Source of the DNA: Deltaproteobacteria bacterium
GTDB taxonomy: Bacteria; Myxococcota_A; Polyangia; Fen-1088
DNA: 64,000 nt
Direction of reading: 5' to 3'
Assembly: GCA_033763315.1 (NCBI GenBank)
Contig: JANRKS010000032.1
Coordinates: 128,001 to 192,000 of the forward strand
Shown: positions 1 through 64,000 of the stretch, piece after piece
Layout: each line of letters begins with the position of its first letter
Position numbering within the stretch: position 1 is the first letter of the stretch
The notes under the pieces: generated by a model
Database searches by the model: none
Seen by the model: only the letters and a program-made list of their open reading frames with translations
Told to the model about the DNA's origin: nothing
Position numbers and translations under genes: made by a program

Positions 1-2
1 CG

Positions 3-893
3 GAAGGCAAGCGCTCTGGCAACCCGGAGAAGGCCGAGCGCGCCACCAGGCCGATCAGCACTGTTCGTCACGATTATGACGATTTTCACAACGGTGGATT
101 CTTCGCGTTTGGCAAAGATGGCTTGCTTTACGCAGGGGTTGGAGACAGCGGAGAGGATGGCTACAAGCTCTACGGCGGTATGTCGAACATCCAAAAGCAG
201 ATCGTGGGCAAATGCCAAGATCCGAAGGAGAAGCTTTGCAAGATCTTGCGCATCAATGTCGACAAGCCCACCGAGCGACCTGCGGGTAACTGGGAAAACG
301 GCGACGTTCATGTTTGGGCGCTAGGCGTACGCAACCCGTTCCGCGGCAGCTTCGATCGTGTCACGGGCGATCTATATTTTGGCGATGTGGGCGAACACAC
401 TTGGGAAGAGATCAACTATGCCCCTGCGGGTAGCGCTGGCAAAAACTGGGGCTGGGCGCTGGCTGAAGGCAAACGGTGCTTTCCGTGGTTTCACAAGTTT
501 GCGTGCGACGCCACGAATGAGCTGCCACTCATCGATTACTTTCACGCTGGGGATGGGGTGACCACCGATCCGACGTCCTATATGACTATGGGCAAAGCCT
601 GCACGGGCGGCACGATGACGGATTGTTCACGAGCGGTGGTGGGTGGCTACGTCTATCGCGGCAAGAAAATTGCCGACCTGCAGGGCCGCTACATCTATGG
701 CGATCACGTTAAGAACACGATCTTCTCGACGGTGGTGAGCCAGGGCAAGCCCACATGTGACGTTGATTTGACGAGCGATTTGCGCGATCCCGCTTTGCCG
801 ATTCAAGGCATCACCAGTTTCGGCGAAGATGCCGATGGTGAACTTTACATCCTGGATCTGTTCGGCAACGTCTATCGCATCGAGCAAGAGTGA
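3..893 (+). CDS. PQQ-dependent glucose/sorbosone dehydrogenase (GSDH) family beta-propeller protein, 5'-truncated by window edge
   Basis: Frame is open from base 3 (…FHNGGFFAFGKDGLLYAGVGDSG). Motifs WALGVRNPFR, DVG..WEEIN, NWGW, GGYVYRG, YIYGD and ITSFGEDADGELY are typical of GSDH-family proteins. Confidence 0.85.
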   Translation, partial: EGKRSGNPEKAERATRPISTVRHDYDDFHNGGFFAFGKDGLLYAGVGDSGEDGYKLYGGMSNIQKQIVGKCQDPKEKLCKILRINVDKPTERPAGNWENGDVHVWALGVRNPFRGSFDRVTGDLYFGDVGEHTWEEINYAPAGSAGKNWGWALAEGKRCFPWFHKFACDATNELPLIDYFHAGDGVTTDPTSYMTMGKACTGGTMTDCSRAVVGGYVYRGKKIADLQGRYIYGDHVKNTIFSTVVSQGKPTCDVDLTSDLRDPALPIQGITSFGEDADGELYILDLFGNVYRIEQE

Positions 894-896
894 ACG

Positions 897-2378
897 TCAG
901 CGTGGGCCGGCGCCTGCAGGGAATAGGTTTCGCCCATTGGTGGCCGCCAACTCTTTGTAGAACGCCGCGGAGTCTTTGGCCGTGCGCTTGAACGTGCCAA
1001 AGTCAACGTGGAACAGGCCCATGCGTTGGTTGTAGCCGTGATCCCACTCGAAACTGTCGAGCAAAGACCAATAATGATAGCCACGGACTTGAACGCCTTC
1101 GTTGATCGCGCGTGAAAGCTCGCGCAAGAAGCGGGTGAGGTAATCCACCCGCTGGGGATCGTGAACGCCGCCATCAAGCGCCACCCAATCCGCGTTGCCA
1201 CAGCCGTTTTCCGTGATGAACAGCGGCTTCTTGTAGCGCTCCCAGAAGAACTTTGGCGTCCAATAAAGCCCCTGTGGGCACAGAAGCTGCTTGTTGATGA
1301 GCATTGGCTGGGCAGGCCCATCGGGAACCAAGGCTTCCCATCCCGGTGCCTTTGCGCTCGCCCGTATAGGCCGCGAGTTGTAAACGTTGATGCCGATGTA
1401 ATCCACGGGCTGCGCAATCAACTCCATATCGCCTGGCTTGATCACAGGCATGTCGGCGGGCCATTGCGATGCGAATTCTTCGGGATACTTGCCCAACAGC
1501 ACGGGATCCACGTACCACGCGTTGTTCCAGTGTTTGTTCGGTTCAACCAGGAACGTGCGCTTGCGCGCGGCTTCAATGTCAGCCTTGGTGTTTGCTGCTG
1601 GCCAAAAGGAGGCGCAACCAAACACAACACCAAGCGTTGGCGCGAGCTTCGCATGGGCTCGTACGGCTTGGCACCCTTTGCCGTGCGCGAGCAAAGCGTT
1701 GTGAACGGCGTTAAGATATTCGCCGAAGCTCACCTTGTGGCCCGGCGCGTATTCACCCGTAAGGTACCCCATGCCGATGAACACCTGGGGCTCTTCTATC
1801 GTAAGAAAGTTATGAACTCGATCACCCAACCGCTTGGTCACGAGCGATGCATAGTCGGCGAACCAGTCAACGATCTGGCGGTTGCGCCATCCTCCCTTTT
1901 GCTCTAGGGCCAGTGGCAACTCCCAGTGGTACAGCATCACGTAAGGATCTACGGACGCCCGCAACAGCTCGTCAACGAGCCTGTCGTAATGATCAAGCGC
2001 CTTCGCATTGACGGCGCCCGTGCCCTCCGGCATGACGCGTGGCCACGGCACCGAGAACCGGTAGCTCGGCAAGCCCAGCTGCTTCATCAATCCGACGTCT
2101 TCTTTCCACCTTCGATAGTGATCGGATCCGCCCGCGGGCGTGTGGTTGGCAAACGTCACGCCCGCGCGGCGGAAGTACGGTTGCCAGATGTCTTTTCCGC
2201 TGCCATCGGCTTCTAACGATCCTTCCACCTGTAAAGCGGCCGAAGCAGCTCCCCAGACAAAGCCCGTTGGAAACGGTGCCAGTGGCGGTGTGAAAGCCAG
2301 GCTGCGCGTGGGTGAGCACGCCAGCGCGGCGGTGGCAGCAAGACATTGTCGACGTGAGAGCACGGTTGGCTTGGTCAT
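897..2378 (-). CDS. Glycoside hydrolase family 1 (beta-glucosidase-like) with Tat-like signal peptide
   Basis: FPTGFVWGAASAALQVEG, DHYRRWKEDV, YRFSVPWPR, LYHWELP, nucleophile ITENG, WSLLDSFEW. N-terminal SRRQCL followed by an Ala-rich h-region. Acid/base motif reads TIEEP. Confidence 0.93.
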   Translation of the reverse strand: MTKPTVLSRRQCLAATAALACSPTRSLAFTPPLAPFPTGFVWGAASAALQVEGSLEADGSGKDIWQPYFRRAGVTFANHTPAGGSDHYRRWKEDVGLMKQLGLPSYRFSVPWPRVMPEGTGAVNAKALDHYDRLVDELLRASVDPYVMLYHWELPLALEQKGGWRNRQIVDWFADYASLVTKRLGDRVHNFLTIEEPQVFIGMGYLTGEYAPGHKVSFGEYLNAVHNALLAHGKGCQAVRAHAKLAPTLGVVFGCASFWPAANTKADIEAARKRTFLVEPNKHWNNAWYVDPVLLGKYPEEFASQWPADMPVIKPGDMELIAQPVDYIGINVYNSRPIRASAKAPGWEALVPDGPAQPMLINKQLLCPQGLYWTPKFFWERYKKPLFITENGCGNADWVALDGGVHDPQRVDYLTRFLRELSRAINEGVQVRGYHYWSLLDSFEWDHGYNQRMGLFHVDFGTFKRTAKDSAAFYKELAATNGRNLFPAGAGPR

Positions 2379-2568
2379 GAGGGTGGGTTCGGATTGTAAT
2401 CATTTGCGCAAGTTAGAGTCCGATCCATTCACGAGCGTTAAGTGCGAACCAACATAGGCACATCTTGACGCTTGTTAAGTGTTGTGGGCTCCGCTGTGCA
2501 TTCGGCTGTGACTGCTTTGAATGTAGCGACTAGCATCATGAACACACCCACCAACAAGGACTTTCGAC

Positions 2569-2958
2569 ATGCCATCTTTTCCGTCAGTCAAGATGTCCGT
2601 ACCGCCGCTTCAAGCGGGTCGCCGCCGTCGCTTCTCAGACGATGAAAAGCGCGCGCTTTTAACCGAAGCGTTCTTGAACCATGAGACGCTTTCCGAACTC
2701 GGGCGTCGCCACGGCATCGCCGTGGGGCTACTTTTCCGTTGGCAACGACGCCTCGGCGTTACGCGTCTTTCGGTGTGCGGTGACATGCCGAAGGCCCAGC
2801 GTGTCGCCACGCCGGCCGAACAGCGTCTCGCAGACCTCGAGCGCCAACTGAACGCGCTGTTGCAAGACAACTCGGCGTTGCAAGAGCGCTTGGCGCGGGT
2901 CGAGTCGCTCAACCGCGTTTTGCCTGCATCGGCCACGAGCAGCCAGCATTCGCACTAG
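2569..2958 (+). CDS. Transposase-type HTH (IS3 OrfA / IS66 TnpA-like) plus coiled-coil protein, with no catalytic partner
   Basis: RRRRFSDDEK…SELGRRHGIAVGLLFRWQR matches the HTH_Tnp_1 pattern. C-terminal heptad LADLERQLNALLQDNSALQERL. AAGGA SD at about 2556-2560. Confidence 0.65.
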   Translation: MPSFPSVKMSVPPLQAGRRRRFSDDEKRALLTEAFLNHETLSELGRRHGIAVGLLFRWQRRLGVTRLSVCGDMPKAQRVATPAEQRLADLERQLNALLQDNSALQERLARVESLNRVLPASATSSQHSH

Positions 2959-2993
2959 TCACATCCCTCTTTGTCTTCGCGTGGAGTTTAGCG

Positions 2994-4775
2994 ATGTCGA
3001 AACAGCTGACGAATTCAGGATTGATCGTTGTCAGGAAACTGTGGCCCGCCGCGGTCTTGATGCTTGCAGCGTGCTCTGGAACTGCGGGAAGCGAGGACGC
3101 TGCGGGTGGCGAAGGAGGTGAGGGCGGCGCCGGTTCAAGTGGCGGCAGCACCAGTTTGAAGCTGGATCGCGTGCCCGACGAGCCGCTCATTTGCAACGAC
3201 CCCGAATCGCTCAACGTCACCCGCTCGGCCTTCTCACGCCTAACGAACGCGCAGTACATCCGCACCTTGCGCGATCTCGCGGCGCCGATCGCGTTAGATG
3301 ATGATCTTGGCCTTCAGTTGCCGACGGAGACGGCGGACAAAAAGGGCTATCTCAACAATTTCGAACAGCAGGGGGCTCAGGCGCAGTTCGTTGAACAATA
3401 CGAACTCACCGCACGCAACGTTGCGAAGAAGATCACCTCGAGCCTCGGCAAGATCGGCGTCTCGGCGTGTGAGAACCCAAGCGGTGCCGCCGCTCAGACA
3501 GCCTGCGCGACGGCCTTCATCGAGTCCTTCGGTCTGCGCGCCTACCGTCGCCCGTTGTCGAACGACGAGAAGCAGAGCCTTAAGGCGCTCTACGACGCAT
3601 CCGCCACCACGTGGGGCTTCAGCGACGCGATGACGGTGCTCGCTTCCGCGATGTTGAGCGCGCCGCAGGTGCTCTACCTTGTGGAGCTTGGCAAAGACGA
3701 TGGCAAAGGCCTCAAGCTCACCGGATACGAAGTCGGCGCTCGCTTGTCGTATCTGTTCTGGGGCACCACGCCCGACGCTGACCTGTTGAATGCGGCCAAG
3801 GCAGGCAAACTCGACACGGCGAACGGCATCGTCGCCGAAGCCACCCGGCTCTTGGAAGATCCCAAAGCGCGCCGAGGGTTGTCTGAATTCAGCGCGCAGT
3901 GGCTTCGTTTTGCGAAACTATCGGTGGACTCCGCCGCTGTGAAGAAAGATAAGACGCGCTTTGCCGACTACACAGACGCCATGGGCAAAGCTTCGTTCGC
4001 AGGCCTGCAGGCTTTTGTCGAGGACGCCCTGTTCGGCGACGGCGGCGGTGTGCAAAAGCTGCTTGGCAGCAACAAGGCGTGGGTCAACGCTGCCAGTGCG
4101 CCGCTTTACGGGCTCAAGGCTTCGGGCGATGAGCTCAAGCCCGTCGATCTCGACCCAAAACAGCGCAAGGGCTTCCTAACCCAGGCCGCCGTCATGGCCG
4201 GCTTTTCACACGAGACGGTGCACGCGCCCGTTCAGCGTGGTGTGTTCGTGCTCGATCATTTGCTTTGCTCGCCTCCACCCACCCCCCCGCCCGGCGTGCC
4301 CGGGGCGCCACCTGCGGCCGCAACCGATGTAGAGACGACGCGGCAGAAATTCGTACGCGAACACGAGAGCAAACCTGATTGCAAAGCCTGCCACAAGCGC
4401 CTTGATGACGTGGGCTTCACGTTCGAGAACTATGATGCCCTCGGGCGTTGGCAAACCACAGAGACGGTGGGCTCACAAAAGAAGGTGTTGCCGATCGATG
4501 CCAGCGGCGCTTTGACCGACACATACGACGCAGACGGTGAATTCGCGAACGCCATCGAACTGATTGAGAAGATCTCGAAGAGCGAGCAAGTCGCCCAATG
4601 CTTTGTAAACAACTTCTTTCACTACGCTTTGGCTCGCGATCAGGTGCAAGAAGATGGCTGCACTTTGGCGGCGGCTGCCGATGAAGTGGTCAAGAACGAC
4701 GGCAGCTTCAAATCGCTTTTATTGGCCACCGTAAAGAGCAACCAGTTTCGGTACCGCGCTCCCATTGAGCAGTAA
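2994..4775 (+). CDS. DUF1587/1595/1592/1588/1585 (PSD) domain lipoprotein with CxxCH, copy 1
   Basis: Lipobox LAAC, Gly-rich linker, RLTNAQYIRTLRDL, RAYRRPL, RLSYLFWGTTPD, PVQRGVFV..LLC..PPP, CKACH, FENYDALGRW. Confidence 0.9.
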   Translation: MSKQLTNSGLIVVRKLWPAAVLMLAACSGTAGSEDAAGGEGGEGGAGSSGGSTSLKLDRVPDEPLICNDPESLNVTRSAFSRLTNAQYIRTLRDLAAPIALDDDLGLQLPTETADKKGYLNNFEQQGAQAQFVEQYELTARNVAKKITSSLGKIGVSACENPSGAAAQTACATAFIESFGLRAYRRPLSNDEKQSLKALYDASATTWGFSDAMTVLASAMLSAPQVLYLVELGKDDGKGLKLTGYEVGARLSYLFWGTTPDADLLNAAKAGKLDTANGIVAEATRLLEDPKARRGLSEFSAQWLRFAKLSVDSAAVKKDKTRFADYTDAMGKASFAGLQAFVEDALFGDGGGVQKLLGSNKAWVNAASAPLYGLKASGDELKPVDLDPKQRKGFLTQAAVMAGFSHETVHAPVQRGVFVLDHLLCSPPPTPPPGVPGAPPAAATDVETTRQKFVREHESKPDCKACHKRLDDVGFTFENYDALGRWQTTETVGSQKKVLPIDASGALTDTYDADGEFANAIELIEKISKSEQVAQCFVNNFFHYALARDQVQEDGCTLAAAADEVVKNDGSFKSLLLATVKSNQFRYRAPIEQ

Positions 4776-4786
4776 AGGAGTTTCCC

Positions 4787-6202
4787 ATGACCATGAACCG
4801 ACGTGATCTGGCCAAGGCTTTGGGGCTCGCGGGAGCCTCCCTATTTTTGCCCAACCTGCGCGTGGCGCGTGCGGCGAGCGGACCGCCGAAGCGTTTCGTG
4901 ATCTTTTATAGTCAACACGGCACCATGCCGTGGTTGTGGCGGCCGCAAGGAAGTGGCACCAATTTCACGCTGGGCCCGTTGCTGTCGCCGTTGGCGCCGT
5001 ACAAGCAAGATCTCATCCTGCTCGACGGGATCGACTTTAAGGGACTCAAAGGCCCTGGCAGCAAAGACGATCTGTCCTGCGGCCATGCGCGCGGCCAATC
5101 GAGTTCGCTTACGGCGAACATTCAGACGCAAGGTGCAACCGCCAAGGCGGGTGGCCCTTCAATCGATTACTACATCGCCGATGGCCTCAAGGCCGCCAAT
5201 GGTGGCAAACCGCCAACCGCCGTGCCCTTGGTGCAAGCCGCGATCGTTGAGCAGCGGCCAAACGTTCAAACCTGGGGGCAGCCCTATCAATCTGCGGCCG
5301 GTCAGACCGTGCTTCCTGAGCGGGACGCCTTAACCGTATATAAGCGTCTGTTCCCAAACGGAACGCCGCCCACGGGTGGATCGCCAAGCATGCCGGACAA
5401 AGAAACGCTGCAACGCAAGGCCACCCTTGAGTACTTGGAAAAGGAGTACAAGGTTGTGGAGCAGAAGCTGGGCAAGTTTGAACGCCAGCGGCTGGATCAA
5501 CATGTGACGCTGGTGACGGACCTCAAACAACGCATCGATTTGATGTCGGGCGGTGGCGGCGCTGGCGGTCCCCTTTCGGCGTGCAAAGCCCCCATGGGCG
5601 TCAAAGCCAATAAGGTGCAGAGCAACTATTACGATCCCTTGATCTGGGAAAACACGCGGCCCACAGTGCCGTTGCTGATGCAGGCAGCGTTTGCTTGCGA
5701 TATCACGCGCATCTTCGCCATTCACGTTGAGGATCCTCCGGGACGCCTCTACGGCGGCACCGCCGGATTCGCGTCGCCTCATGAGATGGTGCATGGGCTT
5801 GATGTGGGCTCCAAGAGTGGTCCTGTTGATCAAGCGACAAAGATGTACGGCGAGTTTACGAAGATCTACAAAGAAGTGTTGGATCTGTTAAGCGCGGTCA
5901 AAGAGTCTGACGGCAAATCGCTGCTTTATCACACGTGCGTGTTGTGGTGTGGCGAGTTGGCCCAACCCGGACACTCCACAGCCAATGCCAAATGGTTGAC
6001 CGCGGGACAGCTTGGCGGTTACCTAAAAACAGGTCAGGCACTTTCATACGATGGCGATGGCGTGCGTTTTGCCGATGGTGACAAAGGCGATGCCGTGCCG
6101 TCCAACGGTGATGTCTTTACGACGATCGCAAACGGCATGGGCGTGCCCACGAAAGCGTTCGGCGTCAACACCAAGGGCGAGCTGGCCGCTATGAAGGCCT
6201 AA
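4787..6202 (+). CDS. DUF1552 (HXXSHH-family) Tat-exported protein, copy 1
   Basis: MNRRDL Tat signal, PKRFVIFYSQHG, LSPLAPYK, GPSIDY, AFACDITR, HEMVH. AAGGAG SD, 11 nt after the DUF1592 stop. Confidence 0.9.
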   Translation: MTMNRRDLAKALGLAGASLFLPNLRVARAASGPPKRFVIFYSQHGTMPWLWRPQGSGTNFTLGPLLSPLAPYKQDLILLDGIDFKGLKGPGSKDDLSCGHARGQSSSLTANIQTQGATAKAGGPSIDYYIADGLKAANGGKPPTAVPLVQAAIVEQRPNVQTWGQPYQSAAGQTVLPERDALTVYKRLFPNGTPPTGGSPSMPDKETLQRKATLEYLEKEYKVVEQKLGKFERQRLDQHVTLVTDLKQRIDLMSGGGGAGGPLSACKAPMGVKANKVQSNYYDPLIWENTRPTVPLLMQAAFACDITRIFAIHVEDPPGRLYGGTAGFASPHEMVHGLDVGSKSGPVDQATKMYGEFTKIYKEVLDLLSAVKESDGKSLLYHTCVLWCGELAQPGHSTANAKWLTAGQLGGYLKTGQALSYDGDGVRFADGDKGDAVPSNGDVFTTIANGMGVPTKAFGVNTKGELAAMKA

Positions 6203-6230
6203 CTTCGCCTGAGGCAGCGCCGCATAGGAT

Positions 6231-7109
6231 TCATCGCATCTTCTTGCGGCTCTTGATGGCCACCGCGATTGCCTGTTCGGCAAGCGGTGCCATCACCGCG
6301 TACCCTTCGGCGTTGGGATGAAGACCATCGTAAGTGTAACGTGAATCGAAGTTGCCCTGCGCGTCCGTCAGCGCGTGCGCATAATCCAAGAAGACGTACT
6401 TGTGGGCTCGCGTAAAGTCTTTCAGCCACGCGTTGAGTTGGCTGTTCATGTTCACCCTGCGCGCCGACGGCGAGAACAACGGCTTGCCATCGGCGCCCTT
6501 GATTTCGCCTGAAACGGGCAGCAGAGAGGCCAGCACCACCGCGATGCCGTTGGCCCGCGCGAGATCTGCCATGCTGGCCAAGTTGTTTTGGATGTCTTGC
6601 AGTGTGGTGGGCCCTGTGTTGCCGCCAATGTCATTCGTGCCCGCCAAGATCACAACCGCTTGAGGCTTGTGTGCGATCACATCGGCTCGAAAGCGAACCA
6701 ACATCTGTGGCGTGGTCTGTCCCGAAATACCGCGGTTTATGTAGGGTTTTCCCGGAAAGAAGCCTCCCATGCGGGGCGACGACCAGTTGTCGGTGATGGA
6801 GTCCCCCATGAACACAACGCGCGTTTCACCCGCCTTGGCGCCTGGCACGCAGGCATTCGCGGCTGCGTAACGTGACAGGCGCGGCCAATCTTCCAGATTA
6901 AAAGTTGCGCACGCGAGTTGGGCGTTGGGTGTTGGCAGCGATTTGCATGCAGCCGACCACACCGGATAGATCCAATCGTTTGGTGTGCTTACATGTTGTC
7001 CAGGGTATCCGCCGTCGCTTGTTGTGCACGGGACCGCGTCTTGCGCGCGTGCTGATGAGTCCGCCACCAATGCAAGCAGTACGGCGATCAAACGGAGTGT
7101 TCGAAGCAT
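6231..7109 (-). CDS. Secreted SGNH/GDSL hydrolase (acetyl/acyl-esterase-like)
   Basis: VFMGDSITD, NRGISGQTT, ILAGTND, DGLHPN. Signal peptide MLRTLRLIAVLLALVADSSARA. Start moved to the ATG at 7109. Confidence 0.9.
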   Translation of the reverse strand: MLRTLRLIAVLLALVADSSARAQDAVPCTTSDGGYPGQHVSTPNDWIYPVWSAACKSLPTPNAQLACATFNLEDWPRLSRYAAANACVPGAKAGETRVVFMGDSITDNWSSPRMGGFFPGKPYINRGISGQTTPQMLVRFRADVIAHKPQAVVILAGTNDIGGNTGPTTLQDIQNNLASMADLARANGIAVVLASLLPVSGEIKGADGKPLFSPSARRVNMNSQLNAWLKDFTRAHKYVFLDYAHALTDAQGNFDSRYTYDGLHPNAEGYAVMAPLAEQAIAVAIKSRKKMR

Positions 7110-7240
7110 GTCGCTAACTTGCGCGTGCGTATGTGGGCTTGCAAGACCTAACCCTTTAGGCACAAACAAGCGTTATGACTATGGTCGATCCCCGTGAGCA
7201 ATATGTGGTGCGAATGGGATATTGTGATAGCTTTTGATAC

Positions 7241-7882
7241 ATGGCAAAAGCTGATGCGATCACCGTTCTCATCGCGGATGACCATTTCGTTGCGCGCGTG
7301 GGAATCAAAAGGTTCATCAACGCCCAGCCCAACATGCAAGTGGTGGCGATGGCTGCCAACGGCGAACAAGCCATCGCCGCGTATCGATCACACTTGCCCA
7401 CGGTTGTGGTGATGGACTTGCGCATGCAGACGCTCGATGGCGTGCGCGCCACGGTGGCGCTTCGCCACTTCGACAAAGATGCACGCGTCTTAATGTTATC
7501 GAGCTACGACAAACCGAGCGACATCCAACGCGCGCAAGAATCAGGCGCCTTGGGCTACATCACGAAGGAAGCGGATCCTTCTGAGCTTTTGCACGCCGTG
7601 CGCACGGTGGCGGAAGGACAAGGCTACATATCGCCACGACTGTCACCCTTGCTGGGCGGGCTGGGGCCAGCGGGGGGCCTTTCACCGCGCGAGGTGCGCA
7701 TCCTCGATATGATTTCAAGTGGGCAAAGCAGCCGTGACATCGCCGCCCAGATGAACCTCACACCTGGAACGATGCGCGTCTACGTCCATCAGATCATGGC
7801 AAAGATGGGCGTGTCAAACCGAGCGGCCGCGGTCTCCGCCGCCATTCGTGAGGGCATCATCACGTCAGTCCGTCAAGGCTAA
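7241..7882 (+). CDS. NarL/LuxR-family response regulator, copy 1
   Basis: REC domain (ADDH, MDLRM, GYITK) and LuxR HTH (LSPREVRIL…KMGVSNR). Confidence 0.95.
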   Translation: MAKADAITVLIADDHFVARVGIKRFINAQPNMQVVAMAANGEQAIAAYRSHLPTVVVMDLRMQTLDGVRATVALRHFDKDARVLMLSSYDKPSDIQRAQESGALGYITKEADPSELLHAVRTVAEGQGYISPRLSPLLGGLGPAGGLSPREVRILDMISSGQSSRDIAAQMNLTPGTMRVYVHQIMAKMGVSNRAAAVSAAIREGIITSVRQG

Positions 7883-7985
7883 GGGCCGCTACCAATGCAT
7901 GTCGCCTTTCGTGCCGGTGGCCTCCGACACCTTCCGCGCCGAGTTCGGCGTGGAGCGATGGCGCTGAACTTGGGATTGTGATCGC

Positions 7986-10967
7986 GTGTTCCGCTCGCTT
8001 GTGGTTGCACATTTGCTCCTGGCTTGGCTGTCATCTGCCGGCGCAAGTCGAGCTGCCGCAGGAGATTTTGTGGTTCAGGGGTCATGGCACAAAACGCAGA
8101 AGGTTTTTGCGCTCGAGCAAACGGCGGATGGCTTCCTGTGGGCCGCAACCGACGGCGGGCTGCTGCGGTTTGACGGCCGTGATTTTGTGACCTTGACCTC
8201 GGCCGAACAACCAGGCCTGCGCAGCAACGTGGTGCGTGCTCTTTATAAGGATCGCACCGGGGCACTGTGGCTTGGCCTCGACGACGGCGCGGGCGTCGCA
8301 CGCGTGACCGATGGGAATGTTGAGGCCATCAGCACAGGCAAGGCGCTCGCGGGCCGCGCCATCCTTGCGATGACAGCCACCGATCCCGAGACGTTGTGGA
8401 TTGGCACGTCTTCGGGTCTATTTGTGCTTCGGTTGGGATCCAACCCAGGTTGCGAGCCCGTCCGCGAGCTTGGTGAGGCTCCCATCTATGCGCTGCAGGC
8501 TTCGCGTGATGGCGGCGTCTGGGTTGGCGCGCGCAGTGGCCTTTTTCATATCACCGCAGGCGCTGCGAAGCGCGTGGGTGACTTGGGCCCCATCGCCGCG
8601 TTGGCGGAGGATGGCGAAGGCAAGCTTTGGGTGTCTGCTGTGAAGGCAGGCGTTTACAGCATTGCCCCCACGGGCGAGACAACACTTCGCTTGGCCACAA
8701 ACAGCGAGCGTGCCGGTGGAGCAGGCTTTACGGCCTTGGCGATTGATGGCGCTGGCGGCGTTTGGGTTGGGTGGAATGGAGGGTATGGAAGGCTTGTCGA
8801 TGGGCAACTGGTGCAACGGTTCTTCAACGGCCTAGCCACGGTGGCGCTGCGAAGAGATACAGAAGGCGGCATGTGGATCGCAACGTATTGGGGCGTCGTC
8901 ATTCGGGTGGGCCACTCCCGCGTCAAGATGGAGACCCATTCTGCTGGCGACGAGGCTCCCCTCGTCTTTGGTTTGGCAGTCGACACACAAAACGCCTTGT
9001 GGATGACGCAGCTGAAATCTGTTGTCGCCCGGAGCAAAAGTGGTGATCGGCGGTATGAATCCGGACGCGAGCTGGCCACTTGGTGCCCGCGTGGTGTGTA
9101 TCCAGCGCGCACGGGAGGCGTATGGCTTGGCACATGTGATCAAGGTACCTTTCACATACAAGGCGATCACGTTGAGCGTGTGGGCGACGCTTCGTCGTTA
9201 GCTTTGCGCAACATTCAAACATTGCTTGAAGATGTGAACGGCGACTTGTGGCTGGGCACGCTTTCGGGCGACGTATACGTGCGTCGGCTTGGCAAGGACG
9301 TGCGTGTGCCGTTCGAAAATGGCGCGTGCGTTGAACCTGATAAATCTGTTGATAAGACGCCGAGGGTGGACGACGAGTGCGAGTTCTCGCCCACCGCGAT
9401 CATCAATGCCAAGGAAGGCGGCGTGTGGATCAGTTTGCGCCGCAACGGTTTGCGAAGGGTGTGGCAAGGCGGCAGCGTCTCGTTCTTTAAGCAAGATGGC
9501 CTGCCCACCAACGATCTCATCTCGCTTTATCAGGACAAGGCAGGAACGTTGTGGATCGGAACGCAGGCGCACGGACTCGTTCGCTTCCGAAACGGCGCAT
9601 TTCATGTTTTTGATCGCGCCGCAGGTCTGAGCGCTCAAAGCGTTCACGGCATCGCCGAAGACGACCAGGGGCAACTGTGGATAAGCAGCGAGAACGGTGT
9701 GGCACGTGTGCTGAAGAAGCATCTGGATGATTTTGCCGACGGTCGGTCCACGCGCATCTCTAGTCATACATACGGCGTGGCAGATGGCCTCGCCTCGCCC
9801 ATCACGGTGCAAAGCTTCACCTCACCGTTGCTGTTTCACGATGGGCAGGTTTTGGTTCCTTTGGACAAGGGTCTCGCAAGCCTCTCATCGCGCGACGTTG
9901 ACGACCGAACCGGTTTTTCGAACGTGCAACTTGAATCGGTGCGCCTCAATGGGGTTGTGTCGGATGCAAAGCAGGCCGTCAAAGGCGATCTTCCTCCTGG
10001 TGGGTTAGGCGCTTTGGAATTTACGGTGGCGCTGCCCAACTTCGAGGTACCACACCGGGTTGATGTTGAGTACCGTTTGGCGCCGCTTGAAACCGCTTGG
10101 CGCTTGGCAGGAGGCGAACGTCTTCTGCGCTACGCGAACCTTGGGCCAGGAACCTATTCGTTTGAAGCCAGACCGGTGTTAGACGGACAAACTTGGGGGG
10201 CCGTCACACGATCAAAAGCCATCAGGCTGCGCGGTTTCCGCGAGCGCCCGACGTTTTGGTTTCTCGTTGCCGCGGCCGTATTGCCAGTCCTCGGCATCGT
10301 CGCGATGGTTCGTCTTCGGTACCACAGGCTGAAGATGGAAACCGTGCTCCAAGAGCGCAACCGCGTGGCCCGCGAACTTCACGACACACTCGCGCAGTAT
10401 TTTACCGGCATTTCGTACCACCTGGCGCGCCTGACCCAAGTCATTCCCAGCGACCCGCAGGAGGCCGACAAGATCACAGAGGAAACGAAGATGATCTTGT
10501 CGCAGTGTCGCTTAGAAGCCCGGCACGCCATTCATGATCTACGCGCTTCAACGTCAGGCGATCATAGTTTGGTGGCAAGCCTAAAAAGGTTGGCCGATGA
10601 AACGCGCTTGTCGGGCGACGTGAACGTGGACTTCAATGTCAGCGGCGAAGAGTGGAAGTTGGAGGAAAACAGTTTTCGGCAGCTCACGCGGATAGCCCAG
10701 GAAGCCATCGTCAATTCTTTGGCTCACGCGCAAGCCAGTTGCCTTACCATCATCATCAAATACACGGCCACCGATCTCACCTTGGAGGTCAGCGATGATG
10801 GAGAGGGCTTCGACGCGCAAGACAGCGCGAAGCCGCTTCATTTTGGACTGCAAGGATTACAAGAACGCGCTGACAGCTTAGCTGCCGAGCTCACTTTAAC
10901 GTCTAGCCTTGGCAGCGGAACGACCGTGAAGGTGGTCGTTCAGCGCAAAAGTTCTGGCATTGCGTGA
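7986..10967 (+). CDS. Sensor histidine kinase with periplasmic beta-propeller (Reg_prop) repeats, YYY-like domain, TM helix and HisKA_3/HATPase
   Basis: Repeated D..G.LW.GT motifs, YANLGPGTYSFEAR, TM segment FWFLVAAAVLPVLGIV, ERNRVARELHDTLAQ, RIAQEAIVN, DDGEGF, FGLQGLQERA. Confidence 0.93.
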   Translation: MFRSLVVAHLLLAWLSSAGASRAAAGDFVVQGSWHKTQKVFALEQTADGFLWAATDGGLLRFDGRDFVTLTSAEQPGLRSNVVRALYKDRTGALWLGLDDGAGVARVTDGNVEAISTGKALAGRAILAMTATDPETLWIGTSSGLFVLRLGSNPGCEPVRELGEAPIYALQASRDGGVWVGARSGLFHITAGAAKRVGDLGPIAALAEDGEGKLWVSAVKAGVYSIAPTGETTLRLATNSERAGGAGFTALAIDGAGGVWVGWNGGYGRLVDGQLVQRFFNGLATVALRRDTEGGMWIATYWGVVIRVGHSRVKMETHSAGDEAPLVFGLAVDTQNALWMTQLKSVVARSKSGDRRYESGRELATWCPRGVYPARTGGVWLGTCDQGTFHIQGDHVERVGDASSLALRNIQTLLEDVNGDLWLGTLSGDVYVRRLGKDVRVPFENGACVEPDKSVDKTPRVDDECEFSPTAIINAKEGGVWISLRRNGLRRVWQGGSVSFFKQDGLPTNDLISLYQDKAGTLWIGTQAHGLVRFRNGAFHVFDRAAGLSAQSVHGIAEDDQGQLWISSENGVARVLKKHLDDFADGRSTRISSHTYGVADGLASPITVQSFTSPLLFHDGQVLVPLDKGLASLSSRDVDDRTGFSNVQLESVRLNGVVSDAKQAVKGDLPPGGLGALEFTVALPNFEVPHRVDVEYRLAPLETAWRLAGGERLLRYANLGPGTYSFEARPVLDGQTWGAVTRSKAIRLRGFRERPTFWFLVAAAVLPVLGIVAMVRLRYHRLKMETVLQERNRVARELHDTLAQYFTGISYHLARLTQVIPSDPQEADKITEETKMILSQCRLEARHAIHDLRASTSGDHSLVASLKRLADETRLSGDVNVDFNVSGEEWKLEENSFRQLTRIAQEAIVNSLAHAQASCLTIIIKYTATDLTLEVSDDGEGFDAQDSAKPLHFGLQGLQERADSLAAELTLTSSLGSGTTVKVVVQRKSSGIA

Positions 10968-11026
10968 CGAGTTTGTTGATGGCGACGTTGTGATGGCGTC
11001 GCTCCCACCATGAAGGAGTTGTTCAT

Positions 11027-11689
11027 ATGTACGATGTTGTTGTTCGAGTCTTGATTGTCTGCTCACTCTTGGGTGTTGCCTCTTTCACGGCCGTGGCTTC
11101 GCCTGCACGGCGCAAGCCTGCGGGAGCCGCTGCGGCGGCCAAGACGGTGGGCATTGAAGATTTTGAGCACTACGCCAATGACCAAGAGCTTGCCAAGATT
11201 TGGTACCGGCCACCCCACGGTGGTGGCGCCGTACAGACGCTCGATGTTAAGGAGCATGCGAGCGGCAAATACGGCCTAAGGTTCGCTTACAGCACCAGCA
11301 AGGAAGAAGGAAAACAGTATGCGGCGATTTGCCGGGTCTCGAAGTGGGATCTCAGTGGCACGAACGCCGCGCGGTTCTGGTTAAAGCCCGATGGGTCCGG
11401 CCGCAAGTTGATGTTTCAATTCAACATCGCGAACGAACAAGGCAAGAACATCCACGATCTTTGGGATTTTGAGTACTTTCCGAAGAAGGGAGACTCCGCA
11501 CCACGCCTGGTCACGGTGCCCTATGCGGCCTTGGTTCACGACGTGAAGTACGCCGACTCACCCAACACCAGCCCTGTATTTAGGCCGGAGGCGGTGATCG
11601 AAGTGGCGCTTTACATCGGCAGCCGCAAGGACGAGCCAGGCGACGGTGTCTACTACTTTGACGATTTTGCAGGGGTACAGGTGCGTTAA
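11027..11689 (+). CDS. Secreted stand-alone carbohydrate-binding-module-like protein (CBM11/CIA30-like beta-sandwich)
   Basis: Signal peptide, IEDFEHY at the start, WDLSG…FWLKPDGSG, VTVPY, terminal YYFDDF. AAGGAG SD. Confidence 0.7.
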   Translation: MYDVVVRVLIVCSLLGVASFTAVASPARRKPAGAAAAAKTVGIEDFEHYANDQELAKIWYRPPHGGGAVQTLDVKEHASGKYGLRFAYSTSKEEGKQYAAICRVSKWDLSGTNAARFWLKPDGSGRKLMFQFNIANEQGKNIHDLWDFEYFPKKGDSAPRLVTVPYAALVHDVKYADSPNTSPVFRPEAVIEVALYIGSRKDEPGDGVYYFDDFAGVQVR

Positions 11690-11835
11690 GGGCACACCCC
11701 TTTCGGTCAGAATTAGCACACGGAAATCGGCGAACTTCCGGCCGATCAGCTAAGAGGAAAGCGTTGGGTGCCGCGCAAGAGGCAGGCCATTCTGAAATCC
11801 AGTCGATTCCCCTTATGTGATAGGCTAAATAAGTT

Positions 11836-12471
11836 ATGGCCGAAACGGGCGTCACCACAGTTCTTATCGTTGACGATCACTTTGTGGCTCGGCTTGGCAT
11901 CAAGGAATTCATCAATGCCCAGCCGGATATGCAGGTTGTGGCTGAGGCCAACAGCGGCGAACAAGCTATAGCTCAGTACCGTGAGCACAAGCCGTCGTTG
12001 GTTTTGATGGATGTGCGCATGCCGGGACTGGACGGCGCGCGCGCCACCATGGCCATTCGCCATCAAGATAAGAACGCCAAGATCTTGATGGTCTCAAGTT
12101 ACGACAAGCCGGGCGACATTCAGCGGGCGCAGGATGCCGGCGCGCGTGGCTACATCACGAAAGAAGCCGATCCGTCCGAGCTCCTGCGCGCCATTCGAAC
12201 GGTCGCCCGGGGGCAAACGTATTTGTCGCAGCCCCTGGCTCAGGTGCTGGGCACGGCGGCTGAGAAGGAATCGCTGTCGGCGCGCGAAGTTCGCATTCTT
12301 GAAATGATTTCAAACGGCTCCAGCAACCGTGAGATCGCAGAGCAAATGAACCTCACGGCAGGCACGATGCGCGTGTACGTGCACCAAATCCTCGCCAAGA
12401 TGGGTGTATCAAACCGCGCCGCGGCCGTATCGGCAGCCATTCGCGCGGGCCTCATCACCTCCAAAAGCTGA
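11836..12471 (+). CDS. NarL/LuxR-family response regulator, copy 2 (paralog of 7241..7882)
   Basis: Gap-free colinear similarity to copy 1, with REC and LuxR HTH domains. Confidence 0.95.
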   Translation: MAETGVTTVLIVDDHFVARLGIKEFINAQPDMQVVAEANSGEQAIAQYREHKPSLVLMDVRMPGLDGARATMAIRHQDKNAKILMVSSYDKPGDIQRAQDAGARGYITKEADPSELLRAIRTVARGQTYLSQPLAQVLGTAAEKESLSAREVRILEMISNGSSNREIAEQMNLTAGTMRVYVHQILAKMGVSNRAAAVSAAIRAGLITSKS

Positions 12472-12477
12472 GGCGCT

Positions 12478-13203
12478 TCAAAGCCGCAGGGGCCCTGCTG
12501 CGGCCGGGCTCCGCGTGGGAAAACGCAGCCCTGCCGCCTGCAAGCCTGGCCGTAAACTTTCAACATACTCTTGCATCACGGCGCCCGCGCCACGACGCTT
12601 AAGCCCCAGCGCCACCGCAAGCTTATCGCCGTCACTGCCAGGTCTGCCGAACGACAGAAGGGACGTGGCAAACCAAACCTCGAACGAGGCTTGTGCCTCC
12701 CGTGGCTGCGCGTGCGCCAGGGGAATCAACGTGCGTGCCCCATCGTCTTGGTGGCCTTCTTCTTCCGCCACGATGGCGGCAGCGATCTGTGCGTAAGGCG
12801 CAAACGATCCGCTCACGTATTCACGCAGAACGAAGTAGCCCGCGCGATCGAACACGAACTGCGCCATCGCCACATCAAGGGGCGTGCGGACGAGCGGCAG
12901 CGGCTTCTCTTGCAAACGCGCGCGTGCGGTGTCCACCAACGCTTGCCGGCTTGCGCCCGCCACGCTTTGCCACAACGTCAACGCGGCTTCCAGGTGCGCG
13001 CCCTCTTCGTGTTGTTGGTGGCGCAGGCGTGCGTGTTCTTCGTGCGGCATGAACGTCAACGCTTGCTCCAGCAACTGCACCGCCGCCAACTCGCGGTAGG
13101 CCTGCGAGCGCAACATCGAGAGCAGCAAGGGCCGCGCTTCATTCGAAACAACAACGGCCGCGGGTGAGGCGGCCGTTGTTGTGGACGGATTCGTCACGGT
13201 CAA
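12478..13203 (-). CDS. Ferritin-like diiron protein (PaaA/PaaC-like)
   Basis: Ligand pattern E…EEGAH…FDRAG…EEEGH followed by SFGRPGS, as in PaaA-type four-helix diiron proteins. Confidence 0.7.
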   Translation of the reverse strand: MTVTNPSTTTAASPAAVVVSNEARPLLLSMLRSQAYRELAAVQLLEQALTFMPHEEHARLRHQQHEEGAHLEAALTLWQSVAGASRQALVDTARARLQEKPLPLVRTPLDVAMAQFVFDRAGYFVLREYVSGSFAPYAQIAAAIVAEEEGHQDDGARTLIPLAHAQPREAQASFEVWFATSLLSFGRPGSDGDKLAVALGLKRRGAGAVMQEYVESLRPGLQAAGLRFPTRSPAAAGPLRL

Positions 13204-13209
13204 GGCGTG

Positions 13210-14478
13210 TTAAGCCGAAGCCGCTGCCACGCGGCTTTTCTTGCCGTTTGCGGCTGGTTTCTCGGCCTTGCTAGCTTTGACGGATTTTGTGTGGCCGTTG
13301 GTTGAAATGCCTTTGCCAGCGCCCGCTTTGAGGGCCTCGGCCTTATCGGTCTTCTCCCAAGAGAATTCAGGCTCTGTGCGGCCGAAGTGCCCGTAAGACG
13401 CCGTCTTGCGGTAGATCGGGCGGCGCAGATCCAACTCGCGGATGAGCGCGGCTGGGCGTGCGTCGAAGTTTGCATCCACAAGCTTGCTGATCTCGCCATC
13501 AGGAATGATGCCGGTGCCAAACGTTTGCACGAACAACGACACAGGCTTCGCGACGCCGATGGCGTATGCCAGCTGCACTTCGCAGCGGCGGGCGAGGCCA
13601 GCGGCCACGATGTTCTTCGCGATGTAGCGCGCGTAGTAGCAAGCCGAGCGATCCACCTTTGACGGATCCTTGCCTGAAAACGCACCGCCACCGTGCCGAC
13701 CCATGCCGCCGTAGGTGTCAACGATGATCTTGCGGCCCGTCAGCCCCGAGTCGCCCATGGGGCCACCCACCACGAAGCGACCCGTGGGGTTGATGAAGTA
13801 CTTGGTCTGCTTGTTGATAAGCTTCGCGGGAAGCACGGGCTTGATCACAAGCTCCATGATGGCTTCCTTGAGCGTCTTGTACTTCACGGCTTCGTTGTGC
13901 TGCGTGGAAAGCACAACCGTGTCGATCGCCAACGGTTGGTTGTTTTCGTCGTAGCGAATCGTCACCTGGCTCTTCGCGTCCGGACGCAAGAAATCCACTT
14001 TGCCCTTCTTACGAATCTCAGCCTGCTTGCGCACCAAACGGTGCGAGAGCTGAATCGGCATCGGCATCAGTTCGGGTGTTTCGTCGCATGCGAAACCGAA
14101 CATCATGCCTTGGTCGCCGGCGCCTTGGTCGTCCTTGGTGTACACGCCCTTGCCGTCAACGCCCTGGGCGATGTCGGGCGATTGTTGTTCGATGGCCACC
14201 ATCACGCCGCAGGTCTTCCAATCAAAGCCGGCGTCGGAGCTGTCGTAGCCAATGTCCTTGACCACGTTGCGCACGATCGTGGGATAATCCACCACCGAGG
14301 TTGTGGTGATCTCACCCGCCAGCATCACGAAGCCCGTCTTGGTGAGGGTCTCGCAGGCCACGCGGCATGTGGGGTCGTCTTTGATGATGGCGTCCAGAAC
14401 CCCATCAGAGATCTGGTCGCACATCTTATCGGGGTGGCCTTCAGAGACGCTTTCGGACGTAAACAAATACTCGGACAT
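13210..14478 (-). CDS. metK: S-adenosylmethionine synthetase
   Basis: [62 protein letters not shown] before the ATG at 14478. Confidence 0.99.
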
Positions 14479-14603
14479 TGGTTCTCCCGCAGGGGTGTAA
14501 CTGGTTAAGGACGCGGCAGTTTCCCAGTCGATTCCCCCCGAGTCAACGACGCTTTGCAAGCCGGGTTGGGTTCTGGCACGTGCCTGGTGTAAGGTTAGGG
14601 TCC

Positions 14604-15746
14604 GTGGAGCCAGTCAAGCGGTACCGCAAGTCGGGGCAGGAGCACTTTCTTAAGTACCTGAGGGACGTGCCCGACATGTCGCCGCGCGCCATTTATGCGC
14701 GAATGGAAGAGCTTGGCTACCGGGGTCAAACGTTGGCGCGCCAGGCGATGTCGTTGATGGCCTACCGCCACGTGAGGCGAATCAAGCGCATTCACCTCGA
14801 CGGGGCCAACCGGCAAGAGATGCTGCCCAAGACGAACTCGTTACTGATGGGCCCCACGGGCTCGGGCAAAACGCACCTGGTTGAGGTGCTGTTTCAGCAG
14901 ATCCTGAAGTTGCCCACGGCGATCATCGACATCACCACATATTCAGAAACCGGCTACGTGGGGCAAGACGCCAGCACGATTTTGACGCGGCTCCTGCAGG
15001 CCGCCGACGACAACCCATTGCTCGCGCAGGTGGGCATCGTGTGTTTGGACGAGTTCGATAAGATCGCGTCAGGCCAAAACAGCGCCGTGTTTGCGGGCGC
15101 AGGCACCACCAAAGACGTGACGGGTCTTGGCGTGCAACGCGAACTTTTGAAGATGCTGGAATCCTCTGAAGTGGTGGTGCCACTGGAGATGGGGCACAGC
15201 AGCTATTCAGACAACGTGATGATGAGCACCGCCGATGTCGCGTTCGTAGCCGCGGGCGCCTTCTCCGGGTTTCACAGCATCAGCCGCCAACGCAAAGGCT
15301 TCGAAAACATCGGCTTTGGCCGCGAAGGGGGCGCCAAACTGCCTTCGTCGGGCACGGGGTTCACGGTGCAAGACGTTGAGCACATCAGCAGCTTTCAAAC
15401 GTATGGTTTTTTGCCAGAGCTCATGGCGCGGTTTTCGCGTGTCATTCCGTTCGAAGCATTGGATCACAGCACGCTGCTTTCGATTTTGAACGACAACGTC
15501 GTGGCCAAGCTTGTGGCTGAGTATGCGGATGAAGGCTTCGAGTTGCAGCTCGACAACGACGTGCTTGAACATGTGGTCAAAGAAAGCCTCGATCGAGAAA
15601 CGGGTGCGCGAGGCTTGGCTTCAGTGCTCACGCGGCGTTTGGAAACCACGGCGTTCGACATCTTCGCCGAACACGACGGCGGCCGCGTTCACGTGGTCAT
15701 CGAAGGGGGCGACGTCGTTGTGCGTTTCGAGGCCGTTGGTGGGTGA
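14604..15746 (+). CDS. ClpX-like AAA+ ATPase lacking the N-terminal zinc-binding domain
   Basis: GPTGSGKT, pore loop [28 protein letters not shown] loop, PELMARF, TGARGL. Start (GTG 14604) is uncertain. Confidence 0.85.
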
Positions 15747-15758
15747 TACGGCGCTTCA

Positions 15759-17126
15759 TCAACCGGCGAATATCTCCTTGAAACCGCCACGGCACCACTG
15801 CTTGTCACCGACGTAATCCTTGTTCACGCCCAAGGCCTTCTGTACGGACACGTAGATGTCGCCCTGGTGGGCGTTGGCCGAGCGCTGGGCCTCCACGTGC
15901 GAATCCGCGAGAAAGGCATTGGGATTGCCGGTGAAAGGATAGGTCACAGCCTTGCCCAATTGGATGCCCTTGTTCTTTCCTCCAGCCAGCAACCACACCA
16001 TGTTGAGCTGGTTGTGTTGCTCCGAAATACCGCTGCCCCACGCGGTGATGGTGTCGTCCAAGACGCCAATTTCCCGCGCCTTTTTGATCAGATAAGCGAA
16101 CTCACCCGCGTACCATTTATCAATGGCTTCCCACTCACCAGGCAGGTTGCCTTCGCCATGGCTGACTTGGTGATGATCGGGCCCACCCGATCGGGTCGGG
16201 TTGACGCCGCTTGATTCTGGCCCCCACACCAAAGTTCCGACGCGCCGGACGCCACACGCGAATGCGGTGAGCACAATATCCAAATGCGCCTCCCCTTGGG
16301 CTTTAAAGCGTGCGATGCCATTGCCCGCACCTGCGGCGGTGGCTGTCGTTTTCGCCGCCCCCGAGTTGCATGTGGGCACCGACGTGTTGGGATTGCCGCC
16401 CGCAATCAACCAGGTTTTTTCAACTTCGCGAATCGCTGACGTGTAAAGGTCGAGGTTTTCTTTGTTCTTGCCGGCAAGACGTCCGCTGAGCTTCGAGATG
16501 TCGTCTTTGACGAAGTCGAGCACGCTCTTGCGCTCGGCCAAGAGCGCCGTGAGCGCGGCCGTTCCTGTATCGCCTCCCGAAGCAGGTGTTCCGGCACCAA
16601 ACGCCGCATTGAACGAGTCCAAAGGTTTGATCCACTTGGGATCGCTTTTGTCGCCGGCAACCCAACTGATGTCGGAATAAATAAAACCATTTGGGGGCGT
16701 GGGATCCACACCCATGTTCAGCGGCTTGGGCGCGCCCAGCGCCGCCGCAAGCTCAAAGTCAAACGACGGACCATACGTGTGTTGGTAGTCGCCCGAGCCG
16801 TAGTACATGGAAAGAAATTTGTTTGCGTCCTCGTGGGTTGCGTATGTGGATGCCGCTTTGTTGTTCACCCCTTGCAACACCATAAAATCAGCCTTGTAGG
16901 CCTCAAGCGGTGCCAGCGATGGCTTGAGTGTGAACGACGTTCCAGCGCCGCTGCCGCCGAACGCGGAGCGAACGTGACCATTTGGAGTGAAGAACGCAAG
17001 GAAGTTGCCGCCCGTCGCAGCCTCAACCAGGCGGTTTTTCACGAAAGGCGCGAGCAGGAACGATCCGGCGCCAATCCCTCGCAACAACTTACGACGCGAA
17101 ATGCGGTGACGTGTTTGTTCCCACAT
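15759..17126 (-). CDS. DUF1552 (HXXSHH-family) Tat-exported protein, copy 2
   Basis: ISRRKLL Tat motif, FFTPNG, LAPLEAYK, GPSFD, RKSVLDFV, AFACG, DHHQVSH. AAAGGAG SD before the ATG at 17126. Confidence 0.88.
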   Translation of the reverse strand: MWEQTRHRISRRKLLRGIGAGSFLLAPFVKNRLVEAATGGNFLAFFTPNGHVRSAFGGSGAGTSFTLKPSLAPLEAYKADFMVLQGVNNKAASTYATHEDANKFLSMYYGSGDYQHTYGPSFDFELAAALGAPKPLNMGVDPTPPNGFIYSDISWVAGDKSDPKWIKPLDSFNAAFGAGTPASGGDTGTAALTALLAERKSVLDFVKDDISKLSGRLAGKNKENLDLYTSAIREVEKTWLIAGGNPNTSVPTCNSGAAKTTATAAGAGNGIARFKAQGEAHLDIVLTAFACGVRRVGTLVWGPESSGVNPTRSGGPDHHQVSHGEGNLPGEWEAIDKWYAGEFAYLIKKAREIGVLDDTITAWGSGISEQHNQLNMVWLLAGGKNKGIQLGKAVTYPFTGNPNAFLADSHVEAQRSANAHQGDIYVSVQKALGVNKDYVGDKQWCRGGFKEIFAG

Positions 17127-17140
17127 TGGAGTTCTCCTTT

Positions 17141-18820
17141 TCACTGCTGTGGCTGACGCTTGATAAAGGAACCGCTGCTGACGGCGGCGACGACCAGCTC
17201 TCGCAAGTCGCTCTTGTTTTCTCTGAACGTTTGGGCGACCTGCGCAGCGACGCAAGAAGTGCCCTGGTCCTTCACGGGAGCCCCCCAAAGGTAAGTCAAG
17301 TAGCGCTCGGCAAAGCAATCCTGGCCTTTTTCGCTGTCAACGATTTGCTTGATGAGATCTCCTGGTCCGCTGAACTTGCCGCTCCATCCCTCGGCGCCCT
17401 CGATCTCACTTGCAGCAATCACGTCCTTTCCGGATGCGGTTTTGGTGCGGTACTTGCCCTTCGAGTCATAGTTTTCAAGCGCCAGTCCCAGGGGCTGAAA
17501 GGTTTTGTGGCACGCGGCGCAGCCTTTGTTCTTGTCTTGAAAAGCCGCCCAGGCCTCTTGTTCTGTGGCGCCGGCAGGAAGCATGGGGAGCTGCTTGAGC
17601 AACTCTGCCGGATCAACGCCGCCCGGCGGCAGAATGTCTTCGCACAGGAATAGATTCTTCACGATCTTTCCGCGATGAATGGGCCCCTTGAAGGCAGCGA
17701 GCCAGGCCGGGTTGGTAAACAGACCAAAGCGCTGGTCTGAAGGCACTTCAGCGCGAACCGGAGTTTGGGAAGTTTGCGTCACCCCGTAAAGCGATGCCGT
17801 GGCGGCGTTCGGAAAGATCACATTGCTGGTCATCAAAGTGTTGAGATCGGGTTTTGCGCCGGCCAGCACATCGTTCACGAATGCCTTGGTTCCAGCGACC
17901 AACCCCGCCACCACATCCGTTCCCAGTTCGTTGGCTTTGGCCTCGGCCTTGAAAAGTTGCAGTTGCCAATAGATGAAGTCGGCAAACTTGTCTCGCGCCG
18001 CGGGGGTGGAAAACAAGGCGCGCGCAAACTTTTCCCGTTGTGCGGGATCGGTCAGTTGTTTGGATTCGGCCGCAGCCAACAAGTCGTCTGCGGGGGGCGA
18101 ATCTGCGATGCTGTAGGAAAGCGCCGATGCGATTTCGTATTGGTCCAAAGTGCCTTGGTTGGCTTCGCCCAACTCGGAACGAAAGAGAAAGCCGGGCGAC
18201 ATCAAGAACGCTTGAGTCGTGACCTTGGCCGCTGACTTGAGGTTCCGGGCTTTGAGTTGATTTTTGAAGAAGGTGCCGTACCGCGATGTCTCCTCTGAAG
18301 TGAGCGGACGTCGCAGCAGCTTCTTGCCCGTCTTGCCGACGAATTCATTCACACAAGCGTCAGTGACCGTGGCGGCGGCAAGGCAGGTATAAAGTGTGCT
18401 TACCTTCTCTGAGAATTTGGTGGCGGCCAACTCCGATTGATTCGAGAACACTGTGCCCAAAGCGTCGCTGACATAGGCGCGATCTGCGCTGTTGGCGAAA
18501 CCGGTTCTTACGTCCACGGAATCTCCGGGGGCCCCCTTGACGTCCACATCCGTGACACCCAAACCAGCGGCGATCGAATTCTTGAACTGTTGCGGGGACA
18601 GCCGCCACAGTCGTTGTGCGGGAAGCACCGAATCGCAGCCGTCGCCGTCGCCACCCGCACCCGAGCCGCTTCCGCCGCCATTGCCGCCGCCGCTTCCGCC
18701 TGAATCATCGTCGGCGCTGTTTGATGCCTCGCCTACTGTGCCACTGCATGCAGCCACAGCGAAGGCGATCGTGGTGATGGTCGCGACCGAGGAAAAAAAT
18801 CGAACGTACCTATCCAGCAT
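17141..18820 (-). CDS. DUF1592-family lipoprotein with CxxCH, copy 2
   Basis: Lipobox VAAC, RLWRLS..QFKNSI, LRRPL, SPGFLFRSELG, LSYSI..SPP, PIHRG…LC, CAACH, LENYD..GKYR. Confidence 0.9.
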   Translation of the reverse strand: MLDRYVRFFSSVATITTIAFAVAACSGTVGEASNSADDDSGGSGGGNGGGSGSGAGGDGDGCDSVLPAQRLWRLSPQQFKNSIAAGLGVTDVDVKGAPGDSVDVRTGFANSADRAYVSDALGTVFSNQSELAATKFSEKVSTLYTCLAAATVTDACVNEFVGKTGKKLLRRPLTSEETSRYGTFFKNQLKARNLKSAAKVTTQAFLMSPGFLFRSELGEANQGTLDQYEIASALSYSIADSPPADDLLAAAESKQLTDPAQREKFARALFSTPAARDKFADFIYWQLQLFKAEAKANELGTDVVAGLVAGTKAFVNDVLAGAKPDLNTLMTSNVIFPNAATASLYGVTQTSQTPVRAEVPSDQRFGLFTNPAWLAAFKGPIHRGKIVKNLFLCEDILPPGGVDPAELLKQLPMLPAGATEQEAWAAFQDKNKGCAACHKTFQPLGLALENYDSKGKYRTKTASGKDVIAASEIEGAEGWSGKFSGPGDLIKQIVDSEKGQDCFAERYLTYLWGAPVKDQGTSCVAAQVAQTFRENKSDLRELVVAAVSSGSFIKRQPQQ

Positions 18821-19318
18821 AACGAAACTCCACTGCGAAGGTAGATGAGTCCGTGAGACGATCCCTGATCGACCAAGACCCGATTCGGACTACGGACGAT
18901 TGACCGCAAGAACGTGCCATTGGCCTTTGAGGCAGAGCGCGCCGGACGCTTCGGTGACGCGGTACCTTTTCGCTTTGCACTTCATTGCGAGCCTCCCGGC
19001 AGATCCTTAGGCGGCGCCCGAACATCCGTGAAGACATCGGGCGATGGTTCTCATGGTGACAGAGAAGTTCTTCCGATATCAGCTACGATCGTTAAGCGGC
19101 GTCGGCTCTCTCATCCGCTCAACGACGCGAAGGCCTGCAAACAAGACGAAGCCACACGCAGATGCCCGCCAACGGCCGAGAAGCGCACAAAGTTGAACGC
19201 CGATTAACGCGCGTTTACTGCCCGACAGCCACCTGAGCGATAGAACGGTAAGACCGCGACGCCGCATCGGTCCGTTTGGCCGGCCGGGCTTGGCGTTGCT
19301 CGTCTCAAGGGGGTACAA

Positions 19319-20470
19319 GTGAGTCGAACTTTTGGTGCGGGTTTTTCTTCTCGGGTCATTCAAGCACGGCCCTCCTTGTTGCTCGGTGCGCTGCTCACGC
19401 TCGGATATGCGTGCGGCGGTGGAGGTGGTGCCGCGGACGACCAGGGTTCCGGTGGTACGGCAGGAGATCAGGGTTCGGGTGGGGACGCCGGCGGCGCCAA
19501 CGAAGGTGGTGCAGGGGTTCCTTCGGGCGGGGCCGGTGCAGCGGCTGCCGGCTCTGGAGGCAAAGGCGGAACCAGCGTCACCGGTGGGCAAGGTGGACAA
19601 GGCACCGGTGGTGCGGGCGGCGGACAATCATCGTCGGGCGGCGCTGCAGGCGCGTCAATGAGCACAGGCGGGGCGAGCGCTGGCATGGGTGGTGCGGCGG
19701 TCTCTTACGACAAGCCCTCGGTCGTTTTCGATTTCGAGAATGGAACCGTGGGTCAGCGCCCCGCGCCCTTCACGGGCGGCGTCGCGGCTGTTGACAGCAC
19801 AAAGAGTTACAGCGGGCAAAAGTCGCTCAAGGTGAGCTGCGGCGCAAATCAAACGTGCCTCTCCGAGTTGCCGATCAGAAGTTACGTAGCGGCCAACGGA
19901 AAAACCGGATACGCGCGGTTCATGGTCTATGTCGACCAGCAACCGAAAATGGGACCGAACGATCACTATGACTTGGTTCGGTTCTACGGCGCTATGGCGT
20001 CTCCGAATCTGACGCTGCCCAATGGTGCTTACATCTCCTTCGGCGGAACGGCGATGGCATCGCAGAAGCTGCATCAATTCTACAACGGCAGCGTCGGAGG
20101 AAAGTCGGTTTGGCAAGACTGCACGAAGAACAACCCCCTCGTGGTCAAGCCAGGTCAATGGCAGTGCGTGGAAGTGGGCTTCGACGAGAACAGCATCGAC
20201 GCCAACTTCAGCACATACGTCAACGGGGCCCGCGTTGGTCCTTTCACTTTCCCCGGCGATTTTGCGGCGTCAGTTTGCTTCGCACTCGAATTCTTCGACA
20301 TCAAGAATCCCTTCAAGGGCAGCTGGTACGTGCCAGCGCTTGATAAGGCGTCGTTCGGGTTCTGGACCCAAGACAACGGCGATGGTGTGGCCCCTGGCCC
20401 TGCGACCATTTGGTACGACGACATTGCCTTCAGCAAGACGCGAATCGGTTGCCCACCCGCCAAGCAGTAA
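19319..20470 (+). CDS. Lipoprotein with Gly-rich linker and Cip1/polysaccharide-lyase-like beta-sandwich
   Basis: LGYAC lipobox-like motif, long Gly/Ala/Ser linker, FDFENG, YARFMVY, WQCVEV, IWYDDIAFSKTRIGC. Confidence 0.65.
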   Translation: MSRTFGAGFSSRVIQARPSLLLGALLTLGYACGGGGGAADDQGSGGTAGDQGSGGDAGGANEGGAGVPSGGAGAAAAGSGGKGGTSVTGGQGGQGTGGAGGGQSSSGGAAGASMSTGGASAGMGGAAVSYDKPSVVFDFENGTVGQRPAPFTGGVAAVDSTKSYSGQKSLKVSCGANQTCLSELPIRSYVAANGKTGYARFMVYVDQQPKMGPNDHYDLVRFYGAMASPNLTLPNGAYISFGGTAMASQKLHQFYNGSVGGKSVWQDCTKNNPLVVKPGQWQCVEVGFDENSIDANFSTYVNGARVGPFTFPGDFAASVCFALEFFDIKNPFKGSWYVPALDKASFGFWTQDNGDGVAPGPATIWYDDIAFSKTRIGCPPAKQ

Positions 20471-20536
20471 TGCCGCTTGACCTTCGACACGTACGGTTCG
20501 TCCCTCCTGTCCTTTTCACTCAACGGAGCACGAGAT

Positions 20537-21595
20537 ATGAAACTTGCCCATAAACTAGTATTGCTTGGCATCGTCGCGTCTTGCGGGGGTGGCTCTTCTG
20601 GAAAAAACGATGACGACTCGGGTGGCTCCGGTGGCGGTGGCACCGCTGAAGGCGGCTCCTCCCCCACGGCAGGCAAGGGTGGCAACGCCGCGACGGGCTC
20701 CGGCGGAAAACCAGGGACCGGCGGATCGGGGCAAGCCGGCGGAAGCGGCGGTGGTGGAACAGGAGGAACGTCGACGCCGGCTGGTGGCAGTGGTGGTACA
20801 GCCATAGGTGGTTCGGGGGGAGCTCCCGTGGACACTGGCAAGCTGTTGACGCCGGGCATTGATGGCCCCATGCCAACTGGCAAAGGCTGTTTGACCTTCA
20901 AGGCGTCAGTGTTGGACTTCCGTTCTGACCATCCCGATTTCCAGAAACAGAACATAGGACAGACGGTCAAAGGGATGGTTGAAACTTTCCTCGGCGCTGA
21001 CGGAAACCCGGTCTACGTGCCAGGTGCCGGCGGCGTTGTGAAGGATGCCGCAAGCTTTACCCAATGGTGGAAAAGCGTGCCCAACGTCAATTCACCAGCG
21101 GACATCACGCTAACGGCGAGAGAAACCGCGCTTGGAGTTTCGATCGCAGCGCCTGCCGTGAAGGTGGGCACGGATGACAAGTACCTTTTCTATCCGGTCG
21201 ACGGTAAGGGGTTCGGCAATGTAGATATCGTTGCCCCTGACACCTACGCATCTACCAAAACGGTTGAAGCGGACGACAAAGCTCACAACAATCTTTTCAC
21301 AGTAAAGATCGAGGCCCAGTTCTATTACCAAGGCGGCAAGAAGGAACTCATCAGCATCCTGAGCGACGATGATTCTTGGGTCTTCTTGAACGGCAAATTA
21401 GCGCCCAATGCCGACCTTGGCGGTTTGCACTCCACGCAAGAGCCCGGAACCGTGGTTCTCGATTCTCTCGCCGCTTCGCATGGCCTCAAGCCCGGGAAAA
21501 TCTACCCCATCACATTCTTCTACGCAGACCGCTTCTTCGGCGAAGCGCAATATCGCCTCGAGGCCAACAACATACTCTTCGTCTGCAAGCCTTAG
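20537..21595 (+). CDS. Fibro-slime (PA14-like) domain lipoprotein
   Basis: IVASC lipobox, Gly-rich linker, DF..HPDFQ, FTQWW, HNNLFT, DDDSWVFLNGKL..DLGGLH, FFYADR. GGAG SD. Confidence 0.88.
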   Translation: MKLAHKLVLLGIVASCGGGSSGKNDDDSGGSGGGGTAEGGSSPTAGKGGNAATGSGGKPGTGGSGQAGGSGGGGTGGTSTPAGGSGGTAIGGSGGAPVDTGKLLTPGIDGPMPTGKGCLTFKASVLDFRSDHPDFQKQNIGQTVKGMVETFLGADGNPVYVPGAGGVVKDAASFTQWWKSVPNVNSPADITLTARETALGVSIAAPAVKVGTDDKYLFYPVDGKGFGNVDIVAPDTYASTKTVEADDKAHNNLFTVKIEAQFYYQGGKKELISILSDDDSWVFLNGKLAPNADLGGLHSTQEPGTVVLDSLAASHGLKPGKIYPITFFYADRFFGEAQYRLEANNILFVCKP

Positions 21596-21626
21596 CCTGC
21601 GAACAGGGAGTGGGCCGGCACAATCG

Positions 21627-22328
21627 TCACATCAACATCTGTGCGGCCCACACCTGCACCGGGCGAATCAACTTCCACGCGTAGCTGAAAGCCACGAAGA
21701 AGATGATCATCGAGATCATCGGCACCTCGCGGAGTTTGTCGAACAACACGCGGGTTTGGTGCGGCCAGAAGCCCTCCACCACACCGGCGCCGTCAAGCGG
21801 CGGGACAGGCAGAAGATTGAAGATGGCGAGGCCAATGTTCATAAACATCATCACGCCCAGCCCATAAGCCAGCACCCCCGCCGGCGAGTTGCTGTCGCCG
21901 TTTGCGGCCTGCAGCACGTGTTGCAGTGTGGGGTTCTCTGGAACGACCAACATCCCCGCGATCAAAAGCGCCTTCGCCAGACCCAAGGCAACCACGGCCA
22001 GCAGCACGTTGCCCAGCGGCCCCGAAAGCGACATCCACGCTTTTTTGCTGGGATTGCGCGCGCCCCACAGCGGATCGTACGGCACCGACGCCCAGCCCAC
22101 GGGCCACAGCCAGCCGAAGAACAACACGCCCACGATGGGCATCATAACCATGCCGAACGGGGAGCGTTTCATGTGTACGAGCGGGTTCAAAGTCACAAGG
22201 CCCGCGTCGGCCGCAAAGCGTGAACCAAACCGATCGCCCACCTTGGCGTGGCCGAACTCATGCAGGGTGGTGCTCAGGAGAAACACCAAGTAGGCGATTA
22301 GAAACTCGCGGGGCTCAATGTCTGACAT
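21627..22328 (-). CDS. Site-2 protease (M50) family membrane metalloprotease
   Basis: LHEFGHA, TLNPLVH, GWA, SGPLGN, FNLLPVPPLDG. Start set to MSDIEP. Confidence 0.92.
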   Translation of the reverse strand: MSDIEPREFLIAYLVFLLSTTLHEFGHAKVGDRFGSRFAADAGLVTLNPLVHMKRSPFGMVMMPIVGVLFFGWLWPVGWASVPYDPLWGARNPSKKAWMSLSGPLGNVLLAVVALGLAKALLIAGMLVVPENPTLQHVLQAANGDSNSPAGVLAYGLGVMMFMNIGLAIFNLLPVPPLDGAGVVEGFWPHQTRVLFDKLREVPMISMIIFFVAFSYAWKLIRPVQVWAAQMLM

Positions 22329-22453
22329 ACGCCATGCATTGTGACCGTGCGCGCATGCACTGCAAAGGCCTGGTGCAAAAATACTGCCGGCAGCCGCCCA
22401 ATCAAGCGGTCCCTGCGCTGTGCATTCGGGCAACCCTACGTTAAAGTCCCAGG

Positions 22454-23647
22454 GTGTCGTACCGCCAATTCTTGCGCCTTTGGAGCCTGGCTGCGCTTGT
22501 AGGGCTGTTTGGCTGTGACGGTGGCAGTGAGACTTTCTCCTTGCCGCCTGTGACGTCTGAAGGTTCTGAGCGCATCAGCCTTTTCAGCGGGCGCGTGATG
22601 GTGCCCGAAGGCATTGCCAGCCAGGAAGTCTGGCTTGGTCCGGGGGCGGATCGTCTCACGGGATTATCGTCGCTGGCGTTCTATGTGGACGGCGCTGACG
22701 GTGAGCGGCTGGCTTTGGGCGTTGAGGATGCCACGGGCAAGGTGGTGATCGATGCCAACGCGTCCGAGTTCTCGATCAACCGAGCGTTATCGGGCGTTGG
22801 CTCCGTCTCGGCGCAATTGCCGGTTGCATCGGCGGCTTTGCCGCTGGCGCCGCCGTACAAGTTGACGGTTCGCCGCTATCGGTCGGCGTTGCCCGCCGAA
22901 ATGATCGGCGTACGTGTGTGGGGTAAGTATCCGCGCCCAGAGGCCGCGGTGCCGCAAACTCAAGCTTTGCAAGTGCAGTGGATCCTGGCAGGCGGCGTTG
23001 TGCCCGAGCCTCAATTGCTGCAAGCGATGGAGCGGGCGCGGAACATTTGGCGCCAAGCGGGGATCGAATTGCAGGAGGCCCCGCGTTCTGAACTTGATAA
23101 CAATATCAAGCCGCAGGTGGCTCACCTCGCCATTGACGCCGCCCTGGGCAGCGACACCGCGGCTTTGAAGTCGTTGCTGCGGCTGTCAGAGCTGGCGATC
23201 GGTGACGGTTTGCCGCTGTTCTTGGTCAATGACGTGACCCTGGCGCCCAGCGGGGAATTGTGGGCGTTGTCGGGCGGCATTCCCGTTCCCGCGGCGACCG
23301 GTACGGATCGCTCAGGCGTGGTGGTCAGCGCGGCGCTGCTCAAGCGCGACCCGATGTTTGCGGGGCAGATCCTGGCGCACGAGATCGGGCATGCGCTTGG
23401 GCTGTTTCACACAACGGAGTCTGTGGTGCTGACGCAAGCGGGGGCGCCCACGGCGATCAACGATGGCCTCGCCGACACGTCTGCGTGCCCCGCCTCGGCC
23501 GATGGCAATGCCGATCGAAGGTTGTCGAGCAGCGAATGCCACGCTTACGATGCGGGGAATCTAATGTTTTGGGGCACGCCGTCGGGCGCCATCACGCTGA
23601 CACCCCAGCAGGCCGACGTGGCCCGCCGCAGTTTGTTGACGAAGTGA
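22454..23647 (+). CDS. Metzincin zinc-metalloprotease lipoprotein (M43/M10-like)
   Basis: LFGC lipobox, HEIGHALGLFH, DGLADT, Met-turn NLMF. Confidence 0.8.
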   Translation: MSYRQFLRLWSLAALVGLFGCDGGSETFSLPPVTSEGSERISLFSGRVMVPEGIASQEVWLGPGADRLTGLSSLAFYVDGADGERLALGVEDATGKVVIDANASEFSINRALSGVGSVSAQLPVASAALPLAPPYKLTVRRYRSALPAEMIGVRVWGKYPRPEAAVPQTQALQVQWILAGGVVPEPQLLQAMERARNIWRQAGIELQEAPRSELDNNIKPQVAHLAIDAALGSDTAALKSLLRLSELAIGDGLPLFLVNDVTLAPSGELWALSGGIPVPAATGTDRSGVVVSAALLKRDPMFAGQILAHEIGHALGLFHTTESVVLTQAGAPTAINDGLADTSACPASADGNADRRLSSSECHAYDAGNLMFWGTPSGAITLTPQQADVARRSLLTK

Positions 23648-23652
23648 GCGCG

Positions 23653-24054
23653 CTATTCCGTGCTTCGTAGGTCGGCGCCGCGGGCGACAGCCTTCACGAT
23701 GTCCATGGCCGCAACGATGCCCACCAGTTGTCCGTCATCGTTGTAGACCACGGCTTGGTGGACATGCGATTCCGCAAGCCCACGGGCGGCCGCGGCGGCC
23801 ATGTCGTCTTCGTAAAGCCCCAAGATGTTCGGCGTCATCAGATCTTCCACCAACGCTTCACCCTTGATCCAGTCTTGCGGCTCGGGGTTCACGAGATCTG
23901 ATTTTGAAATCATGCCGATCAGCTTACCCTCGCCGTCTCGCACAGGGGCACAGTTGATTTGCCGGCGGGTCAATGCCCACGCGGCTTCCAGCACAGAAGC
24001 CTTGGCTTCCAATGTGAACACTTCCCTCGTCATGATGTCCCGTACACGCAGCAT
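23653..24054 (-). CDS. CBS-domain pair protein
   Basis: VRDIMT…APVRD..GKLIGMISKSDL and VEDLMT…LVGIV..MDIV. GAGG SD before the ATG at 24054. Confidence 0.9.
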   Translation of the reverse strand: MLRVRDIMTREVFTLEAKASVLEAAWALTRRQINCAPVRDGEGKLIGMISKSDLVNPEPQDWIKGEALVEDLMTPNILGLYEDDMAAAAARGLAESHVHQAVVYNDDGQLVGIVAAMDIVKAVARGADLRSTE

Positions 24055-24078
24055 TGGTTTGTCCTCAGGTGCCTTAAC

Positions 24079-24095
24079 TTCAAGGCTCGTGCCAA
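24079..24095 (-). promoter_or_regulatory. Putative sigma54 (-24/-12) promoter for the CBS gene
   Basis: Minus strand reads TTGGCACGAGCCTTGAA: GG-N10-GA, with TTGA in place of TTGC, about 25 nt upstream of the ATG. Confidence 0.55.
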
Positions 24096-24255
24096 GCCTG
24101 GACGCAAGTGCACCGCTGGGCCGCGGGCGTGCCAAACGTGCAGATGCTGCGGCCCGGGCCAAGGCGCGCGCAAAAACCGCAGCGCACAGGCGGTGTCCGG
24201 CAATTATGGCCTTTGTGAGATTCGCGCGAAGCCTTAGGATCGCGTCGCTTTTTCT

Positions 24256-26115
24256 ATGACGTTGCTTTGGCGTGTGAGTCTAATGTTTATGTGCGTGGGC
24301 GCGGTGGCATGTTCGTATGCCTCGCAAGGGCTCATGGCCCCCGACGATCGCCATGCCGTGGTGCCGGCCGATGATGTGTTTGGCGACAAGATCTCGCGTG
24401 TCGTCTACCTCGACCAGGGGTGGGATGCGACGGACAGCTTGTGGTTTTACAACACCACGCAGGGCTCCAACCTGGTGCCGTACGACGTTTTCCTGCATTT
24501 GGAACAAGCGCAGAGCCAAACGTTGTTCCGCGACAACGCCAACATGAACCGCTATCGCTACTTGCCGCAGGCGCCTCACTGGGACAACCCCGACGGCCTG
24601 CCGGTGGGCTTCGTCAAAGACAGTTTTCGCGGTCAAGACTATGTGGGCTTTACGTGCGCCGCGTGCCACACAGCGCAGCTGAATTATGAAGGCGAAGGCA
24701 TTCGCATCGATGGCGGTCCGGCAATGGCCGACATGGAAGGCTTCTTGCTGGGTCTTGAACAAGCCCTCGCGAACGCCTTGCAGAACGCGGATGTGTTTGA
24801 TCGCTTGGCAACCGCCATCGCTGGTGCCGACGCAAAGGCGCGTGACGACGTTCGCTCCCGCGTGAAGGCGGCTTACGATCGTTTGCGCTTTGAACGACAA
24901 CAAAACCAATCCGCCGCGGGGCGCTACGGTTATGCGCGCGTGGATGCCGTGGGGCGGATCTTCAACCGCGTGCTCAGCCACGCGACGCCGGGCGATGCCA
25001 CAAACTTCAACCCCAGCAACGCTCCCGTCAGCTACCCGTTTCTGTGGGACACACCGCTGCACGACTTTGTGCAGTGGAATGGGCTCATCAGCAACGAGAA
25101 GAATCAAGTGGGCGCGCGCAACGTGGGCGAAGTGATGGGAACCTTCGCCACCTTCGATTTGCAAACCGGCCAGTCATCGGTGGTGCTGCGCAACCTGATT
25201 CGCCTCGAACGCCAACTGCGCGAGAAATTGTACTCGCCACAATGGCCGAGCCAGTTCCCCAAAATCGATGAAGCCTTGGCCGCCAAGGGGCGGCTTGTGT
25301 TCAAACGGTATCGCTGCGACACATGTCACGCCGACATCGGCGATCGCACAAGCAACGACCGACGCGTGATTGCACAGCTCGCTTCGCTGGATCGCATCGG
25401 CACGGATCGCGGGCAGGCGCATAACGCCGCCTATGCGCAGGGCCGCGCCGGCTTGTTCGAAGGCAAACGGTACGCACGCGGCGGTGGTCGTCACCAAGCG
25501 GTGACGCCTGTGAACAAGGCGTTGGGTTCCGCGATCAAGAAAGTGATGACGACGCCAGATTACGATCACTCGTTTGTGCGGCGGTGGTTGAACCTGGCGT
25601 ATGACCTGGCCGTGGGCTTGTTCGACACCACGATCAAAAACCCGTCGCGCCACGTGGATCACGTGAGCGTGGGCGCCGAGGAAAAGGCCGAATATCTTGC
25701 CGTCTATAAAGCGCGCCCGCTCAACGGCGTGTGGGCCACCGCGCCCTACCTCCACAATGGGTCAGTGCCTAACCTTTACGAGATGTTCCTGCCCAGCTGC
25801 AACCACCCGCCCGCGACCGAGGGCCTCTGCCGATCAACCACGTTTACCGTTGGCAGCCGCGCGTTTGATCCCGTGAAGGTGGGTTTCGTCAGCCGCGATT
25901 CTGCAAGCTTTCCCGATCTTTATGTGTTTGACACGCGCTTGCCAGGCAACAGCAACGCGGGCCACGAGTATTCCACCGGTCGCACGCCTGTGTTGAAGCT
26001 GGATGACTATGGGCACCCCGTCAAAGACGCCGAGGGCCACGTGGTGCAAGAGTATTTGCCGCCCATCACTGACGCAGATCGTTGGGCGTTGGTTGAGTAT
26101 TTGAAAGCGCTTTAG
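24256..26115 (+). CDS. RoxA-like di-heme cytochrome c protein, probable lipoprotein
   Basis: FYNTTQGS, GLPVGF, CAACH, GYARVDAVG.IFN, APVSYPFLW, CDTCH, IGTD, YKARPLNGVWATAPYLHNGSVP, GNSNAGHEY. Confidence 0.85.
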   Translation: MTLLWRVSLMFMCVGAVACSYASQGLMAPDDRHAVVPADDVFGDKISRVVYLDQGWDATDSLWFYNTTQGSNLVPYDVFLHLEQAQSQTLFRDNANMNRYRYLPQAPHWDNPDGLPVGFVKDSFRGQDYVGFTCAACHTAQLNYEGEGIRIDGGPAMADMEGFLLGLEQALANALQNADVFDRLATAIAGADAKARDDVRSRVKAAYDRLRFERQQNQSAAGRYGYARVDAVGRIFNRVLSHATPGDATNFNPSNAPVSYPFLWDTPLHDFVQWNGLISNEKNQVGARNVGEVMGTFATFDLQTGQSSVVLRNLIRLERQLREKLYSPQWPSQFPKIDEALAAKGRLVFKRYRCDTCHADIGDRTSNDRRVIAQLASLDRIGTDRGQAHNAAYAQGRAGLFEGKRYARGGGRHQAVTPVNKALGSAIKKVMTTPDYDHSFVRRWLNLAYDLAVGLFDTTIKNPSRHVDHVSVGAEEKAEYLAVYKARPLNGVWATAPYLHNGSVPNLYEMFLPSCNHPPATEGLCRSTTFTVGSRAFDPVKVGFVSRDSASFPDLYVFDTRLPGNSNAGHEYSTGRTPVLKLDDYGHPVKDAEGHVVQEYLPPITDADRWALVEYLKAL

Positions 26116-26177
26116 CGAATTTCAAGACGCGGTTTTGAACTGCCGATGTGGCTGGCGTGGCGCATCGTGGGAGCAGA

Positions 26178-27179
26178 ATGTCTTCGCCTTCCGTCTGCAC
26201 CTGCGTGCTGCTGGCGCTTGCGGCGTGCGAAGTGGCGAACCCTGCCTACGATCCCTCCGTACGCAACGAAACCGATGGCGGCGCCAACAACTTCGACGGT
26301 GGCTCGGAAGATCGTGACGGCGGCGCGAACGTCACGTTGGATGGGCCGGATTTTCTTGCCTTGGATGGTCCCACGCTGGCGCTAGACGCGCCCGTGGATG
26401 CCGTCGGCGCGAAGGTCGACGTGGCGCCTTTGCCCGATGCCGCGATCGTCAAGCTGGACGTGGCGCCGCCGCCCCCCGATGCCGCGACCGTCAAGCTGGA
26501 CGTGGCCCCTCCTCCTCCTGACGCTGCGGTCACTGATCTGTCTTTACAGAAGCAAAGCTGCGCGCCCGATCCGTCGTTGGTGCTTTGCGTGGCCTTCGAG
26601 GACAAAGTTGTGGATCAATCCACGCTCGCTTCCTCGTTTAACACATCCTCCTTGGCGTTCGAAGCCGGACCCATGGGTAAGGCTTTGCTGTCATCTGCAT
26701 CCACGCGCATCGTAAACAACGCGCTCACGACGGCGGCTGTGCCCAGTGTGACCATCGAAGCTTGGATCAACCCCGCTCGTCTGCCCAGCACCGGCCGTCG
26801 TTTCGGCATTATTGACTATCAACCGCAGTATTCGCTTTTCATCTTGCCTGGTGGCGAGCTTTCTTGCGGCTGTGATGGCTCTCATCAAATCACAACGCAG
26901 GCCCTCATCAAGGTGGCCGCGTGGCAAAGCGTGGCGTGCACGATTGATGATCAAGCGATCAAGATCTGGGTCAACGGATTCGTCCGCGCTGAAAAGTCCA
27001 ACGATGGTTTATGCCCCACCGCAGTTGATAGCTCCGGAATGGCCGTATTGGGCAACATCACCAGCGGTGGCTCGCCTTATCCTGATTCGTTTGAGGGACG
27101 CGCCGATAACGTGCGCGTGTGGAGCCGGGTACGCACCGACGTTGAGATATGTGCTGACGCTTTGTTGTGCGCGCCTTGA
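26178..27179 (+). CDS. Lipoprotein with Pro/Asp repeat stalk and LamG/concanavalin-like domain
   Basis: LAAC lipobox, TIEAWI, WQSVAC, IWVNG, FEGRADNVRVWSRV. Confidence 0.8.
   Translation: MSSPSVCTCVLLALAACEVANPAYDPSVRNETDGGANNFDGGSEDRDGGANVTLDGPDFLALDGPTLALDAPVDAVGAKVDVAPLPDAAIVKLDVAPPPPDAATVKLDVAPPPPDAAVTDLSLQKQSCAPDPSLVLCVAFEDKVVDQSTLASSFNTSSLAFEAGPMGKALLSSASTRIVNNALTTAAVPSVTIEAWINPARLPSTGRRFGIIDYQPQYSLFILPGGELSCGCDGSHQITTQALIKVAAWQSVACTIDDQAIKIWVNGFVRAEKSNDGLCPTAVDSSGMAVLGNITSGGSPYPDSFEGRADNVRVWSRVRTDVEICADALLCAP
26412..26531 (+). repeat. Three imperfect 39-42 bp coding tandem repeats (K(L/V)DVAP(P)nDAA)
   Basis: Units beginning aag(g/c)t(c/g)gacgtggc at about 26412, 26451 and 26493. Confidence 0.85.
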
Positions 27180-27180
27180 G

Positions 27181-28425
27181 CTAAAGCACACCCACAACCG
27201 CGCCGGCGCAGAGTGTGGCCAGCGTGCCGGCCACGATGCTTTTGCCGCCCAGAGCCACGATCTCCGCGCGTCGTTGCGGCACCAAGGTTGAAAGCCCACC
27301 GATCATGATGCCAAGGCTGCCGAAGTTGGCAAAGCCACACAAAGCGTAGGTCATTATCAAACGGCTGCGCTCAGACAGCGCGCCCACCGGCAGCTGTGAC
27401 ATTTGCAAATAAGCCAAAAATTCGTTCAAGACTGTTTTTGTGCCCATCAGCGCGCCAGCGGTGCGCGCCTCATGCCAGGGAATGCCCATCAACCACGTGA
27501 CCGGTGCCATCACCCAGCCCAACATGCGCTCAAGCGAAAGCGGTGCCCCGCGCACCACGGGAAGCGCCCCCAAAGCCGCGTTCGCCATGTGCACCAACGC
27601 CACCAACACGATCAACATCGCAGCGACGGTTAAAAAGATCTTCAACCCTTCTTCGGTGCCGCGCGTGATTGCGTCCATCACGCTGGTGCTTTGCCGGGGC
27701 GGCATCTGCGCTTCGGTCTGCGTGGTTTGGGTTTCGGGCACCATCATTAACGCAATCGTCACAGCGGCGGGGGCCGTGATGACGGACGCCACCACCAAGT
27801 GGCCGGCGGCGTCGGCAACGATCGGCGAGATGATCTGCGCGTAAAGCACGAGCACGGTGCCCGCGATGGAGGCCATGCCCGCCACCATCACCACGAACAA
27901 CTCAGATCGCGTGAGCTTATCCAAAAACGGTTTTACGAAGATCGGCCCCTCCACCATGCCCACAAAGACATTGGCGGCCGTGCTCAAGCCAACGGCGCCG
28001 CCGATGCCGAACGTGCGTCGCAGCAAAAACGAAAACGCGCGGACGATCACGGGCAGCACATGCCAGTGCGTGAGCAACGCCGTCAACGCGCTGATGACGA
28101 TGATGAGCGGCAGCGCCCGAAACGCGAAGATGTACGTGCCGGCGCCGGGCTTGACTTCAAAGGGCAAAGGGCCACCGCCCAGAAAGCCAAACACCAGTGA
28201 TGTGCCTGCCTCGGTGGCTTTGGCAACGATCATCACCGCGTCGTTCACCAAGTTGAAGCTGCCGCGCACAAAGGGGATCTTCAAAATGGCTGCGGCCAAC
28301 ACCAGCTGCACCAGCACGCCCACCACGGCCACCTTGGGCCGCGCGTGCCGCCGGTTCTCGCCCAGCAGCCAGGCGATCAGCACAAAGGCGCACAGCCCCA
28401 CCGCGGAATGAATGGATTGCCACAT
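27181..28425 (-). CDS. nupC: Concentrative nucleoside transporter (NupC/CNT family)
   Basis: FAFRALPLII, AANVFVGMVEGP, GMASIAG, GTKTVLNEFLAY, YALCGFANFGSLGI. Confidence 0.92.
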   Translation of the reverse strand: MWQSIHSAVGLCAFVLIAWLLGENRRHARPKVAVVGVLVQLVLAAAILKIPFVRGSFNLVNDAVMIVAKATEAGTSLVFGFLGGGPLPFEVKPGAGTYIFAFRALPLIIVISALTALLTHWHVLPVIVRAFSFLLRRTFGIGGAVGLSTAANVFVGMVEGPIFVKPFLDKLTRSELFVVMVAGMASIAGTVLVLYAQIISPIVADAAGHLVVASVITAPAAVTIALMMVPETQTTQTEAQMPPRQSTSVMDAITRGTEEGLKIFLTVAAMLIVLVALVHMANAALGALPVVRGAPLSLERMLGWVMAPVTWLMGIPWHEARTAGALMGTKTVLNEFLAYLQMSQLPVGALSERSRLIMTYALCGFANFGSLGIMIGGLSTLVPQRRAEIVALGGKSIVAGTLATLCAGAVVGVL

Positions 28426-28440
28426 AAAGTGACGTAGACG

Positions 28441-29334
28441 CTACACCACTTCGGGCGCCACAGCGTAACGAGCCGCTTCGGCGTCGTAGCTGTCAAAGCC
28501 CACCACTTGGCGCAATTGCGCGAATGACATCAACCCCGCAGGCGTTTCGCCCTTGTGCAGTGATGCCAGCGCGTGCTGCATGGCCACGATGGCCGCATTG
28601 ATCAAAGTGACGGGGTAAGCCGCAATCTTGAAGCCCAACGTTTGCAGCGTGGCGGGCGGCAAAATCGGTGTGTCGCCGTCTTCCAACATGTTCGCCAGCA
28701 ATGGCACCGTGATGGCACGGCCGATGCGTTCAAGCTCCGCCTGCGCCACAGGGGATTCCACAAACACGATGTCGGCGCCGGCGTCCGCGAACGCTTGCGC
28801 ACGCCACAAAGCTTCATCGAGGCCATGGGTTGCCCGGGCGTCGGTGCGGGCCAAGATCAAAATGCCAGCGCCCTCGTCGCGCGCGTGCGTGGCGGCTTTG
28901 ACGCGGGCGATCGCGTCTGCGCGCCCCACGACAGATTTGCCGCGCGTGTGGCCACAACGTTTGGGCGCCACTTGATCTTCAATCATCACGGCCGCAAACC
29001 CCGCTTGGCCGTAACCAAACACTGTGCGCTTCACATTAAGCGCGTTGCCATACCCCGTGTCGCCGTCACCGATGACGGGGATCGACACGGCCGCGCAAAT
29101 GTTCCGTCCTTGGTCCAGCATCTCACCATAAGAAATCAACCCCGTGTCGGGCGCGCCCAACCGTGCGGCTGATACCGCAAAGCCGCTCATGAAGGTCAAC
29201 GGAAAACCTGCGTTTTCCACCAGGCGGGCCGACATGCCATCGAAGCAGCACGGCATCACCAGCAATTCAGGCTTTTGCAACAGCTGGTGCAGTTTCGCGG
29301 CCTGGGTTGTCAGGTGCTTGGTGCTTGTGCTCAT
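28441..29334 (-). CDS. Isocitrate lyase/PEP mutase family enzyme (methylisocitrate-lyase-like)
   Basis: FDGMSA, GAPDTG, DGDTGYGN, IEDQVAPKRCGH, ARTDA, LLANM. Confidence 0.9.
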   Translation of the reverse strand: MSTSTKHLTTQAAKLHQLLQKPELLVMPCCFDGMSARLVENAGFPLTFMSGFAVSAARLGAPDTGLISYGEMLDQGRNICAAVSIPVIGDGDTGYGNALNVKRTVFGYGQAGFAAVMIEDQVAPKRCGHTRGKSVVGRADAIARVKAATHARDEGAGILILARTDARATHGLDEALWRAQAFADAGADIVFVESPVAQAELERIGRAITVPLLANMLEDGDTPILPPATLQTLGFKIAAYPVTLINAAIVAMQHALASLHKGETPAGLMSFAQLRQVVGFDSYDAEAARYAVAPEVV

Positions 29335-29465
29335 GTTGCACAGTTTTGCCTGACGAGCCTTCACTTGTCGCGTGTGTTGGTCTTACCTGGGTTTAGCGTG
29401 ATGGAAAGGACCCCGAAACATCGAAGCGGTACGCTTATTTCTGTGAGAGGAAAGGAGGTGACGGT

Positions 29466-29681
29466 GTGTTGAACGACGTACCTGTGGCGGTGGGGGAGGA
29501 GCAAGGGGAGCGGCGGCGTGGGCGGGATCCTTTTTCGGGGCAAGCGGGTGTGGAAGCCGTGGCGGTGGGTTTGTGGCGGCGGCGGGCGGCGAGGGCGACG
29601 TCGGCCAGCATATCGGTCGCAAGGGCAGAGATCCGGGGGCCAGTTCCTCCGGTGCGCGCAAGGACAGAGGAAGCCAAATAA
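29466..29681 (+). CDS. Candidate 71-aa small protein
   Basis: Near-perfect SD AAAGGAGGTGA (29451-29461), GGAGG 7 nt before the GTG, and a terminator 10 nt after the stop. No recognisable domain. Confidence 0.45.
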   Translation: MLNDVPVAVGEEQGERRRGRDPFSGQAGVEAVAVGLWRRRAARATSASISVARAEIRGPVPPVRARTEEAK

Positions 29682-29691
29682 CGAGGGACGC

Positions 29692-29731
29692 GCCCGGCTT
29701 TTGCCACTGACGTGGTGGAGGCCGGGCTTTT
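29692..29731 (+). terminator. Rho-independent terminator-like hairpin
   Basis: 16-bp stem including G-U pairs (gcccggcttttgccac / gtggtggaggccgggc), 4-nt loop, then TTTT. Confidence 0.75.
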
Positions 29732-29747
29732 AAATTTATCCAGCGCC

Positions 29748-30188
29748 CTAAGGCAGCGTGCTGTTGACGCGGTTGCGGTCAAGCCGCGAAAACTGCCGGC
29801 CAAAGCGGTGCGCGATCAGATGTTCCAGGCACAAATTGGCGCCCCGGATGCGGCGACGCTCACAGGTCACCTTTTGGCACTTGGTTTTTTCTTCTTTCAC
29901 TTCGCCCAAGTGCTCGGCCAGGCGGGCCACGCAATAGCCACGGATGGTTTCCACCCGATCAATGTCGCGCAAACGCGTGGCGCCGGGTGGGTTAGGCCGG
30001 CACAAGATCGCCCAGCCTTCTAATTCTTCGGGCCACGCTTGCAGCCAGAAGCGGTTGCATTCGGGGCACTGACGCAGCTCTTCCCAATCTCCGCTTTCCA
30101 CCACCGCCCACTGCAAAACGTTGTCGTCGGTGATTGGCGCCCAATCGGGGCGGGCCAGGCAGGCGCATTTGGTGGCGGCGTCAGACAC
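29748..30188 (-). CDS. Cys/His-rich putative metal-binding protein
   Basis: CxC, CPEC..W, C…CQKVTC…CLEH. Protein-like composition. TAGGGT box 6 nt before the GTG. Confidence 0.7.
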   Translation of the reverse strand: MSDAATKCACLARPDWAPITDDNVLQWAVVESGDWEELRQCPECNRFWLQAWPEELEGWAILCRPNPPGATRLRDIDRVETIRGYCVARLAEHLGEVKEEKTKCQKVTCERRRIRGANLCLEHLIAHRFGRQFSRLDRNRVNSTLP

Positions 30189-30300
30189 GCATTAACCCTA
30201 CCGCAAGCCTCGTGAAAAGGAAGCGGGCGCAGGGGGCGGCCGCAACTAAATGGACGCGGGGCTGGTGTGGACCGGACCGCGTTCTATAATGGCGCCCCCC

Positions 30301-31563
30301 ATGGCTCCAACCACATCCGACTCCGCCAGCGTCTCTGGTGCAGATGTATTTGCGACACTGCGCGACCGCGGGTTCGTGCAGCAAGTGACCGACGAGGCCG
30401 CGATCGCACAAGCGTTGCGCGCCGGTCCCGTCACGTTCTATGCGGGTTTTGATCCCACCGCGGCCAGTTTGCACATCGGCTCGATGGTGCCGTTGATGGC
30501 CATGGCTCACCTGGCGCGCGCCGGTCACCGCCCCATCGCGGTTTTGGGTGGTGGCACGGCCATGGTGGGCGATCCCAGCGGCAAAACCGAGATGCGCCAG
30601 CTGCTCACCACTGAAACGATTGCCGAGAACCGCAAAGGCATCGAACCACAGGTGCGCCATTTCGTCTCCTCGGCCCCCGATGCCGTCGTGGTGGACAACG
30701 GCGAGTGGCTGTTGGGGCTGCGTTACCTTGATTTCCTGCGCGACATCGGCCGCCACTTTTCCGTGAACCGCATGCTTGCCGCCGAGGCTTACAAGATGCG
30801 GCTCGAAAAGGGACTGTCGTTCATCGAGTTCAATTACCAGATCCTGCAGGCCTACGACTTCTTGGTGTTGTTCCGCAGCCACGGCTGCACATTGCAGATT
30901 GGTGGCGACGATCAATGGGGCAACATTTTGGCGGGCACGGATCTCATCCGTCGCCTTGAACACAAAGAAGCTTTCGGTTTGACGTTCCCGCTGTTGACCA
31001 CGGCCACGGGCGCGAAGATGGGCAAAACCGCGTCAGGCGCCGTATGGCTTTCGGCCGAACGCACAAGCCCATTTGATTTTTACCAATACTGGGTGAACAC
31101 CGACGATCGGGATGTGCAACGCTTCTTGAAGTTGTTCACGTTCTTGCCGTTGTCGGAAATTGAAAGCTACGCACGTTTGGAGGGCGCCGAGATTCGCCAA
31201 GCCAAACAAGCGCTCGCCTTCGAGGTCACCAAGATCGTTCACGGGCAAACGGCGGCCGAAGAAGCCCAGCGTGGCGCCGCGGCGGCGTTTGGTGGGGGCG
31301 GCGGCGGTGAACTTGTTCCCACGCACGAAGTGACACAACCCCAGCTGCGCGAAGGCATCAAGGTTGTGGATCTGCTGGCGGCTTCGGGCTTGGCGGCGTC
31401 CAAGAGTGTGGCGCGCCGTTTGGTGGCCCAAGGCGGGGTGCGTTTGGGCGACGCCAAGGTTGCCGACGTTGAGCACATGGTGCGCGCAAGTGACGTTCCC
31501 GATGATGGCGTGCTTTTGCACGCGGGCAAAAAGCATCTGCGACGCATCGTCGCTGCCAAGTGA
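30301..31563 (+). CDS. tyrS: Tyrosine--tRNA ligase
   Basis: YAGFDPTA.SLHIG, GDPSGK, QAYDF, LQIGGDDQWGNI, KMGKT and a C-terminal S4 domain. Start at 30289 or 30301. Confidence 0.98.
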   Translation: MAPTTSDSASVSGADVFATLRDRGFVQQVTDEAAIAQALRAGPVTFYAGFDPTAASLHIGSMVPLMAMAHLARAGHRPIAVLGGGTAMVGDPSGKTEMRQLLTTETIAENRKGIEPQVRHFVSSAPDAVVVDNGEWLLGLRYLDFLRDIGRHFSVNRMLAAEAYKMRLEKGLSFIEFNYQILQAYDFLVLFRSHGCTLQIGGDDQWGNILAGTDLIRRLEHKEAFGLTFPLLTTATGAKMGKTASGAVWLSAERTSPFDFYQYWVNTDDRDVQRFLKLFTFLPLSEIESYARLEGAEIRQAKQALAFEVTKIVHGQTAAEEAQRGAAAAFGGGGGGELVPTHEVTQPQLREGIKVVDLLAASGLAASKSVARRLVAQGGVRLGDAKVADVEHMVRASDVPDDGVLLHAGKKHLRRIVAAK

Positions 31564-31581
31564 ACATGGTAGCATCGCGCC

Positions 31582-33057
31582 GTGTCTGAACCTGATCGTA
31601 AGCGCGTGTTGGTGGCGGACGATGAAGCCAACATCCGCCGCGTCCTCGAAGCGATCTTGCGTCGTGAGGGCTACGACGTGGTCACGGCGGGCACGGGCAC
31701 AGAAGCGTTGGAGCGCATGAACCGTGGCATAAACACGGTCATCACGGACCTGAAGATGCCGGGCATGGACGGCATGGCACTGCTTAAGCGCCTATCGGCC
31801 GAGTATCCGGAAGTGCCGGTGGTGATGATCACCGCACATGGCTCGGTTGAGAACGCCGTGGAGGCCGTGAAGCTGGGGGCGTTCGATTACCTCGAAAAGC
31901 CATTCGAGCAAGAGCAGATTCGCCAGTTGGTCGCCAAGGCCATCAGCACGAACGCGTTGGCTCGCAAAGATGTGAGCCCGGAGCCCGCCGGCGCTTCAGG
32001 GCGCTTTCGGCTTGTGGGTCAATCCACGGCCATCAAGCAGGTGTATGCCGTCATCGATAAGGTGGCCGACACGCCGTCCACGGTGCTCGTCACGGGTGAA
32101 TCGGGCACCGGCAAAGAGCTGATCGCGCGCGCTTTGCACGAAAACTCATCACGTCGCGCGGGTCCGTTTATCAAGATCAACTGCGCCGCGATCCCGAAAA
32201 CGCTGATGGAATCGGAGCTGTTCGGTTACGAGAAAGGCGCGTTCACGGGCGCCGTGGGTGCCAAGCCCGGGCGTTTCGAGCTGGCGCACGAAGGCACGCT
32301 GTTTCTCGACGAAATCGGCGAAATCCCGGTCGAGATGCAGGTCAAGTTGCTGCGCGTGCTGCAAGAGTCTGAATTTGAACGCGTGGGTGGCATCAAGACG
32401 ATCAAAGTGGATGTGCGCGTGGTGGCCGCCACGAACCGCGATCTGCAAGCCGAGCTGCAAACGGGCGCGTTTCGCGAAGATCTATATTACCGCCTTAACG
32501 TGGTGCCGATTCAGTTGCCACCATTGCGGGAACGCACTGAAGACATTCCCTCGTTGGTGGATCACTTCGTTGCCAAGTTCAACGAGCGCCTTAAGAAGAA
32601 GATCGCAGGCGTGGAGCCCGACGCGGTTGAAGCCCTCGTCAATTACCCGTGGCCCGGGAACATTCGTGAACTTGAGAACGTGATCGAACGAACGGTGTTG
32701 TTCTCGGAAGGCCCGATGATTCGTTTGCCGGAACTCCCTGCCGACCTTTTGGGCCCGCGCGCGCAGGACAAAACCGATTCGCGGACCAGTGGCACGCGCC
32801 CCGTGGTGGGTGCGGTGGTGGACCGCGCCGCCGACGAAGCGGGTTCGTCGCCGTTGGCCACCCAGGGCGAGGGCGTAAGCTCGCTCAAAGAAGCGGTAAA
32901 AGCCGAGACGGAGCGTGTGGAGCGAGAGCTCATCCAGCGCGCGTTGGACGAAACCGGGGGCAACGTGACCCAAGCGGCGCGCAAGCTCAAGATTTCGCGC
33001 AAGAGCCTGCAAACCAAGATGAAGGAACTTGGCCTGCGCGATCGGGAGGGGAGCTAG
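31582..33057 (+). CDS. NtrC-family sigma54 response regulator
   Basis: REC domain, [46 protein letters not shown] and a Fis HTH. Confidence 0.97.
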
Positions 33058-33145
33058 CCAACAAGGCCCATCTCGGTGTGGCCGCGGTTTGTGCGGCGAT
33101 GCCAGGTCAAGGCGCGGCGGGACTGTGTTATTGTCCCTCGTCGCC

Positions 33146-34468
33146 GTGCCTTCCATCCACTTCACGTTCAAGCCGGGTCGTGCGAGCCGGGCTTTCTTCC
33201 TTCCTGCGTTGGGCTTGGCCTGTGCGGGTGGGCTTGGGCTTGTTGCCTTCACAAGCCACTTTGCGCTGGCGGCGGAAGCCACCCGCGTGGTGTCCGCGGG
33301 CGACGACGACAACCCCTATGACCTAAACCTGTCGCTCGTGTACGGGCACGAGGCACGCCAGGGTCAGCTGATGCGCGAAAGCACGTCGGCCGCGGGCGAG
33401 GTTGTGCGCGTGCCCGATCAGATCTTTAAGCAAACGCGTGACACGCTCAACGTGCGGATGGACATTGGCCTGCTGCCTGACATCGGCTTGTTTTTGAACT
33501 TGCCGCTTGTCATCGCAGACAACCGCACGTTGTCGTTCGATGACACCGACGCGGGCACGTCATCCTTGCTGCGTGACCAGTTGCTGCCGGGCTTTGGCCA
33601 AGCCGATTATGGCATCGATGCCGTTCATGGCCGCAGCTTCACGGGCCCTTCATCGAAGACGTTCGCCGGCCCCACGCGCAAAGGCTTGGAGTACCTGGCG
33701 TTCGGTTTGAATTGGGCGATGTTCAATCAAAAGCGCGTGGCCGCGGAACCCACGTGGCTGCTGGGTTTTGAAGCGCGCGTGGACGTGTCGAAGACGATGC
33801 GTTTTGATCCAAACAAGCCCAAAGCCAACACGGCCGTCGGGCCCGGATACCACCAGCTGCTCGTCAACACGATGGCTTCGCGGCGCTTTGGTCCGCTTGA
33901 GCCGTACGTAGGCGGTTGGTACATGTTCCCGATCAAAACGGCCAGCAGCCCATTTGAAAAGCAGGGCATGGGCAGCGAAGCCATGTCGAACCCGCAGCAG
34001 CGCGCTTACGTGACGGCGGGCGTAGAAGCCACCGTGTGGGAACGCCCCGACGAACACCAAAGCATTTCGCTCGAGCTGCGGATGAGCGTGGAGACGCGCT
34101 TTTTGGGCCTGGCGCGCAGTGATCTGTGGGAACCGCTGTCGGGCAGCGCCACGTGCGCGAACACGCCGGCCACCGGCTGCCGCCCTGGCTTGGACAGCCA
34201 AGACCTGGATGGCGACGGCAAGGTGGACCCGAACTCTGGGATCACCCGCAGCCCCACCTACGGCATCTTCGGTGGCGACGTGGGCCTCAACGTGCGCGCC
34301 GGCGAGCACGTGCGGTTCCGCGGCATCTTCGGGCTCACAGCCGAGCAGAACCGCTTCATGACCGACGCGCGCTCCAACTACAGCAGCTTCGACAGCCCCG
34401 GCCGCCGCTTCTACGTGCAAGACGCTTACGGTTACCGCCTGCTGCTCGACGGCGCGATCTTGTTCTAA
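33146..34468 (+). CDS. Exported probable outer-membrane beta-barrel protein
   Basis: Signal-like N-terminus ending ALA-AE, alternating amphipathic strands, terminal Phe, and a DLDGDGKVD Ca-loop with a nearby Cys pair. Start uncertain. Confidence 0.7.
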   Translation: MPSIHFTFKPGRASRAFFLPALGLACAGGLGLVAFTSHFALAAEATRVVSAGDDDNPYDLNLSLVYGHEARQGQLMRESTSAAGEVVRVPDQIFKQTRDTLNVRMDIGLLPDIGLFLNLPLVIADNRTLSFDDTDAGTSSLLRDQLLPGFGQADYGIDAVHGRSFTGPSSKTFAGPTRKGLEYLAFGLNWAMFNQKRVAAEPTWLLGFEARVDVSKTMRFDPNKPKANTAVGPGYHQLLVNTMASRRFGPLEPYVGGWYMFPIKTASSPFEKQGMGSEAMSNPQQRAYVTAGVEATVWERPDEHQSISLELRMSVETRFLGLARSDLWEPLSGSATCANTPATGCRPGLDSQDLDGDGKVDPNSGITRSPTYGIFGGDVGLNVRAGEHVRFRGIFGLTAEQNRFMTDARSNYSSFDSPGRRFYVQDAYGYRLLLDGAILF

Positions 34469-34498
34469 CGTTTGCGAAAGAACAAAGATCCAGGAACG

Positions 34499-34927
34499 TT
34501 AGTCGCTCCAGCTCAAGACAGTAAGACCTTCCCGCGCCGCCGCGTCAGCAAGCCGCCTATCGAGAACCACCATGGTTAGGGGCGCAGCGCTCTCGGCTGC
34601 GAAGAGCGCTGCGGCCAATTGCATTGCATCAGCGGCACGTAGGGCGTGCCTCGCCAACACGGTCAAGGCTCGCGATCGAACCGCGGACACGTCTATGATT
34701 TCGTGGGCGTTGGAAGCGATTTGTTCTGCTCGCTGGAGTAGCTTCGTTCGCTGGTCGCGGCCAATGACGCCCTCACGGGCTCGTCTTTCAATTGACGAGG
34801 CCATTTCAACACGCGTTAATGTCCAGACGATGACGTCAGAATCCTCCTGCAACCACCGTTGTGCTAACGCGGAGCCGGGTTCGGTTACCAGCAGGGGCAA
34901 GATGGCTGAGGCATCCCAAAACCTCAA
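34499..34927 (-). CDS. vapC: PIN-domain VapC toxin
   Basis: (M)RFWDASAILPLL, VEMASSI, LRAADAMQLA, LDRRL..AA..EG. The TTG start overlaps the antitoxin TGA (TTGA). Confidence 0.9.
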   Translation of the reverse strand: MRFWDASAILPLLVTEPGSALAQRWLQEDSDVIVWTLTRVEMASSIERRAREGVIGRDQRTKLLQRAEQIASNAHEIIDVSAVRSRALTVLARHALRAADAMQLAAALFAAESAAPLTMVVLDRRLADAAAREGLTVLSWSD

Positions 34928-35217
34928 AAGCGATCCTCTCGTTCCTCGTCGAGTGCAGTGGCGAGGCCGGGCGGCCCGATGTCGATCGGCGCTTCCGTGA
35001 GGATCCAACTTAAGTCACCAGACCCTCTTCTAATGCTGCCCGCTTCGATCAGAGTGCTGATGCGGGCATCAACCGCCCCTCGCATGGCACCCGAGAGTCC
35101 TACCAGGCGTGCGATTGGCGTGCCCCTGTCCTCTATCTGAACCTCGCTTCCACGCTGGACCATCCGCAAAAAGCGGGACAAATTGGCCTTCACTTCGCTG
35201 ACAGACGCGCGCGCCAT
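34924..35217 (-). CDS. Phd/YefM-family antitoxin
   Basis: MARASVSEVKANLSRFLRMVQRGSEVQIEDRGTPIARLV and an acidic tail ALDEEREDRF. Confidence 0.9.
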   Translation of the reverse strand: MARASVSEVKANLSRFLRMVQRGSEVQIEDRGTPIARLVGLSGAMRGAVDARISTLIEAGSIRRGSGDLSWILTEAPIDIGPPGLATALDEEREDRF

Positions 35218-35262
35218 ATGACCATTATAGTCATCTGAGCGCCGCATTTCCAGACCATTTAG
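35218..35262 (-). promoter_or_regulatory. TA promoter/operator: TATAAT inside an ATGAC-N7-GTCAT palindrome, plus a second half-site
   Basis: Minus strand ATGACTATAATGGTCAT-ATG. GACCATT occurs at 35220 and 35253. Confidence 0.65.
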
Positions 35263-35270
35263 AACTGAGG

Positions 35271-36254
35271 TCAGCGGGTCAGATGAACAACGCCGGCCAC
35301 GATGCCTACGGCCACACCCAGCAGCAAGATCACCTTGATCCAAGGGAAAGGGGGCTTGAGGTTGGGGATGTGGCCGTCGCCTGGGTCTGCCGCGGCCTCT
35401 GCGGGCGAAGGGGCGACAAACGCAGGTGCCGCCGGTGGCGGGACGAACACCGGTGCTGGTGGGGGCGGCTCAAATGCCACGGGCGCGGCGGGCACCCATT
35501 GTGAAGGTTCGGGTGGGGGCGGCGTGGCGGTGACCGTGATGTGAACCGGCGCGGGCTTGGCGCGCTCGGGAATTGGCGGCGGCGTGCGCTCGATGGGAGG
35601 TGTGGCGGGAGGCGCCGGCGGTCGCGCTGGGGCCGTCGGCGCCGGACGCTTTTGTGCGGCGGAGGCCGCCTCGGCGAACGGCTGTGGCGCTTGCGCTGGC
35701 GCGATCGGTTTGGCGGTCACGGGGCGTGGAGCCACGGGCGCTTCAGACACAGGGGGACGTGCAGCCGGCGGTGGTGTGGCCGGCCGAGGCGTGGCGACGG
35801 GCGACGCCAAGCTGACCGGGGTGGGCCGATCGTCCGTCTCCGGCCGCCAGCTGGAAACAGGTGTGTCGCGTTGGGCGGGCTGGGGTGTCCGCTGCACAAC
35901 GGGCGCCGGGGTTGGCGCAGGCGTCGCTTGCGTCACCACGGGCGCCGGGGTGGGGGCGCGTGGCGTCTGCAGCACCGCGGGGGAAGGCGTGACAACCGGC
36001 GGTGGCGTGGCTTCCGCCGGGGCAGCCGTCGGGGCCAATGTGCCTGCCAGCAGTTTGCGTTCGATGGCGACCTGGTCGAACACCCCATACATGACGGCGT
36101 TGACGCGGCTTTTGAAGTGATGACGGCCCTCGTTTAAGGCCGCCGTGAGGTCGCCTCCGGAAGCAATCAGGTCTTTGTTGTAAAGCTGAATGTCCGAGAT
36201 GATCACGCGGGCCAGGCGCTTTGCCGCCTCTTCTGTTTCGATGAGCGTTGCCAA
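35271..36254 (-). CDS. Pro/Ala-rich protein with N-terminal helical domain and C-terminal TM anchor
   Basis: EEAAKRLARVIISDIQLYN…EGR..FKSRV, a long Pro/Ala linker, then WIKVILLLGVAVGIVAGVV at the C-terminus. Confidence 0.75.
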   Translation of the reverse strand: MATLIETEEAAKRLARVIISDIQLYNKDLIASGGDLTAALNEGRHHFKSRVNAVMYGVFDQVAIERKLLAGTLAPTAAPAEATPPPVVTPSPAVLQTPRAPTPAPVVTQATPAPTPAPVVQRTPQPAQRDTPVSSWRPETDDRPTPVSLASPVATPRPATPPPAARPPVSEAPVAPRPVTAKPIAPAQAPQPFAEAASAAQKRPAPTAPARPPAPPATPPIERTPPPIPERAKPAPVHITVTATPPPPEPSQWVPAAPVAFEPPPPAPVFVPPPAAPAFVAPSPAEAAADPGDGHIPNLKPPFPWIKVILLLGVAVGIVAGVVHLTR

Positions 36255-36493
36255 AACGTCTTTAGCATCGGCCGACTGCGGCTTTTTCGGAAGTCCCTGA
36301 TGCTGTTTTCTTGCCGGACCCCGTCAAACCGGGGCCGCCATCGGTCCCAATCCCGACCGTTGGCGGCAAGGATACCCACGGTCAGCCTTGCGTTCTTGTC
36401 CCTTCGAGGCGCCCTGCGACCGTGGCCCGGAGGGAATGAAGAACTTGCAATTGGCGCCGCCTCCGTCGACAACGTTTCACGGAGGTAAATACT

Positions 36494-37138
36494 TTGCGAC
36501 CAAACTTGTGTGTGACCGTATCCGCCTTGTTGTTGTCCCACGCGGCCTTGGCCCAGGACGCTTTCGTGTCGCCGGCGCCTGTTGCGGCTCCGTCAATCGA
36601 TCGGACAGGCCGCCCCGTGCCAAGCACCGTAGGCTTCGGCATCGGCACCAGCATCAACAGCATGTCCGATCTAACCCAACCCAACACAGCCGGCGTGCGC
36701 TTTGTGTTGAACGATCGTTGGATCTTGGAACCCACGTTGCGCTTGTCGCACACGTCGAACTCTGTGGACACCCCGGGCTCCACAGCCACCGTTAGCACCA
36801 GCTCCACCACCTTCAGCCTCGGCACGATGGCGCGTGCCAAGCTGGCCTCACGCGGGCCGGTTGATCTTGCAGGCTTGGGCGGGCTCAACTTCGGTTTGAC
36901 GTCGGAAGACGTGGCCAACGATCGCAGCACAACAACACTATCGTTGATGTGGGGCTTGGGTTTGTCGTGGTACTTCAACCCTTCGTGGGCGTTAAGCCTC
37001 GATGTCACCAACCCGCTGTTCTCGCTGAGCCGTTCATCTGTGGAGAGCATCGGTGGCGACACGGTCAACACCGCCTGGACCGCGGGCGCGATCTGGGATC
37101 ACACCAACGCGTTGTTGATGTTGTATTTCTATATGTAA
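36494..37138 (+). CDS. Small outer-membrane beta-barrel protein (probably 8 strands)
   Basis: Signal peptide ending ALA-Q, strands GVRFVL, WGLGLSWYF, LSLDV, terminal LYFYM. GGAGG SD. Confidence 0.75.
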   Translation: MRPNLCVTVSALLLSHAALAQDAFVSPAPVAAPSIDRTGRPVPSTVGFGIGTSINSMSDLTQPNTAGVRFVLNDRWILEPTLRLSHTSNSVDTPGSTATVSTSSTTFSLGTMARAKLASRGPVDLAGLGGLNFGLTSEDVANDRSTTTLSLMWGLGLSWYFNPSWALSLDVTNPLFSLSRSSVESIGGDTVNTAWTAGAIWDHTNALLMLYFYM

Positions 37139-37139
37139 T

Positions 37140-39161
37140 TCACGGCACCCACGGCGCGATCATCGGCTCAAGGGTTACACCTTCGAAGTCGATGAAGCGC
37201 TTGGGTGTCAGTCCCGCGAGATCAAGCTCCATCAAGCGGATGGGCGCGGCAGAATCTGTGTCCCACAGCGATGTGTACACGGGCAACTTCTTGACCGTGA
37301 CCCATTGGCTTTGGTCATAGACCTGCGACACGGCATAAGCGCGCACACTTGAATCAAGTGATCCGGATGTGCCGCTGTAGACGTGCAAGGTGGGCAGCGT
37401 TTGGGCCGGGAAACCGGGCTCCACTTCCAAAGACAAAGTGGGGCGGGTGCCCGCAAAACCAATTGCGGCGAACTTCGCGGTTGCGGGTATGAACAGCTTC
37501 AGGTTCTCTTCGTAGGTCATCATGCACACGAAGGTGGCGGGGTTGGTGGTGGCGATTTGGATGGTTGCCTTGGCAAGCGATCGGCTGCCGTAACTCGCGT
37601 AGGCAACAATTTCGGGACCTGTGGCCGCGACCGAGTTAATGACTGTTGTGCCACCCGCGCCCGTGCCGTTGTACGCCGTACGTGCGGATGCCAAAGGCAA
37701 CGTCGCGTAAGCGGCAAATCCCAGACCTTGCGCCATCGCCTGGCAGTGGGTCGTCAGCAATGCCGTCGCCGTACGGCCCACGCCAGCGATCATATAGGGA
37801 GCTCCTGAAACGGGCTCAAACGCCACTTCGGCTTTGTTATTCGCAGGCGCCAAGGGCATGTCAGGATACACCACGGGCCCAAGCTTCGTGGCCGCACCTT
37901 GCGCTGCTTCGATCCGGTAAAGTTCGCGCATGCTGCCAAGGCTGCGTGCTGCCAGAAGCGTTGAGGACGTGGCGTCGAACGCCAATGCTTGTGCGCTGAC
38001 GATGGTCGTGGGCCCCAGATCCGCAACGGCACCTGTGGTGGGGTTGATGCTTTTGAGCAAATAGGGGCTGAGCGACGGCACGGTGAACAAGCTGCCTTTT
38101 CCAAACGCCAGCGTGGAGGTGGACGTGATGGTTGCAAGTTTTGTGAGGGCGCCGGTCTTAAGATCAACGCGGTTGATGCCGCCTGTGGTGTCTAACGCGA
38201 ACAACGTCTTTGTGGCTGTATCGGCCGTCAACTTGGCCACGCTGGTGCCACCGAACATGGGTTGCACCGCCACCGCCGTTTTGCCAACGGGATCGATCGC
38301 CAACAGCATGCGTGTGGAACGCACGCTGCCCACGCCGAGAAAACGTGTGGTAGCCGGGATCGCCGACACACACAGCCCTGAAGCGGCATCGCGTGTGTAG
38401 CCCGCGTCGCATTCACTGCAGCCCGTGCCCGCATAGCCTGGTTTACACACGCAGGCTGGGATCGGCTTGGTGGTGTCGCATACCCCGTTTGTGCCGCATT
38501 CGGCGGCGGTGCAGCTTTTGGCGCATTGGCCATCGGCGGTCATGACGAAACCCGCACGACATTGATCGCATTTTTCACCAATCGTGTTGTCGGCGCACTT
38601 TACGCAAGTGTTATCGGCCGCGCGTTTGAAGCCGGTGAGGCATTGCTCGCACGAGGCGCCGGTGCTGTTGGGCGGGCACGCGCACTTCGCTGCTCCCGTA
38701 GCGTCGGAACACACTAACGGGGGGGCGCACGACATCATGGTGACGAGCGCCGTGCACGTTGCGGTGCACGTGCCGTTGTTGTCGTTGTCTTGAAATCCCG
38801 CCGTGCATGTTTGACATGTGCGGCCGGCATACCCGGCGCTGCAGGTGCATTCGTCTAAGCCGGTGCCCGTAACCTTACATGTGCCATTGCGTCCGCAAAT
38901 AGAGGCATTCTTTGAACAGTCGATGGCCACGGCTTGGCAGCTGCCGTCAATGGCCTTTTCAAACCCTCGGGCGCACGCAGAACAATCAGTGCCTGAGTAC
39001 GCTTCTAAGCAGCGGCATGCCGGAGGAGAGGTTGCCACGTCGCACGCCTGCCGTGGGCCACACATGATGGCGCCGCAAGCGGCGGGTTTCTCATCGTTGC
39101 CGCCGCAGGAAGGCCATAAGATCACCGCACACGCGAACAAAGCCAGCGCCAGACGATTCAT
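37140..39161 (-). CDS. Lipoprotein with EGF/laminin-like Cys-rich repeats and beta-propeller-like C-terminus
   Basis: Repeated C.C..GY.G..C..C..GF units, GFQDNDNNGTC, then DP.TG.. and LAFD blade repeats. Confidence 0.8.
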   Translation of the reverse strand: MNRLALALFACAVILWPSCGGNDEKPAACGAIMCGPRQACDVATSPPACRCLEAYSGTDCSACARGFEKAIDGSCQAVAIDCSKNASICGRNGTCKVTGTGLDECTCSAGYAGRTCQTCTAGFQDNDNNGTCTATCTALVTMMSCAPPLVCSDATGAAKCACPPNSTGASCEQCLTGFKRAADNTCVKCADNTIGEKCDQCRAGFVMTADGQCAKSCTAAECGTNGVCDTTKPIPACVCKPGYAGTGCSECDAGYTRDAASGLCVSAIPATTRFLGVGSVRSTRMLLAIDPVGKTAVAVQPMFGGTSVAKLTADTATKTLFALDTTGGINRVDLKTGALTKLATITSTSTLAFGKGSLFTVPSLSPYLLKSINPTTGAVADLGPTTIVSAQALAFDATSSTLLAARSLGSMRELYRIEAAQGAATKLGPVVYPDMPLAPANNKAEVAFEPVSGAPYMIAGVGRTATALLTTHCQAMAQGLGFAAYATLPLASARTAYNGTGAGGTTVINSVAATGPEIVAYASYGSRSLAKATIQIATTNPATFVCMMTYEENLKLFIPATAKFAAIGFAGTRPTLSLEVEPGFPAQTLPTLHVYSGTSGSLDSSVRAYAVSQVYDQSQWVTVKKLPVYTSLWDTDSAAPIRLMELDLAGLTPKRFIDFEGVTLEPMIAPWVP

Positions 39162-39320
39162 TGTTTTTGTCCCCGTTAGAAGGCGCCCGCGCACCCGATT
39201 TCGGATGGCGAGGCTTGCAACCAGTCCGGCCGTAGGTTCGGCAGATTGCTGGAGGACTTTGAGGATCCGCGGGATCCGGAGCGGTCTGCTTGCGAGTTGT
39301 TCCTTGGCGGTAACGTCTGT

Positions 39321-39560
39321 CTAAGCTGTCCCGCGTGCCTTCGCTACCCGCTTCTTGGCCGGGTGCGGCCCCTTTGTTGCCTTTTGGGCTTTTGTGGCCT
39401 TGCGAGGCTTGTGGCCCCAGTCGTCGTGCATGGCTTTGTAGCTTGTCCGGCTCACGCTGGACTTCTCTTTGGGCTTCGAATCACCACGTTCTTTATGGGC
39501 GTTGATGTTGTTCACCAGTGAGTTCTTCACGCCGAGTTCGTTGGTCTTCTTGCGCGCCAT
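39321..39560 (-). CDS. Small basic protein
   Basis: GGAG SD. NSLVNNINAHK…SVSRTSYKAM..DW core followed by a Lys/Ala-rich tail. Confidence 0.7.
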   Translation of the reverse strand: MARKKTNELGVKNSLVNNINAHKERGDSKPKEKSSVSRTSYKAMHDDWGHKPRKATKAQKATKGPHPAKKRVAKARGTA

Positions 39561-39636
39561 GCAGGCTCCATGGCGGCGTCAATGTGCAAACGCAGTGCCC
39601 GCTTGCGCCCGGCGTTTTGGTTTGTAACGCTTGCGC

Positions 39637-40467
39637 ATGCCTCGGTCACCGCTGACGCTTGTGCAATTGCGAGAACGATACGTGACGCGCGCCCGCCCGA
39701 TGCCGGCCGACGTCGAGGCGGCCCTGCGCGCCGATCCGCGTCCGGGGGCACAAGCGCTGTTGACGGCGGTGCAGAAGCGACGTTTCGAGAACCGCGCCGA
39801 GGGGCAGCGTTTGCGAACGATGCTGCGCTTCGAAACGGAGCTTTGGTCACAAGGGCTGCAGTTGATTGCGGGCGTTGATGAAGCGGGTATGAGTCCGCTG
39901 GCGGGTCCTGTGGCAGCCGGCGCTGTGATCTTCTCGCCGGACACGCGCATCCCGGGTGTGGACGATTGCAAGCGCCTCGACGCCCGCGAGCGCGAACGTT
40001 TGGCGCCGCTGATTCGCGCCCAAGCGGTGGCGTGGTCTGTGGCTTTTGTGGAGCCCGATGAGATCGATTCACTCAACATCTATTGGGCTGGGGTGGCGGC
40101 GATGAAGCGCGCGGTGGCAGGCCTGGGCGTGGTTCCCGAACACGTGTTGCTTGACGGCCGCCGCATCAAAGACTTTCCCCACCCACAACGCGCGATCATC
40201 AAAGGTGATCAAAAGAGCCTCTCGATCGCCGCGGCCTCTATCTTGGCAAAAACCGAACGCGATGAACGCATGCGGCAGTTCGATGCCGTTCATCCGGGGT
40301 ATGGCTTTGCCGTGCACAAGGGATACCCGGTGAAGGCGCACCTCGCAGCGCTCGCGAAACTAGGGCCGTGCCCCATTCACAGGCGATCCTTTGCGCCCGT
40401 ACGGCAGGCGGCTGGGTTGCCACCCGACAATGCTACGGCTTCGCAAACGGCCGCACAATCACCATGA
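39637..40467 (+). CDS. rnhB: Ribonuclease HII with N-terminal extension
   Basis: AGVDEAG..PLAGPV, DDCK, LLDG, IKGD..SLSIAAASILAK..RD, HKGYP, HRRSF. Confidence 0.96.
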   Translation: MPRSPLTLVQLRERYVTRARPMPADVEAALRADPRPGAQALLTAVQKRRFENRAEGQRLRTMLRFETELWSQGLQLIAGVDEAGMSPLAGPVAAGAVIFSPDTRIPGVDDCKRLDARERERLAPLIRAQAVAWSVAFVEPDEIDSLNIYWAGVAAMKRAVAGLGVVPEHVLLDGRRIKDFPHPQRAIIKGDQKSLSIAAASILAKTERDERMRQFDAVHPGYGFAVHKGYPVKAHLAALAKLGPCPIHRRSFAPVRQAAGLPPDNATASQTAAQSP

Positions 40468-40867
40468 TCACGATGATCACCATCAGCAACGTGGGCACTT
40501 CGTTCATCACGCGGAAGAACTTGTGCGACTTGAAGTTAGGCTCGGTGATCAAGCGCTTGCGCCATCCGCCCGACATGCCGTGAAGGCCCGCCAAAGCAAA
40601 AACGCATGTCAGTTTTACATGCATCCACGGTTGCTTAAGCCACAGCGGCACCATCACCAACATCGCGATGCCGGTGGCCAACGTGGCGATCATCGCGGGC
40701 GTGGCGATGGCCTTTTGCAGGCGTCGCTCCATCACGGCCAAACGGTCACGCACCACCTGCTCGGTTTCCATCGCGTGGTACACGAACAAGCGCAAAAGAT
40801 AAAGGGTGCCCGCCATCCACGAGATGAGCGAAATCAGATGAACGGCCTTGATCCATTGGTAAAGCAC
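40433..40867 (-). CDS. hemJ: Protoporphyrinogen IX oxidase HemJ
   Basis: WIKAVHLISLISWMAG..YLLRLFVYH, MERRL, WMHVKL, FRVMNEVPT. Confidence 0.93.
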   Translation of the reverse strand: MLYQWIKAVHLISLISWMAGTLYLLRLFVYHAMETEQVVRDRLAVMERRLQKAIATPAMIATLATGIAMLVMVPLWLKQPWMHVKLTCVFALAGLHGMSGGWRKRLITEPNFKSHKFFRVMNEVPTLLMVIIVIMVIVRPFAKP

Positions 40868-41043
40868 GGGCCGAGGGTAGCAGCGGCGCCTGCGATTCTC
40901 CAGCGGGCGTAACCCCCACCGGGCATGAAGGGCGAAAAATGTTTCGTTAGCACCCCATGGTGTAAAACCGATAAATACGATATGTGGACGCATGTGGGCG
41001 CGGGCGGCATCTAAACCCGGCCTCAACCTTTTGGGAGATTCAT

Positions 41044-42378
41044 ATGTCGGTATCTTCGGAATTTAAGAAGTTCGTCCTGCGTGGCAACGTGGTCGATCTG
41101 GCTGTAGGCGTGGTGATCGGCGGTGCGTTCGGCAAAATTGTGGCAGCGTTCGTGGACGATCTCGTCATGCCGATGGTCGCTCCGCTGCTGCCAGGCGGGA
41201 ACTGGCGCGAAGCCACGATCACGCCGCTGAATTTCAAGATCGGCCACTTGTTCGGCACGGTGCTCGACTTCCTGATCGTGGCGGCCGTGATCTTCTTTGT
41301 GTTGGTCAAGTTCGTGGGCTTTATCTCGCGCAGCAAAGAAGCGGAGCCGGCGCCTCCCGCCACCAAGACGTGCGGCGAATGCTTGGAGACGGTGCCGCTG
41401 GCGGCCAAGCGTTGCAAGTTCTGCACGAGCGCCCTGGCGGTGCTGGCGCTTGTGTTGTTTGGCGCGCCTGCGTTCGCGCAGACCACGCCCAAGTTTGAGT
41501 ATGTGAAGCCTGTGATTGAAGCGAAGCCAGCGGCTGAGTGGACGGCGCAGGTGAAGGGCGGTCTGATTTCCGCGGCGGGTAACTCGCAAGCCACCAACTT
41601 CAACTTGGGTGCCGCAGCGTCACGCAAAGCCGGCGACAACAAGTTTGCGCTGGATTTTGCGGGCGCGTACGGTGAGACGAAGAACCGTGCCTTTGTACCC
41701 GCCACAGCGGGTAGCCCCACAACGGTCGATAGCGACGCGGACATCACCCGAACCAAGGTGGTTTCGACAAACAACCTGCTGACAAAAGCCCGTTATGACC
41801 GGTTCTTGACGGAAAACAATGCTGCATACGTGGCGGCTGCTCTTGGCCGCGACAAGATTGCAGGCAAGAAGGTGTTTGGTGGTGGACAGGGTGGCTACAG
41901 TCGCCAGCTATTGAGCAACGAGCAACATTTGGTCGTTGGCGAGTTTGGCTACGACTTCTCGTACGAGTCTTACTACGGCGATGCCGATTCCGTTTCGATT
42001 CATTCAGCGCGAGTATTCGTCGGAGAGACGTGGAAGTTGTCCGACGTCACTGGCATCTACGGAAATGTCGAGGCGCTGTTCAACGTCAACAAAGAAGGAA
42101 GCGCGTTGAATGCGAGCAAGAAGGCCCCCACTGGCGAAGCTGCCACGGGCGTAGGAGCGTTCAAAGACACGCGCGTGAACGCCAAAGCGGGCCTAACGAC
42201 CACGCTGTGGAAGAACCTCAGCTTTGGTTTCGGCTTCACCCTCAAGTACGACCAAAACCCTGCAGCTTTGTCATTGCCGAAGCCCGCCACACCCGACCCT
42301 ATGGCCTTGCCATACACAGCCTTTGCCGAGAAGGTCGACGTCATCACCGAAGCGTCGCTGATCGTCACGCTGCTCTAA
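41044..42378 (+). CDS. mscL: MscL fused to a zinc ribbon, an internal signal peptide and a DUF481-like outer-membrane beta-barrel
   Basis: EFKKFVLRGNVVDLAVGVVIGGAFGKIV; CGEC…CKFC; ALAVLALVLFGAPAFA-Q; then W…GGL.SAAGNS, RYDRFLT, GGQGGYSR, E.GYDFSYE, LSFGFGFTLKYDQNP, TEASLIVTLL. Confidence 0.88.
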   Translation: MSVSSEFKKFVLRGNVVDLAVGVVIGGAFGKIVAAFVDDLVMPMVAPLLPGGNWREATITPLNFKIGHLFGTVLDFLIVAAVIFFVLVKFVGFISRSKEAEPAPPATKTCGECLETVPLAAKRCKFCTSALAVLALVLFGAPAFAQTTPKFEYVKPVIEAKPAAEWTAQVKGGLISAAGNSQATNFNLGAAASRKAGDNKFALDFAGAYGETKNRAFVPATAGSPTTVDSDADITRTKVVSTNNLLTKARYDRFLTENNAAYVAAALGRDKIAGKKVFGGGQGGYSRQLLSNEQHLVVGEFGYDFSYESYYGDADSVSIHSARVFVGETWKLSDVTGIYGNVEALFNVNKEGSALNASKKAPTGEAATGVGAFKDTRVNAKAGLTTTLWKNLSFGFGFTLKYDQNPAALSLPKPATPDPMALPYTAFAEKVDVITEASLIVTLL

Positions 42379-42989
42379 GCGCCGAAACGCCGTCGCAGGT
42401 CGTCCACCAGGCGGATGACCTGCGAACGTGTGCTTTCCAGGCTGCCGCCGTTATCGACCACGTGCGAAGCCACTTTGATTTTCTCTGCCAGCGGCAACTG
42501 CGCCCCCAAGCGTGCCCGCACTTCCACCTCGGATAGAGGCCCCCGCGCCACCGCGCGTTGAACCTGAACGTCCTCGGGAGCCGTGACCACGATCAAAGCG
42601 TCGAAGTCTTTGTGTCGCCCTGTCTCCACCAGCAGCGCCGCCTCATAAACGGCCACCTTGTGACCTTCCGCTTCCAGCGCGCGCACGCGATCCATGGCAC
42701 GGTTTTGAATCTTGGGGTGCGTGATGGCCTGCAGTTTCGCGCGCGCTTCAGGGTCAGCAAACACCAACGCACCCAACGTCAGGCGATCCAATGTGCCATT
42801 GGGCGCCACGGCTTGCGGCCACAGCGCCGCGATCTCGGCCAACGCTGGTTCCCCCGGTGCCACGATGTCGCGCGCGATCTGATCCGCGTCCAGCACCGCG
42901 ATGCCGCAGTCCGCGATCAGCCGTGCCACCGTTGATTTTCCGGAGCCAATGCCACCTGTGAGGCCCACAAGGGCCAGGTTTCCCACCAT
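42375..42989 (-). CDS. coaE: Dephospho-CoA kinase
   Basis: VGLTGGIGSGKSTV, DADQIAR, LDR..LG..VF, ITHP.I, EAALLVE, QLP..EK. Confidence 0.97.
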   Translation of the reverse strand: MVGNLALVGLTGGIGSGKSTVARLIADCGIAVLDADQIARDIVAPGEPALAEIAALWPQAVAPNGTLDRLTLGALVFADPEARAKLQAITHPKIQNRAMDRVRALEAEGHKVAVYEAALLVETGRHKDFDALIVVTAPEDVQVQRAVARGPLSEVEVRARLGAQLPLAEKIKVASHVVDNGGSLESTRSQVIRLVDDLRRRFGA

Positions 42990-43038
42990 GGGCCGCGATC
43001 CTATGTCATTGTCCCTGCAAAACGTAAGCACTTGTTCA

Positions 43039-43695
43039 ATGGTTGTTGCTGCTGATGTTCCCCAAGTTCTCTCGGCCACGTTCGTTGCCGAAGCCCGCGT
43101 GCCCGCCGATTTGCGTTCGCTGCCCGCCGTGGCCGGGTTTCAGATTGCCATCGCCGGCCGCTCGAACGTTGGCAAGTCCACGCTGCTGAACCACTTGGCG
43201 TCGCGCCGCGCTTTGGCGCGCACCTCGAAGACGCCTGGCCGCACGCGCGGCTTGATCTTCTACGATTTTTCGCTTCGCCTCAGCGCCGACGGGCTGCCCT
43301 TCGCCTTGCGCGTGGTTGATTTACCCGGTTACGGCTACGCCAAGGTCAACAAAACTGAACGGGAAAGCTGGCGCTCACTTGTTGAGACTTACGTCAACGA
43401 CACGCAAACCCTCAAGCTGTGTTTGGTCTTGGTGGACGCGCGCCGTGGCCCTGAAGAAGAAGAGGGGCAACTGATCGAATGGCTCGATAGCTTAGGCATT
43501 CCCTCGCGGCTTGTGGCGACGAAGATCGATAAACTGACCGCAGGCGAACGTGGTCTTTTGAACAAGACGATCCCAGGCGCCATTGGTGCTTCCGGTTTGA
43601 ACGGTGAGGGCGTGGATCGGGTGTGGAAGGCCGTCATGGCCTCGAAAGTGGCCCCTAAAGTGCGCCCGCCCAAGGTGCGCGACGATTCTGTTTGA
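43039..43695 (+). CDS. engB: Ribosome biogenesis GTPase EngB/YihA/YsxC
   Basis: AGRSNVGKSTLLN, SKTPGRT, VDLPGYGYA, TKIDK. Start at 43003 or 43039. Confidence 0.95.
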   Translation: MVVAADVPQVLSATFVAEARVPADLRSLPAVAGFQIAIAGRSNVGKSTLLNHLASRRALARTSKTPGRTRGLIFYDFSLRLSADGLPFALRVVDLPGYGYAKVNKTERESWRSLVETYVNDTQTLKLCLVLVDARRGPEEEEGQLIEWLDSLGIPSRLVATKIDKLTAGERGLLNKTIPGAIGASGLNGEGVDRVWKAVMASKVAPKVRPPKVRDDSV

Positions 43696-43696
43696 G

Positions 43697-44164
43697 ATGA
43701 ACGAGCCCGCGTATTCGATCACACCCATGCGTCCGGCGGACATCGACGACGTGATGCGCGTCGAGATCGCCTGTTTTCCCAACCCTTGGGCACCGAACAC
43801 ATTTTTGCAAGAGCTCGAACGTGCCCAAGCGCACATCGACGTGCTTCGCCGCAACGCCGACGCTCAGGTGGTCGGCTTCATCAACCATTGGGTTGTGTTG
43901 GATGAACTGCATTTGCTGAACGTGGCCATCCATCCTGACGAGCGTCGGCGTGGCCACGCACGCAAGCTGATCCAGCACATGTTGGCGTTTGGCCGGCAGG
44001 CCGCGTGCCGCGTTGTGATGTTGGAGGTGCGGCGCTCGAACGAAGCCGCTCTGGCGCTTTATAGAGAATTTGGCTTCCGTTCCGTGGGTGTGCGCCCTGG
44101 CTACTATTCCGACAACGGCGAAGACGCGATCTTAATGAACCTGGATCTGCCGCCATCGCCTTAG
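43697..44164 (+). CDS. rimI: Ribosomal protein S18 alanine N-acetyltransferase
   Basis: F..PW, ELHLLNVAIHP..RRRGHA, LEVRRSN..A..LY..FGF, R.GYY.DNGEDAILM. Confidence 0.93.
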   Translation: MNEPAYSITPMRPADIDDVMRVEIACFPNPWAPNTFLQELERAQAHIDVLRRNADAQVVGFINHWVVLDELHLLNVAIHPDERRRGHARKLIQHMLAFGRQAACRVVMLEVRRSNEAALALYREFGFRSVGVRPGYYSDNGEDAILMNLDLPPSP

Positions 44165-44206
44165 GCCTTTGCGGCTGGGGGGGCAGGGCGCGTATATTGG
44201 CAGCGC

Positions 44207-45829
44207 TTGGGTTGGAAACGCAGCGCGGGCCAAGGGGCTCCCATTTCGATCATTTTGGCCATCGTGTTTCCCGCGATGGTGGGTTCCACTTTGGCGCTGG
44301 CGTACTACGGGTACCTTTACGCCGAAGACGTCTCGCGCCGCATGGAGGCCACGTTTCGCCAAACCGCATGGGCGGAAGCCACAACGCTCATTGAGGCGGT
44401 TGAAACGCAGGTGGATACGGCCGCCAAGGATGTCCTAGACAAGATTGCGTTGCCCGATACAGGCCGCGAAAGTGAAGCCTGCGAGTTAAACTCAGGGCCT
44501 CCCGTGGATGGTTACGTGGTCGTGCGTTTCAACGCCCGCGCCAAACTTGAAATCATCTGCGCGCGCGGTCGCGTGGCGCGCGAGGAGTGGCGGGATTCCT
44601 ACCTTCGCACGCTCGATTTCAGTTCCATTTTGCCCGGCCGCTTTCGCTTCGTTCACCAGCGGTTGGACAGGCAAGAGGTGTTGTTGGCGTTCATGCGCAA
44701 ACAAACCGACGGCGGCAAAGGTTATTTCGTTGTGGCACGTCTGGCCGATCGTTGGGTGCGTGATGTGATCGAAGCTGAGGTCAAGCCGTTATCGGGCAGC
44801 CGCCGCGTTACCGTTTTAGATCAACGTCGTCGCAGCATCGCGGGCGCATCGTTGCCTGAGCCCGCGCCGCGCCGCGAAGAACGTTTTCAAGTGGAACGTT
44901 CGTTCGGCAAGATCCTCTATGCGTGGGATTTGCAGTTGGCGCCGCGCGATGTGGAAACCCTGCGCGCGCAAGCGCAACGCCAAAGCAAGCTCGGCCCCAT
45001 CTTGGTGACGCTGTCGGCGCTGATCATCGGCGTGGGCCTTGTGATTGTGTGGCTGGGCGTTTTGGCCGAACGACGCGCGTCGCGGCTCAAAAGTGATTTC
45101 ATCGCGAACGTGTCGCATGAACTTAAAACGCCGCTGTCTCTCATCCGCATGTTTGGCGAGATGGTGGCCACCGGCCGTCACAAGGGTCCTGACGCCGTCA
45201 AAGAATATGGCGGCATCATCACCCGCGAGTCCGAACGTTTGTCACACCTCATCGACAACGTGCTCGATTTTGCGCGGCTTGAGCGCGGCAAGGCCAGCTA
45301 CCACTTCGAGGAAGGCGATCTGTCTGAGTTGCTCGAGCGCGCCGTAGATCTTTGTCGCTACCGCCTGGACAAAGAAAAACTGCGGCTTGAAACGTACAAC
45401 GAGCCCGATCTGCCACCTGTGCGCATGGACGAGAACGCACTGACGTTGGTGATCTTGAATTTGGTCGACAACGCGATCAAATACGCGGCCGATGCGGGCG
45501 TTGTGCATGTGGGCATCAAGCGAACCCCGGGCGGCGTGCTCTTGTGGGTGCGTGATTTCGGGCCCGGCATTCCCCTGGATGAGCGTGAGCGCATCTTCGA
45601 TCGCTTCTACCGCGCCCGCAACGCGCGTGACCGCAACATCCGTGGCAGCGGCATTGGCCTGTCATTGGTTAAGCACATCGCCGAGGCCCACGGCGGACGC
45701 GTCACCGTCGAAATCCCGCGCGGCGCCGACCGCCCCGGCGTGGGTACGTTTTTTGGTGTACACCTTCCCGCCTCGGCCGTGGAGCGAACAGCCCTGCTCA
45801 CCGCGCCCCCCGCCGATGTCCCCAGCTAA
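44207..45829 (+). CDS. Membrane sensor histidine kinase (PhoR/SasA-like)
   Basis: Two TM helices, [45 protein letters not shown]. Confidence 0.93.
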
Positions 45830-45843
45830 CGAACAACAGTGCC

Positions 45844-46536
45844 ATGGCCGCCCCCAAGCTTCGCATCCTGATCATTGAAGATGAGCCCGACATCGCACGC
45901 GGCCTCACTGACGCGCTTGAATTCGAAGGGTTCGAGGTGTTCTGCAGCGGCTTGGGGCGCGAAGGCCTCAAAGTTGTGCGCGAGCGCGGCCCCGATCTTG
46001 TGATCTTGGACCTGATGCTTCCTGACATCAATGGCTTCTCTGTGTGCGAACAGATCCGCCAACACAACGCCCTGACACCTGTGATCATGTTGACCGCGCG
46101 CTCGCAAGAAAGTGACAAGATCCGCGGCTTGGAAGTGGGCGCCGACGATTACGTCACGAAACCCTTCTCTGTGGGTGAGCTGGTGGCGCGCATTCACGCC
46201 ATTTTCCGGCGGCTGCACCGCGTGCCTCAAGGTGTTGACGAAATCACCGTGGGCACAGCCTCGGTGAATTTGCGTAAGCACGAGCTTGTGCGGAATAAGA
46301 AGACGCACCAGCTCACTTTTTACGAGGTCGAGATCGTGAAGCTCTTGTCAGAGCGGGGTGGTGAACCCGTGTCACGCGACGAGATCTTGGAAAAGATCTG
46401 GGGCGTCAGTGGCTATGGTGGAAGTCGCTCGGTCGACAATTGTGTGGTCAAGCTGCGCAAGAAGTTGGAAGAAGATCCCGCCAACCCGCGCCACATCGTC
46501 ACCATCTATGGCACGGGATATAAATTGGTTCCCTGA
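45844..46536 (+). CDS. OmpR/PhoB-family response regulator
   Basis: [20 protein letters not shown] and a winged helix (RSVDN..LRKKLE…TIYGTGY). Confidence 0.96.
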
Positions 46537-46538
46537 CT

Positions 46539-47078
46539 TCAGCGCGTGTGAAACGCCGTGTTGAAGAACGTGCGCGTGTTCATGCGGTCGATGTAAAGGT
46601 TGCCGTTGAGGTGATCTATCTCGTGCTGCAATATGCGCGCGTACCACCCTTGCGCATCGATGGTGACGGGGGCGCCCGTGTGATCCAAGGCTTTGACCTG
46701 CACCGCTTTGGCGCGTGACACTTCTGCCGCAAACCCGGTGACGCTTAAGCAGCCTTCGACGAACGTGGCGTCCGTCGCATCCACCACCGTCAAGGTGGGG
46801 TTGATGATCACGTGAAAAGGAACAGGCCGCCGATCTTTCTTGGCCACCTCTTCAGGCGGTGCCAGCGCGATGGTTTCGGCGCGATCTTCAATGACGGCCA
46901 CGCGCAGCCCCACGCCCACCTGCGGCGCCGCCAAGCCTACGCCGGGCGCATCCAACATGGTGGCGCGCATCATCTCGATCAGCTGCCCAAACGCAGGCGT
47001 TTTAATGCGCGAGGGATCCACCTCGGCCGCGTTCTCGCGCAAAACTTTTGCGCCCACTTGCACGATCTTCAAAATCAT
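46539..47078 (-). CDS. def: Peptide deformylase
   Basis: GVGLAAPQVG, EGCLS, QHEIDHLNG. Confidence 0.97.
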   Translation of the reverse strand: MILKIVQVGAKVLRENAAEVDPSRIKTPAFGQLIEMMRATMLDAPGVGLAAPQVGVGLRVAVIEDRAETIALAPPEEVAKKDRRPVPFHVIINPTLTVVDATDATFVEGCLSVTGFAAEVSRAKAVQVKALDHTGAPVTIDAQGWYARILQHEIDHLNGNLYIDRMNTRTFFNTAFHTR

Positions 47079-47096
47079 TGCATGCCTCTGCCGCCT

Positions 47097-48497
47097 TTAT
47101 ACCAGAGGGCGCCCGGAAGAATCGATCGGCTGCGGTGGCGGGGTGTCGTCCGTTTCGATCGGCCGGTGTACCAAGCCTCCTCCCAACCGCAGACCCATCA
47201 CACGCAACAACAACTTGTGAGGCCGCTCGTTGGGCACATGCACGTGTTCAAGCAACTTCGGCGCCGCCATGGCCACAAGGATGCGCACAACGGTGCTGGC
47301 CAAGAACAGCACCCAATAGCGCCCCGCTGACCATCCCAAAACCAAGCCTCCCACCACGGTGCCTGCGAGCTGGGTAGAGCCTTGCAGCAAGCTCTGCATG
47401 GCAAACACGTGTTGTCGCATCGATGACCGGCTGACGTCCAAATACAACGCCAGTTGCGCGATCTCGTGTCCGCCCCAAGCAAAGCCCGAAAGGCACTGCG
47501 CCACGATCACCCACACCATGCCGTCGGCCCATAACCATGGCAGCGGAATCAACGCCACCAACCCCACCGCCAACAAGAACACGGCGCGCGGGTTGTGCGT
47601 GTCCACCACCTTGCCCCAAGACGACATGCTCGCCACCTTCGTGATCACCACCGCCAAGCTGCCTGCGGTGTATTCAAGGTACGACAAGTGCAAATGCTCC
47701 AGCATGTATGTGCTGAAGTAGGGCGAAGACAGGTACACCGCGAACTGCAGCAACGTGCCCACCAACAGCAGCCTTCGTGCATGCGTGGCCGAGGGTGATG
47801 TGGCAAGCGTGCGAAGGCGCACATGTTTGGTTTCGCTGTCCAACGCCGGCTCCGGCGACAGCGCCAATAGCAATGCTGAGACGGCCCGAGCCAGCGCCGC
47901 TGCGCCGAACGCCACCACAAAGCCCAGGCCGCCAGCGCCTTTTTGAATCTTGCCGGCCGTTTCAGGTTCGATCAGGTGCAGCATGAGGCCCGCGCCCAAC
48001 ATCGTGACCATCGTGCTCACCTGCACGCGGCGGCTGCGTCGCGAAAAATAGCGGCCGCGCCGGGCGGCGGGAACCACCGCGCCCATCCACGATGACCAAG
48101 CCGTGCCCGCCGCTTGCGAACAGGCTTGATGAATGCACACCAAAGTGATGAGCCACGCGGGCGTCAACACGCCGAAGGCGTCACCCAACGCCACCGCGGC
48201 CAAGGACGCGGCCTGCACACTGGCCCCAGCCACCACCAAAGGGCGCCGTTGAGCGCCCCGGTTCGCGAACGCGATCGCCAACACCGGGCCGAGGCCGCCC
48301 ACGAACAGTGGCAGGCTGACCACCAACCCCATCTGCACGCTGCTGGCCCCCAAGCGCACTGCGTCCGCCAAGAAATACGCCTCGCCCGCGCCCACCATCA
48401 CCGCGTAGAACACGGCTTCGAGCAGCGACAAGTGCATCGCCCGTTCCGTGGCTGTGGCTGACAAAGGCACGGGGGCGGCCTGCGCTCGTGTGTTCAT
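47097..48497 (-). CDS. MFS transporter
   Basis: About 12 hydrophobic segments, AWSSWM..VP…RGRYF, WGKVVD. Confidence 0.85.
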   Translation of the reverse strand: MNTRAQAAPVPLSATATERAMHLSLLEAVFYAVMVGAGEAYFLADAVRLGASSVQMGLVVSLPLFVGGLGPVLAIAFANRGAQRRPLVVAGASVQAASLAAVALGDAFGVLTPAWLITLVCIHQACSQAAGTAWSSWMGAVVPAARRGRYFSRRSRRVQVSTMVTMLGAGLMLHLIEPETAGKIQKGAGGLGFVVAFGAAALARAVSALLLALSPEPALDSETKHVRLRTLATSPSATHARRLLLVGTLLQFAVYLSSPYFSTYMLEHLHLSYLEYTAGSLAVVITKVASMSSWGKVVDTHNPRAVFLLAVGLVALIPLPWLWADGMVWVIVAQCLSGFAWGGHEIAQLALYLDVSRSSMRQHVFAMQSLLQGSTQLAGTVVGGLVLGWSAGRYWVLFLASTVVRILVAMAAPKLLEHVHVPNERPHKLLLRVMGLRLGGGLVHRPIETDDTPPPQPIDSSGRPLV

Positions 48498-48585
48498 GGG
48501 GCAACCGTCATGCTACGGCATGTTTTCATCGGTGGGCGCCAAAAATCCCTAACAGCTCTCGACGAAAACGCATGCCAGATGCAGG

Positions 48586-50727
48586 ATGGCATCTGCGTTG
48601 GTGAAGCCCCGCAGCGAACCGTCCTCGAGTTTACGTTTCCCTCCCGCTTTCGCCGAGGGGATACCCACCGCGCTTGTCCGCACCGCGCCCGGTTTGGTGC
48701 TCGAGTTATTTTTGAAGGTGCTCATCCTCACGTCGCTGGGGGTGCTGCTGGTGGCTTTGTGTTGGGGGCCGCCACGCACCGCCATTTTGGCGGGCGGCCA
48801 CTTGCTTATGGATTTGCTGCTGTTTTACCGGGTTCGCCGCGGCCACACGAAAGGCGCCGCCTTCGGCCTGTGTTTGTCATTGTGGGCGGTCGCCAGCTAC
48901 GCGGCCTGGCAGGGCCACGGCACGCACGACGCGGCGATGGTGGTGCTGGGCGTGCTGATGATGGCCGCGGGCTTATTGCGTGTGCGCTGGCAATCCACGT
49001 CAATCCTTTTGCTCACCCTCGGCGCGGTGTGGGCCATGGGGTGGGCCGAAATGAACGGCCACTCGCGCACTGTGCTGGCGAAGATCACCGGATACGACGA
49101 TGTCTTGATTCTTTCCATCTTGTTCACGGCGACGTGGACGCTGATGCATTTTCTCATTTCGCGCTTGGCCCACAGCGCGGCGCTGGCGCAAGCCAATGAT
49201 CAGAATTATCAAGAGATCTTCGATGCCACCCGCGACGCCCTGTTCGTCCTTCATCCCTCGACGGCCGAGGTGCTGAACGTCAACGCGGCCGTTGGCTGTT
49301 TGATGGGGCAACCCAAGGCGCAGCTGCTGGGTGCGTCGTTCGCCGACGTTGTGAACGTCGCCAAGGAGCAGATGCAGGCGTGGTTGAACGAGTGTGCCGG
49401 CGGCGGCTCGGTGTCACAAGATCGCTTGCTTGATCGCGGCGGTTTACCCTCGGTGTGGATCGAGATCAATTTGCGTGGCACAACGCTTGACGGCCACCCG
49501 CGTGTATTGGCGGTTCTTCACGACGTTCATGCGCGTCACCGGCTTGACGAAGAATTGCGCCAGGCAGACAAGCTGCGCGCGCTCGGCCACTTGGCAGGGG
49601 GCGTGGCGCACGATTTTAACAACCAGCTCACGGGCATCTTGGCGAACGCGGAATTGCTGCGGCTTGAACACCAAAACCATCGCGCCATGAACCCTGCGTT
49701 CGTTGACGCCATCATCAAGTGCGCGATGCGCTCGGCGGATTTAACGAAGCAGCTGTTGGCGTTCGCCCGCAAGGCGCGCCCCCGGCGGGAAGACGTGGAC
49801 GTGGTGGCATTGGTCAAAGACGTGGTGGGAATGCTTCAGCGCGGCTTGGATCCACGCGTGTCTGTGCGGATGGAGTTGCCCGCGGGCGTCCTATCTGTGG
49901 CGGCGGATCCGTCCCTGCTGCACAACGCGCTTTTGAACCTTGGCATCAACGCCAAAGAAGCGATGCCACAAGGCGGAGAGCTGAGGTTCTCGGTGGGCAC
50001 TGTGAGCGTCGATTCCACAACCGCAAGCGTGTTGCAAATTGGCGCGGGCGATTGCCTCCTGATTCAGGTCAAAGACACCGGCACCGGCATGGACGAGGCA
50101 ACCAAAGCCCAGATCTTCGATCCGTTCTTTACAACCAAAGACACGGGCACAGGTATGGGCCTGGCGGCCGCCTACGGAACCGTGCGCAGCCATGGTGGCG
50201 CCTTGTGTGTGCAAAGCGATCCTGGCCAAGGCAGCACGTTCATGATGTATCTGCCCCTGGCGAGCCCCCTGGTGCCAAGCCCTTCAGAGACGTCGTTGCC
50301 GGTGGTGTGGCCGCGGCATGCAAGGTTGACGGTGTGGGTTGTGGACGACGAACCTGACGTGGCCCGCACAACCGAGCACATGCTCAAGGCGCTGGGGCAC
50401 GCCACACGGGGGTTTACGAATGCAGAAGCGGCTTTGGCGGCCTTCGCCGTGGAACACGCCCATGTATCGCTTTTCATTCTGGATCGGGTGATGCCCGAGC
50501 GATCGGGCGACGATTTGCTGACGCTCTTGCGACAGCGCGTGCCGCAGCTGCCGGCCGTGATGGTGTCTGGCTACAGCGAAGATCAGGGCCCGAGCCACGT
50601 TGCCACGTTGAACACTGTGTTCGTGCAAAAGCCGTTTGGGCCCGCTGACCTGGCCATGGCGATCGAGCGCTTGTGCGCCGATCCGCAGGTGGCCGCTCGG
50701 CTGCGCTCTGCGGCGCCCACCGCTTAG
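48586..50727 (+). CDS. Hybrid sensor kinase (membrane domain-PAS-HisKA-HATPase-REC)
   Basis: Multi-TM N-terminus, PAS domain, [34 protein letters not shown]…D..MP…KPF. Confidence 0.92.
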
Positions 50728-50782
50728 GCCCCGCCAGCCTTGGGTGTCAAAGCCGCGAAGCAATGTGGTAAGAAGCGCGGCC

Positions 50783-52273
50783 ATGACCACCGCTTTCCCC
50801 TCCGCCGTCCGGGTACGCATCGCGCCTTCGCCCACGGGCGATCCCCACGTCGGCACCGCGTACATCGCTTTGTTCAATTACGTGTTCGCCAAGAAACATG
50901 GCGGCCAGTTCATTCTGCGCATCGAGGACACCGACCAAACCCGGTCGCACCCGGAATCTGAGAAGGCCATTTTGCGCGCTTTGCGTTGGGTAGGCCTCGC
51001 CTGGGACGAAGGCCCAGACATCGGCGGCCCTTATGGTCCGTACCGGCAATCCGAGCGCGCGGCGCTTTACCGGCAGGCTGCCGACTCGCTGGTGCAAAAG
51101 GGTACGGCCTACCGCTGCTTCTGCACCGAGGCCCGGCTTGATGAGCTGCGCAAGCAACAAAAGGTGGATGGCGGGCGCCAGGGTTATGATCGTCACTGCC
51201 GTTCGTTGACGTTGCAAGAGGCAACCACGCGGGCCCAGGCCGGTGAGACGTTCGTCGTGCGTTTGAAGATGCCCATCGATGGCGAGTCGGTGGTGAACGA
51301 TTACCTGCGCGGCGAAGTGCGGTTTGAGAACAGCTTGATTGACGATCAGGTGTTGCTCAAATCCGATGGCTTCCCGACCTACCACCTGGCCAATGTCGTC
51401 GATGATCATGAGATGAAGATCACGCACGTCATTCGCGCCGAAGAATGGCTGGTGTCTACGCCAAAACACGAAGCGCTTTACCGTGCGTTTGGCTGGGACA
51501 TCCCCACGTGGGTGCACCTGCCGTTGCTGCGCAACCCCGACAAATCGAAGATTTCAAAACGCAAGAACCCCGTATCGCTGGATTATTACCGCGACGCTGG
51601 CTACTTGCCCGAAGCGCTGCTCAATTACCTGGGCACCATGGGTTGGTCGATCTCAGGCGACCGCGAAAAGTTTGATCTTGCCGAGATGATCTCTGTGTTC
51701 ACCTTTGATCGCGTCAGCTTGGGCGGGCCCGTGTTTGATTTGGTGAAATTGCGCGCGATGAACGCCCTTTATTTGCGCGAGCTCGACGATCAGAGAATCG
51801 TGGAACGGCTGCGCTCGTGGCGCTTCAGTGACGAGTACTTGCAAAGCCTGGTGCCGCTTGTGCGTGAACGCATCGAGTTGCTTTCAGACTTCGTAGGCAA
51901 AACCGACTTCTTCTTTCAAGGCGACGTTGACCACATGGCGATGGCGGCCGATCTGATTCCGAAGAAGCGTACACGTGCGGAGACCGTGGAGCTCATGAAG
52001 GCCATGATCGAATGGCTGGACGTGCAGCGTGATTTTGCGGCGCCCGTGCTCGAAGCCGACGCTAAGGCGTTCGCTGCCAAAGTGGGTTGGGCGCCCAAAG
52101 AGGTTTTCATGCTGTTGCGCGTGGGCGCCACGGCACGCAAAGCCACTCCCCCGTTGTTCGAAACCTTGTCTGTCTTGGGGCGTGATCTCGTGCGGCGTCG
52201 CTTACGCGAATGCCTCGAAGTCATCAAACGTTTGCCAGAGCCCGCAGCGGCGCCGGCGGCCAAGCAACCCTAA
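50783..52273 (+). CDS. gltX: Glutamate--tRNA ligase
   Basis: [42 protein letters not shown]. Confidence 0.97.
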
Positions 52274-54028
52274 ACGGCGGCGCGATCGGGGGCGGGCGTG
52301 GCGCGTGTCACGTCGCCCTTGGTTAGCTGCGCTTGCACTTCGTTGGCGGGCAGCGGCTTGCTGAAGAAGAAGCCTTGCATCTCGTCAACGCCCAAGCCTT
52401 TGAGGCGCAGCCGTTGTTCGTCGGTTTCCACACCCTCGGCCACCGTTCGCAGACCCAACGCATGTGCGATCGCGATCATCGCCCGCACGATCGTCTCGGA
52501 ATTGTCATCGGTGCCCATGTCCATGACAAAGGAACGATCGATCTTAAGCGCGTCGACGCGGAAGCGCTTGAGGTACGCCAGCGATGAATAGCCGGTGCCG
52601 AAATCGTCGATCGCCAATTGAATGCCCATGCCGCGCAAACGCGCCAGGTGCTCACGGCAGTTGGAATCGCCCTGCATAAGCACGGCCTCCGTGATCTCCA
52701 ACTCTAGGTCCGAAGGCGCGACGCCTGTGCGCTGCAGAATTGCGTCGACGCAATCGACGCAACCCGCGTCGCGTAGCTGCACCGGCGAAAGGTTTACCGC
52801 CATACGCAGCCCCTTATAGCCCAGGTCTTGAAAGCGCCGCAGTTGCTTGCAGCTTTCCTCCAGCACCCAGGTTCCGATCTCTTGGATCACGCCGGTCTCT
52901 TCGGCGAGCGGAATGAACAGCGCGGGGCTGATGAGACCACGCTCGGTGTGCTTCCAGCGCACGAGGGCTTCGAGCCCAATCACCATGTTGCTGCCTGGAT
53001 CGATTTGCGGTTGATAAAACACCACCAATTCGTTGCGCTCCACGGCGTGCCGCAGGTCGGCCTCAAGCTCAAGCCGTGACGCCGCGTTGGCGTTCATGGC
53101 CGGATTGAAGATGCACAGACGGCGGCGTCCGTCGGCTTTCGCACGGTTCATCGCCGTGTCGGCGTTCTTCAGCAACGCATCGAAGTCTTCACCATCGCCC
53201 GGGTAAACGGCCACACCCATGCTGAACGTGACGAACACGCGCCTGTTGCCAGCCACCTCAATCGGGTGATCTTGCAACCGCAACACCTTCGCCGCGATGG
53301 AAGAAACGTTGTCTTCCGTTTGCAGGCCTGGAAGCACCAACACAAACTCATCGCCGCCAAAGCGCGCCACCGTATCCGATTTGCGCAAGCAGCCGCGCAG
53401 CTGTGTGGCGATCTTCTCTAAAAGCTCATCGCCAACCACGTGGCCAAGCGTGTCGTTCACCTTCTTGAAGTTGTCGACGTCCACGAACATGATGGCCACG
53501 CGCGTGTTGTCGCGTTGGGCGTGTGCCAGTTCCAAGCGGAGCCTATCGGTCAACAACACGCGGTTGGGCAGGCCCGTCACGGGGTCGTGAAATGCCAAGA
53601 AGCGCGCGGCCTCTTGAATGCGTTCCTTCTCGCGGAGCTCATGTGCCAAGCGCCGGCTCATATCCTTTAAGTGACCCACGCCCACGCCCACCACGACCCC
53701 TGAAAGGATCCCCGCAAAGCCGCGGGCCACAATATCCACCACGGGCAAATGTTCTTGCGCCGATGCGACCACCACATTGATGGCCGCGGTGACCACGGCC
53801 GCCAGCGCGCCCCACACAGGGCCGCGGTATGTGCCCACAAGAATGATGGAAAGAAAGGAGAGCAGGAACGCGCTTTCCCCCATGATCCGCGACAACGGCC
53901 AACATAGCGCGCCGTAGGCGACCACTGACGCAATGCAAAGCAAGGTGAGCGCGCGCGAAGGCGGTTCGGGAGGCGCGGTGGCCTCAAGGGACACCGCCTG
54001 CGTCAAAGAGCCGCTAGTGATTCTCACA
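52270..54028 (-). CDS. Membrane-anchored GGDEF-EAL protein
   Basis: TM N-terminus, [53 protein letters not shown]. Start uncertain (up to 54186). Confidence 0.93.
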
Positions 54029-54179
54029 ACAGGTGGGGCATCGGCATAAGCGGGGGCGGCATTGAGACAAGTCGGCGGGTCTGCGTGAAATCGCCTCACG
54101 TCGTCACGTTTGTGAAACGCACCGCCGCTTCGACGCCCGGCTGGGTCAGCGACAAAAAACGACACCTGATTACAATTGG

Positions 54180-55778
54180 ATGACAATCGCCCAGGTACAT
54201 TTGCCGCCTATGGACTTTTCAGGGGCGCTTATCGGGCTTTATCTGGGGATTTTTCTGTGTCTCGCGGTGTACGGCGTGCACCGTTCGCACCTCGTGATGC
54301 TGTTCTATAAGTTCAAGAACCGCCGTCCGCAGGTCACGACCCGTTATAAGGATCTGCCGGCCGTCACCGTGCAGCTGCCTTTGTTTAACGAGATGTACGT
54401 GGCCGAGCGCCTGCTGGACGCCGTGGCCGCCATCCGTTACCCGCGCGATCGCTTTCAGATCCAGGTGCTCGACGACTCCACCGACGAGACACGCGACATC
54501 TGCCGCCGCAAGGTGGATGCCTTGAAGGCCGAGCACCCCGAACTCGACATCGAATACATTCACCGCACCGACCGCACGGGCTTTAAGGCTGGCGCCTTGG
54601 ACAACGGCTTGCGCACCGCCAAGGGCGAGATGGTGATGATCTTCGACGCTGACTTTCTGCCCCAGCCCGAGGTTCTCGAACAAACCATCCATAACTTCTC
54701 GGATCCCCAGGTGGCCGTGGTGCAGTGCCGTTGGGAGCACGTGAACCGCGAGTTCTCTGCGCTCACCGAGGCGCAGGCTGTGATGTTGGACGGTCACTTC
54801 GTAATGGAGCACGCGGGCCGCGCGTGGTCGGGCCGCTTCTTCAATTTCAACGGCACCGCGGGCATCTGGCGCCGCGCCGCCATCGCGCAATCGGGCGGCT
54901 GGCAACACGACACGCTCACTGAAGACATGGACTTGTCCTACCGCGCGCAGCTGCGGGGCTGGAAGTTCATCTACATCCCCGAGGTGGCCACACCGGCTGA
55001 ACTGCCCGTGGAGATGTCCGCGTTCAAGTCGCAGCAGTTTCGATGGGCGAAGGGCTCCGTTCAGGTGGCGTGCAAGCTTTTGCCCACCATTTTGCGTTCA
55101 AACGCCACGTTCTCACAAAAGGCCGAGGCCTTCTTTCACCTCACCAACAACTTCGCCTATCCGTTGATCGTGTTGTTGTCGTTGTTGTTGCTGCCGAACT
55201 TGGCTTACCGCACCGAGCATGGTCTGCGCGAAGTGCTGCTGATCGATTTGCCGCTATTTTTCGGCACCACGATGAGCATTGCGTCCTTCTACATTTGCTC
55301 GCAAAAAGAAATCGCGCGCATGGAAGGCACGCGGCCTCTGTTGCGCATGTGGGCCGCGTTTCGTCAATTGCCCTTGGTGTTGTCGCTGGGCATCGGACTT
55401 TCGATCAACCAAACCCGCGCCGTGTTTGAGGCGGTGATGGGCCGTGAGACGGAGTTCGTGCGCACGCCAAAGCATGGCGTCAAGGGCAAGCTTGAATCAT
55501 GGACCACGAAGCGTTACCGCGGTGCCAAGTCCATCACCCCGTTCATCGAAGTGGCCATGGCGCTTTACTTCGCTGTCACGTTGATTGTGGCCATCGATCA
55601 CGGTCACTTTATCTCGGTGCCGTTCGTGTTCTTGTTCTTCTCGGGCTACGCCTACGTGGGTTTCACGTCGCTGTGGCAAGGCGCTTTTGGCCACGCCGTG
55701 CGCCGCTTGCCCGCGTTCATCAAAGAGTCCGTGTTTGGCGCCGAATCGAATGTTGTAACCGACCAGCGCGGCGCTTAA
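54180..55778 (+). CDS. Processive GT2 glycosyltransferase (cellulose-synthase-like, CslA-type)
   Basis: VQLPLFNE, LDDSTD, GFKAG, IFDADF, FNGTAG, TEDMD, QQFRWAKG, plus several TM helices. Confidence 0.92.
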   Translation: MTIAQVHLPPMDFSGALIGLYLGIFLCLAVYGVHRSHLVMLFYKFKNRRPQVTTRYKDLPAVTVQLPLFNEMYVAERLLDAVAAIRYPRDRFQIQVLDDSTDETRDICRRKVDALKAEHPELDIEYIHRTDRTGFKAGALDNGLRTAKGEMVMIFDADFLPQPEVLEQTIHNFSDPQVAVVQCRWEHVNREFSALTEAQAVMLDGHFVMEHAGRAWSGRFFNFNGTAGIWRRAAIAQSGGWQHDTLTEDMDLSYRAQLRGWKFIYIPEVATPAELPVEMSAFKSQQFRWAKGSVQVACKLLPTILRSNATFSQKAEAFFHLTNNFAYPLIVLLSLLLLPNLAYRTEHGLREVLLIDLPLFFGTTMSIASFYICSQKEIARMEGTRPLLRMWAAFRQLPLVLSLGIGLSINQTRAVFEAVMGRETEFVRTPKHGVKGKLESWTTKRYRGAKSITPFIEVAMALYFAVTLIVAIDHGHFISVPFVFLFFSGYAYVGFTSLWQGAFGHAVRRLPAFIKESVFGAESNVVTDQRGA

Positions 55779-55812
55779 ACGAGGCGCTTCATCGCCGCCG
55801 GCCCGGGCCCGC

Positions 55813-56313
55813 TCACGGTTGACTTGGTTCAACCGGTTGACTGGCCCCGGCGTCGGCGGTTTCGCTTTTGGCGCTTTCAGGCACCAACGGAAACCGATCG
55901 CCGCGCAACCGGCGTTGGCTTGTGACGCGCCAGTCGCCGCCCACGATCTCCCAGGTCTGTTCCACCGACGTCTTGCGAATCACCGGATCGCGCTTGGTGT
56001 ACCACTCAAAGTGCGCCACGGTTTTCGCTTTGACAGGTGGCTGGTCGAACTTGATCGATGTCATTTCGTGATCAGCTATCACCAATTCATCTTCCACGAG
56101 GTCGGCACGTTTTAAGAACCGAAGGCCCTCGGTGGCCTCGAAATAACCGGCCGCCGTGTCGTAGCGGGCCCAACGAATGTCGTTGTTGAACTCGCGTGAA
56201 CTGCGCAAAAGCTGATCCTGTTTTTGCTGCCCAGGCGAGATGCAAGCTTGCGTCGAGGCCAACACACCGGCGGCCAACCCACCTCGCAACACGCGTCGTC
56301 GATCGTTGTTCAT
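55813..56313 (-). CDS. Putative Tat-lipoprotein of unknown function
   Basis: DRRRVL…STQAC signal and FNNDIRW.RY..AA; starts 5 nt downstream of prmC. Confidence 0.7.
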   Translation of the reverse strand: MNNDRRRVLRGGLAAGVLASTQACISPGQQKQDQLLRSSREFNNDIRWARYDTAAGYFEATEGLRFLKRADLVEDELVIADHEMTSIKFDQPPVKAKTVAHFEWYTKRDPVIRKTSVEQTWEIVGGDWRVTSQRRLRGDRFPLVPESAKSETADAGASQPVEPSQP

Positions 56314-56318
56314 GAGGC

Positions 56319-57251
56319 TTATTCCGATGTGGCTGATGTTGTGGGGGGTGGCTGGGGCTCGCCGTGCACGGCGCCCACCACGCGTTCGATGCCCGCCAAG
56401 TCTTTTAGAACAAACGGCGATGTGAACCCCGCTTTTTCGCACAATTCGGCTACTGACCCCGCCTGGCCTTGCCCCAGTTCAAGCAGCACCATGCCCCCGG
56501 GGCACAGCCATGCAGGTGCCTGTGACAGCAGCGTGCGGATGAGATCCAGTCCATCGGCGCCTCCGTCCAAGGCGCTCAAGGGCTCTCGACGCACTTCGGG
56601 CGCCAGCGCGGCAATGTCTGCCGTGGGAATGTACGGCAGGTTGGCCAGGATCAAATCGAATGGCTGTGGCTCTGCCTTATCAGCTAGCGGCGCCAGCAGA
56701 TCGCCTTGCAGGAACGATACGCTTACCTGGTTCCGTGCCGCATTTTCTTGGGCCACCACCAGTGCGGCTTCGTGTTTATCGATGGCCACCACCTGCGCCA
56801 GCGGCCGGGCCTTGGCCACGCTGATCGCGATCGCGCCCGATCCTGTGCCCACGTCCAACACACGGCGTGCTTCGTCTTTGGGCAAGCGTTCAAGCGCCGC
56901 TTCCACCAGCGTCTCCGTATCAGGGCGGGGCACCAAAACGTTGGCGTTCACTTTGAAAGGCAGCCCCCAAAATTCCTTTTCACCGGTAATGTAAGCCACT
57001 GATTCGCCTTCTTGGCGTCGGCGCACCACCTCACGGATCTGGGTCAGCTGTTCCGCCGTCAGCAGGTCGGTTGATCGCGTGTAAAGCTCGATGCGTTTGG
57101 CGCCAAGGGCGTGCGCGATCAACAGCTCGGCGTCAAGCCGAGGCGAGGCCAGGCCACGTTCAGCAAACCGCTGCGTGGTCCACCCCAGAACTTCTAGGAT
57201 GGTCCAGTCGCGGCGTCGCTGTGATGAAGGTTCAGACACGGCCGGCATCAT
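56319..57251 (-). CDS. prmC: Release factor glutamine methyltransferase
   Basis: RLDAELL, AYITG.KEFWG, VLVPRPDTE.LV, LDVGTGSGAI, NLPY, EP..ALDGG.DGL. Confidence 0.97.
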   Translation of the reverse strand: MMPAVSEPSSQRRRDWTILEVLGWTTQRFAERGLASPRLDAELLIAHALGAKRIELYTRSTDLLTAEQLTQIREVVRRRQEGESVAYITGEKEFWGLPFKVNANVLVPRPDTETLVEAALERLPKDEARRVLDVGTGSGAIAISVAKARPLAQVVAIDKHEAALVVAQENAARNQVSVSFLQGDLLAPLADKAEPQPFDLILANLPYIPTADIAALAPEVRREPLSALDGGADGLDLIRTLLSQAPAWLCPGGMVLLELGQGQAGSVAELCEKAGFTSPFVLKDLAGIERVVGAVHGEPQPPPTTSATSE

Positions 57252-57430
57252 GCACTTGTGCGGCCCGCAGGGGGAAGTCCCGGTGGATGCAAATCCTCAC
57301 GTAACCGGCGCCGCAAAACCTTGGGCTTGCGCTGGTATGGGCGCATTTTCTCCTGGCGCAACGCAGCGGAGGCCGCGCTCAAGGGCATTTCGCTTTTTAG
57401 GCCGATGGCATTTGGGGACTGCCACGAAGT

Positions 57431-58321
57431 TTACGGACGCTTCACGTCACAGTTCTGGTGCAGAAAGTTGATCGATTCTTCTGCCAAGAGTTCCTCGGTC
57501 TCAAACGTTCGCCGCCAAATGCACGTTGCAGCGGCGAGGTCGGGCAACCGCATACCGAAAGCTTCTACGGTCAGCCAACCGCTGTACCCTAGCGTTCTTA
57601 AGGCCGAAAATGTTTTGGACCAATGAACTTGGCCGCGACCCGGTATGCCCCGATCCGATTCCGAAATGTGAACGTGTGCAAGCCTGGGTGCGGCTTTGGC
57701 TATCGCGCGAGCGACGTCCTGTTCCTCAATGTGTGCGTGAAACGTGTCATACATCAGGCGGCAATTTGGGTGGTTTACGTCTTCTACAAACCGCAGGCCA
57801 TCCGCGACCGTGTTGAACAAGTAAGACTCGAAACGGTTCAGTGGTTCATATGCCAAAACCACATTGGCTTCTTGTGCAACTTCACACGCCGCACGTGCTG
57901 ATTCTGTGGCCCACCGCCATTCGTTCGCGTTTGCGGGTCGACCAACAACGCCCAACGCGGCTTGCTGGGGGCCCACCAATAAGCGTGCTCCAAGGCAAGC
58001 GCACGATTCGATGATCGCAGCCAGGTGTTCGTGGCCGGCGGCGCGAACCCCTGCGTCGGAAGAAATGGGATCAAATTCAGGGCGCCGAATCGAAACCACT
58101 GTGCGCTCGAGGCCCAAGTTGTCGAGGTGTTGCCCAAGACGTTTGTAGGCCTTTTCATCGGGATCGAGGACCGGTACTTCGACGCCATCGTATCCCATGG
58201 ATTTGATGCGTTCAAACAAAGGCAAGTACGTCTCGCCGCGAACATCCGTTGCCCACAAAAGCAAGTTCAAGCCGAACTTCGGTGTGGTCCCAGCACCACG
58301 CAACAGATCACTGCTAGCCAT
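57431..58321 (-). CDS. D-tagatose/psicose 3-epimerase-family sugar epimerase
   Basis: GYDGVE, EPLNRFE, YDTFHAHIEE, HVHISESDRGIPG.G, EAF. Confidence 0.9.
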   Translation of the reverse strand: MASSDLLRGAGTTPKFGLNLLLWATDVRGETYLPLFERIKSMGYDGVEVPVLDPDEKAYKRLGQHLDNLGLERTVVSIRRPEFDPISSDAGVRAAGHEHLAAIIESCACLGARLLVGPQQAALGVVGRPANANEWRWATESARAACEVAQEANVVLAYEPLNRFESYLFNTVADGLRFVEDVNHPNCRLMYDTFHAHIEEQDVARAIAKAAPRLAHVHISESDRGIPGRGQVHWSKTFSALRTLGYSGWLTVEAFGMRLPDLAAATCIWRRTFETEELLAEESINFLHQNCDVKRP

Positions 58322-58483
58322 GCTGTGCTGTTAGCGCACTTGGGGAGCCAAGACGCTGGTTTACTGCGCATTACCTTCAGCGCAAAATACTTAGAACACC
58401 TCGTTGAAGCAGAGACTTCAAGTGAGGCGCTCATGCGAGCGGCGTGGGTTGTCGAGCCAACCCAGCCCCGTTTTTCCAGTGCG

Positions 58484-59872
58484 CTAAAGCGCTGCCAATC
58501 CACCTGTGCCAACGCGCGCGTCACCCACCGTTTCAACCTTGGCCCCGAAAACGTTGGCAATGGAAGTCAACACTCGGTTGTGCGGAACGGGCTTTGCCCC
58601 GGTGCGCACATTCAAGTAACGTCCGGTTTTGATTGCTCCGCCTGCGCTGCCAAACGTCATCCAAGGCAAATGGTCAACGCTGTGGTTACCGCGGCCTACG
58701 TCCTGTATCCATAAGACAAGGCTGTGGTCGAGCAAGCTCTTGCCATCTGCCTCTTTCACTTCGTCTAGGTAGCCTAGTAGAGATGCGAGAACCTCTGTTT
58801 GCTTGGTGAAGAACGCCTTGATCAGGGCGATGGCACCTGGATCGCGAATGTTGCCGTTAAGGCCATCGGTTTGGTGTGCAAGATCGTGCAAGTCACTAGT
58901 GCCGTACGCGTTCTTCGTATACCCGTAGGCGTCGGGCGCTAACTCGCCCGTGTTCACCACCGCAACACGGGTCAAATCGCAGGCAAAAGCGGCTTGCAGA
59001 TTCCGTAGCTGTGCGTCCATCCGAGGCATCTGGTATTCAGCACCGTCCCCTCCCCAAGGGTTGTGAGGTGTTGTGCCGTAACGCGGATAGGCGGCCACCG
59101 CCTTTTGCGCTGCGGATGTGGAACACGATTTGACAGTGGTTAGACCTAAGCGCATCTCAAGATCGCGAACCGCCTGCGCATGTTGCTCAAGCCGCATTCG
59201 ATCGTCTTTTGGTAAGCGCGCGGCAACTTGCGACATCTCCTTCGCCGAAAAATTGAGTACACTCGCGTCTTGGGCTTGCGATGTATCTGTGCTCGGCTGA
59301 CCAACTGGCTTGGGAAATAGCTTCTTGTAAACCTGTTCGGGATCTCCATCGTTAGAAACGCTCTGACGTGCGCCATACCAGGAAACGGCTGGGCCATCTG
59401 AATTCCGGGAGAGTGACAAAGACGGAATTTTCGTTTGGGGAGACGGCGAGTTAATGGTTTTGACCACAATCTGGTCTAACGAGGGTCCGCCCGCAGCCGC
59501 GGGCCCCGGATCGACCATAGGCATGCCTGTCAACATGTGACACTGTGCCTGCATGTGCGCGTTGCCGCCCGGACCTGTTTGATAGGGGATTGTTTGGATA
59601 CTCAAGCCGTCAAGCACATTCACACGACTGATGAACGGCGTGAGCGAGGCGTGCATGCTGCCGAACTGAAACTTATCCTGGGTCGGTGCGGGAGCTCCGT
59701 TGACGCCCACAGGACGCCACTCAGGCTGATACGTCCCGTGATCCGTACAAAATATGATCAGCCGCTTTGGAATGCCCATCTGCTGTGCCTGTACTCTCCG
59801 TATGTCAGGCAAGAGGAAAGCGGCGGGTGAAAGCGCAAGAGAACTCAACAAACGGCGACGCGTTTTGTCCAT
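58484..59872 (-). CDS. DUF1552 (HXXSHH-family) Tat-exported protein, copy 3
   Basis: TRRRLL, PKRLIIFCTDHG, NAH, GPSLDQ, RLEQH..VRDLE, AFACDLTRV, HDLAH, GNHS. AAGGA SD. Confidence 0.9.
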   Translation of the reverse strand: MDKTRRRLLSSLALSPAAFLLPDIRRVQAQQMGIPKRLIIFCTDHGTYQPEWRPVGVNGAPAPTQDKFQFGSMHASLTPFISRVNVLDGLSIQTIPYQTGPGGNAHMQAQCHMLTGMPMVDPGPAAAGGPSLDQIVVKTINSPSPQTKIPSLSLSRNSDGPAVSWYGARQSVSNDGDPEQVYKKLFPKPVGQPSTDTSQAQDASVLNFSAKEMSQVAARLPKDDRMRLEQHAQAVRDLEMRLGLTTVKSCSTSAAQKAVAAYPRYGTTPHNPWGGDGAEYQMPRMDAQLRNLQAAFACDLTRVAVVNTGELAPDAYGYTKNAYGTSDLHDLAHQTDGLNGNIRDPGAIALIKAFFTKQTEVLASLLGYLDEVKEADGKSLLDHSLVLWIQDVGRGNHSVDHLPWMTFGSAGGAIKTGRYLNVRTGAKPVPHNRVLTSIANVFGAKVETVGDARVGTGGLAAL

Positions 59873-59882
59873 GGGTGTTTCC

Positions 59883-61592
59883 TTATTCAGCTTGCGCTTG
59901 GCGGATACGAAACAAAGGGCTCGTCGCAATGGCGGCCAGTAGTTCTTTGAAGTTCTTGCCGGAGCCATCGAATCGCTTCACGATGGGGAACAGTGAACAC
60001 TCGTCGAGTTGTGTGAATGAGGTCGCAGCCGCGTAAGCGGCCCACTGGCCAGCGATGCAGTCGCGGACGGCAGGACTATCTGCAAGTCGCTCTGACAACT
60101 GAACCGCGCCGTCAAACGGCTCTGCGATAAGCTCGGGAACGGCACCTTTGGCGTTGATCTCTGCGCCGTTCTCCTGCGTGCGAAAACGCCCCAGCGCATC
60201 GTAGTGCTCGAACGCAAACCCAACGCCGTCAATCGCTTCGTGGCAGCCGGCACAGGATGGCCCTATATGCGAGAACTCGAACTTGTCGCGCGTTGTCTCT
60301 ATCTTACGAGTGGTACCTTCCCCCGAGGTAACCGCACCCGCAGGAGGCGGAGGCGGCGCGGAACAAAGCAGGCGGTCGAGTACGAATACCCCGCGAAGGA
60401 CCGGCGCGCTCACGTCTTCGTGAGCGAGAGCTGCCATCAAGCCTGGATGAGTCAGAATTCCAGCGCGTTGGGTTTGGTCCACATCCACGAGGGTCATGGA
60501 CGCTGTACCTTGACCCGCGCCTACGAGGTCCGCGATGTCGCGGTTCACAAAGGTCCTTGGCTCCATCAACAAAGCCTGCAGTGTTTCGGCTTCCCAAAAC
60601 GCATGATCCACAAAGCTGCGCGCCGACGCTTGTAGCGACGTGGCCATTTGAGGTCCAAAACTTGGAAATAGCGTCGCGTCTTTCTTGATCGTCGCAATCT
60701 TCCCCAGTCCTAACCATTGCTCGGTGAAGTGCTCCACGGCTTGTTTGGCGCGAGCGTCGGACAGCATGCGCTTGATCTGCTGATTCAAGACGTCCTGGTT
60801 CAGGAGTTCTTTGGACTCGGCCTTCGAGAAAAGCTCGTCATCAGGCATCGAATCCCACAGGAAGTACGAGAGGCGGCTGGCCAACTCCCACGCGTTGAGC
60901 GCGGTCGTTGGTTCTTCACTGCCCGGGGCTTCCACGCGAAACAGAAATTGTGGCGAGAGCAAAAGCACCTCGACCAGCATCCGCGCCGCAGTCGATGCCC
61001 CAAACTTGCCCACGGAGGCATCGTAGAAGGCAAGGTAACGATCACGTTCACCGTCTTCCAAGGGGCGACGGAACGCACGCTTGCCAAACTCAGACACAAG
61101 CGTGGTGGCACACGTTTTACCTCCGGTGAGAGGCGCGCAACCAATCCATCCCTGCGGATTGGCGAGGGCGGCAGTGGCAATGGCTTTGGCGTTGCTTTTG
61201 AGCGCCTCTACAATGTCGGCGCTAGCCGTTTGAGCCGGCGCAAAGGCATCGTACGAACCTTCCTTGTGCTCCGAGGGCATCGCACTTTGCGGCAGAGATA
61301 CGCCAACAAACAGGTCGCGGATCGTTCGTTCGTACTCGAATTTTGTGAGCCTGGCCAAGGGCGTGGATGCCCTGCCATCACTGTGACATTTCGCATCCAG
61401 CACTCCGTTGCCCTTGCTGGAAGGCTTCACAAAACCGGTGCCGCCATCATCGTCGTCAGCCGGATGTTGCTCGCTCTCGCCAAAGGCTTCGATGTTTCCG
61501 GTACAAGCCGCAAACGAAAGCGTCACGGCCGACAATCCCACCACCGCTGCAGCGCGGACGTAAATGAGCATGACTTTGGAACTCCTAGTCAA
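59883..61592 (-). CDS. DUF1592-family lipoprotein with CxxCH, copy 3
   Basis: FAAC lipobox, RLTKFEYERTIRDL, RAFRRPL, LSPQFLFR, ELASRLSYFLWDSMPD, PVLRG..LLC, CAGCH, FEHYDALGRFR. Confidence 0.92.
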   Translation of the reverse strand: MTRSSKVMLIYVRAAAVVGLSAVTLSFAACTGNIEAFGESEQHPADDDDGGTGFVKPSSKGNGVLDAKCHSDGRASTPLARLTKFEYERTIRDLFVGVSLPQSAMPSEHKEGSYDAFAPAQTASADIVEALKSNAKAIATAALANPQGWIGCAPLTGGKTCATTLVSEFGKRAFRRPLEDGERDRYLAFYDASVGKFGASTAARMLVEVLLLSPQFLFRVEAPGSEEPTTALNAWELASRLSYFLWDSMPDDELFSKAESKELLNQDVLNQQIKRMLSDARAKQAVEHFTEQWLGLGKIATIKKDATLFPSFGPQMATSLQASARSFVDHAFWEAETLQALLMEPRTFVNRDIADLVGAGQGTASMTLVDVDQTQRAGILTHPGLMAALAHEDVSAPVLRGVFVLDRLLCSAPPPPPAGAVTSGEGTTRKIETTRDKFEFSHIGPSCAGCHEAIDGVGFAFEHYDALGRFRTQENGAEINAKGAVPELIAEPFDGAVQLSERLADSPAVRDCIAGQWAAYAAATSFTQLDECSLFPIVKRFDGSGKNFKELLAAIATSPLFRIRQAQAE

Positions 61593-61772
61593 CGTAGCCT
61601 CGGAAAAGCCGCGACCCCGTGGCTTACTCTGCTGCTAAAGACGCGCTTCTGCAGGGGCGGCGCACCCACACATTTGTGCATCAAATGCTTAGTCGGCGCC
61701 TTTTGGTGGGTCTTGCTAACCGTCGACGCGGGTCGCATGACGGGGCTTCGCGTGCCACCACACACGTGACTG

Positions 61773-63263
61773 TTAGGCAAGGTCCATTCGATGAAGGCGC
61801 GCGCCGTCCCGTTCGTCCTCACGTAAGCGGCGTCGCAGCACTTTGCCTCGGTCGTTACGGGGCAGCTCTGGCAACGACACCCAGCTTCTGGGCACTTTGT
61901 ATCCCAACAGGTGCTCGCGCGCGAAAGCCGCAAGCGTCTCGAACAACGCCTGGTCATCCACAGCCGGGGGCTCCAGCACCACGAACGCCCGCGGCTTCAC
62001 AAGCCCATGTTCGTCGGCGTGTGCCACCACCGCGCAATCCTTGATCGCGGGATGCTGGCGCAACACCGCCTCCACTTCCAACGGCGACACATAAAGACCC
62101 GCCACCTTCATCAGGTCGTCGCTGCGCCCCTCGTAATGGTGATAGCCGTCAGCGGTTTTGCGAAACATGTCACCCGTGACCACCCATCCGCCCGGCAAAA
62201 ACACACGCGCCGTGCGTGCTGGATCATCGTGATAACCCACGCCCGCCGAAGGCCCGCGCACCCACAGCAAACCCACATCCCCCGGTGCCACATCCGCACC
62301 GTCTTCTCCCACCACGCGTGTCTCGTAGCCTGGCACCACGCGCCCCAAACACGCCGGACGCACATCGTCGGGCCGGTTGGTGATGTACACGTGGAACATT
62401 TCGGCCGAGCCGATGCCATCCAATAAAGGTGCCGCGTGTTGCGCTTGCCACTTCGCCAAAAGATCGGGCGGCAACGCTTCGCCCGCGGTCACCGCCAACC
62501 GAACGTGTGCGAGAGCCGACTGCTCTTGCGCGGGCAACGCCAAAAGCCGCGCTGTCATCGTGGGCACCGTACAAAAAATCGTGGGCTGGTATTTGGCCGC
62601 CAACGCCAACAGCTCAGGCGCGGGTGCACGTTGCGGGTAAAGCACGCAGCTGCCGCCGACCGCCAACGGAAACAGCAGGTTCATGCCGGTGGCGTAAGGA
62701 AAATGCAGCTTTGAAACCGCCATTGTGCGGTCGTGCTCCGTCAGCCCCAACACACCCTTCGCATAGATCTCGATGTGCGCGATGAAGTCGCCGTGCCGAT
62801 GCATCGCCGCCTTGGCATCGCCCGTTGATCCCGAGGTCAGCAGCCAAAACGCATGTGCGTCGGCTGTGATGGCTTGCGCGTGCGGCAACGGAACGGCTTG
62901 CCCCACATCATGGCGCCAGCGGGGCAAGGCTTGCGTGTCCACCACCACGCGGGCACCTACGTAGGCGGCCACGTCGGCCACGTTCGTGGCCTCAGGATTC
63001 ATCATCACCACCACGCCACCGGCCGCCAGCGTGCCAAACAACACGGCCACGAAGTCAACGCCATCGGGCAGCGCCAACAGCACGCGATCGCCCGTTCGCA
63101 ACCCACGCTGTCTGAGCACGGCGGCGGCGCTCAAGGCGTGCCGCCACACCTGCGCATAAGTGACGTGGCCTTCGGGGGTCACCAACGCCACAGCGTTGCC
63201 ACGCCCCTGCCGCAGGCGTTGGCCAACCACGTAATCGGCCAGATTTATCGCAGCGTCGGTCAT
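61773..63263 (-). CDS. Benzoate-CoA-ligase-family aromatic acid--CoA ligase
   Basis: TSGSTG..K, SKLHFPY, LDGIGSAEMFHVYI, TGD, GRSDDLMKV.G..VSP.EVE, LPRN..GK. Confidence 0.88.
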   Translation of the reverse strand: MTDAAINLADYVVGQRLRQGRGNAVALVTPEGHVTYAQVWRHALSAAAVLRQRGLRTGDRVLLALPDGVDFVAVLFGTLAAGGVVVMMNPEATNVADVAAYVGARVVVDTQALPRWRHDVGQAVPLPHAQAITADAHAFWLLTSGSTGDAKAAMHRHGDFIAHIEIYAKGVLGLTEHDRTMAVSKLHFPYATGMNLLFPLAVGGSCVLYPQRAPAPELLALAAKYQPTIFCTVPTMTARLLALPAQEQSALAHVRLAVTAGEALPPDLLAKWQAQHAAPLLDGIGSAEMFHVYITNRPDDVRPACLGRVVPGYETRVVGEDGADVAPGDVGLLWVRGPSAGVGYHDDPARTARVFLPGGWVVTGDMFRKTADGYHHYEGRSDDLMKVAGLYVSPLEVEAVLRQHPAIKDCAVVAHADEHGLVKPRAFVVLEPPAVDDQALFETLAAFAREHLLGYKVPRSWVSLPELPRNDRGKVLRRRLREDERDGARLHRMDLA

Positions 63264-63271
63264 GCCCGCAT

Positions 63272-63589
63272 TCAACGAATGCGCAGCCGTTCAACCGGCA
63301 CGCCGCCGATGAGATGGCTTTTCACGATTTCGTCCACATCCCCAGGCGTGACTTTGCCGTACCAAGTCTGCTCGGGATAAATGACCACCGTCACTCCGTG
63401 GTCGCATTGGTCCAGGCAGCCGGCGGCGTTCGCGCGCATCGTCGCCCGCAGATCGTTTTCATGCACGGCCTTCTTGAACGCATCCCGCACCTTTTCAGCG
63501 CCTTTGGTGGCGCAGCAGCCCTTAGGGTTGCCTGGGTCACGGCGGTTCGTGCAGATGAAGATGTGTCTTTCGAGGTGGGGCGTACCCAT
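63272..63589 (-). CDS. Thioredoxin-like [2Fe-2S] ferredoxin
   Basis: HIFICTN…KGCC…GCLDQC..G..VVIYPE..WY. Confidence 0.92.
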   Translation of the reverse strand: MGTPHLERHIFICTNRRDPGNPKGCCATKGAEKVRDAFKKAVHENDLRATMRANAAGCLDQCDHGVTVVIYPEQTWYGKVTPGDVDEIVKSHLIGGVPVERLRIR

Positions 63590-63627
63590 GCGGGCAGCCT
63601 AGCACCCGCGCGTTTGCTTCGTGGCGC

Positions 63628-64000
63628 TCAGAAGCGCAGCGCTTTGAGCGTTTTTGCCGAGCGCGTGGCGCAAGCCAGTTGATCTTCGGCTGGGTGGGGA
63701 TCCTCGCGCTCCCAGAAGAAGTGCTGTTCCCCTGGTTGCCCTTGCAGCGCCGCGAACACGCGGCCAAATGGTATGTCGCCATCGCCCACGCAAACCCGTG
63801 CCAGCTCGGGCACCGGCCCACGATCTTTGACGTGAAACAGGGCGAACCGGCCGGGATAGCGGGTCACGTATTGCACGGCGTCCTGGCCGCCTTTGTAGAT
63901 CCAGTAGATATCCAGCTCCATCGAAACCAACGCGGGATCGGTTTCGGTCAACACAGTGTCATAGGGGATCTGCCCCTCGGTCTGCGCGAACTCGATGTCG
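63628..64000 (-). CDS. Sugar phosphate isomerase/epimerase (TIM barrel), C-terminal part, truncated by window edge
   Basis: MELDIYW, RF.LFHVKD, VGDG.IPF, WERE. Confidence 0.8.
   Translation of the reverse strand, partial: DIEFAQTEGQIPYDTVLTETDPALVSMELDIYWIYKGGQDAVQYVTRYPGRFALFHVKDRGPVPELARVCVGDGDIPFGRVFAALQGQPGEQHFFWEREDPHPAEDQLACATRSAKTLKALRF

Follow-up and report, generated by a model that had tools for sequence, protein, structure and literature searches.

MscL is a homopentamer gated by membrane tension, with its C-terminus on the cytoplasmic side and, typically, a C-terminal helix that forms a non-essential pentameric bundle. In Bradyrhizobium japonicum, work by Thony-Meyer and co-workers from 1989 to 1991 reportedly showed that cytochromes b and c1 are made from one precursor, FbcH, which is split at an internal signal peptide. 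To our knowledge, natural processing of this kind at internal signals is rare in bacterial polytopic proteins. The YdiY family (DUF481) is widespread in Gram-negative bacteria, E. coli included. One preprint describes E. coli YdiY as an abundant outer-membrane protein of unknown role (bioRxiv 10.1101/2024.12.09.627556), and another reports poor growth in fusidic acid for DUF481 mutants of Pseudoalteromonas haloplanktis (bioRxiv 10.1101/2024.12.11.627208).

Here we analyzed a gene in which these two kinds of protein are encoded in one reading frame. Within the window (the whole stretch of DNA analyzed, 64,000 nt), an ORF of 444 aa runs without a stop on the + strand from the ATG at 41044 to the TAA at 42376-42378, and its coordinates and translation bear out the single uninterrupted frame reported in the preliminary description. 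Its parts follow one another in the order MscL, a CxxC-x10-CxxC knuckle pair, an 18-residue hydrophobic stretch ending in AFA↓Q (the arrow marks the predicted cleavage site), and a DUF481/YdiY barrel (Table 1). Fused proteins of this type carry the public annotation 'large conductance mechanosensitive channel', and annotation as MscL alone conceals the barrel half. A literature search found no paper on the combination of MscL with DUF481, nor on that of MscL with a zinc ribbon.

Table 1. Features of the fused gene and their positions in the window.
Feature	Positions	Strand	Basis or remark
Shine-Dalgarno-like GGGAG	41033..41037	+	6 nt upstream of ATG; read from sequence
Whole fused ORF (P0001)	41044..42378	+	444 aa plus TAA; full-length open orthologues
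MscL channel core, residues 1-100	41044..41343	+	PF01741, TIGR00220, solved chains, AF2
Pro/Ala-rich cytoplasmic linker EPAPPATKT, residues 101-109	41344..41370	+	AF2: 96-106 without regular structure
Knuckle pair CGEC-x10-CKFC, residues 110-127	41371..41424	+	second half K122 R123 C K125 F C doubles as predicted signal n-region
In-frame TTG 41383 and GTG 41392, candidate internal starts	41383..41394	+	not conserved
Predicted internal Sec-type signal, h- and c-region, residues 128-145, TSALAVLALVLFG-APAFA	41425..41478	+	homology and motif
N-terminal extension of predicted mature barrel, residues 146-164, QTTPKFEYVKPVIEAKPAAEW	41479..41535	+	conserved; pLDDT 50-58
DUF481/YdiY outer-membrane beta-barrel, residues 165-444	41536..42375	+	PF04338, AF2, Foldseek

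A long ORF joining two unrelated membrane proteins could be an assembly artefact or a private stop read-through, and a frameshift does exist in one relative (L102), but it lies within the MscL part, away from the junction. A stop or frameshift after CTSAL, which the preliminary description had envisaged as the observation that would speak against the fusion, did not appear in close relatives, where the frame stays open. The same architecture was present as an open, full-length fusion in 7 of 41 related genomes (52-67% identity), which span six genera, and was complete in 66 of the best 120 clusters (90% identity, several data sources), down to 43% identity. Orthologues share the start methionine, in the context MS[VIL]..EFKKF. 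Among the matches listed from a class-wide sample of 301 genomes, beyond which lie 159 weaker ones, genome G205 also carries the fusion. Because the open frame, with the same in-frame junction, is conserved in many independent assemblies, we rejected artefact, pseudogene and read-through, and the chance that the ORF is an artefact or a private read-through appears negligible. Public sequencing data yielded four DNA runs, none with more than 6% of the sampled words, and no RNA run with the locus; the run-derived pieces at 80% likeness are short contig pieces from relatives, of which the nearest ends at 41444 and none listed spans the junction. The gene fusion is real and selection maintains it in uncultured Polyangia (Myxococcota), and the fused gene is carried by uncultured soil and water myxobacteria.

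The two parts also occur side by side as separate genes. In genomes G273 and G219, mscL with a zinc-ribbon tail and duf481 adjoin one another in the same order as in the fused gene of the sister genome G205, and further linked mscL/duf481 arrangements were found in several more genomes, including clusters of the form duf481-ompA-like-mscL. In a tree of the barrel sequences, the fused genes do not form one clade and standalone barrels are nested among them; fusion or fission has therefore been repeated.

The N-terminal part of the protein was identified as MscL by profile, sequence and model. It scored 102.4 bits against PF01741 over residues 5-117 (cut-off 27.4, 2.8e-29) and 93.1 bits against TIGR00220 (cut-off 71), while the remaining NCBIfam MscL equivalogs scored under their far higher cut-offs; the NCBIfam MscL matches stop at residues 101-114. 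Solved MscL chains align with residues 1-110 in a PDB sequence search, and the TM1 motif GNVVDLAVGVVIG of canonical MscL is retained. AF2 placed an N-terminal helix at residues 3-13, TM1 at 16-48 (nt 41089-41187) and TM2 at 66-95 (nt 41239-41328), with a periplasmic loop between the two, so that the canonical MscL with two TM helices described earlier for this region holds. The canonical C-terminal cytoplasmic helix is absent, and in the AF2 model TM2 is followed by the Pro/Ala linker and a beta-hairpin at residues 107-118.

The source genome has no MscL and no DUF481 other than the fused ORF, and in each of six fused genomes of family f1 the fusion is the sole MscL match. Mean pairwise identity among 59 fused proteins was 65.5% for the MscL core versus 53.6% for the barrel. 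Since the gene is the sole copy of both here and its MscL core is the better conserved part, both halves appear to be in use. These observations bear on the idea of a decaying or incidental fusion, in which the MscL half would be a non-functional leader that is degraded and heading for deletion. MscL Pfam matches are indeed patchy (19 of 61 genomes of the family), two database proteins (P0082 and P0113) resemble fused genes that have lost the transmembrane part of MscL by deletion, and the nesting of standalone barrels among fused ones would fit. However, an MscL core that is conserved above the barrel, passes a curated equivalog cut-off, keeps the canonical TM1 motif and is the only MscL in fused genomes makes decay highly unlikely.

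The zinc-ribbon-like knuckle pair has two CxxC knuckles and a predicted hairpin, the AF2 one mentioned above; the four cysteines, E115, A121 and R123 do not vary across the 59 fused sequences aligned. It matched PF10571 (UPF0547) at 21.8 bits, under the cut-off of 29, and metal binding is putative. An influence of metal or redox state on export, which the preliminary description had raised, gains no support from the analysis, and the ribbon is also present on MscL genes without an export signal. Standalone MscL-zinc-ribbon genes of relatives stop shortly past the second CxxC (12 loci), with endings such as ...CTSVLPA or ...CTAVVPA, in line with the earlier statement that such proteins usually end near CTSxL. 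The suggestion that the second knuckle serves as signal n-region has likewise gained support, as the pattern K/R-R-C-K/R-x-C and a net charge of +3 in the eight residues preceding the hydrophobic stretch were found in all 66 fused proteins.

The codons of the ribbon also contain potential start sites, and the barrel could be translated mainly from TTG 41383 or GTG 41392, with a short n-region of its own and the long ORF as an incidental overlap. Both codons are in frame in the source gene, the GTG is also found in two same-genus genomes, and a GGAG stands before it. The spacing from GGAG to GTG is, however, just 3 nt, and a codon alignment of seven orthologous genes revealed no ATG, GTG or TTG downstream of the first CxxC and ahead of the n-region in four of them (L004-L007), while such codons were present in the other three (L001-L003). 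A promoter and terminator scan of positions 40400-43200 found no promoter-like site on the + strand before or inside the gene, and the two + strand terminator-like matches inside the ORF are at chance level (six found versus 3.4 +/- 1.8 expected). Two separate starts would also leave unexplained why the stop present in unfused pairs is missing in 66 clusters. We consider this reading quite unlikely, and the internal start at GTG 41392, which had been put forward as an alternative, is disfavoured given that such codons are missing in four of the seven orthologues. Some internal initiation may occur in the source organism, given the in-frame GTG within its genus.

After the two cysteine knuckles (CGEC...CKFC) comes the sequence TSALAVLALVLFGAPAFA↓Q, which has the anatomy of a Sec signal: an n-region of charge +3, an h-region ALAVLALVLFG and a c-region APAFA↓Q. 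It sits internally, at residues 122-145, behind two TM helices, rather than at the N-terminus. The stretch aligns collinearly with the signal peptides at the N-termini of 52 standalone orthologues, and 64 of 66 fused proteins retain the motif [AGSTV]x[AGS]↓Q, as do 51 of 52 standalone ones. Among 59 aligned fused sequences, position -3 is Ala in 55, -1 is Ala in 57, +1 is Gln in 56 and -4 is Pro in 42. The predicted signal peptidase I site, Ala145↓Gln146, falls between nt 41478 and 41479 (Ala145 being nt 41476-41478), exactly where an AxA site had been placed in the preliminary description, and the textbook Sec signal proposed there is borne out by homology to N-terminal signals and by the n/h/c anatomy. 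AF2 modelled a helix at residues 125-139 and gave the lowest pLDDT of the model, below 50, at 141-146. Judged by homology and motif rules, on which the assignment rests, the internal hydrophobic segment is a true signal peptide, with its use and cleavage predicted.

Alternatively, the segment could be a permanent third TM helix of an uncleaved protein, with the barrel tethered to MscL at contacts between inner and outer membrane, or remaining periplasmic or associated with the inner membrane. With 18 residues, the uncharged stretch is long enough to cross a thin membrane. After the site, four relatives (P0050, P0052, P0053 and P0071) carry an insert of 60-70 residues that is rich in Ala, Glu and Lys, presumably helical, and suited to a tether across the periplasm, reminiscent of the periplasm-spanning domain II of TolA. 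These spacer variants nevertheless retain A-x-A↓Q, and most members have only about 19 residues between the site and the first strand. By our own estimate, this is too short for the Gram-negative periplasm, and outer-membrane insertion therefore seems to need cleavage. An uncleaved anchor is also less expected because the fused proteins conserve A-x-A↓Q and its Pro at -4 no less strictly than the exported standalone orthologues do. Nor does the N-terminal extension look like a dedicated tether, as standalone barrels keep it even in genomes without any MscL match. In sum, we regard the uncleaved three-helix protein as unlikely.

The C-terminal half matches PF04338 (DUF481) in two stretches, of which the best covers residues 173-353 (78.6 bits, cut-off 21.1, 9.1e-22). 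AF2 produced 13-14 DSSP strand segments at residues 165-442, mostly with pLDDT above 90, and Foldseek against the PDB returned outer-membrane barrels as all of its top matches (FadL, FapF, OmpG, and NanC, the last at TMt 0.69). Together these agree with the resemblance to DUF481/YdiY barrels noted at the outset, and the other refuting outcome named there, a C-terminal half that fails to model as a barrel, did not occur. A PDB sequence search found no solved DUF481 relative, and since Foldseek returned only generic barrels, the fold gives no function. TCDB gives 12 predicted strands for the DUF481/YdiY family (PMC4827864), versus the 13-14 of our model. The motif Q..PKFE[FY].K...VEWKAQ.KGG follows the signal in fused and standalone orthologues alike, and the mature N-terminus of the standalone proteins aligns with the fused chain from residue 146 on. 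In the same class, the standalone orthologues are exported in the usual way and measure 300-330 aa; all 52 begin with a classical signal peptide. A complex prediction between residues 1-145 and 146-444, using alignment slices, scored 0.00 and gives no verdict.

The sequence features taken together suggest that signal peptidase I probably cuts after Ala145, so that MscL with its zinc ribbon and the signal helix would stay in the inner membrane while the barrel goes to the outer membrane. In this reading, an mscL gene with a zinc-ribbon tail has lost its stop codon and now reads into the signal peptide of the neighbouring duf481 gene. The protein would be made as a single chain, of which TM1 and TM2 would insert to leave the C-terminus in the cytoplasm; the K/R-rich second knuckle would then act as n-region and set the next hydrophobic stretch in-to-out, and the C-terminal part of about 300 residues would be threaded through SecYEG. 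Cleavage by signal peptidase I after A-x-A145 would leave the mature chain Gln146-...-Leu444 in the periplasm to be built into the outer membrane, while the MscL-zinc-ribbon part would remain an inner-membrane protein, its signal helix either kept or trimmed later. An inner-membrane emergency valve and an outer-membrane barrel would then necessarily be made in equimolar amounts.

If this reading holds, the gene is a natural case in which a single bacterial polypeptide supplies both a channel of alpha-helices for the inner membrane and a beta-barrel for the outer membrane, and a ready system for studying how Sec, YidC, signal peptidase and BAM cope with an internal signal that follows a polytopic protein. 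Fusion, fission and gene neighbourhood tie MscL to DUF481/YdiY, which leads to a testable osmotic or envelope-stress hypothesis for YdiY. Tentatively, MscL and the DUF481/YdiY barrel might be the two halves of an envelope-wide osmotic release route, in which the valve would release solutes to the periplasmic space, and the barrel made along with it would let solutes, water or lipid cross the outer membrane or would otherwise protect that membrane. If so, the repeated fusion or fission, the two kinds of adjacent pair and the duf481-ompA-like-mscL clusters would constitute 'Rosetta stone' evidence, and a first function would be assigned to the widespread and abundant YdiY family. As a bolder sub-case, the members with the long Ala/Glu/Lys spacer might stay uncut, their chain bridging both membranes.

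Compared with canonical MscL, the protein is alike in its first 100 residues, in the TM1 motif and in its two TM helices; it differs in that the C-terminal helix is replaced by the linker and knuckle pair and the chain runs on for 317 residues further. It shares with DUF481/YdiY proteins the profile score and the barrel fold, whereas its predicted signal lies within the chain, after an entire inner-membrane channel. The standalone MscL-zinc-ribbon genes of Myxococcota and the pairs of G273 and G219 belong to one MscL subfamily with it (62-63% identity over residues 1-135) and share its knuckle pair and gene order; however, the unfused MscL genes end 3-20 residues past the second CxxC, and the barrel is encoded separately, from a start and with an n-region of its own. 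FbcH likewise combines a polytopic inner-membrane protein, an internal Sec-type signal and an exported protein in one ORF, with signal peptidase as the presumed enzyme. Its two products are said to be part of one inner-membrane complex and its processing to have been shown, whereas the products predicted here, of which the second is an outer-membrane barrel, would belong to different membranes. A single ORF for a membrane protein, an internal signal and an exported protein has a bacterial precedent in FbcH, and the version that joins MscL to an outer-membrane barrel is, as far as the literature search reached, new.

The fused gene encodes a single protein (P0001) whose two halves each belong to a known family, as the preliminary description had read from the sequence, with Pfam matches to MscL at residues 5-117 (2.8e-29) and to DUF481 at residues 173-353 (9.1e-22). 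The protein scores 93.1 bits against a cut-off of 71 for the NCBIfam mscL equivalog TIGR00220, and residues 108-127 match the zinc-ribbon profile UPF0547 below threshold; this tail (CxxC-x10-CxxC) defines an MscL variant, MscL-ZnR, that is specific to the lineage. The junction reads ...KTCGECLETVPLAAKRCKFC-TSALAVLALVLFGAPAFA↓QTTPKFEY..., with Ala145 (codon at nt 41476-41478) at the position first reported. An AF2 model built on an 82-row alignment (mean pLDDT 83.2, pTM 0.61) predicts an N-terminal helix, TM1 (16-48), TM2 (66-95), a hairpin (107-118) and a helix (125-139), and pLDDT falls below 50 only at residues 141-146. The C-terminal half is modelled as the beta-barrel that had been expected, with 13-14 strand segments at residues 165-442 and pLDDT largely above 90. 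Foldseek matches in the PDB were outer-membrane barrels only (FadL, FapF, OmpG and NanC, the last with TMt 0.69). By sequence, the PDB matches were MscL relatives only, covering residues 1-110, and thus there is no solved DUF481 structure from which a function could be taken.

The architecture described in the window recurs in other genomes with an open frame. A whole-genome search found a complete, stop-free fused protein in 7 of 41 related genomes (G000, G001, G002, G005, G019, G020 and G032; 52-67% identity), and when 301 genomes of the class were searched with a profile, one further fused genome, G205, appeared among the matches listed, with 159 weaker matches beyond these. In a collection of 5.8 billion proteins, 372 matched, and 66 of the best 120 combine MscL, CxxC-x10-CxxC, a hydrophobic stretch and a barrel. 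These 66 proteins come from several sources, are 420-492 aa long (one, truncated, has 358 aa) and range down to 43% identity; named records among the matches are MAGs labelled Polyangia or Myxococcales. Public annotation labels the fused proteins as MscL only. In the window genome (90.85% complete) the fused ORF is both the sole MscL hit and the sole DUF481 hit. The fused ORF is very unlikely to be an artefact.

The remaining 54 of the best 120 matches are 52 standalone DUF481 orthologues, encoded without an MscL part, and two deletion forms. Each standalone orthologue carries an N-terminal classical n/h/c signal with an A-x-A↓Q end, after which it reads Q..PKFE[FY].K.EEVK.VEWKAQ.KGG, collinear with the fused residues from 146. 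Among the best 120, 64/66 fused and 51/52 standalone proteins carry [AGSTV]-x-[AGS]↓Q, the two fused exceptions being ASA↓AD and ATA↓D, and in fused proteins the motif lies a median of 18 residues after the second CxxC. In the 59 fused rows of alignment A1, the four Cys of the knuckle pair are invariant, and Ala stands at -3 in 55 rows and at -1 in 57, with Gln at +1 in 56 and Pro at -4 in 42. The eight residues preceding the hydrophobic stretch have a net charge of +3 in all 66 fused proteins, which indicates that the second zinc knuckle now acts as n-region, as had been proposed. This comparison identifies the internal segment, by its descent, as a signal peptide. Its Gln +1 (residue 146, nt 41479-41481) is reminiscent of Bacteroidetes, whose signal peptidase I substrates follow an N-terminal Gln/pyroglutamate rule (PMC5837995). 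The alternative raised in the preliminary description, that the barrel protein arises from an internal start (GTG after GGAG), is not conserved; an in-frame ATG, GTG or TTG precedes the n-region at three homologous loci (L001-L003) but at none of four others (L004-L007), and the spacing between GGAG and the GTG is only 3 nt.

The C-terminus of MscL is cytoplasmic, so the positively charged second knuckle and the signal-type stretch that follows should insert in-to-out. Sec would thread the 300-residue tail, and A-x-A would face signal peptidase I on the periplasmic side. We consider it probable that the enzyme cuts after Ala145, yielding MscL-ZnR with the signal helix attached and a free barrel in equal numbers, because the motif, including Gln +1, is kept as strictly as in proteins whose export is certain, because mean pairwise identities of 65.5% in the MscL core and 53.6% in the barrel point to purifying selection on both halves, and because the link between the site and the first strand is only 19 residues long, by our own estimate too short for an uncut chain to reach the outer membrane. 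An uncleaved anchor is hinted at by four database proteins (P0050, P0052, P0053 and P0071) with a 60-70-residue Ala/Glu/Lys-rich repeat (AKAEAAKAEA...) between A-x-A↓Q and the first strand. This insert is presumably a long periplasmic helix and, were the chain left uncut, would be consistent with a tether, yet A-x-A↓Q is retained in these four proteins too. The MscL part can be lost, as seen in the deletion forms P0082 and P0113, but the conservation of the MscL half contradicts its decay.

Standalone genes bear on how the fusion arose. In G273 and G219, mscL-ZnR (ending ...CRACTAVVPA and ...CRACTAVQPA, respectively, before the stop) is followed ~50 nt on by duf481, which has a start and a signal of its own, and the barrel of the fused G205 gene is sister to these two on the tree. 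Twelve other standalone MscL-ZnR genes stop 3-20 residues past the second CxxC. At two loci (G022/L012 and L082) duf481 immediately precedes canonical mscL, and at three (L024, L098 and L105) one OmpA-like gene lies between them; for the majority of standalone barrels, no MscL lies within 3 kb. On an unrooted tree of one domain only, the barrel (85 domains, with 18 duplicate, broken or partial loci left out beforehand), the 9 fused genes require 6 state changes. A constraint keeping the fused genes together was rejected, with AU p = 5.8e-77 when it covered all nine and p = 3.6e-4 when it covered the eight in the main clade; these groups were defined by architecture yet chosen after the first tree was seen. 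These results indicate that mscL-ZnR and duf481 underwent fusion or fission several times.

The three loci with the intervening gene (L024, 1121-2287; L098, 3942-5415; L105, 4014-5384) belong to more distant Myxococcota; by eye, the translated OmpA-like protein carries a signal peptide and, in its N-terminal part, a barrel-like region, along with Asp-rich thrombospondin-type-3-like repeats and an end that resembles the OmpA C-terminus. At L102 (2716-4330), and probably also at G317:C7:371277-371635, the fused gene lies in two reading frames with the break within the MscL part; L102 has profile positions 1-40 in one frame and 41-127 plus the barrel in another, reflecting a frameshift or an indel introduced by sequencing. 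In P0082 and P0113, which lack both transmembrane helices, the second zinc knuckle, signal peptide and barrel follow straight on from the MscL N-terminus (M..EF.EFINKG...). They resemble fused genes with an internal deletion, and may represent a route from fused to standalone barrel genes, or assembly errors. In the family of the window genome, MscL Pfam hits occur in 19/61 genomes (7/25 of the high-quality ones), and the six fused genomes have the fused ORF as sole MscL hit; the barrel is near-universal (A1 profile match in 43/46 genomes). Many bacteria of this family may live without MscL.

The genes around the fused ORF are housekeeping genes, and no sign of a mobile element was seen among them. 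The UPF0093/HemJ-like ORF matches Pfam only from residue 55 onward, and its true start is probably ~150 nt further in, which would give a divergent intergenic region of ~170 bp with room for both promoters. The fused stop codon and the end of the dephospho-CoA kinase gene share 4 nt (42375-42378), and a terminator scan found no terminator-like site between these two genes.

Fused gene and neighbouring genes, in window coordinates
Feature	Position (nt)	Strand	Remarks
RNase HII	39631-40467	+	neighbour of fused gene
UPF0093/HemJ-like gene	40433-41026	-	neighbour; ORF start as listed 17 nt from fused ATG
Fused ORF (P0001)	41044-42378	+	one 444-aa frame; GGGAG 6 nt upstream of ATG
Dephospho-CoA kinase	42375-43079	-	neighbour; convergent with fused gene
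EngB-like GTPase	42901-43695	+	neighbour

DUF481 appears in TCDB as 1.B.75, a family of putative porins (PMC4827864). Its E. coli member YdiY is abundant in the outer membrane, and its function "remains unknown" according to a preprint (bioRxiv 10.1101/2024.12.09.627556). Pseudoalteromonas haloplanktis DUF481 mutants grow poorly in fusidic acid (bioRxiv 10.1101/2024.12.11.627208). A literature search turned up no paper that pairs MscL with DUF481 or a zinc ribbon. We suggest only tentatively that MscL and YdiY-type barrels could form a single osmotic release route spanning both membranes. The closest known principle to the fused gene is FbcH of Bradyrhizobium, the cytochrome b/c1 precursor, which differs in that both of its products remain in the inner membrane.
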